Shown: positions 1 to 64,000 of the stretch, one piece after another
How positions within the stretch are numbered: the stretch's first letter is position 1
Layout of the letters: the number at the start of each line of letters is the position of its first letter
Source: Paecilomyces variotii
Lineage: Eukaryota
Reading direction: 5' to 3' (one strand)
DNA: 64,000 bases
Assembly (NCBI GenBank): GCA_004022145.1
Contig: RCNU01000006.1
Translations under genes and position numbers: made by a program
The notes under the pieces: generated by a model
The model's database searches: none
The model's input: only the letters and a program-made list of their open reading frames with translations
What the model was told of the DNA's origin: nothing

Positions 1-420
1 GCAGCGGTTGGGCAGTATTTCCCTCCGGGATCATCTCAGACGGTCAATCTACCCACTTTCCTGAATAGCATCTCCACGTTATTGGCTCCTTTGTCATCTT
101 CTCAAGAACTATTGAACGCCCTCGCTGCCTTTGACGATGATGACAGTGGCCAGATCGATGTGGCAGAGCTGAGGGATGCACTCCTGCACACGAGTCCTGA
201 GGCTGGGGAGTCCCCTCTTAGCGAACGAGAGATCGACGAAGTCATAGCCGGATTCACTGGGCGAAGAGCATTCGGGCGGACTGCACGAAGCGGTGGCTTT
301 GCGGGCGGTGCTAAGAAAGGGGACGTTTTCCGCTATCAGGAGTTTGTTGCTAATGTTATGGGCGGCCCAGATAGCGACAAAGCAGGCGCAAAGGCCCAGG
401 TGGATGCTGTGCGATGGTGA
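1..420 (+). CDS. Calmodulin-like EF-hand protein (myosin regulatory light chain-like), 3' part only
   Basis: Frame open from base 1; EF-hand loop AFDDDDSGQIDVAELRDAL and terminal FRYQEFV motif. Confidence 0.75.
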   Translation, partial: AAVGQYFPPGSSQTVNLPTFLNSISTLLAPLSSSQELLNALAAFDDDDSGQIDVAELRDALLHTSPEAGESPLSEREIDEVIAGFTGRRAFGRTARSGGFAGGAKKGDVFRYQEFVANVMGGPDSDKAGAKAQVDAVRW

Positions 421-1115
421 GACAAAGTCGAATCCATTTTGCTTATTCGGGGTTTCCTCGGGGTAGGTGTCATGGAGTTCCGGATTGGGATGAACGAACA
501 AAACGAACTATGATGGACGAAACATGCAGCTGTCATTCATGTCTCACATGCTTGTTAATGTTACCTTTATATGCGTGCGATTTGTGTATTTCTAGAACAA
601 TAATACTGTTCCGGTAAGATGGTAGACATGTATCCGATTTACGAGCGGAATCGACCATGGGCAGGCAGTAATACAGAACGAGATAGAAAACGGACCGGGC
701 CCTTTCCAATAATAATGCTTGGACTGGCAAGTATAGGCGGATGCTCCTCCAGTAAGAGTATCATCGGAGGATAATCCATCGATGGTATGGGAGCGGATCG
801 AGACCTAAACAATTAGGTTGATACTAAACATCGTCGCATGCGGCGCAAGGACCCCTCTCTGGCCTTCCCAGCCTCTCCAGCCATTCTGGTCTCGAATCGC
901 GCGTCGCGTGTCCCCGCATCCAACGTCCAGCGAAAAGAAAGCACAGGACATCCAGCAGAACCAGCTTGGCGATCGCAATGCTCTGCTCCGCTAGTGTAAA
1001 CTGACTTCGTTTACTTGATCCCGGGAAGTCTGTTGGATGCAGATGCTAATGCTGCTGCTGCAGCATACAGTCTCCCCGCTCTCAGCGTCATCGCGACTGA
1101 CACTGTGAAAAAACG

Positions 1116-2595
1116 ATGGCGAGCAAGCCTCCATCGCAGTCCAATCCTTCTAACGTCACCGTGCCACCGTCGCCCCGAACTGCGCGGACGCTGCGGAAGT
1201 TCCAGTCGCACCAGACGTTGTACTCGAGCTACTCGTCGATCAGCGGTCAGCAGCAGCCTTCGAATGACTCGAGTCCCTCGCGGGCTTCTGGGCTCGATTC
1301 TCCCTTCGATGCGCGAGCCCAGTCGCCAACAACTACTCGGCCACGGAGACGAACGAGATCGAACAGTGATGCCAGTGTGACGGGTTCGGCGATCGTTCAT
1401 CAGACCCCTAAACGACCCGCGAGGAAGACGGGGTCAGGGATAGGGCTGAAAAGATCGAGTCTCGAGAATTTGCTGAGGGATGGACCGCCAAACGGGGATG
1501 TTACTGGAGGTTTGAAGGAATTGCGATATCTTGTTCTGTCTTCGAGGGTGGATGCAGACAGTGATGGCATGGTAAGGATGTTTGCCTTTCCTTCGGGTTT
1601 AACCATGTGTCCACCTTGGGCAGATACTGATCCTGAGGCCTACAGTCCCCCTATAGAATATATCTCTGGCTTGCACTTCTTGATGTTCCCGCCCTGCCCA
1701 CAGACGAATACCTCTCGTTAGTCCACAGAGGGCGTTCACCCGCCTATACAAAGATCCGTAATGATACTTTCCGTACCCTCGCAACGGACCCTCTATTCAA
1801 ACGTCGGGTTACAGAAGCAAGTTTGATTCGGTTGCTGAATGCTGTCGCATGGAAGCTTCACGATGCCAAAACTGGGACTACGGGATCGCGGCCTGGTTCA
1901 CGGAGACGTGAACTTGAACTTGCCATTGATACCCCTCCAGTCATAGCTGAAGAACCATCTGGAGATATACCCGAAGTGAGCTTTGGTCCACCTATCAACT
2001 TCTCGGAGACAGCCGTCTACGTCCAAGGCATGAATGTCCTCTGTGCGCCCTTCCTCTATGCTGCTCGCAGCGAAGTCGAAGCTTTCGCACTTTTCCATTA
2101 CTTCATCACAAAGGAATGTCCAAGTTACATCCGAGGGGCTATGGATGGAGTCCATAGGGGTCTGAAGCTCGTGGATCGATGTCTTGAACTCGTCGAACCG
2201 AAACTCGCCAATTATCTTTTCTCTAAGGGAATGTACGCCGAACTTTATGCATTTCCCTCGGTGCTCACGCTCTGCGCCTGCACTCCGCCGCTACCAGAGG
2301 TCCTACATCTGTGGGACTTTTTGTTTGCATATGGGCCGCATCTCAATATTCTATGCATTGTGGCTCAGCTAATCAGAATGCGCGATACTATTCTCAAGAG
2401 TCCAAGGTACGCTAGCTACATGTTCCAAATACAGCATTGCCGTAGATTTCTAACTCAAAGATTCTCTCCAGCCCGAATAAGGTCCTCCGTTCATTTCTCC
2501 CTCTAAACGCTAAGGAGATCATCGCCCTCACGGTCCTCCTCGTCCGCGATATTCCTGACGATCTCTACCAGGAAATGGTAGACCACGCCAAATAG
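1116..2595 (+). CDS. bub2: Bub2/Cdc16 TBC-domain GAP (SIN/MEN, spindle position checkpoint)
   Basis: Exons ~1116-1571, 1646-2406, 2472-2595 with GT-AG introns; TBC motifs IRNDTFRT, YVQGMNVLCAPF, ELYAFPSVLTLCACTPPL, LWDFLFAYG. Confidence 0.9.
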
Positions 2596-3067
2596 ACTTT
2601 CATTCGAGAGCACGCTTAGTCGCTTCTTTTCCGGCTTTCCGCCTCTAAACTTCATTTCGATTCGTCCGTGTTTTGTGATATCTTGAAGTTTAACCCTTTT
2701 TTTCTCTATTTCCCTGGTAGCCTCCTCGAGGCTCAAAACGTTATTTTATTTCTGGATTTGTGTGATTATATCGGGCATTCTGTTTCTTTTCCCACCATGT
2801 GTCATTGAGCATTGGACTTTGGGGGTCTCTGCTGGTTGGAGCTAGTCTGGGATGAGCGATTTCTCGCATGTACCTGTATTTATAGCCTGTTTCCTTAGAA
2901 ATGATAATGACCATTTAATGCAAGAATAGAACGCTTCTTGGGAGAGACACAGGTAACGAGATCCACTTTTACAACTCTGGGTATCTAAACACGACACATC
3001 CCCGCTAGCCACTCATGATCTAGAGCTCTATGAGTTTTGAGAACCATCTATTCCTTCATGATAACCA

Positions 3068-4861
3068 TCACTCCTCCAAAGACGCCTCCCACAAACACCT
3101 CTCGCACAAACACATTCCGCCCAACGCTCCCCTCGCCCACTCCCTCCTCTCCTTGACACTCAATCCAATATCGCAATAATGATTTAGAATCTCCTCATCT
3201 TTCTTGATGCCCCCTCTGTTCCTTCTGCTCTCCCGCCCATCTTTCTCCTTCCACATCGCCCTCTCCTCCGTCGTTCGCGCCATGAAGGTAATCTCTGCAC
3301 CCCACTCCCACCTTACATTCGGATCGCACGAATGGTTGGCGAGACACCAGAGCGGATGCACGGCGCAGACTTCGGGGCCACCGTCCCATGTGGACAGACG
3401 GCCTGAGGCGGTGCCGCGGAATTTGGCATAGAGCGTATTCAGGACCCAGGTGTCGTAGAGAGGGAGAGTGGCGAAGGGGTCGAGACCCATTTCTTCAAGG
3501 ATGCGCATCGGTTGAAGGATGGAGAGTTGGAATGAGAACGGAAGGGTGGAAGTTGGGTCCGATTCCCAGGGCAGCAGGGTCTGTTCGGTAGATGTTGCTG
3601 ATGGTGAAATGACGGTAGAGGAGGACGGGAGATCATGGAAGTCTCCCCAGATGTATTTCACCTCGGGCAATTCGAGGGGATGAACCTCCTGCGTAGCTGC
3701 CATGGCAATAGCTCGGCCCAGGAGCAAAAGGTATAAGTAATCCGCCTTGTCTTTGGGATCAGGAATATCTTTCCCGATAGACTCGAGTCCTTCCTGTCCG
3801 CAGACAGCGGCGTGGTATACCTCCTGTGCGCGATCGTGACATTCCTGGCTGCAGAAGATGGTATCGTCGCACTCTATGCATGCAACAGGGGGGTTTCCTG
3901 ACGAGAGTTCAGGCAGAGGACCATTGCAAGCGTCGCACAGGTCGTCGTGTAGACGATTTGTTGCTGTCAAAAGGGACGTTTCTCGCAGGATGATCTCGCC
4001 AGGTGCGATGTCTTCTTTGGCGAAGAGACCTAGCTGGATTGATACCTCCTCGTTTGCGTTTTTGGTTTCGTCTTGTCCATCCTTCTTGGACCCATGGGAA
4101 GGATGGTCATTATGCAAAGCCGGCAATGAGACAGCTCTGACCTCACACTTTGGAGCAACATCTCCCAACCTCTCATTCAGCAACTGCAGCGTATCGGCTG
4201 CTTTGCGATCCGGCTCGTGTTCGTTCCATGGATACAGGACTCTGCGAGCGTATCCTTGAGCGTTGAGTGTTGTTGGGTTCAATTGGACTTCTTTTTCAGC
4301 TTCACCATCATCAGCAGCGGCAGAATTACTGCCTCTCCTTCTTCTCCGCTCCTGAATTGCTGAGATCCTCTTAATCTTCTCCATCTCCTCCTTCAGCCCA
4401 ATTTCCTCGCTCTTCACCAAATCACCATCACCATCAGCAAGGAGATTCATCCCACGAAGACAAAACTCATACGCATCGCGCAGGCATCCACAACGAACAA
4501 GACTCCTCACAAGAAGCCCATACACATCTCCTATAGAAGAATCGTATTCTTCTTGGGATGTCGGTGTAAAGTTTTCCTCCTCATCATCATCCTCTTCCTC
4601 CCCATCGCCCTCATCACGCTTCTCTTTCTCCTGCTCTTCCTGCTCCGTTACATCCTTCCTCTTTCTAGCCAAAAACTCACACCCATCCGGGTCAACCACG
4701 GACTCAAATAGAGTTAGAGCCCTATACGCATCCGCAGCCGCGAGGTCCGGATATCCCAATTGCTCGTGAATGCGACCGCGCTCTAGATGTAGGAGCGGGT
4801 TATGCGGATCCCCGTATAATCGGGCGGTTGCTTCTTCGCGGTGTTTGAGTGCGAGATCCAT
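3068..4861 (-). CDS. SET-MYND (SMYD/Set5-like) lysine methyltransferase
   Basis: Intronless 597 aa; GLFAKEDI, MYND-like CDAC..CIEC..FCSQEC..H..C, NHSCDPN, post-SET CLCERC. Confidence 0.85.
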   Translation of the reverse strand: MDLALKHREEATARLYGDPHNPLLHLERGRIHEQLGYPDLAAADAYRALTLFESVVDPDGCEFLARKRKDVTEQEEQEKEKRDEGDGEEEDDDEEENFTPTSQEEYDSSIGDVYGLLVRSLVRCGCLRDAYEFCLRGMNLLADGDGDLVKSEEIGLKEEMEKIKRISAIQERRRRRGSNSAAADDGEAEKEVQLNPTTLNAQGYARRVLYPWNEHEPDRKAADTLQLLNERLGDVAPKCEVRAVSLPALHNDHPSHGSKKDGQDETKNANEEVSIQLGLFAKEDIAPGEIILRETSLLTATNRLHDDLCDACNGPLPELSSGNPPVACIECDDTIFCSQECHDRAQEVYHAAVCGQEGLESIGKDIPDPKDKADYLYLLLLGRAIAMAATQEVHPLELPEVKYIWGDFHDLPSSSTVISPSATSTEQTLLPWESDPTSTLPFSFQLSILQPMRILEEMGLDPFATLPLYDTWVLNTLYAKFRGTASGRLSTWDGGPEVCAVHPLWCLANHSCDPNVRWEWGAEITFMARTTEERAMWKEKDGRESRRNRGGIKKDEEILNHYCDIGLSVKERREWARGALGGMCLCERCLWEASLEE

Positions 4862-5018
4862 TATACAGAGAATAATGAGAGATAATGGATAGGGGTCTAT
4901 TTTTCGCTCCTTCTCTTTTCCTTTCCTTGATCTGCCAAATCTGTCTTCAAAAAAGAAAATTCAAGTTCTTCCAGGAGATCCACCGCAAGCCCTCGAATTT
5001 TCGAAAAGAGAGGAGAAC

Positions 5019-5019
<1 letters not shown>

Positions 5020-5082
<63 letters not shown>
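5020..5082. repeat. 63-nt poly(dA:dT) tract
   Basis: Uninterrupted A run about 160 bp upstream of the SET gene start. Confidence 0.95.
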
Positions 5083-5085
<3 letters not shown>

Positions 5086-5751
5086 ATGAACCCCAAAAAG
5101 TCTTATCGGGTACGATCCAGCTCGACCCCTCCAAACAGGGCTTGTGATACTGTTCCGAAAAAAAGTAAAAATCTCCCCTTAAATCCTTTTCCTTTCAAGG
5201 AATCAGAACTCTCCGCAGCTTATCATAAAAAATCGGCTGCCCCGTTCGCCACTTGTGGTTATTTTTACCTGTTTTCCCCGCAATCTTCGTTGGATTTTTT
5301 TTTATGCTTTTCGGAAATTCGATATCACGTGATTACTTTAATTTACCTATCTGGAAGATCTTGATGCTGGTAAAGAGGTAATTATGATATTCTTTTCCCC
5401 CTGGTCTGTATTATACTTTTTTATTGGACATATCTGGTTTGAATATGGTTTCGTTTTAACGGTGGATATGTTTGTGATGCATTTGGAAAAGCGTTAAACA
5501 GTACCTTAGGTAGTCTCCAAGTTAATTATATCCGAGTGCCCACTCTGCCAAACTAATAGTATACCTACTGTTCATCCGGATTATAGTTAGAATGGTGGAA
5601 GGTAAGAATCGTACTGCAGCTAAATGACGCAAGATGCCAATCAGATAAGGCCAACTTGGCTTGAATTGTGTATAGAAAGTGCAGCATTGGTATAGGCCGC
5701 GCTACAACATATGACTTAATCTAACAAAAGCAAACTATCCCTTGCCATAGA

Positions 5752-6600
5752 CTAGAAATCACCGAAATATCTTCGGCGAGTCTCTTCCATTTCTAGCTCC
5801 TTAGGCATCGGCTCAAGAAATTTATCAATCTCATCACGCCAGAAATAGTTCTGCGGGTTCACTTGACAAGCAGTAGTGTATTCCCAATATGATGGATACC
5901 ATCCAGCTGTCTCCCAGTCAATAATACCGACAATTTCATCTCCAGAAGCTAGAATATTCAAGCTGCTAAGATCACCATGCGTAAATTTCAGCGGCCAGCT
6001 ACTCTGTTGCTGAACGATGAGTTCCTGTAACTCCGGGTCAAGATTTGGATCCAGGTATATGCCTTGACGTAAATGGGTATGAAAATCTTGAACATTGCTA
6101 AATGGTCCAAAATTCAGTGAGGGTCCTGGTAATCGACAGTCATATAGAGATTCGCCATTGATATTTGCAATGCCACATCCGTCAGGAGGAATAAGACTCC
6201 TCATCTCTTGGATCATCTGCTTTAGTTGTGATAAAACCTTCGCCTTTGATTCCTCACTTCGATCCATCCATCCAACTCCAATCTTGTCGCCATGAATCAT
6301 TTCCATGAGGATATAGGTCCAGCCGTGATGTTCGAAGGCGCAGAAGATCTTAGGCACAGGAATGGATGTATGGCTGGAGATATAACGCATCGTCGAAGCT
6401 TCAGAGAGCTGGACAAGTGGTCCATACTTGATACACAAACTTCGAGAGACGAAAAGAACGCTCCCCTTATGCGGCCGTATATGTTTCAGGAGTTTGATGG
6501 CCGCTAAGATAAGAAATCGGTGTAGAAGAGTGTCGTTAACAGAAGATGAATGAGTGGTGGATGAAGGGCAATGAATTTTAGATTTAAAACTGTCTGGCAT
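5752..6600 (-). CDS. Aminoglycoside-phosphotransferase/choline-kinase-like (APH) protein
   Basis: Intronless 282 aa; EASTMRYI..TSIPVPKI, Brenner motif FTHGDLSSLNIL, GIIDWETAGWYPSYWEY. Confidence 0.88.
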   Translation of the reverse strand: MPDSFKSKIHCPSSTTHSSSVNDTLLHRFLILAAIKLLKHIRPHKGSVLFVSRSLCIKYGPLVQLSEASTMRYISSHTSIPVPKIFCAFEHHGWTYILMEMIHGDKIGVGWMDRSEESKAKVLSQLKQMIQEMRSLIPPDGCGIANINGESLYDCRLPGPSLNFGPFSNVQDFHTHLRQGIYLDPNLDPELQELIVQQQSSWPLKFTHGDLSSLNILASGDEIVGIIDWETAGWYPSYWEYTTACQVNPQNYFWRDEIDKFLEPMPKELEMEETRRRYFGDF

Positions 6601-7236
6601 TCGGATTTATCAACATGTACCGGTCAAAAAGATCAAATTTATCGTGCAGGAGCAGCAGCATTATAGAATGAACACTTATGGTTGTTGTAGAGGCAAGTTA
6701 TGCTAGAGCTGTGGACGATGAAGAACGGCTGATCAATGGCTGGGAGATTTGGTTTATCCGTGCCGTGAGATCTGCTGTCCCGTTTCCCTGGTCTCTCTGG
6801 GATAGACAGAAAAGAAGGCCACAACTGACAGAGCTTAATAGCAACTAAAAGTTGCTGTGCACATGTTTAGCCAGTAATAAGAAAAGAACTCGATTTCAAG
6901 CCTGTGGCGCACTCTGAGCAAGTGTTATTCAGCACCGAGATCCTTAAAACTCTTCTATACAGACTTCTTCCATCTTCTATCTGAAACGGCTGTTTATTTG
7001 ATTGATGAGAATGCACCGGTTCTCGTCTACCGCCATTCTAAAGCCAGAAGCCTTTGACCTCGCGGTGTGATGAACAAAGCAGACTTCTGACTATCCCACT
7101 ATCACAAATAGAATTAATGGGTTGAGTTTTATTTTTATTGTCAAGATCCTCCATATAACATCTCCCTCCTCCAGGCCCAACCACCCTATCAACCCGAACA
7201 CGACCCCAATCCCAGGTTAAATCCGTCTGATATCGT

Positions 7237-7243
7237 TATATAA
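7237..7243 (+). promoter_or_regulatory. TATA box of the 5S rRNA gene
   Basis: TATATAA at -30 to -24 from the 5S start, the position known for dispersed filamentous-fungal 5S genes. Confidence 0.7.
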
Positions 7244-7266
7244 TCTTGGTTAGACAGGAAACTACC

Positions 7267-7385
7267 ACATACGACCATAGGGTGTGGAAAATAGGGCTTC
7301 CCGTCCGCTCAGCCGTACTCAAGCCACACGCCGGCAGGTTAGTAGTTGGGTGGGTGACCACCAGCGAATCCCTGCTGTTGTATGT
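7267..7385 (+). rRNA. 5S rRNA gene, full length (119 nt), dispersed copy
   Basis: ACATACGACCATAGGGTGTGG...GTTAGTAGTTGGGTGGGTGACCACCAGCGAATCCCTGCTGTTGTATGT; ends pair (ACATACGAC/GTTGTATGT). Confidence 0.97.
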
Positions 7386-7395
7386 TTTTATTTTT
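7385..7395 (+). terminator. RNA polymerase III oligo-T terminator
   Basis: TTTTTATTTTT directly after the 5S 3' end. Confidence 0.8.
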
Positions 7396-7792
7396 ATTGT
7401 TCCTACTCTACTTACTTTCTTTGGGTTCTTTTTCACAAAAAGGGAAGCCATATGGGGGTCGAGATATCGATGAAGGTATAAATGATGGGATGATCCGTTC
7501 TGGATACAGTCTCAGCGTATATTTATCGGGTCTCTTTTTCGGGGTTTCTCTTTGTTACAGCAAATTGGGTAGTTGAGTATGCTAGGAATCATACGCGGAT
7601 GTGCAAGGATTGAGACGGTTTTTTGGATCCGGGCGCCTTTTTCGTTTCGAATATTGCATTATATCATTAACTAGCACTCATGTTCACCGCTAGAATGCAT
7701 CGGTTATCAAACCAGATACAGAAAGTGCCAGCCCTTTCCTATAGGAACACAAGAAGTGAGATTCAATTGACGAACAGAAGACAGTTCCTGAT

Positions 7793-8675
7793 TTATCTCC
7801 TGCCACACGGCAACCCTGCCAAACCGAAAGCCCTAACTGCAAATGAATTTTCGGTTATAGGCTCGATTTCATCGGGATCATCTGGCGTGATACCAGAGAA
7901 CCCCACCAGAGACCTTTCCATTGCCATCAGTAATGTGAGAAGATACTCAGGAACTTGAAACGTACGTGTGCATTGATCCTCGTTCAAAAAATAGATGGTC
8001 TTTGCTAGGGAAGTCGTAGTACCATCCTCGCTGACGCATGTGTCTTAGTCCTAGCGTTAGCTGATGTAAAGACAGTTGTATACAGTTAAGGATACTTACT
8101 CGAGTATTCCTGCAAGTTGCTGGCGAATGGTATTGATCTCCTTCTTGCTGAACTTAGAGAAAGTAGTAACAGGGGATCCGGGAACTTTCGACATTGCGAT
8201 GGCGTGCAAGTAACCTCCAGGATATAGATCACTCGGATCTGCTTGAATTAGCTCGTCTTTGCCGTAGAGTATGGGCGTTGCATGATTTTCAGTTTGGCAA
8301 CTCTCTAAACAGTGAACTTCTTCCTTGAACCAATCTTCCGCCATCTCCAGTATGGTGGGTCTGTCCGATTCGAGGATCGGCCTAGGGTCCATTCTTCACA
8401 TACATATATCAGTCAGCAGAATGGTACCGGAGCCACATGGTCTCTTCATGGATCAGTGGAGAATATTAGCTCGTAACTCACTCAAAACGAAGCTTTAGGA
8501 TCACTTTTTCCTGATTGTCTGTTTTCTTCGCCTCGAAAACAGCAACTCTTTGAACAAACTCAGGGACATACTTTTCAGAGAGAACGCGTTCTATCAGGTA
8601 TTCATGATTTTGCACACATAGAATCTTTCTCTCATATCTGCTGAGGATGCAGCCGTTAGGGAAATGGGATTCCAT
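7793..8675 (-). CDS. Fungal protein-kinase-like (probable pseudokinase) protein, ~230 aa, 4 exons
   Basis: Exons 8675-8482, 8393-8100, ~8043-7964, ~7911-7793 splice in frame; VILKLRFE, EVHCLE, YPGGYLHAIAMSKVPG resemble a kinase N-lobe/hinge. Confidence 0.65.
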
Positions 8676-8748
8676 GACGGGAGAGTATGAGAAGTCTAGG
8701 GAGAGTAGTGACGATGACAGAACGAGAGTTGACGTTATAGGGGCAGAC

Positions 8749-8964
8749 AAGTGGAGCAGGAAAGGAAATCCAGAAATGATCAAGGGAGAGATAATAACAA
8801 TAAATGAGGGGGGATGTTAAGAGATATGACAATCTTTACGCACGTGACACCAAAGAGGTCTTCTACGCTACCCAAAGTTTAGAAAGCTTGGTCAACTCTT
8901 CAAGGACAATAAAACCGCGGTTTAAATGGCTTCTGCCTTGATCGCCTAATCCAGACGAGTAGTA
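8749..8964 (+). repeat. Repeat R1 copy 1
   Basis: Aligns with 11273-11494; identical 38-mer CTACGCTACCCAAAGTTTAGAAAGCTTGGTCAACTCTT at 8863 and 11392. Confidence 0.92.
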
Positions 8965-9478
8965 TTCCTGCAGGCATTGTAATATGTATACTAGGCCGCC
9001 TTACTATATGTACCTAGGTACCTCTCTAGGAGTAATATAACTTAGAAATGTATCCGTCGCAAGCTATTAACAGTCGTTTCGGTCGTTGCTACTATCTGTC
9101 TAGTAATCTAGGCCACTTCCTATTCTATCGGTCAGTCAATTATTAGTCCTATTATATCTGGCATTATAAATAGCGGTTTTGACACTATTGTTCCTATTTG
9201 CAGAGCCAGTGCACAAAACGTGAAAGCCAAGGAAGAAGTATCATCATCATCTGGGTCTACATCGCCATGGGAATTGCAGCTGCCGGTTTGGTCAACTACA
9301 GCCTGTCCCATATATCACTAAACGAAGTTGCCTTCTGTTTTCATTTCCTTACTATAATACACGACGTGCTAAAGAAGACAGAGATTCGTACACTCGACAC
9401 ACTAAGCCTGTTAACCTTCCATCGTGCAATACGCAAACTAATTGTCGAAAGTCAGAGTATTAAACCATTGTTCTACGC

Positions 9479-10346
9479 TTATAGAGCTTGCACTTTCCAT
9501 TTTCCTGATGTCTGGATGCAATTGTCAGTCTCACAATCATTACTTATGCAAAACAACGTGTAACTTACCAGACTGTCCCCGGTCCTTCTCGAATACCGCC
9601 ACTTCTCACCAGCCATATGCGCTATGGCTAAGAAGCATTCCCGTAGGCTTACCTGACCGAACTCATGGGATGATACCGAATCGTGATTGATCACTGGGGA
9701 TACCTGGAAAGTGTATTTCCCCGTCCGCTTGAGGAACACGGTTTCATTATAAGTCGAGTAGAACCCATAGAGGGTCTCGTTATCATCCATGTATCTTGCT
9801 ACTTGGCCTATTTTCATTCTTAGTATACTTCAATGACTTTTTAAAGGGATTTTTTTACCTAATAACTTGGCCAGCTTCTTCGGAGTCACATTAAGGCCCG
9901 TTGTCCAAGGTGCTTTCATCTCGTCAACAATCCATATTGTGCCCGGATCTTTATTGCATTGGACAGTGCTATCTGCCACTGTCCTCGACGACTTTCCATA
10001 AAGAGGCGTGCCAGCTTGAGGGTCTCCAAAAGTGAGACCTGGACCTATTTTTTTCTAAAAATGGGTGCAGTGGTATTCAGAGGTTATTGACAAAGCGGCC
10101 AGAGACACCAATCTCATTTCCAACAACGTAGCATTCAGAGCGGGTAATGGGACCATGGTTTCTAGGTTTTCTGTAATATCGATTCGTATGCCGTCTTATT
10201 TCATCCAGAAGGTTTGTCCACGGAGAAATCTGGTCTTTAGACAGTTTGTGACGGCTACGGGCTGGCCCAGTGCCATACCCGTCTCGGACTTTCAGTTCAG
10301 GCACCTGCATGGGGGCCCATATGTCGGTGAAGTCTGTAGGTGCCAT
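9479..10346 (-). pseudogene. PD-(D/E)xK restriction-endonuclease-fold (Crinkler-REase-like) gene, disrupted
   Basis: Reconstructed motifs VVGNEIGVSGRF, TFGD, IVDEMKAPWT, LGQVARYM, YGFYSTYNETVFLKR, VSLRECFL; two introns; in-frame TGA at 10077-10079 and a +1 frameshift in an A7 run near 10050. Confidence 0.7.
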
Positions 10347-10839
10347 TGTTCGAGTTCGAGTATTCTTAAAAACCGTAATGCAGTATTGGATTGAATGATG
10401 ATGGATTTTGCAGAATATAGCTGCAGAGGCTTTGAATGTTGACGATATTACGCGTATCGTGTTGGTGTTGTCAGTTGACTTCCGTTGAGACCAACGGCTG
10501 GTACGAATTATTTGCCCTGACAGCAGCACAGTAGCCCTCGAAGTGGCTGGGAGAACAGAATGGGGGGAAGTGGGAAGTGTTGCAGTGAGTGAATGCGTTA
10601 GTGGCGATAGGAACGCAGCTATGTTATCTTAGTAACACTTAGGCTTCTTTGTTATAACTCATTTGATCTTTCCTGTGACTTACGAAGGAAGTTTCCTGAA
10701 CTTGAGAATACATGAATATTTTTGGAATCCCTTGCTGTTAAATGTGTTACGACTTCTAATTGACTAGATGTTCATTCTAAAGGACAATTCCATCGATTAC
10801 TTTCTCCAGGCGGCACTTAGGGAGCTACTAACTGTAGAG

Positions 10840-10904
10840 AAGCCACACGCCGGCAGGTTAGTAGTTGGGTAGGCAACTACCAGCGAATCCCTGCTGTTGT
10901 ATGT
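10840..10904 (+). pseudogene. 3' half of a 5S rRNA gene (nt 55-119)
   Basis: 61/65 identical to 7321-7385; 5' 54 nt absent; followed by an oligo-T run and a homologous flank. Confidence 0.93.
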
Positions 10905-11163
10905 TTTTACTTTATTTTATTTATCCTACTTACTTTCTTTGGATTCTTTCTAATTCGTCCCCGTATTCAGAGATGGCGTGGGAAGTCCCCAAACCTACGC
11001 TGACTTCGTTACGTGGATCAGCCATGTATCTAAACCCACCTACTGTACTGTAGCCCTCGACTCAATCACCATTACTATCCACCCTCGTAACCCTCCCTCA
11101 GGACCCCTCCGGTTCCGCTTTCTCGCGCCTCGGCATGGAGGCTGTGTATCGAAGCTTCGATGC

Positions 11164-11272
11164 AGACGGCAATGTGCCAATATCATAGAATGTTGAGTCG
11201 CGAGCCCCGAAGAGATCGCAGAAGTACTGAATCACTTCCCGAAGTCATACAGGGAGAAATCTGAGGAAGCTA
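11164..11272 (+). repeat. Repeat R2 copy 1 (gene fragment with internal stop)
   Basis: Aligns with 13013-13134; reads NIIEC*VASPEEIAEVLNHFPKSYREK. Confidence 0.85.
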
Positions 11273-11494
11273 AAGTAGAGCAGGAAAACGAAATCTAGAA
11301 TCATCAAGGGAGAGAAGGGAGAGAAGGGAGATATTAGAATATAATCTTCTTGACACAATCTATATGCATATAACACTAAAATTCAAGATGCCTACGCTAC
11401 CCAAAGTTTAGAAAGCTTGGTCAACTCTTTTAAGTACAAGAAAACCGCGGTTCAAATAGCTTCTACCTTGATCACCTAATCTAGACGAGTAGTA
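11273..11494 (+). repeat. Repeat R1 copy 2 (RIP-like mutated)
   Basis: Aligns with 8749-8964 with many C>T/G>A changes; weak homology resumes at ~11545-11580 after an insertion. Confidence 0.92.
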
Positions 11495-11804
11495 GTCTTA
11501 TCAATAATTATTTAGAGGTTATCAATAACCTAGGTAGTCAAATTCTCCTGGAGGCACCCTCGTTTGTAATATACATACATACTTGGAAAAATTATACCAG
11601 GGATTCTACGACGGCGCGGCCAAAACCGTAGGAAAGGCACACTAAGCACCGATGACCTAGAAAATAGGACTGGCATCAAGACCACCTGATAATACAAAAT
11701 AAAAAAATCCGTATAGAAACAGATAATTCTATTTCTCTATACACTATACACAAGCAAGCTCAATTCAATCGCCTCTTGTCTGCATATGGTTGACTCCTAT
11801 TTCC

Positions 11805-12288
11805 TTAGACGATTTCGGGGTGATGGCCTGCCTGGTATGCTGCATTATTGAAAGCCGACTGGTCCTTTCGGTGTTTTTCCTGGTAAGCCGGCCCAAAGGC
11901 AGCCATCGCAATTTGGGTCAATTCGGTACCTCTGGCCTCCAGAATCGACTTTTCATTACTCCATTGGGGATACTATGAGTGGAGTAGAAAGGTTAAGACA
12001 TGCTATCTTCACAGACTTGCGATACTCAGTAAAGATTAAACATGGACTTACGTTCTGGACCACCCAAGTTCCAAAGTTATCAGAGGTGAAGCCTTCGTCC
12101 TTGCTGTCCTTGTATTCTTTCCGTGCATCTTTATCCACAGATTCGAACTGTTTGAGGGCATCCTGGTACTTTGTCTTTGCATTCTCAAGACGATCTGAAA
12201 AAGAGTTGTTGGTAATGGTGAGACCATCAAAATTTGTTCGGAATGCGTACTTGGACGCGTCAAATGGAACGTCAATTGCGTTGAGCAT
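11805..12288 (-). CDS. Small uncharacterised protein (~134 aa), 2 exons
   Basis: Exon 1 MLNAIDVPF...GTWVVQN, GTAAGT...TAG intron, exon 2 YPQWSNEKSILEARG...HHPEIV*; frame intact across the intron. Confidence 0.7.
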
Positions 12289-13012
12289 TTTGGCGAGTGA
12301 GGAGGACTCCGAAATGAGTTATTATTTGGGATAGTCAGATAAATGCTCGAGGTGGAAGAGGGGTTAGAGGGGTACTTTATACTACGATACTAACCCGGAT
12401 GTTTTCAGCTCCACATGTTCATGTTGAGTAGATATTGTGTTCAGCTAAGTGGGTATACTTAAGAACAAACAAATAGGGTTCGATGTTTCCCGCAGGAAAT
12501 GACGACGTAGCCTTCGGTGATCCTGGATCTATTAGCGGTGTCGATCACAAAGAGATCGAACTGATTAGCGAAGGTGAAATAATGTATGAGGCATTTTTTA
12601 GTATATGCTAAAGTTACTTAGTTGAAAGTAACCTGTTTATCGCATAAGTCAAGCGCTGAACGGCTTCAGCCAGCCACCAACTCAACTTCACCTATATGCA
12701 TACACGTCATAGATATGGAGAGCGATAGCTGGAAATTCCATAGTCTAATTACAAATTACTCTGTACACTATTATAGTTCTCTTTACATTAGCTTAAGTTG
12801 GTGATTCCGCCAAAAGTTCATGTTAACTTGTATTATAAGGCGCCTTTCCTTTTAGTAGAGCACATAATGCAATAAATATCACTTCACAATATTTGACTAA
12901 GTAAGTATCTCAATCGATTTATTCTTGCCGAATCGAGCCTGTCTCATATGTCATGGTGAGCTCATTATAGCCACTACCGCAGCGATCTATTAAATGCATA
13001 AACATCGAAAAG

Positions 13013-13134
13013 AGACGACAATGTACAGTACCAATATCATAGGATATCGAGCCGCGAGCCCTGAAGAGATCGTTGAAGTACTGGATATCTTCCCGAAATC
13101 ATACAGGGAGAAGTTTGAGTGGAAGTGGAAGCTA
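13013..13134 (+). repeat. Repeat R2 copy 2 (gene fragment)
   Basis: Reads NIIGYRAASPEEIVEVLDIFPKSYREKFE; aligns with 11164-11272. Confidence 0.85.
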
Positions 13135-13586
13135 GAAGAGATTGGTGGGAGGGAAAGGACGAGGAGTTGTTACATCCTCCGAGACATATTATACCCAAGT
13201 TTAAGGATGATGGAGGTAAGGATGGAGAAATTAGGAGCCAGAGGGCAATAGAAACAGCTTTAAATATGGGGTTGTAAAGTAGGTGTCTCATTCTGCATCA
13301 CTTTCACATGTTATTTCAATCGTTCTATGCTATCTTTTCGTGTAGTTGCGGCGTGAATGCAATTTATCTTTGATACTGGTGTCCATAATGCATCTTGAAA
13401 CGTGCCTGGATAAGAAAATGACAAGGCAGAAGGGAAATGGGACACATTCAGTCATGGAAACAGGTAGGTCCTCCTAAATCGAGACGTGGCGGGACATGAT
13501 CCGAACAAGATTCTATCTTCTGGGATTAACATCTCAAGATAGAGAAAGTATTACCAAGACCAGCGGGGAATATAAGAAAACGACCA

Positions 13587-16500
13587 CTACATGACCTGGA
13601 CAACAGTGTCAGCGATTGAGAATGCAGCTGGAAAATGCAGGACTTACAGTGCAATTCTCATCCAAAACAATGGTAGTGCCTTCGCCCACTTCCCCGCCGA
13701 GGGCAGCAATACCACCAAGGGTCTGTCGCTGCCTCAAAGTTGCAGCTAGACGGGAAAGCATACTCCTCTATACAATAGAAGAAGCTGTTAGCATTCTTGT
13801 TATGGTAAAATTCCCCTTTTTAAACATACCGTAACGAATGCCTCCGTCATACCACCCTGTCGGTCAACGTCGTTTCGGCTCATGATCTGATAGCTGTCTT
13901 GCATCCGCTTGCGACTCTTGAGACCAAGACCGGAAACTCCATGTCTTCCAAGAGTGTTTGCGGCATTGTCAGGATCCAAAATATTCTTGCCTGCATGCGC
14001 TTCACCCTGAGCTCGTCTGTCAGGAGAGAAGATCTTGATGGTGTTGTCGATTCCAGAACATGCAACGGTGGGCTCGTAGGGGTGGCCTGAGAAAATCAGT
14101 AAGAATCAAAAATCAAGTTTCAGTCTGGCAGAGCCGTCTTCCTTACCTTCAATCACGTTGACCACCTCACCATCCCCTTCAAGGATATTGACCAAGTTGG
14201 AGGTCTTGCGGTCCCAGATGAATAAATGACCAGAATCGCTTCCACTGACCACATACTCATCATCCAATCCGAAGTAATTCACGTCTTTGACGGTCTTGAC
14301 ATTACAATGTCCCCGATAGACCCTGGTATGCGACGAACAGGGCACATCACGGTGGACGTTTTCTCTTCTCCTGCTGCTTTGGAAACCAGTTTGTCTGAAG
14401 AAGATGTCTTCCTCAGATTCTAACTCGTCCTCATCGTCTTCAGATTCATCATCCTCGTCATCCTGGTCACTCTCGCCGTCCTCAGATTCTTCGCCTTGAT
14501 CATCGTCACTGTTTCCCTCATCATCACCATCAGACTGCAACGCTTGTGGCATCTCGACATCAGAGCTAGAGAATGCAGCCACTTCGTCATCCGGCCCAGA
14601 GTCCGCAGAAGATCCACCGTTTGATGCGGTCATCCGAGAAGTGGACGTATCCTGGGAGTGCGACGAACTTCGACGAGCCGCAGAAGCGCGGCCTCTGATG
14701 AGACGGACTTCCTCAACGGGCTCCTCCTCTTCATCAGGATCAATATCTTCCTGCACTCGTTCCCGCTCATCATCGTCATCCTTATCCTCCTCGACACTAG
14801 TTCTTAGTCCACCAAAAGCGCGATTCACAAGCTCAAAATTCACGCCGTCACCTGCTTGCATAAGAATACTCCTGCCAACTTTCAAACCCCAGAATCTCAT
14901 TGCTGCGCGGCGATCCATTGCACGGACATTTGATGGGCATGGTCTTTCTTCGCCATCTTCCACTCTCACGCTCGCTCCGTCAAGATCCTCCAGGGGTATC
15001 TTTATGGCGTTGGCAAAGGATTTCACTGCTGAAGATTGAGTGTCAAAGACAATGCGAGATTCATCACGCTCGAACCTCGACGCATCCACATTGACCACAG
15101 GCGCTGATCCTGCCAGTTCTTCGAGATAAGGGATTAGAATCTCTTCAATCGCTTCATCGCCCGCCGACTGCGGAACAGGAAACCGTGCTCTGTCACGCCT
15201 GCGCGCAGGATCATACTTGAAACCATTAAGGAGAGCCTGCCGGTCGCCTTCCAGCCAAAGCAAAATCGCTTTCAAAAAGTCATATCCAAACTGGGACTCT
15301 GAATCTATGATGCCGTGTTCTGTCGGAGCGGGTTCAATCTGCCTGAACATCTCTAGTTGGGGGCTTTCCCCGCCTGATGCTGTCTGCAGCCGCCCTCCTA
15401 AGACACGGGCCAGTGTACCTGCCGCTTGTACAAACCGTCTTGTAGATTCCCTGTTGCGACGGAGAGTTTGCTGGAAGATAACTTCGTCGGGCGTCGGATT
15501 GACCGGATACCTCCAAGTTCTAATGGTCTCATCCATTTCCGGCAAATAAGAGGCCGCATAGCCTAGGGCTGAAGTGAAAGATGCGGTGTACGGGGTGATA
15601 TCTGCAGAATCCTGTTGAGATTCCGCGGCTTCCCTCACAGAAGCCTCGAGTGAAAACAAAGTCTTCCGGAGCTTCACCAGGGCCTTTGCAATACGGTAGC
15701 TTAGGCGCTGGGCCTCGTTGAGAACAGAATACCGTGCCCTCTCCATGACGTCTTCTGGCGTATCGGAGCTTCGACGAGAAAGCGAGGGGATAGGGATATC
15801 CTCCGACTCCCCATTGCCGTAGCGTACCCGGAATGACATACTATCACCTTCGTCGGATTCGGAACGCATGCGGGAATGATGCCTGTTACCGCTGTCAAGA
15901 GAGGTCATCGAGGTCTTCTTCCGCTTGCGCTTCCTGTCCTTCGAGTGTCTCCTCCTCCCAGAATGGTTGCCATTCCGCAACGTCTCCTCCCTCTCCTGCG
16001 CTTCTCGCGCGTCGGGGCTTTGAATCAGATCAAAGCTGTAGATATGATCTCCAGACCAGCTGACCACCATCTCGTTCGGATTGGCATCACTGATCTTACA
16101 CGCCGTGATATGCCCATTGTCATTGCGCCGCATCTTTCTCCTTCCATTCGGAGCAAATCGCCGGACACACCTGGTCGCCTGTCCCATCGTCTCATCCTCC
16201 GGAGTGCCCGGTGCTGGTGACGGACTACCAGGGTCGCCTTTCTCCGCGAGGAGATCTCGACCCAGCATCCGCCTGTCGTGAAGAAAACAGTGGAGGTGAG
16301 CGCCTCCCAACGCGATATAATGTGGCTGACTGCTGGAACAGGAAATGGTGTTCAGGTCCAGTTGATACCGTTTATAAGATATCAAGGGAGGAGGCACGTT
16401 GGAGTCGTCATGCTGGAGTCCAGGTCTGTAGGCCATGAAGCCCTGACCACCCCGCGGCGAAGGGTATGCTGACGACGGCTGCCGTAGATCCCACTGACGA

Positions 16501-17265
16501 ACCTCGCCATCCTCCGAACAGGTCATAAAGAGATACGGAGACGACTCGGTGACGACCCGCTTCACCCTATCGGCGTGGGACCGGTAGACCCGTGCGTTTG
16601 TATTACCCGCAGTCAGGTAGCGTGCTCCAGCGAAGAAGTTATTGAAACGGCGACTTCTCGCAGAGGCCTCGAATGCCGAGGAAGCAGCTCCGTTGCCATT
16701 TCCTGAGGAATATTCAATGTCAAACACACGAACCTGCGCGTCGCCAGCACACGTGACCAACGTCTGGTCATTCGAATGCGGCATGAATTTCACGGAGAAA
16801 ATGTTGGCGGAGTGACCAGTAGCCACAGTCGTATTCAGCGCAAATGGAGCGGTCGACGAGTCGGGCTGGTAAGAGTAGATGTTGAGATGCTGGTCATCGG
16901 ATCCCGATGCCAGCAACCGCCCTGAGCGAGACCAGCTGGTTGAGTGTCAGAGCCCAAGTTCATTCTAGCCATCGCAGTGGAAGACAGTAGAAGATCGACG
17001 AGTGGAAAAAGCAAGAAAAGGAAGAAACGAAGAAAAACCGGATTTGCAACGATTTGATAGTAGAAGGAGGCCGTGGAACAACACCAGGCCACTGCGGAGG
17101 ACCTTACCTGAGGGCATTTACGCAGCCTGTGTGACCACCCAGTTCGTTCACGATATCTAAGTCGTCGATCCACTCTCTGGCTCCATAGATACCCGGTATA
17201 CCTGCATAGTGGGACGTCTCCCCGGTTTCCCGCCGGAGCAGGCGATCATATAATGAGGGCTTCAT
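13587..17265 (-). CDS. DCAF6/DCAF8 (Iqw1-like) WD40 substrate receptor of CUL4-DDB1
   Basis: 5 exons; ELGGHTGCVNALSW, LASGSDD, GHSANIFSVKF, YRGHCNVKTVKDVNYFG, VSGSDSGHLFIWD, GHPYEPTVACSGID. Confidence 0.88.
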
Positions 17266-18519
17266 GATCACCAGTGCTGGTCGATTTCACTACCGACCAG
17301 TGTTCTCCCACTCCTCGAATCGGACCACAACCGTTTTCCACCTCCGGCGCGCCACTCGTTGCAACGATAGCTCCGAAGCCGGGCTTCGCTCAACGATACC
17401 GCAAGAAACCCCGCCTCGCGGTCTGTCAAGATCAGAGGCAAACAGTCCTTCTCCAGGATACAGTCGTGCTCCCGAATCAAGGGTCGAAGGATCACAACGA
17501 AACAGGGACGCTGCAACAGACTGGAAAGTCGGATCCTTTGGGGGGAAGCACGACGGGGGAAGATGCTTAGACTTAGACCAGCGTCAGCGGCTGTCCGTTA
17601 TCGATAAGTAGTGACGGAGCTAAAGACAACGCTCTCTCCCCCACAGCAAAGAAAACAAAGGGAGCTACAGGGATATACGAACCAAAGAAAAAAAAAGGGA
17701 GCCTCCAATCCAGGTCCATCCGATCGAGAAACAGGAAAGAAAAGAAACGAAAGAAAAGACACACGCGATGGCGGTTTCTCAGGTTAGTTAGTTGATTCCG
17801 CTCTAAGTTGAGGGAAAGCCGGAGATGGACTGGGCAACTCAGGCAACAAGGCAGCCACACCAAAGAGGCGGCAAGCGGCAACTCGTCAACTAACCGGGCG
17901 AACCAGAAGCTGAGAACGGCCGAGCTTCGATCGTGCCAGAATCCCATGGATGTATCTTGGCTTCGTTTAGATACATGTTCATGTTCACATCTTTCTTGAG
18001 GACATATATATAACTATCCACGTATCGTCCAGTGGCCAGTTAACATTACCAGCTATGTCTGGAGATTTTGTTTAGACCTCAAGTCATCATCATAGACTCT
18101 AGTCTCAGGTATATGACAGTTTGTTTGTTCTTAAGAGATGCAAAAGTTATATACAGGATACCGTAGAATGCTTCTTTGCTTCGGTATGCCGGTCCAGTCC
18201 ACATTGACTTGCCATAGAACCAACCTCTTACGCCAGACAACAATGCAGGAAGAAGTAAAAAACAAAATCAAAGAGAAGCCTTCCTAAGCCTCATTACAAT
18301 AACTATATGCCAGTTCAACTCTCATTCAAATCAGAAAATATATCCATTCCATTTCACATCCAACAGAAGTGCAGAGCCAATATATCCTGCCCGGTTCGGA
18401 AATAACCAACATTCGCTGGTCCATTAATACTTGATATGCTTTTTTTGAAAGTCATCTGAAACAAACGGCTGGCTTGATACATACCCCATCTCAAGGAGCC
18501 AGTGATGGTGCGTCCATCG

Positions 18520-20614
18520 TTATCGTTCACTGTCTATCATACCAGACCTGGTGGAATGCTCCTCCTTCTCTGCACCTGTCCCAGGACGTTGCAGTCCAAG
18601 AACCGCCTGGGCCCGGGATCGGATGCGATCAGACAGATTCATTGCCTGCTGCAGCGCACCGCTGAAGTGCTCTGCCTCATCATCCAACCCTTTCAACGCA
18701 CCCTCCATTTCTTGACAGCGTCTACGAAGTCGTAGCACTTCCTTCCGCAAAATGTCCAGTGACGTGGTTGCGAGGATATCATCTGCATCCGTGTGGTAGG
18801 AAGGTGATATCGGCACTCGATGTATCTCCAACGTCTCCGTCGACAAATCATGTTCGGTTGCAGAGTGGCGCACGTCAGTAAGCACGTGTTTGAGGGCTCC
18901 GAGCTCCTCAATCCTTTGCAGGAGTTCTTTCTTCTGCCGCTCCCATTCCTCCCTTTCGAGCTTGAACCGCCGAAGATCGGCTGCGCTCTGGGACTGCAAC
19001 CGTGATGACATAGCTAGGATCTGCATGTATTGAGCTCCGCTTGTCGCAGACTGTTGATGTGCTTCCTCCTTTGTTTTCGCTAGATCTTCCACCTGGGTCT
19101 CGAGCTCTTCAGCCCGCTTCTGGAGTTTCATCTTCTCTTCGGTCAAGGCCTTGATCTCGCTGTCAGATACCTTGGTCTTCTTGTCCAGCGCTATGCATCG
19201 CGTCTGCTGACGGGAGTATGCCGCCAGGAGGTTGTCATGCTCCCGCTGTAAGGTCTGGATAGCTAACGTCTTCGTGCTTACTTGGTGCTGCAGATCCTGT
19301 AGATGTGACGTATGAGCAGATACACTCCAGCCAGGCGAGGGGCCAAGGGGGTGTATCTGAGCACTCGTGGGCGGCAGGTTGACAGATGACGGTGACGGGA
19401 GCATTCGAGACATTCCAGTCTGCGACGGTGATTGCAGACGAGCTAACGGTGCAGGAGACGACAGCAGCCCATGGGGAGAGCGCAACCCAGGTTGAGAATA
19501 TGCATCCGAAAATGGAGTGTTAGCACCTTCTCGAGACATTGCAAAGCTTTGCTCATTTGATCTTGTATCGTGGCGTGTCGGCACGCTGTGACGTCGATGA
19601 ACATCGCTCTTGTCAAGATCTTGATTCACCAGACGTTTCTTTGGATTTTCAGAAGAGGTGGTCTCGAGCATCGACGATACTTGTGGCTGGACGGACGACG
19701 CGGGTGGGTTACCCGACGGGAGCACTGGCTGGGATCGACTGACAGTCAACCCACCTACAAAGGTAGTACACCGTTCGATAACAGTTGCTGCCCATTTCAA
19801 TTGCTTTTCCACATCAGGCTGTCCCGAGCCGCCTGACGGTCCCTGAGAGTCGTAGGTCTAGAATATATGATTAGTCGGGTGTCAAATCCGCACAGTAGAT
19901 CGTTCAGTTTTTCACCTGTCGTGCAAAATGGCCGTGTCTTAGTGGAGAAGCTCGCTGGAGTTCATTTTCTAGGGAATCGACTTCTGATAAAACCTTCTGA
20001 AGCAAAGGCTTCACCAGAGCGCATTCCAGACACTGGTGGCTCGTATCGTGGCGGCTCTCTATAATTTTCCGCATCGAGAACATACTCTGAGATCTGTTAG
20101 TTCCATCTCCCAGTGCATTCGGTCGAGAACTATCACACCGCATGGTGCCTTCACGGGATAATATCGTCTTCAAAGGGGGAAGAGGATCATCATATTAGTC
20201 GGATGAGAACGCGGTAACATAGGGATGAGGGTGTTTTGGGAGGTATACCTTGTTCATGGGATCCATGCCCTGAGCGCTGGCCTCAAGTTCATAATCATAA
20301 GATAGCCGCGGCCGCTTTGGACTAGGTCCAACAGGGGAGGGGAAATCTCCCTCACGTTGCTGGAGATGCTCTAGTTCCGCCGCAGAGTGTGGCCTGCGAC
20401 GAGCTGAGGCAAATGCCCCGCGATCAATGTCAAAAATTCCCGGTAATGATGGTAGCATCTTCCCCTGCGGGGACTGATCCGCAGAGGTGCATGCCAAAAG
20501 TAGTGCAGAGAGATCCGACTTCATAGTCGCGTCAGGTGGCCGGCTCGTCAACGGGCCGGCTGTAGTAGTGAGATTCTCGTCCCATCCTGGCCTTAATCGT
20601 GGACCAGTGTCCAT
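18520..20614 (-). CDS. Uncharacterised protein with C-terminal coiled coil, about 3 exons
   Basis: ORFs 20195-20614, 19904-20173 and 18520-19812 joined by GT-AG introns; heptad-rich HLQDLQHQVSTKTLAIQTLQREHDNLLAAYSRQ. Confidence 0.7.
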
Positions 20615-23026
20615 CGCGGTGACGGACCTCCAACTGTGACTGAGCCGCTTCCAACCTTTAATACCTCCATGCGTCGATTAAGAAAACACTGCTTAGTCGT
20701 TCTGAAATTGAAAGACGTCGAACTCAGTTGTAAATAAGAAAAAAGTGCCAGTTGAGAGAACGTTGCTATGACTCTGATGGGGTTATCAACAACTCAAAGA
20801 CATAACCAGTACCCACAAAGCGTACAATGAGCCACAGGATCGTATCTTGACAGAGTCACCCCTCAAGGATCGTGGCGAATCATCAAATCTGTAGTTTCTT
20901 GTGCCTGTCCACTCTCAACGTATGATCCGGGTGCTACCGGGGGGTCGCGGCACAGATAAGATGCCCCAGATCGAAGTTCAGCCAGAGAAACGATGACTGC
21001 AGATCAACTTCTAAGCAATGTGAACGAATCTTAGGCATGAAAAGCAGCATGGAAAGACCCGGGAAGGAAGTGATCGAAAATCCTGGAGATGGTGCAACAA
21101 GATGGACGACGATAGAAACGCTGTATAACGGATAAATGGGGCTCCGTCGGATTAACCGGAGAACAGCCTGACTGGCTCTCCTGCACAGAAGAAGCAGTAT
21201 GTTTCTGCTTCCTCGATAAGAAGGGGAATAATAATATTATAAGAATTGATGAGAATCTGAAACGTCCAGTCCAATTGTTGCGGATTCAATTTTGCCTCGC
21301 GTACGATGGTCGAGACTCTACACTCGACCAGTACGGAGAACGAGATTGGACTTGCTTCTGGTGCTTTTCGCAAGACAGCACCAGCCTTCCCTAGTCTTGG
21401 CTCAGTTCCCAGCTGAAACTTGGAAGACGGTAACTGCTGATGCAAAGCCCTAGAGGAAGGCAGCAGTGTGCAAGCAGCTGTCAAGTGGTGGTTCAATGAT
21501 AGCGCGAGATGAGTGCAGTCTAGGCTGGGTACGTGGGAGAGCAACCATGTGTGCTAGCTACCGAACCCGTCCGACTCTTACTTGATGTTGACAGCTGTGG
21601 CTGGGCGCAGCCCACGTAACAATAATGCGACCTCGTAAGACTATGAATGTCATTGAAGGGAAATAGGGAAATAATCGAATGATCTGGGCGGCAGTAGTGG
21701 CCATCTCCGAAAGCCGCGCCAAGCATCGCGATGATGACAAAGCAGTTCAAGTGAGTTAACTTAACTAGGTAGGTAGTTATCTTGCTACTCGTGGGCTGAG
21801 ATTGTTTATTCGGACGCTCAGGCGTTGGTTGTTCCTACCCGAGGGCTGTCTCTCAAGTATGCTAATTACTTATGATGTGGTATACCATGTATCTATCCTA
21901 CGACCGTTGACTCTGCTCTCGTAGTGTAGACTTTGTTTGCAAGAGGAATCTTATCATGAGTAGAAGCAAGATGATACTCGTTGCTCAAAGTTCGGATCCG
22001 CCGGAATCAGCTGATCTCCTATATCCAGAATAATCGGACTGGGAACGCCTGAACCACCAGAAAGTGACCCCAAGCTCGACGTAACAATACTCTTTAAACC
22101 AAGGAAGCTCCTCTTCTGAGTGTTCACCCGAGTGAGACCAAGGTCAGAAGTTAGACTCCTGACCGATGCTGAATAAGCGAGTTACCTGGAGATGGATGCG
22201 GGTGGTATAGGCGCATTAAGATCTAGCAGCGTCGAAGACCGAACTCCTCGCTGGTCTGCTAGATTTCTTTTCTCCGATTAGATCAAACCTTCACAACTGT
22301 TCCCCGCAGAGCAATTGCCAGGCGGACGTAATAATGGTTACATGCCCAGCGGCCTTTTAGGTCACCTAATGCACGGACGCTTTGGACTAGTGATGCAAGA
22401 TCGGAATCGCCAAGCAAACGCTCTTAGGCCCCAGAGTCGTCTCTTTGGATGAGGAAAGAGATGCGGCTATGAACACGAGATTTGAAGTGCACTTGACAGG
22501 GCCGATAATTACTATCCGATATTATTAGATGTTAGTGATTGGATGTCCCTGCTTTCCCCTACCGCCGAAGGTCGCGGTTGCAGTTAGAACGGGACGACCG
22601 ACAACGGAACCACAAGCATCGGTGCTGCAAGACCTGTGGGCCAGTCTGTTTGAACCAGACTGCGATCTCGTAGTGGTTCAATTGGCCGTTCTGCGTTCTT
22701 TTGGTCTGCAGACGAGTCTTGACGAGGACGCTAAAAGGCGCACAAAGAGCCTATTGGAGGCTATGGGCACCTCGATGGGAGAAACAGCGGAGATTGCTGA
22801 GCATGAGACCGTAACTCGATGCTGGCAGATCAAGCACCTGGCCTGTCAAAACCCCGGTGCAAGAAACCAAGATTATTGTCCCGGGTGTCGGACTCGAGAT
22901 AATCGGGGCGAGGAACAACATTGGTCGTCTCTTTTGCGGAATCCGCCGACAACGTCACGGCAGGGTAATAAGACGGTATCGTCCGTATATGTCGACTCTT
23001 TCGATAGTGACTAACAGATCCGGGTG

Positions 23027-24708
23027 TTATGTCCAGACACCAACTCTAGTTTCAAGTCTTCCGTCAACAGGCTGCAAATCATCAACAAGTTTGGTGATCG
23101 ATGATTTCTCTGATCTGACAATGTCTGTTTCGATGCTGCGCATAACAGACAGTTCTTCAAGCATCGATGCCAGCAGCTCTTGGTGGCCATTGGCAATTCG
23201 CAGCAGCGCAGAATTACCCAGCTGGTCGCGATCTGATTCCCCGCAGATGTCTAAGTTCTGTAGCTTCCTTAGGCACAAGTCAAGTCTAGCGCTTAGCACA
23301 TCAACTTCCTCCTTCCAAGTGCGGTCTAGAGGATCAAGGAAGTCGAAATCCCCCATGAACGTTGAGGATGTAGACGCTTGTTCACGGGCTTGCTTGACTT
23401 GAGCCGCATTCTCCATCCAGTCCTCGAAAACACGAACCACCTTAGGGTATCTCCCTTCGCGGGACTCTGTCATATCATTTACCTCTTGGACAACATGAGA
23501 GAGAGTCTGGATCTGTTCTGCGAAATCTTGACGGCTGGTATTTTTCGCGATATTCTCAGACCAATTGGCCAAAGCCAGGTAGTTCAATTCTCTTTGAATG
23601 GACTGCTCTTGAGCCAAGACGGAACGATAACTATCCGAGATAGAATTGTACATCTTGCTCAATTTCTTTTCAGATGTCGTCTTCCAATCCATGTTCTGTT
23701 GGTTGTAGGATGAATAAAAGAGGTGTAGTTGCAAAATCTCCGTCTGCAGAGCGGCGATATCTGATCGCGACGAAGGTATCATGAAGGAGTCCAGCTCTGT
23801 GGAAGCAGAGCTAGCCGCTGTCGTAGGTGTTGGGGGTTTCGTGTTCTTTTTGGGACTGTAATGCTGCTGGTATGTTGAGAATTGCGGTCGTGACCTTGCC
23901 AGTGAGACAGACGAAGCCGCATCGGACCTTGCAGGTAACTCATTTCTGGATGATGATGATGATGATGATGTTGTCACAACCTGGATACGGTGCCTTGCAT
24001 GCCCCCTACCAGCGGGTGGTTTAGCTGAGCTGGCGGTGGCCGGCTGCCGTAACGATGCGGATCTTGTGGGACGTGCAGGAGGAAGCATCTGCGATCTCTG
24101 AGGAGAGCCTGGATCAGTAGACTTAGAGGGAACATTGTCGGTTCTCAGTGTAGAAACAGCTCTGGGAGATGTTGTTTGCGATTTCGCCGGAGACGGTAGC
24201 CTGGGTAGGTTTGGAACAGCCGTTAACCCAGATTGGAGCGCTGTAGAAGCTTTTGACTCCCCAGTTTGTGCTGCGTTCTGACGTCGGGCCGCTGGAGAGG
24301 ATTCCTGAGGTTGTTCCCTGACCGGTTGTGCTAGACCAGGCCGCCGCAGTCGACTTTCCTGGCGCTGAAGCGACACTCCCTCTCCAGCACGTCCATTGGC
24401 CCTTTGTGAACTGCTGCGCTGCGGCAGAAGACTGTTTCTGGGCGCAGGAGCATCGTCCTTATTCACAGAAGAAGCATCCGTAGTCGAAGCAGTAGTGACA
24501 GTTGGCGACGACTTCCATTGCGTCTTAATTCTCTGGCTCCCCGGCCCGCCGGAAGCGTTCGTTGAATTCGATACCGGAGTCTTGATCGAACTCAATTTAG
24601 TCGTCGTCGGCCGTCCAATGTTGGATTCCTACAGGATCAAAGACGTTAGAACATCACATAATAATAAACAAAAACGCGTCTAAGACCCCTGTCGGGGACC
24701 GGAGCCAT
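23027..24708 (-). CDS. Ser/Pro/Arg-rich N-terminus plus coiled-coil C-terminus protein (possible augmin HAUS8-like)
   Basis: 522-aa ORF plus a probable short first exon MAPVPDRGLRR (weak donor, CTAAC branch, TAG acceptor). Confidence 0.7.
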
Positions 24709-25560
24709 CAGCACGGTGAGAAAGAGATCCGCTATCTTACCGACCTTTCTCTGACCAACGGTCGGCTCCCTCAGGGAGAGGGAGCGCGTAGGTATCGGCA
24801 TTCCTGATACGAAACGAACGTAGAGCGCATAGAAAATGCCACGGCTCCAAAAACAGCTGGTGATCAAAAAGATGAGCGATATCTCATAAGAATGCAATTG
24901 TTTCGGGGGTGGAGACGGTTCATCTCCAGGACCAGGTCATGATACCAAGCTATGGTAGGTCCTGCTAGACTACACCGCATTTAATCTCAACAAGCTTGGC
25001 GTGATGAAGATCGGGAAGTCCCCACCATTTGCCGCCTTGATCAGCCACAAACAAAGCCGAAAAGGAGTTGCCTTTGGAGTATGGTAGGCGCGCACGATGA
25101 ATGAATTGCAAATTGTTACTGGCACGGTCATTGAATTGCGATCGCTTTATGGAGTATGTCTACGCAAAAAGGGTTCATCAGGCACGCTACCTTTTGTTTG
25201 GGGCGTAAACAATAGAGTAAAACTATATATTTATACGTCTTTGTGATTTGTCGCCTTATGTGGTGGGATCAATATGAGCGCAATGAATCTAACCTTTGCT
25301 CCTGCTCCTGCTACAAGTATACATTATCTATTGAGGAAATGTGATTGCAAGAATCTGTATGGCAATTCGATTGGGTACGACAGCTGGTATTGATTTCCTT
25401 AAGACCGTAAAAGTTGACATGATTGAAACAGCGGAGATTTCCCCTCTCTCCCTCTTAACATAGCTGGTCCCTTTTTGTCTGTAGACACGTCACTGTTGGT
25501 AATGGAACATTCGTCAAGATCGGTGGGCTCGATACGCATAGCTGGGCTCCCGAATAGCCG

Positions 25561-26361
25561 TCACAGACTGCCTCGTCGTGGGAAGGACACGCCTTCTACG
25601 GCAGCATTGTCGGTGAACCAGTTCACCCTGTCTCCGGCACCAACGTTAACAAGACCGGATGGCAGACTGTGTCCTTCTTCCGTGTCGAATATCCTCCTCA
25701 GGATTTCCTTCTTGCCGCCGCCCGTGGCGACGAATGCAATGGACAACGCGTGCGTAACGACCGGAAGAGTCAGAGTAATTCTCTTTGGCGGCGGCTTGGG
25801 AGAGTTCGAGATGGCTGCAACCCATGCGTCCTTCTCACGGAGAAGTTCGTGGTCGGGGAATAGGGAACAAGTGTGGCCGTCCGGACCACAGCCCAAGAGG
25901 ATGAGATCGAACACGGGAAGCTTGACACTGTCCTTGGCTGCGAATGATCGCATCAGTTCCTCCTGGTACAAATCCGCAACCTCCTGGGGATCATCATCAC
26001 GGACATGCTCCGGGTCGATCGTGTGAACTCTGGGCTGTCCCAGCTCAGCAGGAATCTTGTCTAGCAGCTCATCCTTAATCAGACGATAATTGCTGTCCGG
26101 GTGGTCGAGTGGCACGACGCGCTCATCGGCAAAGAATATATCCCATTTGGTAAATTGGGGCGTGTCGTCTGGAGTACCGTTGCCGGGCGCCAGAAGGGCT
26201 TTGGCCAAGGTGTTCGGTAGAGAGCCGCCCGAGACAGCTAGCCTGAAGCTGCCATGGCGCGTAATGGCAGCGTTCTGGTTGTTCAAGACATACGTCCTGA
26301 GTTGCTTCGCCAGAGAATCGGTGTCTGAGAAGCTAAACAGCTTGGGTGGTGCGCCCGCCAT
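25561..26361 (-). CDS. 6-phosphogluconolactonase (Sol family)
   Basis: LAVSGGSLP, FFADERVVPLDHPDSNY, FDLILLGCGPDGHTCSLFP, SPKPPPKRITLTLP. Confidence 0.95.
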   Translation of the reverse strand: MAGAPPKLFSFSDTDSLAKQLRTYVLNNQNAAITRHGSFRLAVSGGSLPNTLAKALLAPGNGTPDDTPQFTKWDIFFADERVVPLDHPDSNYRLIKDELLDKIPAELGQPRVHTIDPEHVRDDDPQEVADLYQEELMRSFAAKDSVKLPVFDLILLGCGPDGHTCSLFPDHELLREKDAWVAAISNSPKPPPKRITLTLPVVTHALSIAFVATGGGKKEILRRIFDTEEGHSLPSGLVNVGAGDRVNWFTDNAAVEGVSFPRRGSL

Positions 26362-29300
26362 TGTGAGCGTTGGAGTCAGTTGAGGTGTCGTGAAAGTGTC
26401 GGCGGGGTAGCGGGGTAAGGATGGTGGTTGATTCCTCACGATCGATCTCTCGCAACGGCAAGCCGAAAGTGATGCAAGAAGCGCGCTGAGATCGCGGTAA
26501 TTGAGTTGGACTGTCTCCCAATGACGGACTGGACCTCGTTGCGATGGGAAGACAGCTCGCTGTCAGTACAGATAAGGTCAAGAAGCCTTCAGCCGGTGTC
26601 AGAAGCTCGTGGAAAGAGCATGGTGGGACCGCAGCTTGAGATCATTCATTACTCCCTTATCCGTCACCTGAAACAGCATTCTTGGTCAGCATCGAGCTCC
26701 AGAGAGCCCACGCTTAACCATCATGACGTTGCTCACGAATCCTGGCCCCTGGAACAGACGATAAGTGCTTCTGGATGGCGAATAATAAGGGCCATTGTCG
26801 ACTACCGCCCGCCAACGACGGATGTGCGCTGTGCACGTTCCATCCTTAATTATGCTCAGTATTATCTCACTGCCACTTCAGTTCTGTTCTGCCAGTTGAC
26901 ATGCTAGGAAATCTAGTGATCCATGGAAGAATCCGGCGCGAGGAGAAGCAGAGGAAGAAGTAACCGTCCATGCTCTCCGGGGACCAGCAGATCTCACGGG
27001 AGATAAGTAAAAGCTGGTCTGCCGCCTCGCGACCAGACTTTCCCCACAAGCCACCAGTTGCAGATTTATCGGAGAAAAATCAACTGGATTGCCCAAGAGT
27101 AATTACCCGCTTGGGTTAAGTGAAAAGGGAGAACGGGGGATGCTATAACTATGTGAAACGGTCTCTACTTTCTGACCGGGCTTGAACTATTATATGTGGG
27201 CTTCTCTCATAGCTAGAGTCCGTCCCTTACTACTTGGTTCTCTGGTGTCTGGCACTTGAAAAGACGAAACTCTCAAGTTGTTTTGCGGTCTGGGTGGAGT
27301 CGTACTCTATCTAGATCGACGACTCTTCTTCCCCTGCCTGCGAAGAGGTCAACGGCGCGGGGCTCCAGGATTTCGACATGTTTTGATCATGGAAAAAGCG
27401 TCCATGCGTCCATGCAACGAGCTCATTTCGGCCATCCACTAAGATTAAAGCCTCTATCCGCCGGCCATTTAGACCTTGGAGCTAAGTGAGATCTGCGATT
27501 CACAGATAACGGCACCCCTTCCTGCATCTCAGGAATCAAGCCGCTTCGGTGATTTGCGAAGGCGTCCATGTTGCAGCAGTAGTCGGAAGGGAGAGGGAGA
27601 GAGAGCCAGGTTCACATGCGGAGAACGCATGTAGATAGACGTCATTGCCAAGTCGACTGCTTCGATACGGGGAATCTGATAGCAGAGTAAACAATCCATC
27701 TCTCGAGTCGGAGGGGCGAAGACCGTGGCATGTGCCTGGTTGTTTGATTATAGAGTAACTACCAGCAGGGAATTCGAAAAAAAGAAAAAAAAAATTGTCT
27801 GATATCACTATTACCAGAGGGTAATGGTGCTCATGGAACTTGGAGCCGGATGTGGATGCCAGGTTATATTGACAGGAGCTTGCATCACTCCGCTACGCCA
27901 ACCCACCTGTGAGAGTGGTGTATAGAGGACAAAGCCTTTTTTGTTCGGCGGTCAGATATTGCGCGTGGCGGATTGCGATTTCTGGGATGAGGCCAGTACA
28001 AGTTGGCAGGTAAAAGGAGCCGACAGGAAGTGATTGCTCGTAGCTAAGTATACAAGCAACGTCGTAAGAAGATAACGACGCTTTCCCCAGTCTACTTCAT
28101 ATCGGCGATCCCTTCCAGCGAAGCAGCGCTGAGATGTGCCTGGGATAAACTCGGGGAGGCAAAAGGCGGCGAGCGTATCGGCACGCACTCCCGGGACCAA
28201 TTGGGCGGCCGGGCCAGCACTGCAGGCCAGCCCAAAGGCAACGAACGGCCGCCTGAAATTTCCAGGGCGACAGCCAGATGGGCTAAACGCCACGGACAGC
28301 TAGGCTGGGTGATTGGTTCCACCCCGGGACTGCAGTTCATTTCAATTTTCAGGCGTGTTCGCGACGAGGGAACTACTAAGTTATGTAGGGATGGAGCCCT
28401 GAGAAGAATATCAACAAGCCACTCAGCGGGTCAAACGGATGGATATGCTGAGTCTGAAACGTAGTTTCATTTTAGAGCCAGCATGTTGTAGTATGAGGAT
28501 CTCGGTCTTTTCAACATCTGGCTGATCAGAATGGATGATCTCGATCATCGCCGGCTGTATTTTATTATCTCCGTTTTTATTTTTTTATTTTTTTTCGCAG
28601 CAAGACCAGGGAGTCGAGGACGTTATCTGCCCAAGTTCGACCGCAGTGGAGCAGGGGAGGGGCAGCACCGCCAGCTTGGAGCGCAATTTAATGAAGGCTC
28701 AGCCCGGCGCTCAGATCTTTCTGGGATGAGTAAGATCAGTTGTGCGCTCGGTTGCAGGTGAACTACTACTATTATTTATGGAGTAATTCATTCTGAAGTG
28801 TCTGATTCTTGGGGTCATGGCGCCCAGACCAGTCATGACCGGACCGTCGCTAGAGTCGTTTACGGACCACTGGCCATCGCGGGTTATCCAACCTGGGCAC
28901 GGGGGTGAATGGTGATGCCAACGACATTGGCCCTGTTCCTGAGCGCCAGACGAATCGACAAATCGACCGGCGTTGACGATCAGCTGGCCACGACGTGCCT
29001 GTCAACCTTGAACGAAGGGTCTGGTGATGACGACACGACCGGCTCGCCGGTGATGCGACAAGCGGGCATCGCTCAGCCTGCAAGGAGCGCGATCTGGCTG
29101 GTCAGGAGGTCGAATTCGGAATGGAAGCGATGTAGTCGCCTTAGGGTCGTAGAAACCATGATCTCGGATGGCCGATGTGCTCCTCTGCCCATGGTTACCG
29201 CGGGTGGATAACTGAGCCCACCTAGTCTAACTAATAATACTACTCAGTAAGCCTTAAACTCCGTCCCCATTATTCCCCCAGTGTCCGTTTATCTCTCATG

Positions 29301-29539
29301 ATTGTCCGGCACATCCGTCCTGACCACTTTATTTGAGCCGTCCTGAAGGCTGTCGATGTGGATATAATCTCCTGTTTGCCTCCTGTTCTTATATAGCCCC
29401 GTCGCCATCCCCAACTGCGCTGTGTCTTCTGAACGGTTTCTGCCTGACATACACACACACATAACTACCATACTAAGAAGAGAACCGCTGAACGCGCGCC
29501 CAACGCCCCTCTTAGTTTCTCTCAACCCGTTGGGAATAC

Positions 29540-29580
29540 AAAAAGGAACAAAAGGAACAAAGGAACAAAGGAACAAAAAA
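29540..29580 (+). repeat. Short tandem repeat (AAAGGAAC)n in 5' leader
   Basis: Four AAA(A)GGAAC units followed by an A run. Confidence 0.8.
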
Positions 29581-29707
29581 AAAAAGAAGAAGAAGAAGGC
29601 GACAACCCATTGGAATCGACTCGACTCTTGCAAGACCTTTGTTTTTCTCTCCTCCCCGCGACACTCACCTACGGAGAACATCCCTCATCCTCGTCGCACA
29701 AGCCACA

Positions 29708-29941
29708 ATGAGCTCTCCATCGATTCAAATACAACCTCAGGCCACCAACGGCGCTGAGAGCCTGACACCACGATCCTCCTCAGAGGCCTCAGCAGCAATT
29801 GCCTCGTTCGACATTGTTCGCTGTTCCAGATGTCAACGATCGCTCAGCCTGGAAAATGCATCCTCTCCAGGCGTGGTGCGGTTCGGCATGAATTCTTACT
29901 ACTGCAGCCGCTGCGCTTCCATGGTGGGGTTCAACCGATGA
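29708..29941 (+). CDS. 77-aa micro-protein with CxxC...CxxC zinc-finger-like motif
   Basis: CACAATG start context; VRCSRCQRSLS...VRFGMNSYYCSRCA; TATA-like TATATAA/TATATAG at ~29362 and ~29390. Confidence 0.7.
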   Translation: MSSPSIQIQPQATNGAESLTPRSSSEASAAIASFDIVRCSRCQRSLSLENASSPGVVRFGMNSYYCSRCASMVGFNR

Positions 29942-32900
29942 GACGGTGCGCTTTTTTTTTGAGGCACAGCACCAAACGACCACCCAACCCTCAAGAAAGC
30001 CCCGATGCAGCATTCTTTTGACCACAGTCTTAAGCTACAAGACCCGAGTCCCATCAAACTTGTTGACCCTAAAGCACGACGCTAGTGGCACTGTTTGCGG
30101 ACAATCTGCGAATCCCGCGATGACACGACACTCAAGAGAGAAAAAGAGAACACCTTGGAAACGAAGTGACTACTCTAGTCAAGATCTCGTGGGCGCAAGA
30201 CCCACGACGCTTTTTCGACATGCGTGCTTCGAACGCAATCCACGATTCTATGGGCCCTTATCATTCGCTGGGCATCACCTTCACCTCATCTGAAAGAAGA
30301 ACATGAATACACGAACATCAATGGCGCGGGGCGCACAATATGTATCAACTGCGGAATGGTCACTCCCTTGAGGTCGTGGGTATTCCGGAATGCACCAGCT
30401 GGGGACTGAGCAGGACTCGTCCAACATATGTTTTTGGAGAATTTTTTTTATCTTTGGCGCGTGAAATTTTCTACTGTTGCATGGTTCATGAGCGGGATTT
30501 AGCGATCGGTTATTGACATTGTTTCTGTTTTTATATATACCTGTTGAGCGATATGCATGCATTGGTCCGTTCCAGAATGGGCCGACTGGGGTTTCTGTTT
30601 TTATGTGTTTCCATGGTTCATGTTCCTGTTAAATCTATCCTCGTATCGGGAATGATTCAGATGTTTGTGATAAATCTCTTTCGCAAGATTTGAGAGATCT
30701 TCTACGCTGTCCGGACCGTTGGATCCCTAGCTCGATATGCACTTTTGAGATACCCCATACCCCTGGTCACTGAGAAACAGTGCATGGACGGCGTTATACT
30801 ACTATGGTTATTTTGCCTCTTTCAACAACCCTCGAGTATACCGAATTGTAACCGTCTCTTTGCGTCATGAGTATATGTCTCGCATACTATAGTCCAATCT
30901 CTCTGAACTTTGTAATCAGCCCTATGCCCGCAACGCTGACTTCATCACCGCCGCGTCAAGGCCACACGTAATCAAAGCCGCAAACGCCACATGTGTGACT
31001 GTGCAATGCTTACCGCATATCTCGACTGGGATTCTCTCTCTGCACGATTCGAAACAGATGTTCTATGCTGGGGCCTAGAATTGCGCATGGAGAAAGTTTC
31101 CATGCATTCCTGCTTGCTGGCTTTGCCCTCTCTGGCGGTCCCAAGCATCTGCGCCCGGCGGTATGAGCATAGCCATTCCTAGGTACTTACTTCGCCTCAT
31201 CGACCTGGGCTCGTGCTTCTTCCTGTCCACGGATCATAAGGCGCTTTCACCGACGGTTTTTCGGAAAGCCATGTCATGATTCCACGATGTTTGCCTAGGG
31301 TCGAGACCCAGAGCATCGGGACCGTTGGGCTTCACCACAACTTCGTGCCGGGCAACAAGGCTGCAGGTACGCAAACACCAAAGAGACGGTGTGACTACGT
31401 ACTAGATACTGTGACTACGGAGTACAGCTTAGGCAGTTCACGAAGGAAAAATTTTTTGTTTTTATTTTTATCTAATTATTTTTTTTTTACTTTGGTGCCT
31501 GGTCCTTTTCCCTCACCCGATCGCAAACATCGAGATCCTCCAATGTCGTTTACGGGTCGACGCGATCCGGAAACGAGCAGGGCTGGTGCATACGGCTGAG
31601 TCAGAGACTCCCAGTCCCTGGATATACATACCCAGGTAACATAACTCCTTATCACAAGGAAAGGCGTAAAGTCTCTCGTGTTTAACCCAGGCTTCTAAGT
31701 TTTTCTTTTGCCACTCAGGTACGCCCCAAAAGCAGCGCTAACTAACTCATACTTTCAGTTCCGCCAAAACCCAAGCCTAACCCGGTATCCCGCACGTTCC
31801 AGACTTTTCAGAGCTCGAATCTTCGAGCGTTCTCTGCGGAATAATAATGACCAAGGGAAAGAAAATCTTTATTTTTCTGCAACTTTCCCTGCAGCTCGTG
31901 TAGCTGACCGTTGGTTACTAAGGAGATCCAGGCAAGACATAACTTTGTTGCGCAAGTCTCGGTTGGGGAAATTGCTGGAAATGTTGGTTCCCCTTTAGCT
32001 CCATACTGTACTGCTAGTCTGCTACTAAGTCGTTAGTGGAGAGCTCGGCCGGGTACCGGCGAAGTTACCCTAAGTCAGCTCATGCCTTATGGATGCATGC
32101 ACAACTTTGGTAAGTCTTCTAGACAGTACGAGAAGGAAGCAGTACCATGATAATAATCGTAAGTCTATGGTAAAGGAATGTCATATGATGGCGAATAAGG
32201 AGCATCACCGAATACTTACCATAGTTTCATAGTATAGTACACACGCCAATTCGCTATTTTAGTTGCTCGTGATTGCTTGTTCATGGATTTTCACAACCGC
32301 GAGCATCCGAGTCGCGATCTTTTTGTAGTACTAACTATTCTACGGAGTATGTATTACATACTGCTTTAGCTTCAATTATCCCGCGTTATTTGAGAACTCG
32401 TGTTTGAGTCAACAGATAATAATTCTAATCTAGTCGCTTCCATCCATAGCTGGTGTCCACTGTCTGTAGATCCAGACACCAATATACTCTTCACCCTTAC
32501 CATCTCATCCTAGTTAACGTTATCAAAAAGGCAAAATAATAACTCCCCCTTATTATTTCCCTCAAAGATTCGACGTCCAAAACCGTCAAAGACATTTCTG
32601 TCGATCCCCGCGTCGGAGAAACAAACGCACGTGCATACATACATACATACATAAAATGTCAGACATTCGAGAAAAAAAAGGGATCATGAACCTTATTTAG
32701 ATCCAGTCCTAGAATTCTTCTAGAAGGGAGCGACATTTGGGGCAAAACCCACAGACGATCATCCTGCACACAAAATTGAAAAAAGAGCCCGCCCACCCAG
32801 AGGACCTATCTACTCTAGTTCAGCCCACTATCTGCTCTAGATATGTTTCTGTTGTTTTGCAAACGGAAAGGAAGGGCGGCGCGCGTGTCACTTCTAAGTT

Positions 32901-35900
32901 CTTGGGGGGAATGCAGATCCCGCACGAGCAACCCTGAGGCTGGGGGAATACCAAAAGGAGATCGAATCGGACCCATCGAGGCCGAGACAGGCATAGATAC
33001 ACTGGTCCTGTCACTCTGGTAGATAGTGCTAATCTCGATAGTAGTGCAAGTGCAAGTGATAGTCTGCGGTTCTTCGCGCGAAAGCAGCAATAATGATACT
33101 GAAATTTGGATCTCCAGCTTACCAACTTTCAACGTGGAGACTTGACTTCAACAACATTCTTCTGCTACGCTATTCCTTATATAGGATCAATAATAATTAA
33201 TACGCATGTACCCTCGTTTAAGAAAAAGGAGCTCATTGCGTGGTGATACAAACGGCAGGAGACCACAGGCACAGGGCCTTCGTCCTACTTTGGAGTATCG
33301 ACGCTACAGTCAGGAACGCTGAGATGCTGAGATGACTAGGTTACACGAGCCAGGAACCTTCTCGTTCCGGTAGATGATCCCGGAACTCATCAGATTCCTA
33401 ATAGGAGTGACAGCTGCTGCACTTGCGACACAGGATAGAGTCTGTTTATCTTGAAGCTGTTCAGCCAATAGCTAACTGCTACAATACTAGAGGGATAAGA
33501 GCCTACGGAACCCAAAGTGACAAGCCTTTCGTATAGTAGAGCTATCTATACCGCGATACTACGATCATAAACTGAATGTCAAACTGACCATTGTTGTACG
33601 GCCCGTCCTGATGCGGGATCTTCTCGTTCACAGTGGTAAATCGAGATCGTACCTAATCGGGGGATCACTCCGGCACCGCCGCAATCGTGACAGCGGGAAG
33701 TTTCCTACTGTATCAGATTGACTGTATGAGAGTCTTCTGTACAGCCTCCACCGAAGAGATCACTTCGCACTTCTCCGAGGACAGGGTCCAAGGTGTCAGA
33801 CCGCGGCCACGGCGCCTATCTGCTGTGCGCCATTCAGCCTCGACAGCTTCTGCCAGTTTAGCGCAAGGGCTTGTGTGATGCTCCACGGTTTTGGACGGAC
33901 GATACCCTGGACAATCTTACGAGGCGTGAGATTGATGATTTTATCCAACCATAAGTGGTTTTCAGGTACCAGTTCCTGGACGGCATCCCCATGAGCTGAA
34001 ACGGTCTCCAGATCCGTATGCAGCGCAGATCCCGAGCCAAGGAGCAGAAATTCTCACTAAGATGGCGGAATGTGAGATTCGATATCGCTAGTATAGTTCC
34101 CTCCACTTGCTGGACCGGGGTACTCGACGCTACAGACCGACAGTGAACTAACTAATCCAAGATTCGCACACCCGATCGATCACTATTTACAGGGTTGCAT
34201 TTTGCAGGCTCTCTTACTTCACATTTTTGAAATGATAGCATGAATTAGCTTCTCTGCCAGAACCCGTTCTAAGAACTGTGTATAAATAACTCCTCGAGGC
34301 CATAGCGGTTTGCGCCACCCTTGCTGGTAACTAATGAGACTAAGCTTGGGTTTCTGTGCTACTGCCAAGTCTGCTTCCTGAGCACTCCTTCCAATCGCGG
34401 CGGTTTTGACCCTGCTCAACGTACGGAGCACTAAGCGCTGCGAAGTGCGATGCTATATGACACCTCACACGCGTTGATTATTCTAGCGCTCATGTCTCTC
34501 ATCTCTCAGGGATTCCCTTGACAATGATCGATCGACGATCGCAATGATCTGCGTTTCCCAAAGCATGGACTATCGCGGCTTTATCATCGGAGTCTTCGGT
34601 TGATCAAGGGGCCCGGCGGCAAGAAACTACAGGTGTCATTCCTTCGAATCCACGACCATTTTAGAGTACAGCTACGGGCCTACGCTTGCCGGTTTCTACT
34701 CTGTCACTGTCTGGGAGCCTGGGCCGAGATCATTACAGACTATTTTAAGAGCATTTCCAGTGATCCTTTGATCGATACCGCACAATCCAAGGCGAACAAA
34801 AAAAGAAAAGAGAAAGAAAGAAAGAAAGGAAAAGGAAATAACAAACGCTCTGACCGCTCACCCACCTTGCAGCTGCTGATAAAACTTCGGCCCATTGCAG
34901 TGTCAGACAGGAGTGGCCCACCTGTCATGGCGCTTGCTACTCCTTGAGTCCTTGCAAGCCACATCCGCCGAACTTAAGGTGTACGCCAGTCCATCATCTT
35001 CTTCAAATACTTGGGCTGTATAGCCCTAATCTGCGATTTGCTACCATACAACCGGTACATGTAACCATAGCAAAAGGAGTCCCGGTACTCCCAGAATTGC
35101 CAAATTGGCTCGCTTCAGTACTTTGGACGGATGGAGTAACTACAGCAGAAACTGTACGTAACCGAGAATACCTCGAGACGGACCAGCTAGTGATATGAGC
35201 ATTGTACCGAAATGACAAAGCCAAGGTCCGCAGATCTCTCCGGAACATGCGATGCAACCAGGGGCAGCGCAGTTTACTACTTTGCACTGCTGCGAGGAAA
35301 AGCTAGCAAATACCTGCAAATCATCCGGGGCCATAGCACACCCAGCGGGGTGACTTACATGATGCGAAGGAAGTCGGGAGGAAAGGAAGAGAATGCATCA
35401 CTCATCTCCCTTCTCCATGATGATCCTATCGGCTTCGACCCTTTATTATTCGCCGAAGGAGTGATCTGTGGCTTTCCCGCGCTGGCGCTGCGACGTATCT
35501 CCAGCCTCAGCCATCTGGCCCTTTCCGGGGATCTTGCCCGCAGTGACAAATAGTATGATACCCGTCAGGTGGGACCATTGACAGCATGCAGAGCTGGGTT
35601 TAATGTTTCCTTTTCTTTGTATACCTCTAAGGCCATGTCTCTGTGGTATGTCTTCGATCGCTTCATCCCCAAATAATCTCTAACATCTCACACATCATTC
35701 CCGAAGTAGCTTCAAACGGCCAACAGGCCCATACATAGTACAAGCCGGAATTTCTAGCCCCTTTAACAATCTCTGCTTCACACCCACTGGATTATCGGCT
35801 AGCAGCGTTGGACATAGCAGACTTATTGTCTGCGTTCCCTCGCCGCCTGTTTCGCCAAGCTGTCATGCTCTTCGTTACCTCTTTATGATTACCGTCCATG

Positions 35901-36248
35901 AAACAAGCGACTTCATCCAACACCGGGACCCGTCTTCGACCTTTCCTCCTTTCATTTCTGGTTCGGTGCTGCGGTTATATACCTCCGTCGGTGAGCATTA
36001 AACAAGCGGTCAAACAGCAAGCAGCTCTGGAACTTAGCACCTCATGAGGTTATTCCCCCTTTGCGTGTGATACCCAGACGCAGGTTTTCCAAATTTGCCT
36101 CGTATCTCAAGTAGCACAAAAGCAACCTTTGTTGTCTCTGTCTCCTAAACCAAGATCACCAATTTGTTATCCAGGACTGAGTTCTGACTTTCCTTTGCTG
36201 CATATTAGTGTCGACGTGGAGTCTATCAGAAAACAACCAGCGGACGCT

Positions 36249-37869
36249 ATGCCCTCCCCGCCACGGGAAAGAGGACGACCAAAAACGAGAAGCTCTGAGA
36301 CTGAGTTTGTTCTATTTATTCGTGGAGTAAGTAAGCTCACAACAATACTATGTTTTGATTGCAATCATCGACCAGTGACTTACGCACGTTGCAGATTCCA
36401 GCACATTGCCGATGGCAAGAACTTAAAGATTTGGTGCGCCAGACTGCCCTGCACATCCGGCAAGCAGTGGTGTACGATGACCAGCATGGGTTCCCGACGG
36501 GGCTTGGCCAGATTATCGTGAAGAACGAGGACGAGGCGTGGCGTACTTATCGTGTGTTAAAACCTCTCTTCATTCTAGCTTGCGTGCGCCAATGCTGACC
36601 TATTACTCCCAGATAGACTAGCTAGCAGCGGTTGGGATGGACAGAGCCTGACTGTGACTTTATCCCGGACGAGCTCGCCTACTCGACCGATTGCTGGACC
36701 GACAAAAAGCCCGCCTTGCGTTGCGCAGCCCGTCTATATTGGAGGTTACTCTCCACCAAGAGTGACCGGTATAACTACTCCGAGTTCGTCCCATTCTGCA
36801 GAGTAGGTGCTATCAACTTCATTCCCGTTCTATGCGTTTTTGATAGGAACCGCTGCCATTATCGAAGAGTGGTCTTCATTGACGCTGCAATGTATTAGAA
36901 TGCCCACAGTGCCACCGACTCCTACATATCACCACCAAACAGAATATGGACCCATCCCGAGCGCAACGACAATTGCATACCCTCCTGCCCTTCCTATGGC
37001 GTCTGTCTCGGTTCCAGCATCCCTGATGATCAACGGGAAGGGTCCTATGCCTGCTCTTTCACCGGTAGCAACTGTGCCGTCTCCTCTTTACGACTCCCCG
37101 AACTTTCCTACGTTCCCCTACTCTCCATCATGGCTACCGTCTGCGCACGATGCTTCAAACCGTTGCTTTGCAACTGGGAGACGGACAAGTTATCAACGCA
37201 TTGGATCTGAGCGGAACCACCAATCTGGCTACAATCGACACAGAACGCACTCCATGTCTCCAACGTACTATACTCCCAGTAGATATGTTTTCATCCAGAA
37301 TGTTGCACCACAGACCGAGATATCTGAACTCAAAACCTATCTAAGCGCCGCGGGGACAGTTGAGCACTGCGAGATTCTCGAGGATCGCAGAACTGGTCGT
37401 CGCAGAAGTCAGGCCAAGGCAACGTTCCAGACAACAGAACAGGCGAAACAAGCAATGGCCAAGTTGGACAATACTATGCTCGAGGGTGCTAGAATCCGAG
37501 TGAAGTTTGACAGGGACGCTCCGGTATCATGCAGCTCGGAAGACACCGTGCCTTTCGAGGACAAGGACCAGATTAAAGCAGATACAAGCACATCAACGAG
37601 CGGCGATGAAAGAAGAGGTTCAGTCTCTTCTTCGAAGGATTCCAAGTGTGAACCCTTTGTCGTTAACGGATCAGTGGTCGGGAAGAAGACCAAGGATATC
37701 ACGAACGGGATTGATTATGAGAGTAAGTGAGCGACCACCTATCCCAAGCTTATTATCGCATACTTAGCATATCACTTTCCAAAAACAAACCCGATATATG
37801 AGCTAATATTTCCCTTCTTCGCCAGAACAACTAATCTCCTCCACCAACCAGTTACGCATAGTAGAATGA
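36249..37869 (+). CDS. Two-RRM RNA-binding protein, about 5 exons
   Basis: RRM1 VLFIRGIPAHCRWQELKDLVR..GLGQIIV; RRM2 VFIQNVAP..ELKTYLSAAGTVEHCEI..AKLDNTMLEGARIRVKFD; canonical introns. Confidence 0.8.
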
Positions 37870-38083
37870 TCGATCACGGCCAAACCGCCACATTAGAAGC
37901 ATAAACTTTTTCCCCCTTATCATTACATGGTTCATGGTTCTATTTAGCAGTTACCAAGCTTATAAGACGGCGTTTTGTGCATTTGTTTCCTTCACTTTTT
38001 TATCTTTTTTATTTTTAGCATTAGCATATTCAAACTCACCAGTTTGCATTCATAATCAATGATAATCTCATGTTCTGAAAGAG

Positions 38084-38129
<46 letters not shown>
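38084..38129. repeat. 46-nt poly(dA:dT) tract
   Basis: Uninterrupted A run between convergent gene ends. Confidence 0.95.
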
Positions 38130-38130
<1 letters not shown>

Positions 38131-39009
38131 GAAACTCGAAACTCTCATGCGCCACAATTCGATCAATTAATTACCTAAGTCTATAATCCTCTCTCCAAGG
38201 AAGGGGATAAAGCGGGATGGATAGGCTCTTTAGTTGCTTTGCTTTGCATTATGAAATATGCTGTTCTTATTCTTGTTTTGTTTCAAATGCATATATGCGT
38301 CTGTGTAACTGTTGTATATTATATCTTCTTTTTCTTCTTCTCCATCATTTTATCCCAAGTGTGCCTTCCTTCATTCTCTAGAATAGGGACTTTACATCAG
38401 GTAAGTAGTAATAGTGGGTTTAACTTTTCTTTTCTTTTCACGAATACATCGAAAGAAACAGGACTTGGAATTATTATATATATATATATACATACCAACC
38501 AACTTCGCATCCTCTAGTGCTATTTTATGCCCAGAAGACTAAACTGACCATAGCCTGCCTAGACACCTTAGTTTAGTTCTGTCTGAATACAGAAAGATAA
38601 TAACTAACTAACTAGCAAATAACATGCTAACTCATGAGGTATTTATTTCATCTAGTTACAATACAAATATGATGAATTCGCCACTGCTGAGGGGGATAAA
38701 AATATCCATATTCGAACCTAATGCATCATCAGGCCAATCTCTTGAGAATGGACTGTAAAGAAAAGAAAGTAAAAGATAGAAAACTCCCAAACAATGACAG
38801 AAACACCTTTGTGAACTTCCTTTCCATTCATTCCCAGTGAGAAGAAACATGTGAGTAGATGATTTTTGAACTATTTGCGGTCTTCCCGGTATCCCCCTTT
38901 GCATACGCCCTTTGTGCTGTCCTATGGGTATAGACGAAGGCTTCGGTATCCATTTTTTTTTTGTGAGCGGTTTCAAATGGTTATGCGATCTCAATATTCC
39001 TTTGGGCAC

Positions 39010-41718
39010 TTAGTCCCGACGTTGACCCGCTGGCGCAACGCGACGTGGTGATCTTGATAGTGAGCGTCGTCGACCAGGAGCCGGAGAGATGGACCGTGTG
39101 ACATTCAAAGATACACGTCGTCCCTTGTTCAGTGGAGGACTCGGCGTGCGTGACACGGACCGACTGATGCTTCTGCTCAAACTGCGATCCCGGGTGCTCC
39201 GGCCTCCACGTCGAGGAGGCGGTGAGCGCGAAGCGGATACACTCCTGCCTCCGCGTCTACGTGGCGGAGGGGATACAGAATCCGAGTATCGCCGTCCACG
39301 TGGTGCTGCTGCGCGGCGGGGCGGAGGAGAAACTGAGCGAGAGGGCGATCTAGAGTAGCTTCGGGCCCTCTTAGCGTAAGAATCGCGTCGTCGAGGCGGC
39401 GTGACCGATCGAGATGGCGAGCGTCGGTCTTTTCGCGATTGGTACGGACTAGGACTTCTGCTGACCGAGCTTCTTGAGTCGTAAGACCTATCCCGTCCCC
39501 GCCTCGGTGCCGCGGACTTCCTTGGAGGTGTACGAGAGTCTGATCTCGCTCTGCGGCGAACAGGTGTTGGGGAACGGCTGTACGAGCCCGCGCGACGTCG
39601 AGAGCGAGACACTGGCGATCGAGAGCGCGATGGTGTATAACTTCCTGACCTTGAGGCCGAGATGGAGCGACTGTAAGACCGTCCCCGACTGACAGAACGT
39701 CCGCGGCGACGGTCACGAGATATGGATCGAGAGCGAGAGCGAGAGCGGGAGGAGCCCGTGTACGATGAATAGCTCGAATATGAGCTGACTGACTCAGCGT
39801 CCGACTCCTCTCTAGGTGGGGGGAGAGTAGGCAGAGTAGGTTTGGGGAGGTTCTTGAGATGCTCACGCATCTCTTCGGTCAGTGCACCCATACCGATGCT
39901 GGTGAAGTAATTGATGGAGAAACGGGTGTTGCGTGGGTTGTCCGTCGGGAATATTCCTTCGAAGCTGGGTCGCAGGATCTCATCCTGGAACCGCTCTCGT
40001 AGCTTCGGCAGACCCAAGCTCTCTGCAAGATCCTGGAAGAGAATCTTGATGAAGATACGGCTGCTGGATGTTGTTTCCTCCTCATTCAAGTGGACGATGG
40101 ACAGAACATGCCACCCAATAGCATCTGTGCTCAGCATATGGCCAAAGAAGCGAGCAATGTTACGCAGCCGATTCGTTTCGTAGCGATGAATAGTCTCGTA
40201 GTACTTGGCGAATGCGGCCTCGAAGAGATCACACCAGAGACGGTTGAGCTTCGCAAATCTCTCTCCGATCAGACCATAGAACTTCGAGTACGTGCGCTCC
40301 TGTGAACAACATTCGATGGTCATAGAGGGCAGCTCAGGCTCCTGCCCGGGCGGAAGAGAGATCTTCATCAGCTTGTGACAGCATTCTTCGAAGTCGATAC
40401 TCGACATGATGGTCAAGTAGATCGTGCGACGCAGGTTCACCAGATCAGTATTGCTCTGATCTTTGATGTCCATCTGCTTCTGCTCCTCATCCTCTTCTTC
40501 CTCTGAACTGTCATCAGTCTCGTATCCGTCCTCTTCGTCACTGCTTCCTTCTCCCAAGATTTCGGCTTTGAGCCTCCGGTAGGCCTCTTCGTGTTCCTCC
40601 CACTGCGCATCGTATTTGAAGATGTTGAGACCATCCTGCGTGTCTATCTCGTCATCTAGACCAATCCGATGTGTGATCTGATCTTCTTCTTCGACGAGGT
40701 CCAGCTCTTCCCTGATGGCGGGGTTGTCCTTGTACCTGTCCTTACGAACCTGGAACAGCACCTCAATCATGTACTGGACTCTCTTATCGATATCTGCCTC
40801 GTGCAAGATATTCCGGAACTGGTCAAACACCGCCAGTGCGATCGGCTGGCTCATCTCTTCCAGATGTTGGCCCACTTCCCTGGTCAGGCCCACGGCAATC
40901 TCCACACTGTCATCTGTAGGCTTATGTAGAAGAAGTAGGAGAATTTGGGCCGCGAGCATCTCGTGGGCGACCTGCTGATTGCAGAGATGGGCGATAAAGG
41001 TGGTAGACGAGATACAGACTGCTTTATCATTACGCTTGAACGCCTTTCGAAACTGGACGATCAACCGGCTCAGCAGAAGTTCTCCGACCTGTGGCAATTT
41101 CGTGTTCACGATTGCAGCCATCGCAGCGTAGATAGGCGTGAAGGGCAGACTGGCTGCTTGTGCTTTCATGATGCTCCGGCAGAAAAGACCACGGCCACGG
41201 ATCAGGTTCTCTCCAAACAGTTCCGGCACGATATGCTTGATGTTCGAGACATTGACCTTGTTGATAAGACCATTGATAGACTTCTTCAAGGCCTCCCATG
41301 CCATTCGCTGATACTCCTTGCTCGTTTTATCGGTGATCTGCGCTTGGAGCGCGCGCAGCCGAGCTGGAGGGATATAGGTTCCTCCGGAGCGCATGTTCAA
41401 CAGTTTCTCATATTCCGCCTTTGCCGCAGCCTGTTTCTCCTCCTCTGTCATCGGTTTGCGCGCAGGCTCGCGCTTTTCATGCTGACGAAGTCGTTCGGCC
41501 AGCTGCCGCTGTCTCTCGATCGCGCGCTCCTGATCGACTGGGGGAAGATCTGCCTCGTCCCTCGCGGGCCCAGCTGGAGGGGACCGACGACGATTTGGCG
41601 AAGGCGACCGTGAAGGAGGCGAACGCTTTCGCGACCCTGAAGGCTGCGGCGAGTACGACGTGCCGGGCGGCGGAGTAGGCAAGCGCACCGCTGACTGCAG
41701 CATCACTGAATCCGTCAT
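39010..41718 (-). CDS. cwc22: Pre-mRNA splicing factor Cwc22 (MIF4G + MA3, RS-rich tail)
   Basis: SGGTYIPPARLR, YQRMAWEALKKSINGLINKVN, LRRTIYLTIMSSIDFEECCHKL, RFSINYFTSIGMG. Confidence 0.97.
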   Translation of the reverse strand: MTDSVMLQSAVRLPTPPPGTSYSPQPSGSRKRSPPSRSPSPNRRRSPPAGPARDEADLPPVDQERAIERQRQLAERLRQHEKREPARKPMTEEEKQAAAKAEYEKLLNMRSGGTYIPPARLRALQAQITDKTSKEYQRMAWEALKKSINGLINKVNVSNIKHIVPELFGENLIRGRGLFCRSIMKAQAASLPFTPIYAAMAAIVNTKLPQVGELLLSRLIVQFRKAFKRNDKAVCISSTTFIAHLCNQQVAHEMLAAQILLLLLHKPTDDSVEIAVGLTREVGQHLEEMSQPIALAVFDQFRNILHEADIDKRVQYMIEVLFQVRKDRYKDNPAIREELDLVEEEDQITHRIGLDDEIDTQDGLNIFKYDAQWEEHEEAYRRLKAEILGEGSSDEEDGYETDDSSEEEEDEEQKQMDIKDQSNTDLVNLRRTIYLTIMSSIDFEECCHKLMKISLPPGQEPELPSMTIECCSQERTYSKFYGLIGERFAKLNRLWCDLFEAAFAKYYETIHRYETNRLRNIARFFGHMLSTDAIGWHVLSIVHLNEEETTSSSRIFIKILFQDLAESLGLPKLRERFQDEILRPSFEGIFPTDNPRNTRFSINYFTSIGMGALTEEMREHLKNLPKPTLPTLPPPREESDAESVSSYSSYSSYTGSSRSRSRSRSISRDRRRGRSVSRGRSYSRSISASRSGSYTPSRSRSPVSRSRRRAGSYSRSPTPVRRRARSDSRTPPRKSAAPRRGRDRSYDSRSSVSRSPSPYQSRKDRRSPSRSVTPPRRRDSYAKRARSYSRSPSRSVSPPPRRAAAPRGRRYSDSVSPPPRRRGGRSVSASRSPPPRRGGRSTRDRSLSRSISRSVSRTPSPPLNKGRRVSLNVTRSISPAPGRRRSLSRSPRRVAPAGQRRD

Positions 41719-41890
41719 CTTGCTGACCGTTCTGAATGAATGATCGAGGTGATCCGGGTTTCAGATCTCTACCTGATCCCAGACGAAACCCGGAAACACG
41801 AAGATGGGAGCGAGTGTCAGCCACGAGCAAAGTCGTTCTGCGGCGAAGGAAGTTGGATGGTTCACATCAGCAGTCTTAGCGCGGTGGTCG

Positions 41891-41900
41891 GTCACGTGAC
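41891..41900. promoter_or_regulatory. Palindromic E-box GTCACGTGAC in the cwc22/dpm2 bidirectional promoter
   Basis: Perfect 10-bp palindrome midway between divergent starts; bHLH (Cbf1-type) consensus; related TCACGTGA near 5325 and 61976. Confidence 0.45.
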
Positions 41901-42055
41901 TGAATAGAGGCCAAGCTGGAGCTCCAGGAGAAAGTGAGCTAGCGAGACAATATTTACTACTTACTCACTGTACAAGAGATCGAACTGTGAATCTCCTACG
42001 CGTCCGTTCCTTCTCTTCACGTGGATTCCACTGTCTCACACTGCCTACAGTCATT

Positions 42056-42480
42056 ATGGTAAGAAGCAAACGTCCCCAACTCGAAGCACGCGCGGAGAAT
42101 TGACATCTCAGCTCGGCCGACTCGTCGGATCCGCCATGCTCTTGGTCGCAACTGCGATCTTCCTCTACTACACCGCTTGGACTCTGTTGATGGTACGTCT
42201 ATTCTCTACGTTCTCTCTGTCTTCTACGAAGGAACAGAAGAGAAGAAAAAAGAAAAGAAAGAAAGAAAACAAGAATCGACTGACCGTTTCGAAGCCCTTT
42301 GTTGACCCTGGCCACCCCCTCCATGACCTCTTCCCACCACGCGTCTGGGCGATCCGTATCCCCGTCATCCTCACGCTGCTAGGCTCAGCAGTTGTGGGCT
42401 CATTCCTGGGAATCATGATGATCCGGAGCAGCAAGAAGAAGGCTGCCAAGGCGAAGGCTGCCGCGAAGAAGAAGGCTTAA
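42056..42480 (+). CDS. dpm2: Dolichol-phosphate mannosyltransferase regulatory subunit DPM2
   Basis: Exons 42056-42058 (ATG only), 42112-42192, 42295-42480; MLGRLVGSAMLLVATAIFLYYTAWTLLMPFVDPGHPLHDLFPPRVWAIRIP. Confidence 0.92.
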
Positions 42481-44295
42481 ACGGGCTGGAAGGTCCAATG
42501 TATAATAGCGAGAGAGAGAGAGAGAGATCCGATACCCGGTGTAAAACCACAATAATACTTCTGTGCCAGCGACTGTGAGCTGTATAACTAATAGTCAGCA
42601 GCCGGCTCCTGTTGACCCGTGATAGCCACGCGCTCTTTTCATCTGTCCCTGACGGGTGCTGGATGAGCTACGTGCCTGACGAAGTCAAGTCAGTCTGTTG
42701 TTGAGTTGACCAAGTCAAAACCCGCCATGACGGGATACGCCGGACTGCGACCCTGGAGCTTCTAGACTAGCTAGTACCTCTCTTCTATGGAGATCTCGAT
42801 GGAGATGATCCACGTTGCAAGGAACTGTTGGCATTCCACTGCTGAGCGGTCGGGGCCCTTCTCCGCCAGTCAGTGACGGGTGTAGCGGACTACACATGGC
42901 GGAGTGGTTCTTCATGGGGTCCCCAACAAGGCCACGACCCTTCCACTAGAGTCATTTATGGTACTCTAGTCTGGCAGTCAGTAGCTAGTAGATGGTATGT
43001 AATTACCATAGTGAGTTAGTTAGTTAATCATTAGCCATTTGAATTGTTGCGCCCGGCTGATGTTGGTCTCCGGGTCAGCATGCGAACCCGTGACGTCGGC
43101 CATCGGTTGTCGACGGAATCCATCAGAAGAGGGAGAGGGGAGAGTGTGAATGAGGGGAGGAAGAATCAAAGAAAGAACTGGAATGGAGGCATGAGCAATG
43201 ATAGAATCTCTTGTGAGATCTTATCTACTATGGTAGTTATCAGCCACCACCATAGAGTAACTATTAGAGGTAATAAATAATACAAAGGAAGAACTTGTTA
43301 GTTATTATTAATTAATTAATTAATTAATTACCTAGGTACTAGGTAGATAGTTACTCTTGTTGTTCCCCTCATGGGACAGAATGACTGACTACTGAGTCCT
43401 GACTGACTGACTCACGTGTTCCTGAGCCTGTTCGCTCATCTGTTCCCAAGTATTATTCCAACTCTCCCAAGTAACTATGAGATAAGTTAGCCCATCAATC
43501 AGCAACCGTTATCATTAGTCGCCTCGCCTGTCATCCTGATAATTAGTCCCATTCCTGTCCCGTTGACGTCGGCCCCCTCCCATTATTCAGCCCAAACTTA
43601 CCGTTTCACGCGGATCGCTGACTCCGCCTCTAACCTACAGTAACTAAGTAATCCCCCCCACCGATGCTCTCTACTAGTAGTCCCGTAGTTGGAGTCGGTA
43701 CTCGCCATGGAGCTGCTCATACCTACTCTATCGCTGCTCTGCCTGCCCTAGTCCTGCATGCTTTCCCCTCCCCCTCTCCCCCTTCTGCCCTTCTCTGGAA
43801 CAACACCACCAGACCATCAATCAGTAAAGAGTATCGAGTGTGAACGCTTGAATCTTGTTGATTTTCTGAAACCCTCCCGGACCTGCCCCCAGACCGTCTC
43901 TGGGTTCTATTCCAGATTCAGCAACGGCTGGTATCTGGGGAATCTCCATATCGATCGTCTCTACTTAACTGATCGGGTAACCGCCAGTCCGGTTGCTCAG
44001 GGAAAGCTCTCGGGTATACGGGTGACGAGGGTCCAGCAGGAGAGGTGATGTATGACTCCGTTATTATTATTATTATTATTGCTTCCTGTTTCCATCATCC
44101 CATCTCGATAAGAGCCATCGGACTGACCGCGATAGACGCGATCGCGTTGTCATCCGTTATCTCGCCGCGTAACTAATCAAGACAAGATCAAATACCCCGC
44201 GATCGAGTCATCCGTTCTGAGACCTAGAAAGAGGGTCTACAGAGCGGCTCTGATCTGAAGACGTCTTACCCCCGGAGCCTTCCCGGCGCCTTTTG

Positions 44296-47200
44296 ATGCC
44301 CCCCGCAGCGTTGGACGAAATCTCTCGCCAGCAGACTCAGTCCCTTGGTGACAACAGTTCACTTGTCCAGGACCAGTATCGAGTGAACCCGGAGCCGGAA
44401 TCCACGGGAAAGACGAAGAAGAAGGGGAAGCATGGTGCCAAGGGAAAGGACAAAACGGCTAAATGCGCGGCGAAGACGCCTCCGGACGACCTGTAAGTCC
44501 TCTAGTCATGGTTGATCTCTTGAGCGTCCTCGAGGAGATCAGATATGAGCTGACAAGCTGATCCCGCCCGGTAGGAGCGATCCCTCACCACCAGTCCAGA
44601 CGGAACCCTCATCGTACCAGAGCGCTCCTTTCGCCCGTACTGCAGGGGATCCCATCGTGTCTCCTGTGCTGGAAGCTCTGGGGACGTTGAACGGCCCCCA
44701 GGAGAACGACACCGCGTATCGAACGGACGCGTGGGCCAAGTCCATCCCCTTTGGAAAGAGCCCGCCAACAGATCTCATCGACGGGGCCTTCGTCGGGGAG
44801 TCACCGCGCAGCTTTCCTACGAGCTTTCCCACGAGCTTTCCCATCGCTGCCGAGAGGGGCGGATTCAGCCATGTGTCGGCGTCCGCTTCTCCACCCGTTG
44901 GAAGAGCAAGACCGTTCAGCTATGGCAATGGCCATTTGAGCGTCGCTACGTCGCGACAGCAGTCAGTAGAGGCGCAGAAGCGACATTCGATGGGAAGCCA
45001 CTTCCAGATTCAGCCGCCTCTACCGCATATGCCTCAGGCCCATTTCTACGGCGCTCCGGACATTGACCTACCTGTGTTCTCTGGCCAGAACAGGTCTTCT
45101 AGCGATGGCAGTTACTCATTCTGTGCTTTCGACACAATCTCTAGTCCAGCCTTGAAGACAACAAGGATGGGTGGAAAGGTGTTAGTCGTCGGGGGCGATG
45201 GCTTCCTCGAGGTATTAGCTATTGAGGATCGGAAGACCCGCCCGATCGGGCGTCTGGTCGGTCTCAGCGGTCGCGTAGTTGAAGCCAAACTACTACCGTG
45301 GACTGCTACCACTGACCCATTCGCGTCTTCGAGACCTCATGTAGCGGTGATAGTCCATGGTCCAGCTGCTCAGAGGGATGAAGAACGGGCCTCTTCCACC
45401 GGTTCAGAGCAGAACGAGATACTTCCGGGCCTCACTGGAAAGTCCGAGAAGCATAACAACAAAGAGGAGACACCGTGTTACCAGACGAGAGCAGAAATAT
45501 ACTCTCTTCGGACAGGAGAGCACATCACGACCCTGTTTATGAGCACACCTATTCCGTGCTACGACGATTTCCCGGGCCTGCCTCTCTTTGCCCCATCACC
45601 TGTGGGTAACCTGAAGCTCTATACTAGTGGTAGCCTTGTCATTCTTGCCTGTGGTGTCAGCGGTGAGGTCTACATATATGGAGTTGATTCATCGTCTCCC
45701 GCTGCCGCCTACCGGTGTCTCGCCAAGACTTGGACCAGTATCCAGTCGAGGGATTCCCGTCGATATTCCACCTCGTCGAGCTCTACCGATGCGGATGGCT
45801 CTCAGGCAGATTCTCCGCACGGGTCTGCTTCATTTGACAGTCCCATAATATCAGTCAGCGGGAGATGGCTGGCCATCGTCCCACCTTCATCCACGTCGAG
45901 GGTTCCGCTTCTTGGAACCGTTCCTGCGTCTCTGATCCAGGGCAAGATTTACGGACTTGATACCCATATTCCTCCGTTGAGACCTGCTGTAACCTGTGCG
46001 ACTGACTGTGGTGAGGGCGAAAGCTTCCTAAACAAGGTCGCGAGAGGTGTTACGCAGGAGCTTTTCCGTGGCGCTCGATGGATGGGCGACCAAGGTCTCC
46101 AAGCCTGGAATAGCTATTGGAACAAAGAAGCGCAGGTATCGCAATCTGCTTCGTTACGTCGTCCGCCCCATCTGGCAGATGTGCCCCAGCAAGGCTACAA
46201 CATGTTTCCCCCGACTCATGCTCAAGAGACGCAATCTATGTCACCTGCGGAACCTGATCTCGTGTCGATCATCGATCTGAAGAGGTTAGAAGAGGGCTCA
46301 GAGGTGAAAACTTCGTTCCCGAGTCCAGTTGCTACCTTCCAGGCTCCCAATGGCTGCAGTTTCGTATCGTTCTCTCCCAACGGGCTGATGTTGTTGACGG
46401 CAAGCAAAAAGGGAGATGTGCAGTACGTATGGGATCTGATGCAGATCAAGTACTGCAGAGCAGCGACTTTCCTTACTGAGGATCCAGCCCTCGCAGCGGG
46501 CAGCTCTCATGTCAGGCAAATTGCCAGATACACGCGGCTGACAACATCCACTATTATCGATGTTATCTGGGCCGCTCCCACTGGAGAGCATCTTGCCATT
46601 ATTACCCGTAAAGGGACCATTCATGTTTTCGACATGCCCAAGAGCGCCTTTCAGTGGCCGCCTCCTCGGCGGGCGCGGAAAGTATCTCCGAAATCTCCAG
46701 TTGAAGATGCTTCTCCGGATGAGAGGTCGGAAGCAGGAAATCCAGGCAATCCCTTTTCTGCTGCCATGAAACTTGTTGGAGGCAAGAGCCAACCCATCTT
46801 GGCTGCCGTTAGAGGACGCGCTCCCAGCGTTGGCCCAGCATTCCCTGTGGTGAGCACCTTTGGGCTGACCTCTGCTGCTGGGGTCCGAAGTGGCAAGGTG
46901 GTTGCTTCTGGTCTAAGTAAATCTGTCGGTGCTGCTGCTACCGGGACCGTGAATACGTTACGTCACGCTGGCGAAAACAGGCTGCACCTTTCTGGATTTT
47001 CCAGAGACCCGTCCGCATCTCGAGTTACTTGGTTCTGTAACAAGGACGAGCGCCTATTGGGTTTGGTGGATAATGGCTCCTTCAAGCTATACAAAATCAG
47101 GCGAGCAGGACCGTTCCAGAAGAGCCGACAGAGTCAATCTGTCATCGGAGGTAAGGTGGCAGAATTCAAGCTTCCTTCAAACGTTCAGAGTCCCTGCGGA

Positions 47201-47713
47201 CCACTGCACGTCGGGACCTTTAATACCGAGTCGACAGTTAGTGCATCTTGGGCGCTACCGACGGCGAATTCTCACTTCCCTTCTGGTACCAAACTTAAGT
47301 CACAGGCTCTTTCGCAGGCCGAAATTGAGACCAACACTCCTTACCAGCCTTTCCACACCGACCAAAGAGTCAATCTATATGTCTTTTCACCAGAGGTTGA
47401 AATTGGGGAGTCCGGTTTGTTGTCTGGCAAACAGTGGGTTTTTGGTGAGGATATTCCTCTCACTAAACTACACGTGCGACCTCCTAGCCAAGGCGACGAT
47501 GACGAAGCAGCGGCTCCTGGTCCTCGCGCCGTTGGCGAAATGGAAAATCTCATCAGTTTAGGTAGCGGTGTCGACCAGGTAGAAGAGGTCGTCATCACAA
47601 CTCGCCGGAGGAAGAAGCGCGCCGACCCATACTCGATGGCGTCGCGTCCGGATGAGGATGGATTTTTTGAGGATGATTGTGAAGTGCTGGATTTTGCCAG
47701 AGACCGGGTCTAA
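44296..47713 (+). CDS. BCAS3/PROPPIN-like WD40 protein
   Basis: Exon 1 ~44296-44492, exon 2 ~44575-47713; SFVSFSPNGLMLLTASKKG, YTRLTT, ITRKGTIHVF, LSQAEIETN. Confidence 0.75.
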
Positions 47714-48626
47714 ATCGAGACCCAAGACGTCAATTGATAGAAGACTTTGCAACATATATGGCGTTGTGGCAGGACTGTTCTTCGTTCGACGTACCATCTT
47801 GCCTGATTTGCATTGGTGGATCTGGTCAGAATGTCATCTCACTTTGGAGTTTTTGAGGCATTCTATTACACAGGCGAAGGATGATCTTCCGTTGCTTGAA
47901 TGACTTTTTGTCTGCTGCCAGAGCAGTATCAGCACCTGCCCACTTTCTGAGTTTATCCGCCACGTGTTGCTTGGATTATTACATACCCCAGACTTGTCTT
48001 GTCGAACTTCTGTTTAGATTTGTTTTAATGGCTGGCTGGCTGGATGGTGGGTCGACTATTGGACACATAATCCTACAAAAAAAAGGCATAAAAGGAGAAA
48101 AATCCATAAAAAAATTTTTATGTCATTTTCTCTCACTAATATGGTCGCCGGCGTTCGTTTGTCTTTCCCTGTTGGTGGTTTCCAACACCCATCTCTCCTC
48201 CAAGTCGGCTAGAAGCCCCCCAGCCCGTATTCCCTGGGATTTGATCAGTGTTTAACTGCGTAGACTAATGCGCTTTGCTATACCGGGCCCAAGGGACCTA
48301 CTATATACATGCACGAGATATACGTGTTCAGGACTACATATTATAGTTGCTAATGCTACCACTATGTGTTTACAATATACTGATCCTTTAGGACTATAAG
48401 TCTCCATACAAGTATCGGCCTGTAGATAGGATTTCGCCGATGTTGTATAAGGGACCATTTAGGACGAAGAAAGTGACAACCTCGCGCCCTTTCAACTGTA
48501 TTTATTGTAAGTCTTGCTTTCGATGGTTATCATCTAGTAGATCTATATCCCCAACAACATCAAAACACAACTTCTACAGAGCCCTCCCCATTTCGTTCCT
48601 TAGATCTTGAACCAACATTCAACCCG

Positions 48627-49337
48627 TCAGACCGTCCCTGCCTCAGCTCTAAACCCAGTCTCTTCTTCCCACCAACCCCTAAAAACCCTCAGCCTCTCCG
48701 TCCTCACCCTCGCCATCCTCTTCCCCGTCTCCGTCTTCATCATCCCCTCCAACCGTTCCAGCTTCTCCACAAAATGCTCAATCGCCCCATCCATCACCCA
48801 CTCCCCCCCAGGCGCAACATGCTTCTTCCCCTGCGCCCCTAGAAACGTGAAACAGCGCCCAATCCCCACGGCCCCTATCGCATCGAGCCGATCCGCATCC
48901 TGCACGATCGCAAGCTCCCTATACCCCTCTTCATCAATCAGACGGCGCACTTTCTCGGGATCTTTCGTCTCATTCGTATACGACACGTTCGAGACGATGG
49001 TTTGGACGCGCGCGGCGAGCGAGTCGTCCGCACCTGCTTCGAGGAGGGCCTGTTGGACGGCTGTTTGGGGATTAGGATTGTTGTTGTTGGAAGTGGAAGT
49101 GGAAGGGGGCAGGTATTTCCGATCTCCGATATCGTGGAGAAGAGCGGAGAGAGTGACGATGGTGGAGTCGTAGGGGGTTGTTGTTGGCGATAGGGTCTGT
49201 TCGGATTTGAGGATCGTTTGGGCGAGATGAACCACGCGGTGGATGTGGGCGAGGTTGTGGGAGGGGTCGTGATCGGACATGTAGTCTGTTACGAAGTCGG
49301 TCATGGATGATATGAGGGTTTGGGTGGATGGTGGCAT
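48627..49337 (-). CDS. HD-domain metal-dependent phosphohydrolase
   Basis: HDPSHNLAHIHRV, ALLHDIGDRKY, IVQDADRLDAIGAVGIGRCF. Confidence 0.92.
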   Translation of the reverse strand: MPPSTQTLISSMTDFVTDYMSDHDPSHNLAHIHRVVHLAQTILKSEQTLSPTTTPYDSTIVTLSALLHDIGDRKYLPPSTSTSNNNNPNPQTAVQQALLEAGADDSLAARVQTIVSNVSYTNETKDPEKVRRLIDEEGYRELAIVQDADRLDAIGAVGIGRCFTFLGAQGKKHVAPGGEWVMDGAIEHFVEKLERLEGMMKTETGKRMARVRTERLRVFRGWWEEETGFRAEAGTV

Positions 49338-50495
49338 TTTGTTGGAGTGGTGGATGTATATATTTTCTTTTCTTTGTTTTTTTTTTCTTTTGCAGAAAAA
49401 AGAGGTGTTAAGAGGTAATAATAATAATGGATCTAAAGTGATAGAAAATAGGATAAAGTTCCAGCATGCAAACTTATAGGCAATGCGATAAGATAAAAAA
49501 AAGCAAAAAAGAAAAACAGAAGTTCCTCCAAAAGTGATATGTATATACTTCTAGCTCGTACCTGACGATCGTCGCGACGATCTCAAAAAGAACAACAATA
49601 ACACATTACTAATTTGTTTAGTAGTGTAGTTATGTACAGTACAATTCTATCATCGATAAGCTCAATGATGAAGTCATTCTCTCTCCCAGTCTCTCTCTCT
49701 CTCGACGCGTAGATTGGCAGACGCGTTTTTTTGTCTGCTCCACTCTGCAGCCGAACCCCATCAAGGGAGGGCCTCAACGCTGCCCATGCCGTATGGAAAT
49801 CATACAACATTACTCTAGTGCTGACTCAATATTCTCTAATCCTATGATCATGAGGTCTAGTGATGTGGATTTGGGCTGGAGGAATTTTAATTATGAATGA
49901 TTCCAAATTTAATTAGTATGATTCCAAATCCAACGCCACGAGATGGGGATTCTGTATCCGAAGCTCATACATAGCTCTACTCTAACAGGGATAACGTATC
50001 GGCGGTATGTGCCAGGAATGAATGTCGCAGAATGCAACTAAGTCACTCTCTGACCAGGAGGGAGTGGTGTGTGTTGATCCGGGCGTTGAAACGAAGAATG
50101 TGCGTTCTAACGTGTGTGGAAACGAAGATTCACTCTACATGGCTTGTTCTGGGGTTGGGGCTGTGGGGGATGAGCGAGTGGATTACTGTTTTGAGAAGAC
50201 AAGATGACATTCTAGGAGATGGTGTGTGGTAGAATAGGGTATGATCTCTGTCATTCTGAATTAATTGACGTTACATGGCTCTGACGCCAAAGTGGAATTT
50301 TTTTCGAGTTATGAGAAAAATAGAAATAATAAAGACACAAGTCTCAAATGGAGAATAGAAATTACATCGTACAGCGTTTTGGTATCCGTATTTTGAAAGG
50401 GGGTTCGTGTTCCTGGATATCATCTCAATGTCCTGGTCAAGGAGCAAGCGTTATCATGTTATTAGCGTCAAGATGTTGGTTAGCCATGGGGCCAT

Positions 50496-51211
50496 TTACA
50501 GGGCCATGGCAGCTGCAACAACAGCCATGAGACCAGCGGCGGAAACGCCAAGCTGGAGATGGTCAGCAGCGTTGGAGGTGGACTCGGTGCTCGAAGCAGA
50601 GCTGGTGCCAGAGCTGGAACCGGAGTCGGATTTGGAGCCGGACTTGGAGGAGGAATCAGAAGAGGAGCTGGACGATCCAGAGCTAGTGGCCTGAGCCTTG
50701 GCTAAGCAAAGTGTCAGCTTGTTTCTATACTAAAAGACGGAAAGTAACTGAGACACTATACGTACCAGTGTTTGCAACGTAGGCTCCGCTACCGGTAGTG
50801 CTGGCGGCGGTGGCCTGTCCGTTGGACGAGTCTCCGCTGGCAGTAGCAGGGAAGAACAGAGAGCTGAAGCAGCTCTGCTGGCACTGCGCGTACTTCTGAG
50901 TATCAGCGGGCGTACCGCTACCCTGAGGGCAGGCAGCAGCACAAGCGGTGGTGTCGTTGGCCATCGCATCGTTCGGGCAAGGAACCTTGTAGCACTGGGC
51001 CTTGCAGCAGACGTCGCTGGCAGCACCTGAAGAGAGATCGTTAGGAACTACTTTTTGAGAGCGTCATCTTGGGACTTGAGAAGAACTTACATTTGGCCGC
51101 GCAGGATGCTTCAGGAGACAGAGAAGCAGTCGCGGAAGCAGACGAGGAAGTGCTGTCCGCGGCAGCAGCGAAGGCCAGGAGGCCGGAGAGGACGAAGAGA
51201 TTGAACTTCAT
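50496..51211 (-). CDS. GPI-anchored Ser-rich cell-wall protein with Cys-rich N-terminal domain, 3 exons
   Basis: Signal peptide MKFNLFVLSGLLAFAAAA; CKAQCYKVPCP..CAAACPQGSG..CQQSC; Ser/Gly stalk; hydrophobic tail SNAADHLQLGVSAAGLMAVVAAAMAL*. Confidence 0.88.
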
Positions 51212-52076
51212 TGTGACGGTTTCAAGAAGTAGCAAACAGAACTGGGTATTATTGTGTGGTTATCTGGAAATCCTGAACGACTGTCTGAAAACGAATGACT
51301 GTATGTCGCGTCCAAACGAGCGAGAACAAGCGCGCGCAGAGCAGCTTTCTAAAGATTCTGATCGAGAAGCAAAAACAACACCTGGGGGGAGGTGAGGTCT
51401 GCTGGGTCGTATTTAAGCTACTCGCATGGTTTATTCCTGGAGCTGGGCTGAATCTAGCATAGACTCGTTTCCCCAGCTCTCGATTTCATTCGCGACGTGT
51501 CACTGTTGGCATGGATACGAAGGCTGACATTCTGCATATTGATTCGCCGATGGCTTGTTGTGAGGTTTTTCCAAGGTCTTCCAAGGTTACACACAGCACT
51601 GTGATCCCGTCTTTAGGTTCAATAATAATAATAGAACATGTCTAATTTAGCTGAATTCTCTCAAGGACTTTTGGCTTTGACATGATGTATTACTGTCTTT
51701 GTGCTGCCCATTGAGGAGTCTCTACGTAGACCTATAGAAGAAAAACCCCTCGAATATCACCACCCTTAGATACTGACCGCAACAACTGAAGATCAATAAG
51801 TGACCTGGACGTGCGGGAACACTTTTCAAACTCAGCATAATAATAGCAGATCGATCTCGTAGCTCCACTCTAGCGCTGTCTAGTAGTTTCTGCCGCCCAC
51901 TTGGCTAGATCGTTAGCTCCTGCAATGTGCGGAGAATCGAGATGGGGAGAGTCTTGGGCTTACTTAGGCTCTTAGCCAAGTTAGGCGAGTCTTATTATGA
52001 ACTACTATTATTATTCGCGCCCATACAAACCCAGCAAACTGTTGCGGATAGTCACATGATATCGCGCATCGCTGTG

Positions 52077-52082
52077 ACGCGT
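52077..52082. promoter_or_regulatory. Possible MCB element (ACGCGT) upstream of mph1
   Basis: MluI-box consensus about 105 bp before a DNA-repair gene start, with nearby CGCG cores. Confidence 0.35.
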
Positions 52083-52187
52083 GACCACCGCGACTGATGA
52101 TAATCGACTGATACGAGTACTCCATTATTTATCCACCTCGGCAGCAAGACCGTCCTGGAGTCTGCTACGAAAGGCATTCATTGAGTC

Positions 52188-55100
52188 ATGTCATTCATTG
52201 GCGATGATGATGACGACGAGTACAGTGATTGGAATGACGATGACCTGTTGGTTGCCGCAACGCAGGCCGGCGCATTTGAGTCGACTGCGACGGCCAGCGA
52301 TCTCGACTCTCCTCGACCGACTAAGCGGCGCCGCATGAGTGCTGCACGTGAAGACAATTCTTCTTCCTCGCAAATTGAAAGGGAGTCCAACGCGCGCACA
52401 AGCTCATTTATCGATCATGATCTTCCATCGCCGCCCCGCAGACGACCATCGGTGGACGACGAAAGTGACGGCCCGGAGGAGGTCAAGTCGAAGTACAAAA
52501 GTTTTGTTCCCAAGCGCACCAACGCTCTAGAAAACACATTCGTCACCCAGTTGACGCAGCCCCATTCGAGCCCTTCGAAGATACGTGGGCCGCGCTGGAA
52601 GAAGCCAGCTCCTGATCTTCCATCTGAGACAGAGAAGAGAGCTGCGGATGAGCAAAAGGACGGTCAAAACGCCGACGACGATGACGATTTGCGAGCCGCG
52701 ATAGCTGCCTCTTTAGAATCATACCGTGCTGAAAGCTCGAATACAGGCAATGATTCTTTCTCAAGTAATGCTCAACGGCCAACGCATGCTTCTCATCCCC
52801 CAGCTGCAGACTCGTTCGACTTTGACGATATACCCGAAGATGCATTCGATTCTTCTCCGTCGCTGTCTCCTCAACCGGGACCGCCCGCTCACCCAGTTAC
52901 AACCGCAAACCAGTTCACAAGACCTAACCCAAGTCTACACAGGACAAGTCTCCGCCAAACGACCTTGTTTGGTATGGTGGCACCCGATACGAGCGCATCA
53001 GGCCAGCCTTCAGCTGAAAATTGGTTTCCTGAGGATAAGAATGAGCCTCCTACGCATCATAAACTGAACCAGGATGCGTTGGAAACGTGGGTTTACCCAA
53101 CCAACTTGGGAAAGATACGAGATTACCAGTTCAACATTGCCCAGAAAGGTCTGTTCTATAACTTGTTGGTGGCGCTACCAACAGGTCTTGGTAAGACCTT
53201 CATCGCCGCAACGGTCATGTTGAACTGGTTTCGCTGGACCAAGGACGCACAGATTGTCTTCGTGGCACCAACAAAACCACTAGTTTCCCAGCAAGTCGGT
53301 GCTTGTTTTGGCATTGCCGGTATCCCTCGATCTCAGACGACGATGCTTACTGGAAATGCCGCACCTGGCATCCGCGCTGAGGAATGGCAGAATAAACGGG
53401 TCTTTTTCATGACACCACAGACCTTAGTCAATGACTTGAAAACGGGCATAGCGGATCCGAAGCGGATCGTCTTACTCGTTGTCGATGAAGCTCATCGTGC
53501 CACTGGAGGATACGCCTATGTCGAGGTGGTGAAGTTTCTGCGGCGGTTTAATAGCAGCTTCAGAGTGCTTGCTTTGACTGCGACGCCAGGTTCCACCGTT
53601 GAAGCTGTCCAGGCGGTCATTGACGGTTTGGACATCGCCAGAGTAGAGATCCGTACTGAACAGTCACTTGATATTCGGGAGTACGTCCATGCACGGAATA
53701 TCGAGACTGAAGTCTTCGAATATTCGGAAGAGATGTTGTTTTGTATGGATCTCTTTTCCAAGGCCCTACAGCCCGCTGTTGATCAACTCCGTCAGCTGAA
53801 CGCTTATTGGGGCAGAGACCCGATGATGCTCACGGCCTTTGGACTGACAAAAGCAAGACAGCAATGGATGGCTTCCGACGCTGGAAGAAATGCGAGCTTC
53901 GGTTTGAAGGGGAAGATCAACGCAATCTTCACTGTTCTAGCCAGTCTTGCCCACGGTATAGACCTTCTAAAGTATCATGGGATCGTACCTTTTTACCGCA
54001 ACCTTGTCTCCTTTCAGTCTGGGGTTGATGAGAAGAAGGGCGGAAAGTACCAGCGCCAGATTGTTCAGGACGACAATTTCAAAAAGCTTGTGCGCCATCT
54101 ACAACTGTGGACCAGCAACGAGGAGTTTATCGGCCATCCAAAATTGGAATATCTAAGGCAGGTCGTTCTCAACCACTTCATGGATAGAGGGGAAGGTACC
54201 GGTACTGGTGATGACCAGCCTCAATCAAATACAAGAATCATGATCTTTGTGCATTTCCGAGATAGTGCCGAGGAGGTAACAAGGGTCTTGAAAAGACACG
54301 AGCCTTTAATACGACCACATGTCTTTGTCGGGCAGGCTAGTGCTAAAGGCTCGGAAGGGATGGACCAGAAGACCCAGTTGAACATCGTTGAGAAATTCAA
54401 GAAGGGTACTTACAACACCATAGTTGCGACCTCTATCGGTGAGGAAGGGTTGGATATTGGTGAAGTCGACCTTATCGTGTGTTATGACTCGTCCGCATCA
54501 CCAATCAGGATGTTACAGCGAATGGGACGTACTGGAAGAAAGAGAGCAGGTAACATCGTCCTGCTGCTGATGAAGGGAAAGGAAGAGGAGTCCTACATCA
54601 AGGCGAAGGACAACTATGAAAAGATGCAACAACTTATCGCCAGTGGCACGCGGTTTACTTTTCATGACGACATATCACCCCGGATCTTGCCACGAGATAC
54701 AAAACCAGCAGTCGATAAGCGGAAAATTGACATCCCTCCTGAAAATTCTCAACAGGAACTGCCAGAACCAAAGAAGAGGGCTCGTCCTCCGAAACGTCCT
54801 CCGAAGAAATTCCACATGCCCGATGATGTGGAGACGGGCTTCACTAAGGCATCCAGTTTGGGTCCCAAAGGAGCTCAGAAGGAATCGACAGGAATAAAAA
54901 AATGGGCCCGTGTCGTTCGTACTCCCACCCCGGAACCTGTCAGTGTGCCTTCCCTCGACGAAGTCTTGCTTACGCCTTCAGAACAACGGGAACTAGAGCT
55001 CCGGTACTGCAATGTAGGTGGGACGACACCGCAGTTTATCCAGCGTCCCAAGAATGATGCTTTCCCTCGTCTGCAGCGTGAACCCAGACCGACAAAATCT

Positions 55101-55559
55101 GTGCAGCATGGTTCGATGACTCGCCGGATGATCGGAGCATTTCGAAGGATGGCGGAGGTCCCCATGGACTGTGAGGATCATTACAGGAAGATAATCGATC
55201 TTGAAAAGAAGGCAGCCTCCAGCAAGCGACTTTCACGAAGAGATGCATCCCATGAAAGTCTGGACGATGCAGACACCGCCGTCAATACGCCAACAAGGCA
55301 CAATAGCAGTCCTAACGCTATTCATGACTCAGGATTTGCAGGTAGCCATTCACCGCAGTCGTCTCCGTTGATGTGTTCGCCATTTAAACTTGAAGATAAG
55401 GAGCCTAAACCGTTCTATGCGTCCCAATTGAGCGATGTGGATGGCATGGAGACGAACTTGGATCTTCCAGATATAAGCGCACTCGTTGGCAAAAGCACTC
55501 ACGCAAGACATTCCAGAAAACGCGCTAGGATTATTGCAGATGATGATAGCGATGAATGA
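52188..55559 (+). CDS. mph1: ATP-dependent DNA helicase Mph1/FANCM
   Basis: [62 protein letters not shown]. Confidence 0.96.
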
Positions 55560-55930
55560 TTAATAGATGGGTCTGGAGTATTCGGGATGTTGGATATAGC
55601 GGCTGGCCAGCTTGGTTCAAGTCAAATTGGAGTATTGGGCACTTTTTGGCACTACACATTGTGTGATAGAACGGACTGGAATCGATATGATACCCCTTGT
55701 CCAGAATTAATTTCTACATAACTTCTCTATTTTCTTTTTGCATACTAGTTGTTTGTTTTGCCTCTGTAGTTGTGGCGTTGGTAAACCTCCCAGTGCGGTG
55801 TGATTGCTGACCCCACGGGCCACGGCTTCCGCCGTGTCTGCGCACGCCCCCATACTTACTCCGCCAACTTCACGCCGCGAGTCCATCTCCGAGTTTCAAG
55901 AGTACCAGCTTTCCCACAGCATCAACAATC

Positions 55931-57091
55931 ATGGCCGACGCACAGTTTGACAGTGCACTGTGAGTAACTGCCTCTCTTGATCCAAATCGATCCTATTCCC
56001 TATCCTTCTCCTTGGAATGTCTTCTGTGAAGCACATCATCGATCTCAACCCCGCATCCTGACCGCCGCTGACCATGACATCCCCATGCCAGGGACCTGCT
56101 CCGCCGCCTATCACCGCGTGACACCAAGCGCAATCTGCAAGCAATCACCACTATCGTTCCAGACTTGACAGAAGACCTTCTTGCCTCTGTCGACCAGCCG
56201 CTCGAGATCCGACGATGTGCTAAGTCGAACCGTGATTATCTACTCTGCGACTACAACCGTGACGGCGACAGCTACCGGTCGCCATGGAGCAACGAATTCG
56301 ATCCCCCAATCGAGGACGGAACTGTGCCCAGTGAGAGAGTCAGGAAATTGGAGGTCGCTGCGAACGAGGCATTCGACGTGTACCGCGAGCTGTACTATGA
56401 GGGCGGAGTCGGCAGTGTCTACTTCTGGGATCTGGATGACGGCTTCGCAGGGGTTGTGTTGCTCAAGAAAGGTTATTATCTCTTCTCGTAATGGTCATTG
56501 ACGATAATACGCGCTGTATACTGAAGGAGACACCAGCGGTTACTCCCGGCTCAAAGAGCTCCGGCGCATGGGACAGTATCCATGTCTTCGAGGCGACCGA
56601 TCGTGCACGCATGTCCCATTACAAGCTTACAAGTACCGTCATCCTGCACCTAGCCAGCGAAACGGATGCGCTTGGAGAGATGGATCTTAGCGGAAACATG
56701 ACCAGACAGGTCGAAGCAGACCTTCCTGTCGAGTCGGACGCCAGCCATGTTGCCAACGTGGGCAGATTGGTTGAAGATATGGAATTGAAGATGAGGAACT
56801 TGCTACGTAAGTCTCCTTCCCTTTTTATGTTGCGCTTTGGCATGGTCAATAGAGCCCACGCAAGGTCGGTTGTCTAGTCAGGTGCTGATTTGTCTTCTGA
56901 TCCGCAGAGGAGGTTTATTTCGGAAAGGCAAAGGACGTTGTAGGCGACCTGCGAAGTAAGTCAACGCGCTCCCTATCGTACAAGCCATGTACCTTTGCCT
57001 TGTTAACCTCTCTGCAGGCCTGGCACCCTTATCGGAGACGTCCCGTGAGAGAGCGACTCACAGGGAGATGATCAACTCTATGAAGAGGTAG
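55931..57091 (+). CDS. cap2: F-actin capping protein beta subunit, 5 exons
   Basis: [76 protein letters not shown]. Confidence 0.96.
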
Positions 57092-58731
57092 TATAAGAGA
57101 GCAATGTCTTGTCAATATCATACCCATTAGAACGTTAAGGCTGTTCGAATCAACATCGGCATATGTTTTTCATATTGAGCCCGAGAGACTTTGGCCCTCT
57201 TTAAGTAACTATGTGCCCACCGCAATGTTTTTGGTGTAGTGGTCAGATTGTCCTCGTCGCAAAAGAATGTCTAACCACATAAGGAAACGGTTAAGCTTAC
57301 AAGTACAAGCAACCCTCTTTCTCTAGGATGCAGGTCACGCTCTTTTCTGCAGTTTAATGACTGGCTAAGAAAGATTCCTTGCTTTCAGTAGAGCCTTCTA
57401 GGTTGAGTTGAAGCAGCCCAACGTTCGCTGCCGATCCTGGCATGTTTTGATTGTGCACGTCGACGTGGCCCAGCGTTCGTGACTGTCTAATCGTCTTCTA
57501 GGCCATTTTGAAAGGACCTCCGTGGAACAGCATAACCCTTGATTCTGAAGAGTCTAGATCGGAATTTTGCTCCATGTATCCCCTTTTTGCCCGTTGAACC
57601 GCCTCGCCCTCGTTCTATCTCCTCGATTGGGGAAACGCAGCCTCTCTTTGTTCTCCCTTTCAGACTACCGTTCTCAAGTGCATTATAAATCTCGCAATGC
57701 GCGCCCAATTAGATACCGTCACTGGACTTTCTCTATGCGAGCCTTGGAAACACTGAATTCCAAATATCCAATGGTCTTGCAGTTATAGACCGGCATCTGG
57801 TTAAACCGTAACGGAACCTCCGGACCAGCATTTCTGTGAAAGCATGTGGATGAAGCCGTTGGCTTTAGATCAGCCTCCAAGTCGCAGATGACGAAACAGA
57901 TTCCACGAGCTCCAAGCTGCTATATCTGACGATCTGAATCGTTGCGAGAACTCCTTGCCCTCGACGTGAGACCGCACGGACTTGCTGTTCTTCCTGAACT
58001 AACGCATGGAATTCGTTCCTTCTTCATGCAGTGTCAGCCCTGCGGGTGCTTTTGCGACGCGGACACGGAGGCTCGTGTTAAACTAAATATACCCTGGTCT
58101 TCGATTCACGTCGCGGGTTCCAGCATAGATTAGACTGCATATCTTTGTGAGTAGCAGTGATGCGCCTTCATGGCCAATTGCGAGTCACAGGTACTTCAAG
58201 CTAGATATCCGATTTGGAGCCGATTTATCCACGGTTTTGCTCATTGGTCGACTTCTCCCAAAATGATAGAGTGAGAGAACAGAGCGCAAATGCCACACTG
58301 CAGGCCGAATTTCAGGCTGCCATCCTGTCAATTGCATAACTGTGCGAATTTGTCCGGGCGCGTCATGTCTGGACTTTGATCGTGGTTACCTACTTGATCG
58401 TGGCTCGCTTTCGAAGGCTAGATCCACCTTCACGATCCTTTATTACTCGTATCGTGCTGGCCTTGGTTAGACTCGGCAAAGGTACTTGCTACGGTGTCTG
58501 AGGCCGGTCAGACTCCAGATACCATCAATTGGCCTTCTGTTGGCAAATGTCTCTTGAAAAGTCTCTATTTAAGGCCCCCGTTATTCGATGAACATATCGA
58601 AGACTACCGTGCTTATCCCACGTCATCGCAGATACAACTCCAACATCACTGGCCTATATAGGTCTTACGGTGTCGGATGACTGAAAGTCCTTCCATCTTT
58701 TGTTGCAGATAAGTGCTCTATAGAAGTGGAG

Positions 58732-60465
58732 ATGTCTACGAAACGTGCTTGTGACGCCTGTCACCGAAGGAAGATACGTTGTGCGGGAGGCCAGCCATGC
58801 TGGAACTGCGGACATGCCTCATTGTCCTGTACGTACAACGCTATCCCTCAGAAGAAGGGACCCAAAGGAAATCGGGCGAAGGTCATATCTGAGTTGAGAG
58901 AGACAAAACTGCGAGATCATGCAAATACTGGAGGTTATGTGGACGGCTTCGATACCGTAACACCACCACTTTCGCCACCATCTTCGCATAAATCGGAGAT
59001 CATTGACCAGCAGCTTGTAAGCAGGTGTATTGAAAGCTTCTTTATCCATCTATATCCTACAATTCCGATATTTGAGAAGGGAGCTTTGCTGAACAGGGCG
59101 AAGAATATGTCCACATCTATCGATAACTACTGTCTCATGACATCTCTTTGCGCCTTTGTGCTAACTCAGCCAGGGCACAGAGTGAACGTTAGTGACTTTT
59201 CAGGAGGCTCTCGGTTAACGTCTCATGATCTCGGTAAAGCTACATTTGAAGAAGCCATTCGGATACGAAAATTAAGCTCGTTCATCGAGCGCCCAAATTC
59301 CGATGCAGTTGTAACCGCTTACTTGCTTTTCGGTTGCTGTTTCTACTTGGATAAACATAGTACTGCATGGTTCTACCTCAGGGAAGCTGCCACTCTAGCG
59401 GAGATTATTGGTATGGATGAAGAATCGTATTACTTGTCGACAGATACAACCGCAGGGATAAGGGAAAGGAGATTGTTTTGGGTGATATTCATAACCGAAA
59501 GGTCTATTCATCTATAATGAGATCCTTTGTCAATTTGATACTAACCATCGAGTGTAGATCGTACGCACTTCAAAAGCATCGAAGCCTCACATTGCATCCT
59601 AAGCTGACACTCCCGACATTATATGAAGACTCGAACGACTTTTCCGCTATATCTGCTTTAACTCAGCGTGTGAATCTCTTTCGTCCCCTTGACGATGATT
59701 TTGTCGGGCTCTGGAACAAAACGAAGACTACCTGCACGGCACAGTGGCTGGTCCAACTACAACAGCAATTGACGGATGTCTTACCAGAGAAACTAGCTGG
59801 AACAGAGTCTCAAGTTGCAGACCTTAAAACCACTCAGCAATGGCTCCACATAGTTATCTGGCGTGTCTCGATGGCCAGTGGCTTCTTATCATCTACGTCT
59901 CCCCACCCAGCAATGAGATTCACTTATCCGGTTGATATTGCTCGGGATCTCATCGAAGGCACATCAGATATTGCTCTACGATCGATGAGCATTCACGGTA
60001 GTGCACTCGTAAGGCTTCCGCTTTTTTCGGGAATTATATCGAATAACTTATAACTTTTACTAGACAGAAAAACTGTTCGATATCGCTTGCAGTTTAATGG
60101 ACGTCATGGCATGTACACCCGCAAATCCTTCAACAGCAACCATAGCTGTCGGGCCAAAAACGTACCTCAACCGTCTTTGCTCTCTTCTCTCGCGTCTTCC
60201 AGGAGGATCCTCTCGATATTTACCTGTGCTACTCTCTCGCGTCGATGACTTGGCGACTCCTATCGACATCCAGCCTCTACCTTCGCCGTTTACTAATCCT
60301 GAGTGTTATTTTACAATGAGCCATGGAACAACGTCGGGACTCGTCTCCCCGTCGACTACTCTTGCTTCACCAGGGACTACGGAGGATCTCAACACAGTGG
60401 GACAGCAAGATAACGAAACGCTCAGCCCAGGTATTATCTCCGAGACACCTTTCATACCTCCGTAG
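58732..60465 (+). CDS. Zn(II)2Cys6 transcription factor, COL-26/BglR/AmyR/Mal-activator group
   Basis: KRACDACHRRKIRC..PCWNC..SCTYNAIPQKKGPKG; fungal TF domain AWFYLREA..RRLFWVIFITER; exons 58732-59501, 59558-60008, 60064-60465. Confidence 0.88.
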
Positions 60466-61300
60466 GTCAATGGGTTCACGAGTTATCAGTGGTGGCTGTT
60501 GTTTTCATTTTCTTCTTTTTTTTTTCTGAGAGCGGATTCTGGTTGGAAATTGCTTCTCTGAGCTCGTATTTTATAATGGTATACGGGGAGAATGATCAAT
60601 TGTCTCGTTTTCAGCTATTTTTCTATTGTATTTTCTAGGCAGGCATTTTGGACAGTGTTGGATAAGTTAATATTTAATCAGGATATTGGACTGGCTAAGA
60701 TGACGTAGTGATGTTTGTTTTCCTTGCTCTTGTTCAGTTTTAATTTGTGATGTACTAAGATTATCGTACTGATAGTTCACATGTTTTAAAGATGCTCAGG
60801 GGAAAAGAACTTGGTATATCCCACTGCTCAAGACTTCATCTGTTAACCTTGAGTGGAACATCTCCTCTGAAAATATGTCGCCACGGTCGTTTCTGATACC
60901 CTGTAGTCTCGTATGCGCACGGTAAATGGAGGGGCCCACGGGCGCTGTGTAGTCGCGCGAGATCGATAGTCCACTTGCGCAAGAAACAGTGCTTAGGCCC
61001 CGCGTTGGCCACTGGTTTTGTGAGAATTCAACTCACACAGCAGACATACTCTGCAATCTTACTTGACAGGTGGCCAGACCTGCCATATGTCCTAAAATCG
61101 CATACCATAATGCTATGGTGTCCAGGTAGTAGCTGTAAAGTCTCTCGGACTCGAGAGAACAAATTCAGTAGAGGCGATGCGCCAAGTCGACGTCGTAGCT
61201 CCAAGCGATAGGTTCAACCAAGCCTGCAGTATCTCTGAGTGAAGAAGGTTGCGGTTCATTCGGTCCCTGCAAAACGCATTTTCCGATTGTCGGTGCGGGC

Positions 61301-61870
61301 TCAATCAACCTCCATCTTCGTATCGCTATCCGATGTATTGGGCGCCTTTTCTTTCTGGATCTGCGACACAAATTCCTTTGCTTCAGCCCACAATTCCGCT
61401 TCCTTATCCTTCCCGACAGTATCCTTCCTGCTATTCAGCCAGCTGATCTCAAGCGGGTTCGCTGAGGCAGCCGCTCCACCTGCACCGCCCGCCGCTTCTG
61501 CAGTTCTGGACGTAGGCTCAGGCGCGAGAATCGATGCTTCTTCCAAAGCATAGACCTGACGCCTAAGCCGGACATCGATTGAAGAAAGTAGCGCGAAGTA
61601 CTGCGAAGTCGCGGCTTTGAATGCGGCCTTGTGCGATTCGAGTGTATTGTCCGTTGACTCGGAGTCGCGCGATCGCGTGTTTGTTAGGGATTGGATTGCC
61701 AGTCCGGCGGAGTGAATCAACCTCGTTACATCCTAAGATTTTGTTAGCTTGCTTTCATGTCGAACTTAACTTGTTTATGTTGAGGGGTGGAGGCATACCT
61801 TGTCGATTTCATTCAACTGTCGGATGCGATCCGCTGCGGTGAAGGTCTGATCTGGATTCAGCGAATCCAT
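61301..61870 (-). CDS. med11: Mediator subunit Med11, 2 exons
   Basis: TAADRIRQLNEIDK|DVTRLIHSAGLAIQSLT, YFALLSSIDVRLRRQVYALEEA, ISWLNSRKDTVGKDKEAELW. Confidence 0.85.
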
Positions 61871-62222
61871 GATAGCGATATTTCGTATCTCAGCAGTAAC
61901 AGATACGATTCACGTCGCGTAAGTCGAGCTTGAGAACTCTCGATCTTTCACAGAAGATGGAGTAAGGTACGTAATCACGTGAAGAGCTGGGGAAAGCTGC
62001 GGCTTACATAAGCAGGGCATGCTAGCCCGAAAGGCGATAGTTCAATATCAAAGGAACTCTTTCAACTCCGCCATCTTCATTGTCGCTGTCCTTGGCATGT
62101 TACTTCACTCCTCATGCGACTGCGCTCCTAGAAAATTCCTAGTCTAGGGAATCATATCTTGGCGTCTAGCTGCATGGGTATATATTGAAAACTCGGCATA
62201 TTGACAGAAGACCAAAGACAAA

Positions 62223-62399
62223 ATGTCTGCGCCTGGAGGGGCCCCGAGCCCTGCGCCGCGCAGTGCAAGTATCGGGCCCGGAGGTGGTATGCCCATGCCT
62301 CCTCAGCAGCCGATGCCTTCTCCCCAGGTTGGCGGTGGTACGCCTGGTTCGGCGACAGGATCGACTGGAGTCATGTCCCAGCAGAACCTTAACCAGATA
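62223..62399 (+). CDS. taf5: First coding exon of probable TFIID subunit TAF5; remainder outside the window
   Basis: MSAPGGAPSPAPRSASIGPGG...MSQQNLNQI followed by GTAAGT; SQQNLNQI recalled as the start of the fungal TAF5 LisH-like helix (LNQIVIDYL). Confidence 0.65.
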
Positions 62400-62963
62400 G
62401 TAAGTGATGCACATGTATCTTTTGAACGCTGTTCTTTTCTGGCCACTCCTTTTCTGCTATTTGCTATGCTTGAGTTATGTGCTATGTTGTCTGGTTGTAC
62501 TTTTCCTATTCGTTTTCTTATTTTTTGCGCGTGGTCTTTCAATATGGTTGGAATGGAATGGTGTGGCAACTCCAGGCTTGGGTAAAGAGTGGGATCCTTC
62601 AATTAAACCAGAGCATGAGACGCCTTATGTGGAAGGATGTCATTGTCAATGCCATCTAAGGGCCTTTTCTCCGCTTGCTGTAATATGGTCAAGCTGGACC
62701 GTGACTCTGGAGTTCATGCAACTGCGTCCATTCACACTATACACCGAGAACGATATAGATACACCGCCCAGAGCCATGTGTTATTTTCATCGGCTGTTCA
62801 GCGGCGGACTCCGTGACATCTCCTTTATGATATCCGGAACAACGCTAGCGCCGACTACTGTTATAACATGGCGTTGCCTGTTTTGTTGTGCTGGTCCCCT
62901 CTTCTCAAAAACGCAATAATCGTCGTTGTGAGACGCGTTATCTTTGCATCCACCGCAAGCAAA

Positions 62964-64000
62964 ATGACGAGGAAGAGTGGTCGTGCCTCGAAATCTCGCT
63001 CAAAGGCTAGGTCCAGACGCAAGCCTAAGCATACGGATCATCAGGACTCTCCTGAAGCTCAAGCGAACGAGCAGCAGACTCTTGGTGTTGCAGCTCCGGA
63101 TCATGAAGACGTTGCCAGGGCTAAAGCTCCTTCGGCCACCAGTGACGAATCCACCGTCAAGGCCGACAGCCGCCAGCAGTCTGCCTCGACTTTGAAGGAC
63201 TTCGAGATACATGAGACTGCGACTAGTCCCGAGTGTTTTGCGGGCATGGCTGTTGAGTCCGAGGAAGACTACTTTACATTCCCTGCTGGACTCTCTAGAA
63301 TGGATCGATTACGCTACAGGCGCCTTGCTCAGACTAAGGACTCAGCCCAAGACGAAATCAAGGCGCAGCATGAGTTGAAGGAGAACAGAGAGCACATCGC
63401 TTCGACCCTTCTGGAGAGCAGTTCTCCTCTTGCTGCCCCTGAGGCAAACGTGCTGGCGCCTTCTGGTGGGCTGGCAGCGACTCCTGAGGGTGACTCTTCT
63501 GTTATTGCTCCGGTCAAGAACAAACGTGCCTCTGGGACTCGTAGGAAGCCGGTGAAAAAAGCATCCACAACCAATTCCGAGCAACTGGGTGGCACCCCTC
63601 CAGCGTCACAGGGTGGATCTGCAGCAAATCAACCGCCATCTTCTCAGGCTGCGCCGTATCAAGCTACACAAGTTCCGGTGCAGAACTCGGTTTCATCTCA
63701 GATATTGGATTCTGGAAACGTTGCCGGTCCTGTCAAGCCAGCTAGAAAGAGAGCCAGTGGCCGCCGTCGCCCGAAGTCCTCTGTCACTGATCCTACCGTC
63801 GGCCTCGCACCGTCTGTCAATACAGGAAACGAGCAGATTCTATCTGGGTTGCCAACCTTCCCTTTTCAACACGCATTTCAACCACGTCGAGACAGGGGAT
63901 TGGCTCGCCCTTCTACAACGGGGGGTTCATATGTTTTGTCGACCCAGGGAAACTCTCGTCTGTGGAAGCAGCCAACTGTTGAAGACTTGAATGAAAGAGT
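62964..64000 (+). CDS. Uncharacterised low-complexity basic protein, 5' part (ORF runs off the window)
   Basis: AAAATG start; 345 codons without a stop (MTRKSGRASKSRSKARSRRKPK...WKQPTVEDLNER); absent from the ORF track because it has no stop. Confidence 0.6.
   Translation, partial: MTRKSGRASKSRSKARSRRKPKHTDHQDSPEAQANEQQTLGVAAPDHEDVARAKAPSATSDESTVKADSRQQSASTLKDFEIHETATSPECFAGMAVESEEDYFTFPAGLSRMDRLRYRRLAQTKDSAQDEIKAQHELKENREHIASTLLESSSPLAAPEANVLAPSGGLAATPEGDSSVIAPVKNKRASGTRRKPVKKASTTNSEQLGGTPPASQGGSAANQPPSSQAAPYQATQVPVQNSVSSQILDSGNVAGPVKPARKRASGRRRPKSSVTDPTVGLAPSVNTGNEQILSGLPTFPFQHAFQPRRDRGLARPSTTGGSYVLSTQGNSRLWKQPTVEDLNER

Follow-up and report, generated by a model that had tools for sequence, protein, structure and literature searches.

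In bacteria, the 3' part of a tRNA or tmRNA gene serves genomic islands, ICEs and prophages as an integration site and is restored by them. Such an island is marked by a whole target gene at one end and, as a direct repeat, the gene's 3' part, by an integrase aboard and by recurrence of the element as a unit. Fungal Starships are recognised by a tyrosine recombinase, the captain (DUF3435), close to the 5' end, a cargo body of tens of kilobases, strand-specific insertions at one target motif in several loci, short direct repeats at both ends and presence/absence polymorphism with an empty site. The available portions of two reports place Starship insertions in 5S rDNA at no fewer than five distinct internal sites, with direct repeats of 6–16 bp; the gene is described as being fragmented, and degraded copies occur (PMC11162782; bioRxiv 2024.06.28.601215). 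There is no mention of rDNA targets in PMC11623301. Truncated 5S pseudogenes under birth-and-death evolution have been reported from filamentous fungi (Rooney and Ward 2005, as cited in the accessible parts of PMC5555474 and PMC9156397).

The locus described here lies in a stretch of 64,000 nucleotides from Paecilomyces variotii (the window), where an intact 5S rRNA gene and a half copy of it flank a segment with two small genes. Elements known from partly available sources to insert into 5S genes (Voyager; Enterprise-family elements, e.g. Osiris of Aspergillus fumigatus; the Arwing family) share with this locus a strand-specific junction at a fixed internal 5S position, accessory genes on the element side, other 5S copies nearby and the existence of degraded copies. 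The strand-specific junction is found in at least three contigs of the same species and at five loci of another fungus. Unlike these Starships, the window locus has no captain and no left end, the remnant is at most 3.5 kb, of its ends the right one alone can be recognised, the repeat shared with the upstream gene is 111 nt rather than 6–16 bp, and the upstream 5S gene is whole. With only 3.4 kb between the repeats, the segment could be the remnant of a larger body.

As in bacterial tRNA and tmRNA islands, an intact small-RNA gene is followed by cargo and then by its own 3' part as a direct repeat, the whole gene standing at one end. In contrast to these islands, the host is a eukaryote, no integrase is aboard or adjoining, no empty site has been seen, the segment does not recur as a unit (7396–9961 is single copy), the repeat includes 46 nt beyond the gene and is followed by another repeat. 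Truncated fungal 5S pseudogenes, as far as they are described in the sources available, are likewise unfoldable fragments near dispersed functional copies with transition-rich decay. The window fragment differs from them as one of a group of half copies, found in two species, that all break at one fixed point and have a conserved, 5S-derived sequence on the left.

The intact 5S gene and the half copy

The intact gene occupies 7267–7386 on the forward strand (Rfam RF00001, 82.3 bits against a gathering score of 38) and covers model positions 1–120. A TATA-like box read from the sequence (TATATAAT, 7237–7244, forward strand) lies about 30 nt 5' of the gene, full 5S units of a related fungus having TATATA at the equivalent place. 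T-runs, also read from the sequence, begin at 7385. The depth of the bin containing the gene is about 70 times that of single-copy DNA, and the gene is therefore a member of a large family.

The half copy is located 3.5 kb downstream in the same orientation. The similarity between the two is part of a direct repeat, R1, for which BLAST and alignment within the window give 88.3% identity over 111 columns (E 9e-33). Copy A (7321–7431, forward strand) consists of 5S nt 55–119 and 46 nt of flank; copy B (10840–10949, forward strand), the putative right-hand junction, consists of the same 5S nucleotides and flank. The 5S part is identical at 61 of 65 positions, all four differences being transitions, and the flank part at 35 of 45. 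A flank motif (7408–7431 and 10926–10949) agrees at 23 of 24 positions and stands at an equal distance from both 5S ends. The full gene with its TATA box and terminator, the half copy in the same orientation and the common downstream motif had all been described in an earlier note on this DNA, and each is confirmed here. The abrupt 5' break in the same description holds in part. Similarity does set in suddenly at 7321/10840, and stops past 7431/10949, but the 10 nt to the left of 10840 show a weak resemblance to 5S nt 45–54 (5 of 10). Since the related loci L042/L057 and L023/L056 of the other fungus also align to 5S from nt 46–47, the break is not perfectly sharp.

No second 5S match was found in the 64 kb by a permissive Rfam scan, in which the copy at 10840–10904 misses even an E value of 1. 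A blastn-short search of the window with 5S nt 1–54 returned the gene itself and chance matches of up to 14 nt. An identity of 10–12 nt to 5S nt 34–43 at 9720–9729, within the second of the two small genes (gene Y), was rejected as a chance match in coding DNA.

A recurrent break and a conserved junction sequence

The position of the break, nt 54/55, is non-random. At least three further contigs from the same species begin at the 5S position of the half copy, with similar sequence to the left. In run X19, two contigs start matching at 7321 and are preceded by unlike DNA, and runs X15 and X17 each have one contig that matches 10809–10913 only. In the other fungus, 23 BLAST hits start past 5S nt 15, 15 of which are cut by the end of the available DNA. 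The 8 internal hits, which represent five distinct loci, start at 5S nt 46, 47 or 55. All five internal half copies share DNA from between −31 and −115 through to between +53 and +84, and nothing beyond. The question raised earlier, of whether other half copies break at the same place, is thus answered in the affirmative in both species.

All of the recurrent half copies are preceded by a conserved sequence of 30–60 nt, here called x. Hand letter counts gave agreement at 20 of 30 positions between the loose end in run X19 and x of L015, and at 23 of 30 between the loose end in run X15 and the 30 nt that precede x in L042. The window carries a decayed copy of x at 10809–10839 (forward strand), for which BLAST extends from −31 to +53 against L023 at 82% and from which the contig match in runs X15 and X17 begins. 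The summed score of this copy against the five x copies is matched by 29 of 2000 random 31-mers. At four of the five loci in the other fungus, x reproduces 5S nt 71–99 in inverted orientation, with a score that at most 1 of 300 shuffles reaches; the inverted match of the window copy to 5S is not significant (p 0.14). A second or inverted copy of x was not found elsewhere in the window. A hairpin between x and 5S nt 71–99 is predicted in L057, L015 and L020 and absent in the window, with energies not clearly better than those of shuffled sequences (z −2.1 to −0.07).

The surroundings of x differ between the loci. In L057 it sits between a cluster of accessory type (Aminotran_4, DAO, PhyH, SDR) and a core gene (Cns1/TTC4). 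Before x, L042 and L023 have DNA homologous to what normally lies upstream of full 5S units. Two of the five half units in the other fungus have a full 5S gene within 2 kb, and four half units have no full 5S gene within 4–12 kb upstream. No locus of the other fungus is syntenic with the interval between the SET-domain gene (3068–4960) and the WD40 gene (14106–16946) of the window, and none has relatives of genes X or Y. An initial metagenome scan by exact junction pattern returned no matches.

The recurrent break, together with the conserved x to its left, suggests that a family of site-specific, 5S-targeting elements has one of its right-hand junctions in the half gene. In this respect the earlier note, which read the half gene as an integration junction, is supported: the half gene marks a site-specific event and is no fragment broken at random. 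Its premise that the flanks of dispersed 5S genes normally differ is contradicted in the related fungus, where at least eight pairs of distinct 5S loci have 28–150 nt of common downstream sequence.

Local repeats beyond the 5S copies

A second repeat, R2, is colinear with R1 and in the same orientation, with copy A at 8740–8991 and copy B, beyond the half gene, at 11264–11520 (both forward strand). The copies are 75% identical over 233 columns (E 2e-35), and 177 of 244 positions are identical in a MAFFT alignment. The changes from copy A to copy B are G>A in 19 cases and C>T in 11, against A>G in 8 and T>C in 2, i.e. 30 in the direction of RIP and 10 in the opposite one, and the decay of copy B is therefore RIP-like. 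A further repeat, R3, has copy B at 11174–11265 and copy C at 13028–13119 (both forward strand; BLAST within the window), with 85% identity over 92 nt and 72% over 29 aa by tblastn. With three local occurrences, R2 and R3 could derive from a fragmented transposable element.

The spacers between R1 and R2 are unrelated in the two copies, at 1.3 kb and 0.3 kb. There is no homology between the copies past R2, a transition-tolerant banded Smith-Waterman comparison gave no signal above control diagonals, the gene X region has no similarity to 10950–11263, and the DNA upstream of R3 copy C retains nothing of a third 5S unit. Among the matches listed, other 5S copies diverge from the window flank at 7388–7398 and a paralogous x locus diverges at 10913, so the flank shared by both R1 copies is special to them. 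Divergence in the half gene is 4 of 65 positions against about 27% in R2. This fits with persistence of function, and the half gene could perhaps have stayed functional for a time after duplication.

The segment between the R1 copies

Gene X (7793–8680, reverse strand) encodes a 228-aa small kinase-like protein with APH/Kdo/Bud32-like look-alikes in the Atlas. It is single copy and present in many strains: the identical protein (P0039) was found on 12 contigs, in a cluster of 14 members, and 14 variants, carried by 20-odd public assemblies, are known in the species, in which more diverged strains exist. Gene Y (9479–10346, reverse strand) encodes a 240-aa protein, P0001 being equal to its exons letter for letter. 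Its Atlas look-alikes are 234–258 aa long and place it in a SPOK2_N-like or fungal-kinase N-terminal type family, SPOK2_N being found on 11% of one cluster. There was no Pfam hit for either protein and no hit for gene Y in a sequence search of the PDB. Sequence searches for relatives of gene Y recovered only itself and two exon-sized fragments, and no second copy was found downstream in the window. A recombinase was not detected with Pfam in any of the 11 window ORFs of at least 300 aa, in 9 further ORFs of 85–289 aa, or in 9 ORF pieces at 5752–12318.

Copy number differs along the segment. The left part, 7396–9961, which includes gene X, has single-copy depth in four runs, while bins from 9684 to 10779 have 1.4–2.4 times this depth. 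Variant contigs are present at 9992–10238 and contig breaks start at 9962. Only the right 0.9 kb or so of the segment (9962–10839, forward strand) therefore has paralogues elsewhere in the genome, and this part is likely to be an element stump; the evidence consists of contig depth at 80% likeness in four near-clonal runs, and of loose ends among the matches listed. The contig pieces listed leave 7296–7365, 10538–10602 and 10866–10878 uncovered, to which no meaning is attached. The proposal that 7321–10839 is a small mobile cassette with its own 5S 3' half does not agree with the single-copy state of gene X and the rest of 7396–9961, and it did not predict R2. A mobile unit of 3.5 kb that rebuilds its target is thus not demonstrated.

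The segment is present, with 0.97–0.98 of its words, in 20 of the 24 runs listed, and the remaining 4 contain at most 0.02. In the four runs compared there are 0–1 letters per piece that differ from the window, so these are near-clonal. No contig in the four joins across 7321–10839, the 4 joints listed being 5S-internal or trivial. The search for an empty site that had been proposed therefore gave none, nor any differently built allele, the segment being carried by all 20 of these runs. As the runs compared are near-identical to the window, the missing joint is no evidence that such a site does not exist.

Origin of the locus

The half 5S gene may well be the worn end of an old mobile-element insertion, a relic of a known kind of event. 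The order of events that we infer would begin with an older local duplication of a 5S unit comprising the gene, its flank and R2, in which the intact gene would be the neighbouring member and not one rebuilt by the insert. An element targeting one site inside 5S genes, at about nt 45–55, would then have hit the downstream member, making 10840–10904 the right-hand junction and 10809–10839 the decayed element end. A later deletion would have taken the 5' half of the downstream member and the rest of the element. What remains would be a stump, at most from about 9479 to 10839, with gene Y and x and without a recombinase, and the downstream copies would afterwards have decayed through RIP-like transitions. 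This reading, of an element stump that a deletion left in the downstream copy of a locally duplicated 5S unit, claims about half of our confidence. Speaking for it are the recurrent break in two species, the 5S-derived x, the place of x in L057, the colinear repeats with RIP-like decay of copy B, and the full 5S gene close to two of the half units in the other fungus. The element family is most likely Starship-like, that is, cargo-carrying and moved through a circle by a tyrosine recombinase, although with neither a recombinase gene nor a left end found this identity is unproven. Against the stump reading, the window contains no 5' half for a second 5S gene, whose former existence is deduced; x in the window is weak by itself, as seen in the comparisons with random 31-mers and with inverted 5S; and the unrelated spacers, the lack of homology after R2 and the possible transposable element origin of R2 and R3 weaken the case for a duplicated unit.

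A target-restoring integration, a generalised form of the model in the earlier note, is the foremost of the alternatives, and is unlikely. The attachment site would be a degenerate 5S unit, x lying on one side of the crossover and a sound 3' half and its terminator on the opposite side, so that the left junction would become a complete 5S gene and the right junction x with a promoter-less half gene, in the manner of bacterial islands that target tRNA genes. The layout is exactly that of intact gene, cargo and 3' partial repeat, and the sole 5' half in the window is that of the intact gene. Because x is 5S-derived, and is preceded by a homologue of the 5S upstream region in L042 and L023, the element end resembles a half 5S unit; Starships are also reported to move through a circle, in the part of that source available (bioRxiv 10.64898/2026.09.21.753150). 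This is opposed by the single-copy state of the left 2.6 kb with gene X, and by R2 beyond the half gene, which is unaccounted for unless the element arose at this very locus. It is opposed also by the four half units in the other fungus that lack a full 5S gene upstream, by the absence of recombinases from the 10 of 45 candidate ORFs downstream of full 5S genes that were scanned, and by the short direct repeats and fragmented genes of published 5S-targeting Starships, as described in the available portions (PMC11162782; bioRxiv 2024.06.28.601215). The 5S-upstream-like DNA before x fits a degenerate-5S attachment site and a rearranged pseudogene family as well. The latter, a doubtful reading that ranks next, dispenses with a cargo element: x and the half gene would be a 5S pseudogene unit in which an inverted piece of the 3' half replaced the promoter and 5' half, spread by the ordinary process of 5S dispersal or by gene conversion into existing 5S genes. 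The units are short, with similarity between copies stopping 31–115 nt upstream and at the 5S end, L042 and L023 keep an ordinary 5S upstream region, and filamentous fungi commonly have truncated 5S pseudogenes (PMC5555474, available part). The conservation of x between two species, as counted by hand, would however be unexpected of dead DNA, the L057 unit sits precisely where an accessory cluster gives way to a core gene, and the 0.9 kb or so to the left of x in the window has paralogues too.

Improbable, and behind both of these, is a repair product. Here a break in an element within a single 5S gene would have been repaired from an empty homologue or sister chromatid, the 3' half, flank and downstream DNA being copied beside the 5' half and rejoined inside the element, to give a rebuilt gene, a duplicated right flank (R1 and R2) and a truncated element. 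One event with later decay would cover the colinearity of R1 and R2, the RIP-like decay of a linked duplication, the lost left part and the single 5' half. Direct evidence of such a repair is absent, about 1 kb would have to be deleted in addition since gene X is in copy A and not in copy B, and the lower divergence of the half gene than of R2 is unexpected if both turned neutral together. A plain tandem duplication of 7321–10839, with a chance breakpoint in the 5S gene and subsequent deletions, would explain direct repeats in tandem orientation and the colinearity of R1 and R2. It should give colinearity of the whole unit and a unique junction, whereas only R1 and R2 match, homology ends at R2, gene Y has no second copy downstream, and the identical break with homologous left sequence is found at other loci of this genome and in the other fungus. 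The recurrent junction already contradicts this explanation, which is very improbable.

Conclusions

If the half gene is the end of an element stump, the locus would add a further relic of 5S-targeted insertion, from a species that already serves as the laboratory model for Starships. The sequence x, which marks a fixed 5S position, is common to two species and is 5S-derived, would offer a short signature by which such elements and their stumps can be searched for, and hints at an element attachment site that mimics its target. There is some slight chance that x and the half-5S units are the right junctions of elements with a crippled-5S attachment site, whose integration regenerates a working 5S gene at the left. 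If the upstream gene is regenerated by insertion, 5S-targeting elements would be harmless to their target and the target would be re-usable. Such target restoration, if true, would be a eukaryotic counterpart of integration by tRNA islands, contradicting the published view of these elements as fragmenting the gene.

The 5S rRNA gene and its partial repeat

Rfam recognises one complete 5S rRNA gene on the + strand at 7267-7386, scoring 82.3 bits where the gathering threshold is 38. A TATA-like box precedes it by approximately 30 nt, and T-runs mark its end. The region 7321-7431 is repeated in the same orientation 3519 nt downstream, at 10840-10949; the two copies of this repeat family, R1, have an 88.3% match over 111 columns (E 9e-33, within-window comparison). 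The likeness starts abruptly at 7321/10840 and ends after 7431/10949. It covers 5S nt 55-119, where 61 of 65 positions are identical and all four differences are transitions, and 46 nt of flank, where 35 of 45 are identical. Rfam and the repeat alignment therefore bear out the layout described in the earlier note, a full 5S gene with a downstream 3' half and common flank. No further 5S pieces were found anywhere in the 64-kb window. The bin containing the 5S gene has a depth of about 70 times single copy.

Strain distribution and gene content

Of the 24 listed public runs, 20 contain 0.97-0.98 of the sampled words of 4601-14600 and the other four contain at most 0.02, there being no partial holders. 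Four runs from four studies, compared over 5300-13500, all have the segment, each piece differing from the window by 0-1 letters, and none has a contig joining across it. Because these genomes hardly differ from the window, the result is only weakly informative on whether other strains of the species have an empty site.

Gene X (7793-8680, - strand) encodes a small kinase-like protein of 228 aa, the cluster of which has 14 sequence variants, 11 named as from strains of the same species. The exons of gene Y (9479-10346, - strand) correspond letter for letter to protein P0001, a Paecilomyces variotii sequence that its source annotates as a hypothetical protein. A Pfam search of gene Y gave no match; its Atlas look-alikes, Ascomycete proteins of 234-258 aa, link it weakly to the N-terminal domain found in spore-killer and fungal-kinase proteins. 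The public gene Y model requires a 37-nt intron between exons 1 and 2 (10055-10091); that model may be forced, and the gene itself may be frameshifted. Genes X and Y are each represented by one Logan fragment, several percent diverged; both fragments report the same longest contig, 2765 nt, which hints that the two genes are perhaps adjacent in a more distant relative too. An APH-family phosphotransferase gene (5752-6606, - strand), gene X and gene Y make up a row of three kinase-related genes around the 5S gene. The rest of the window contains ordinary core genes (SET, WD40, 6-phosphogluconolactonase, RRM, MIF4G/MA3 and helicase). No recombinase is encoded by any of the 11 window ORFs of at least 300 aa. 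A-runs of approximately 50-60 nt at 4997-5082, directly after the SET-domain gene, and at 38070-38129 match each other and may have arisen as a retroposon tail or as a simple repeat.

The recurrent junction within 5S

Among the listed contigs that depart from the window, two from run X19 begin matching at 7321, and one each from runs X15 and X17 matches only 10809-10913, a stretch made up of the half gene (10840-10904), the 31 nt before it and its T-run. A metagenome-contig scan for 5S nt 55-84 preceded by a non-C base returned 66 loci, mostly from two assemblies with many identical loci in common. There were 23 BLAST hits starting after 5S nt 15, 15 of which run off the sequence end; the 8 internal hits are five distinct loci of another fungus, starting at 5S nt 46, 47 or 55. 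The expectation that other half copies would break near nt 54/55 therefore holds in same-species contigs and at these five loci. Plain tandem duplication is excluded because the same junction recurs elsewhere.

All five internal loci have the same left-hand sequence, x. The likeness among them and to the window extends from -31 to -115 through +53 to +84, with none beyond on either side. The window copy of x (10809-10839) is decayed; it lies within an 82% BLAST match to locus L023 (-31 to +53), and 29 of 2000 random 31-mers reach the total that it scores over the five copies. By manual count, an X19 contig end and the L015 copy of x are identical at 20 of 30 positions; for an X15 contig end and the 30 nt that precede x in L042 the figure is 23 of 30. 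In four of the five loci, x repeats 5S nt 71-99 in inverted orientation (score reached by at most 1 of 300 shuffles); the match is not significant in the shuffle test for x of L007 or of the window. A hairpin of x and 5S is drawn in three loci and is absent from the window's drawing.

In L042 and L023, what lies further upstream is homologous to the DNA that ordinarily precedes full 5S units. In L057, x sits between a metabolic-gene cluster and a core gene. L007 has a degenerate half 5S preceded by x at 2382-2613 (nt 55-113, 84%), with a complete 5S gene and TATA region some 50 nt after it. Six tRNA genes, all scoring 65.8 bits with Rfam, occupy a 5-kb stretch of L020 (4724-9715) on the element side of the unit of x and half 5S, and look like a cluster carried as cargo.

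Relationship of the two 5S copies

The earlier note proposed a 3.5-kb cassette bringing its own 5S 3' half; copy number and a second repeat family, R2, speak against this. Extra depth and variant contigs occur only at 9962-10839, while 7396-9961, including gene X, is single copy except for one 38-mer in common with R2. The R2 copies, at 8740-8991 and 11264-11520 (73-75%), are colinear with R1, the second lying beyond the half gene; this downstream copy has 30 RIP-direction changes against 10 in the opposite direction. A further repeat pair, R3, is at 11174-11265 and 13028-13119. Runs X16, X17 and X19 contain one to two other contigs that match approximately 45 nt at 11596-11640, a stretch flanked on both sides by departing contigs.

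The premise that dispersed 5S genes do not share flanks fails in the other fungus, where at least 8 pairs of distinct 5S loci have 28-150 nt of downstream flank in common. Many of its full 5S genes (L051, L041, L011, L005, L030, L044 and others) also have one upstream region in common, some 130 to 55 nt before the gene; it features a TATATA box and recurring TCTCACCC-like motifs. These 5S genes therefore sit in a conserved unit of approximately 300 nt, not in unrelated flanks. A full 5S is found within 2 kb of two of the five half units. Within the same species, the other 5S copies listed depart from the window's flank at 7388-7398; the two window copies are therefore specifically related to each other.

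Origin of the locus

Conservation in two fungi, a fixed position in a conserved gene and accessory genes on one side give x the look expected of a terminus of a cargo element that inserts site-specifically; in these fungi, Starships are the known group of such elements. According to the published accounts, Starships insert at five or more internal 5S sites, those in 5S have direct repeats of 6-16 bp, and insertion is described as fragmenting the 5S gene (PMC11162782; bioRxiv 2024.06.28.601215; PMC9156397). No published case of a 5S gene regenerated by such insertion was found in a search of main texts from a limited set of journals. Three rival readings are unlikely, to nearly the same degree: integration restoring the 5S gene, a rearranged 5S pseudogene family, and repair from an empty homologue.

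The best reading, with about an even chance of being correct, is local 5S duplication, element insertion, then deletion and decay. A 5S unit would first have been duplicated locally; the element would then have inserted into the downstream unit, whose 5' half would later have been deleted along with most of the element before decay. The signature x, and its derivation from the 5S gene, is a useful by-product of the locus.
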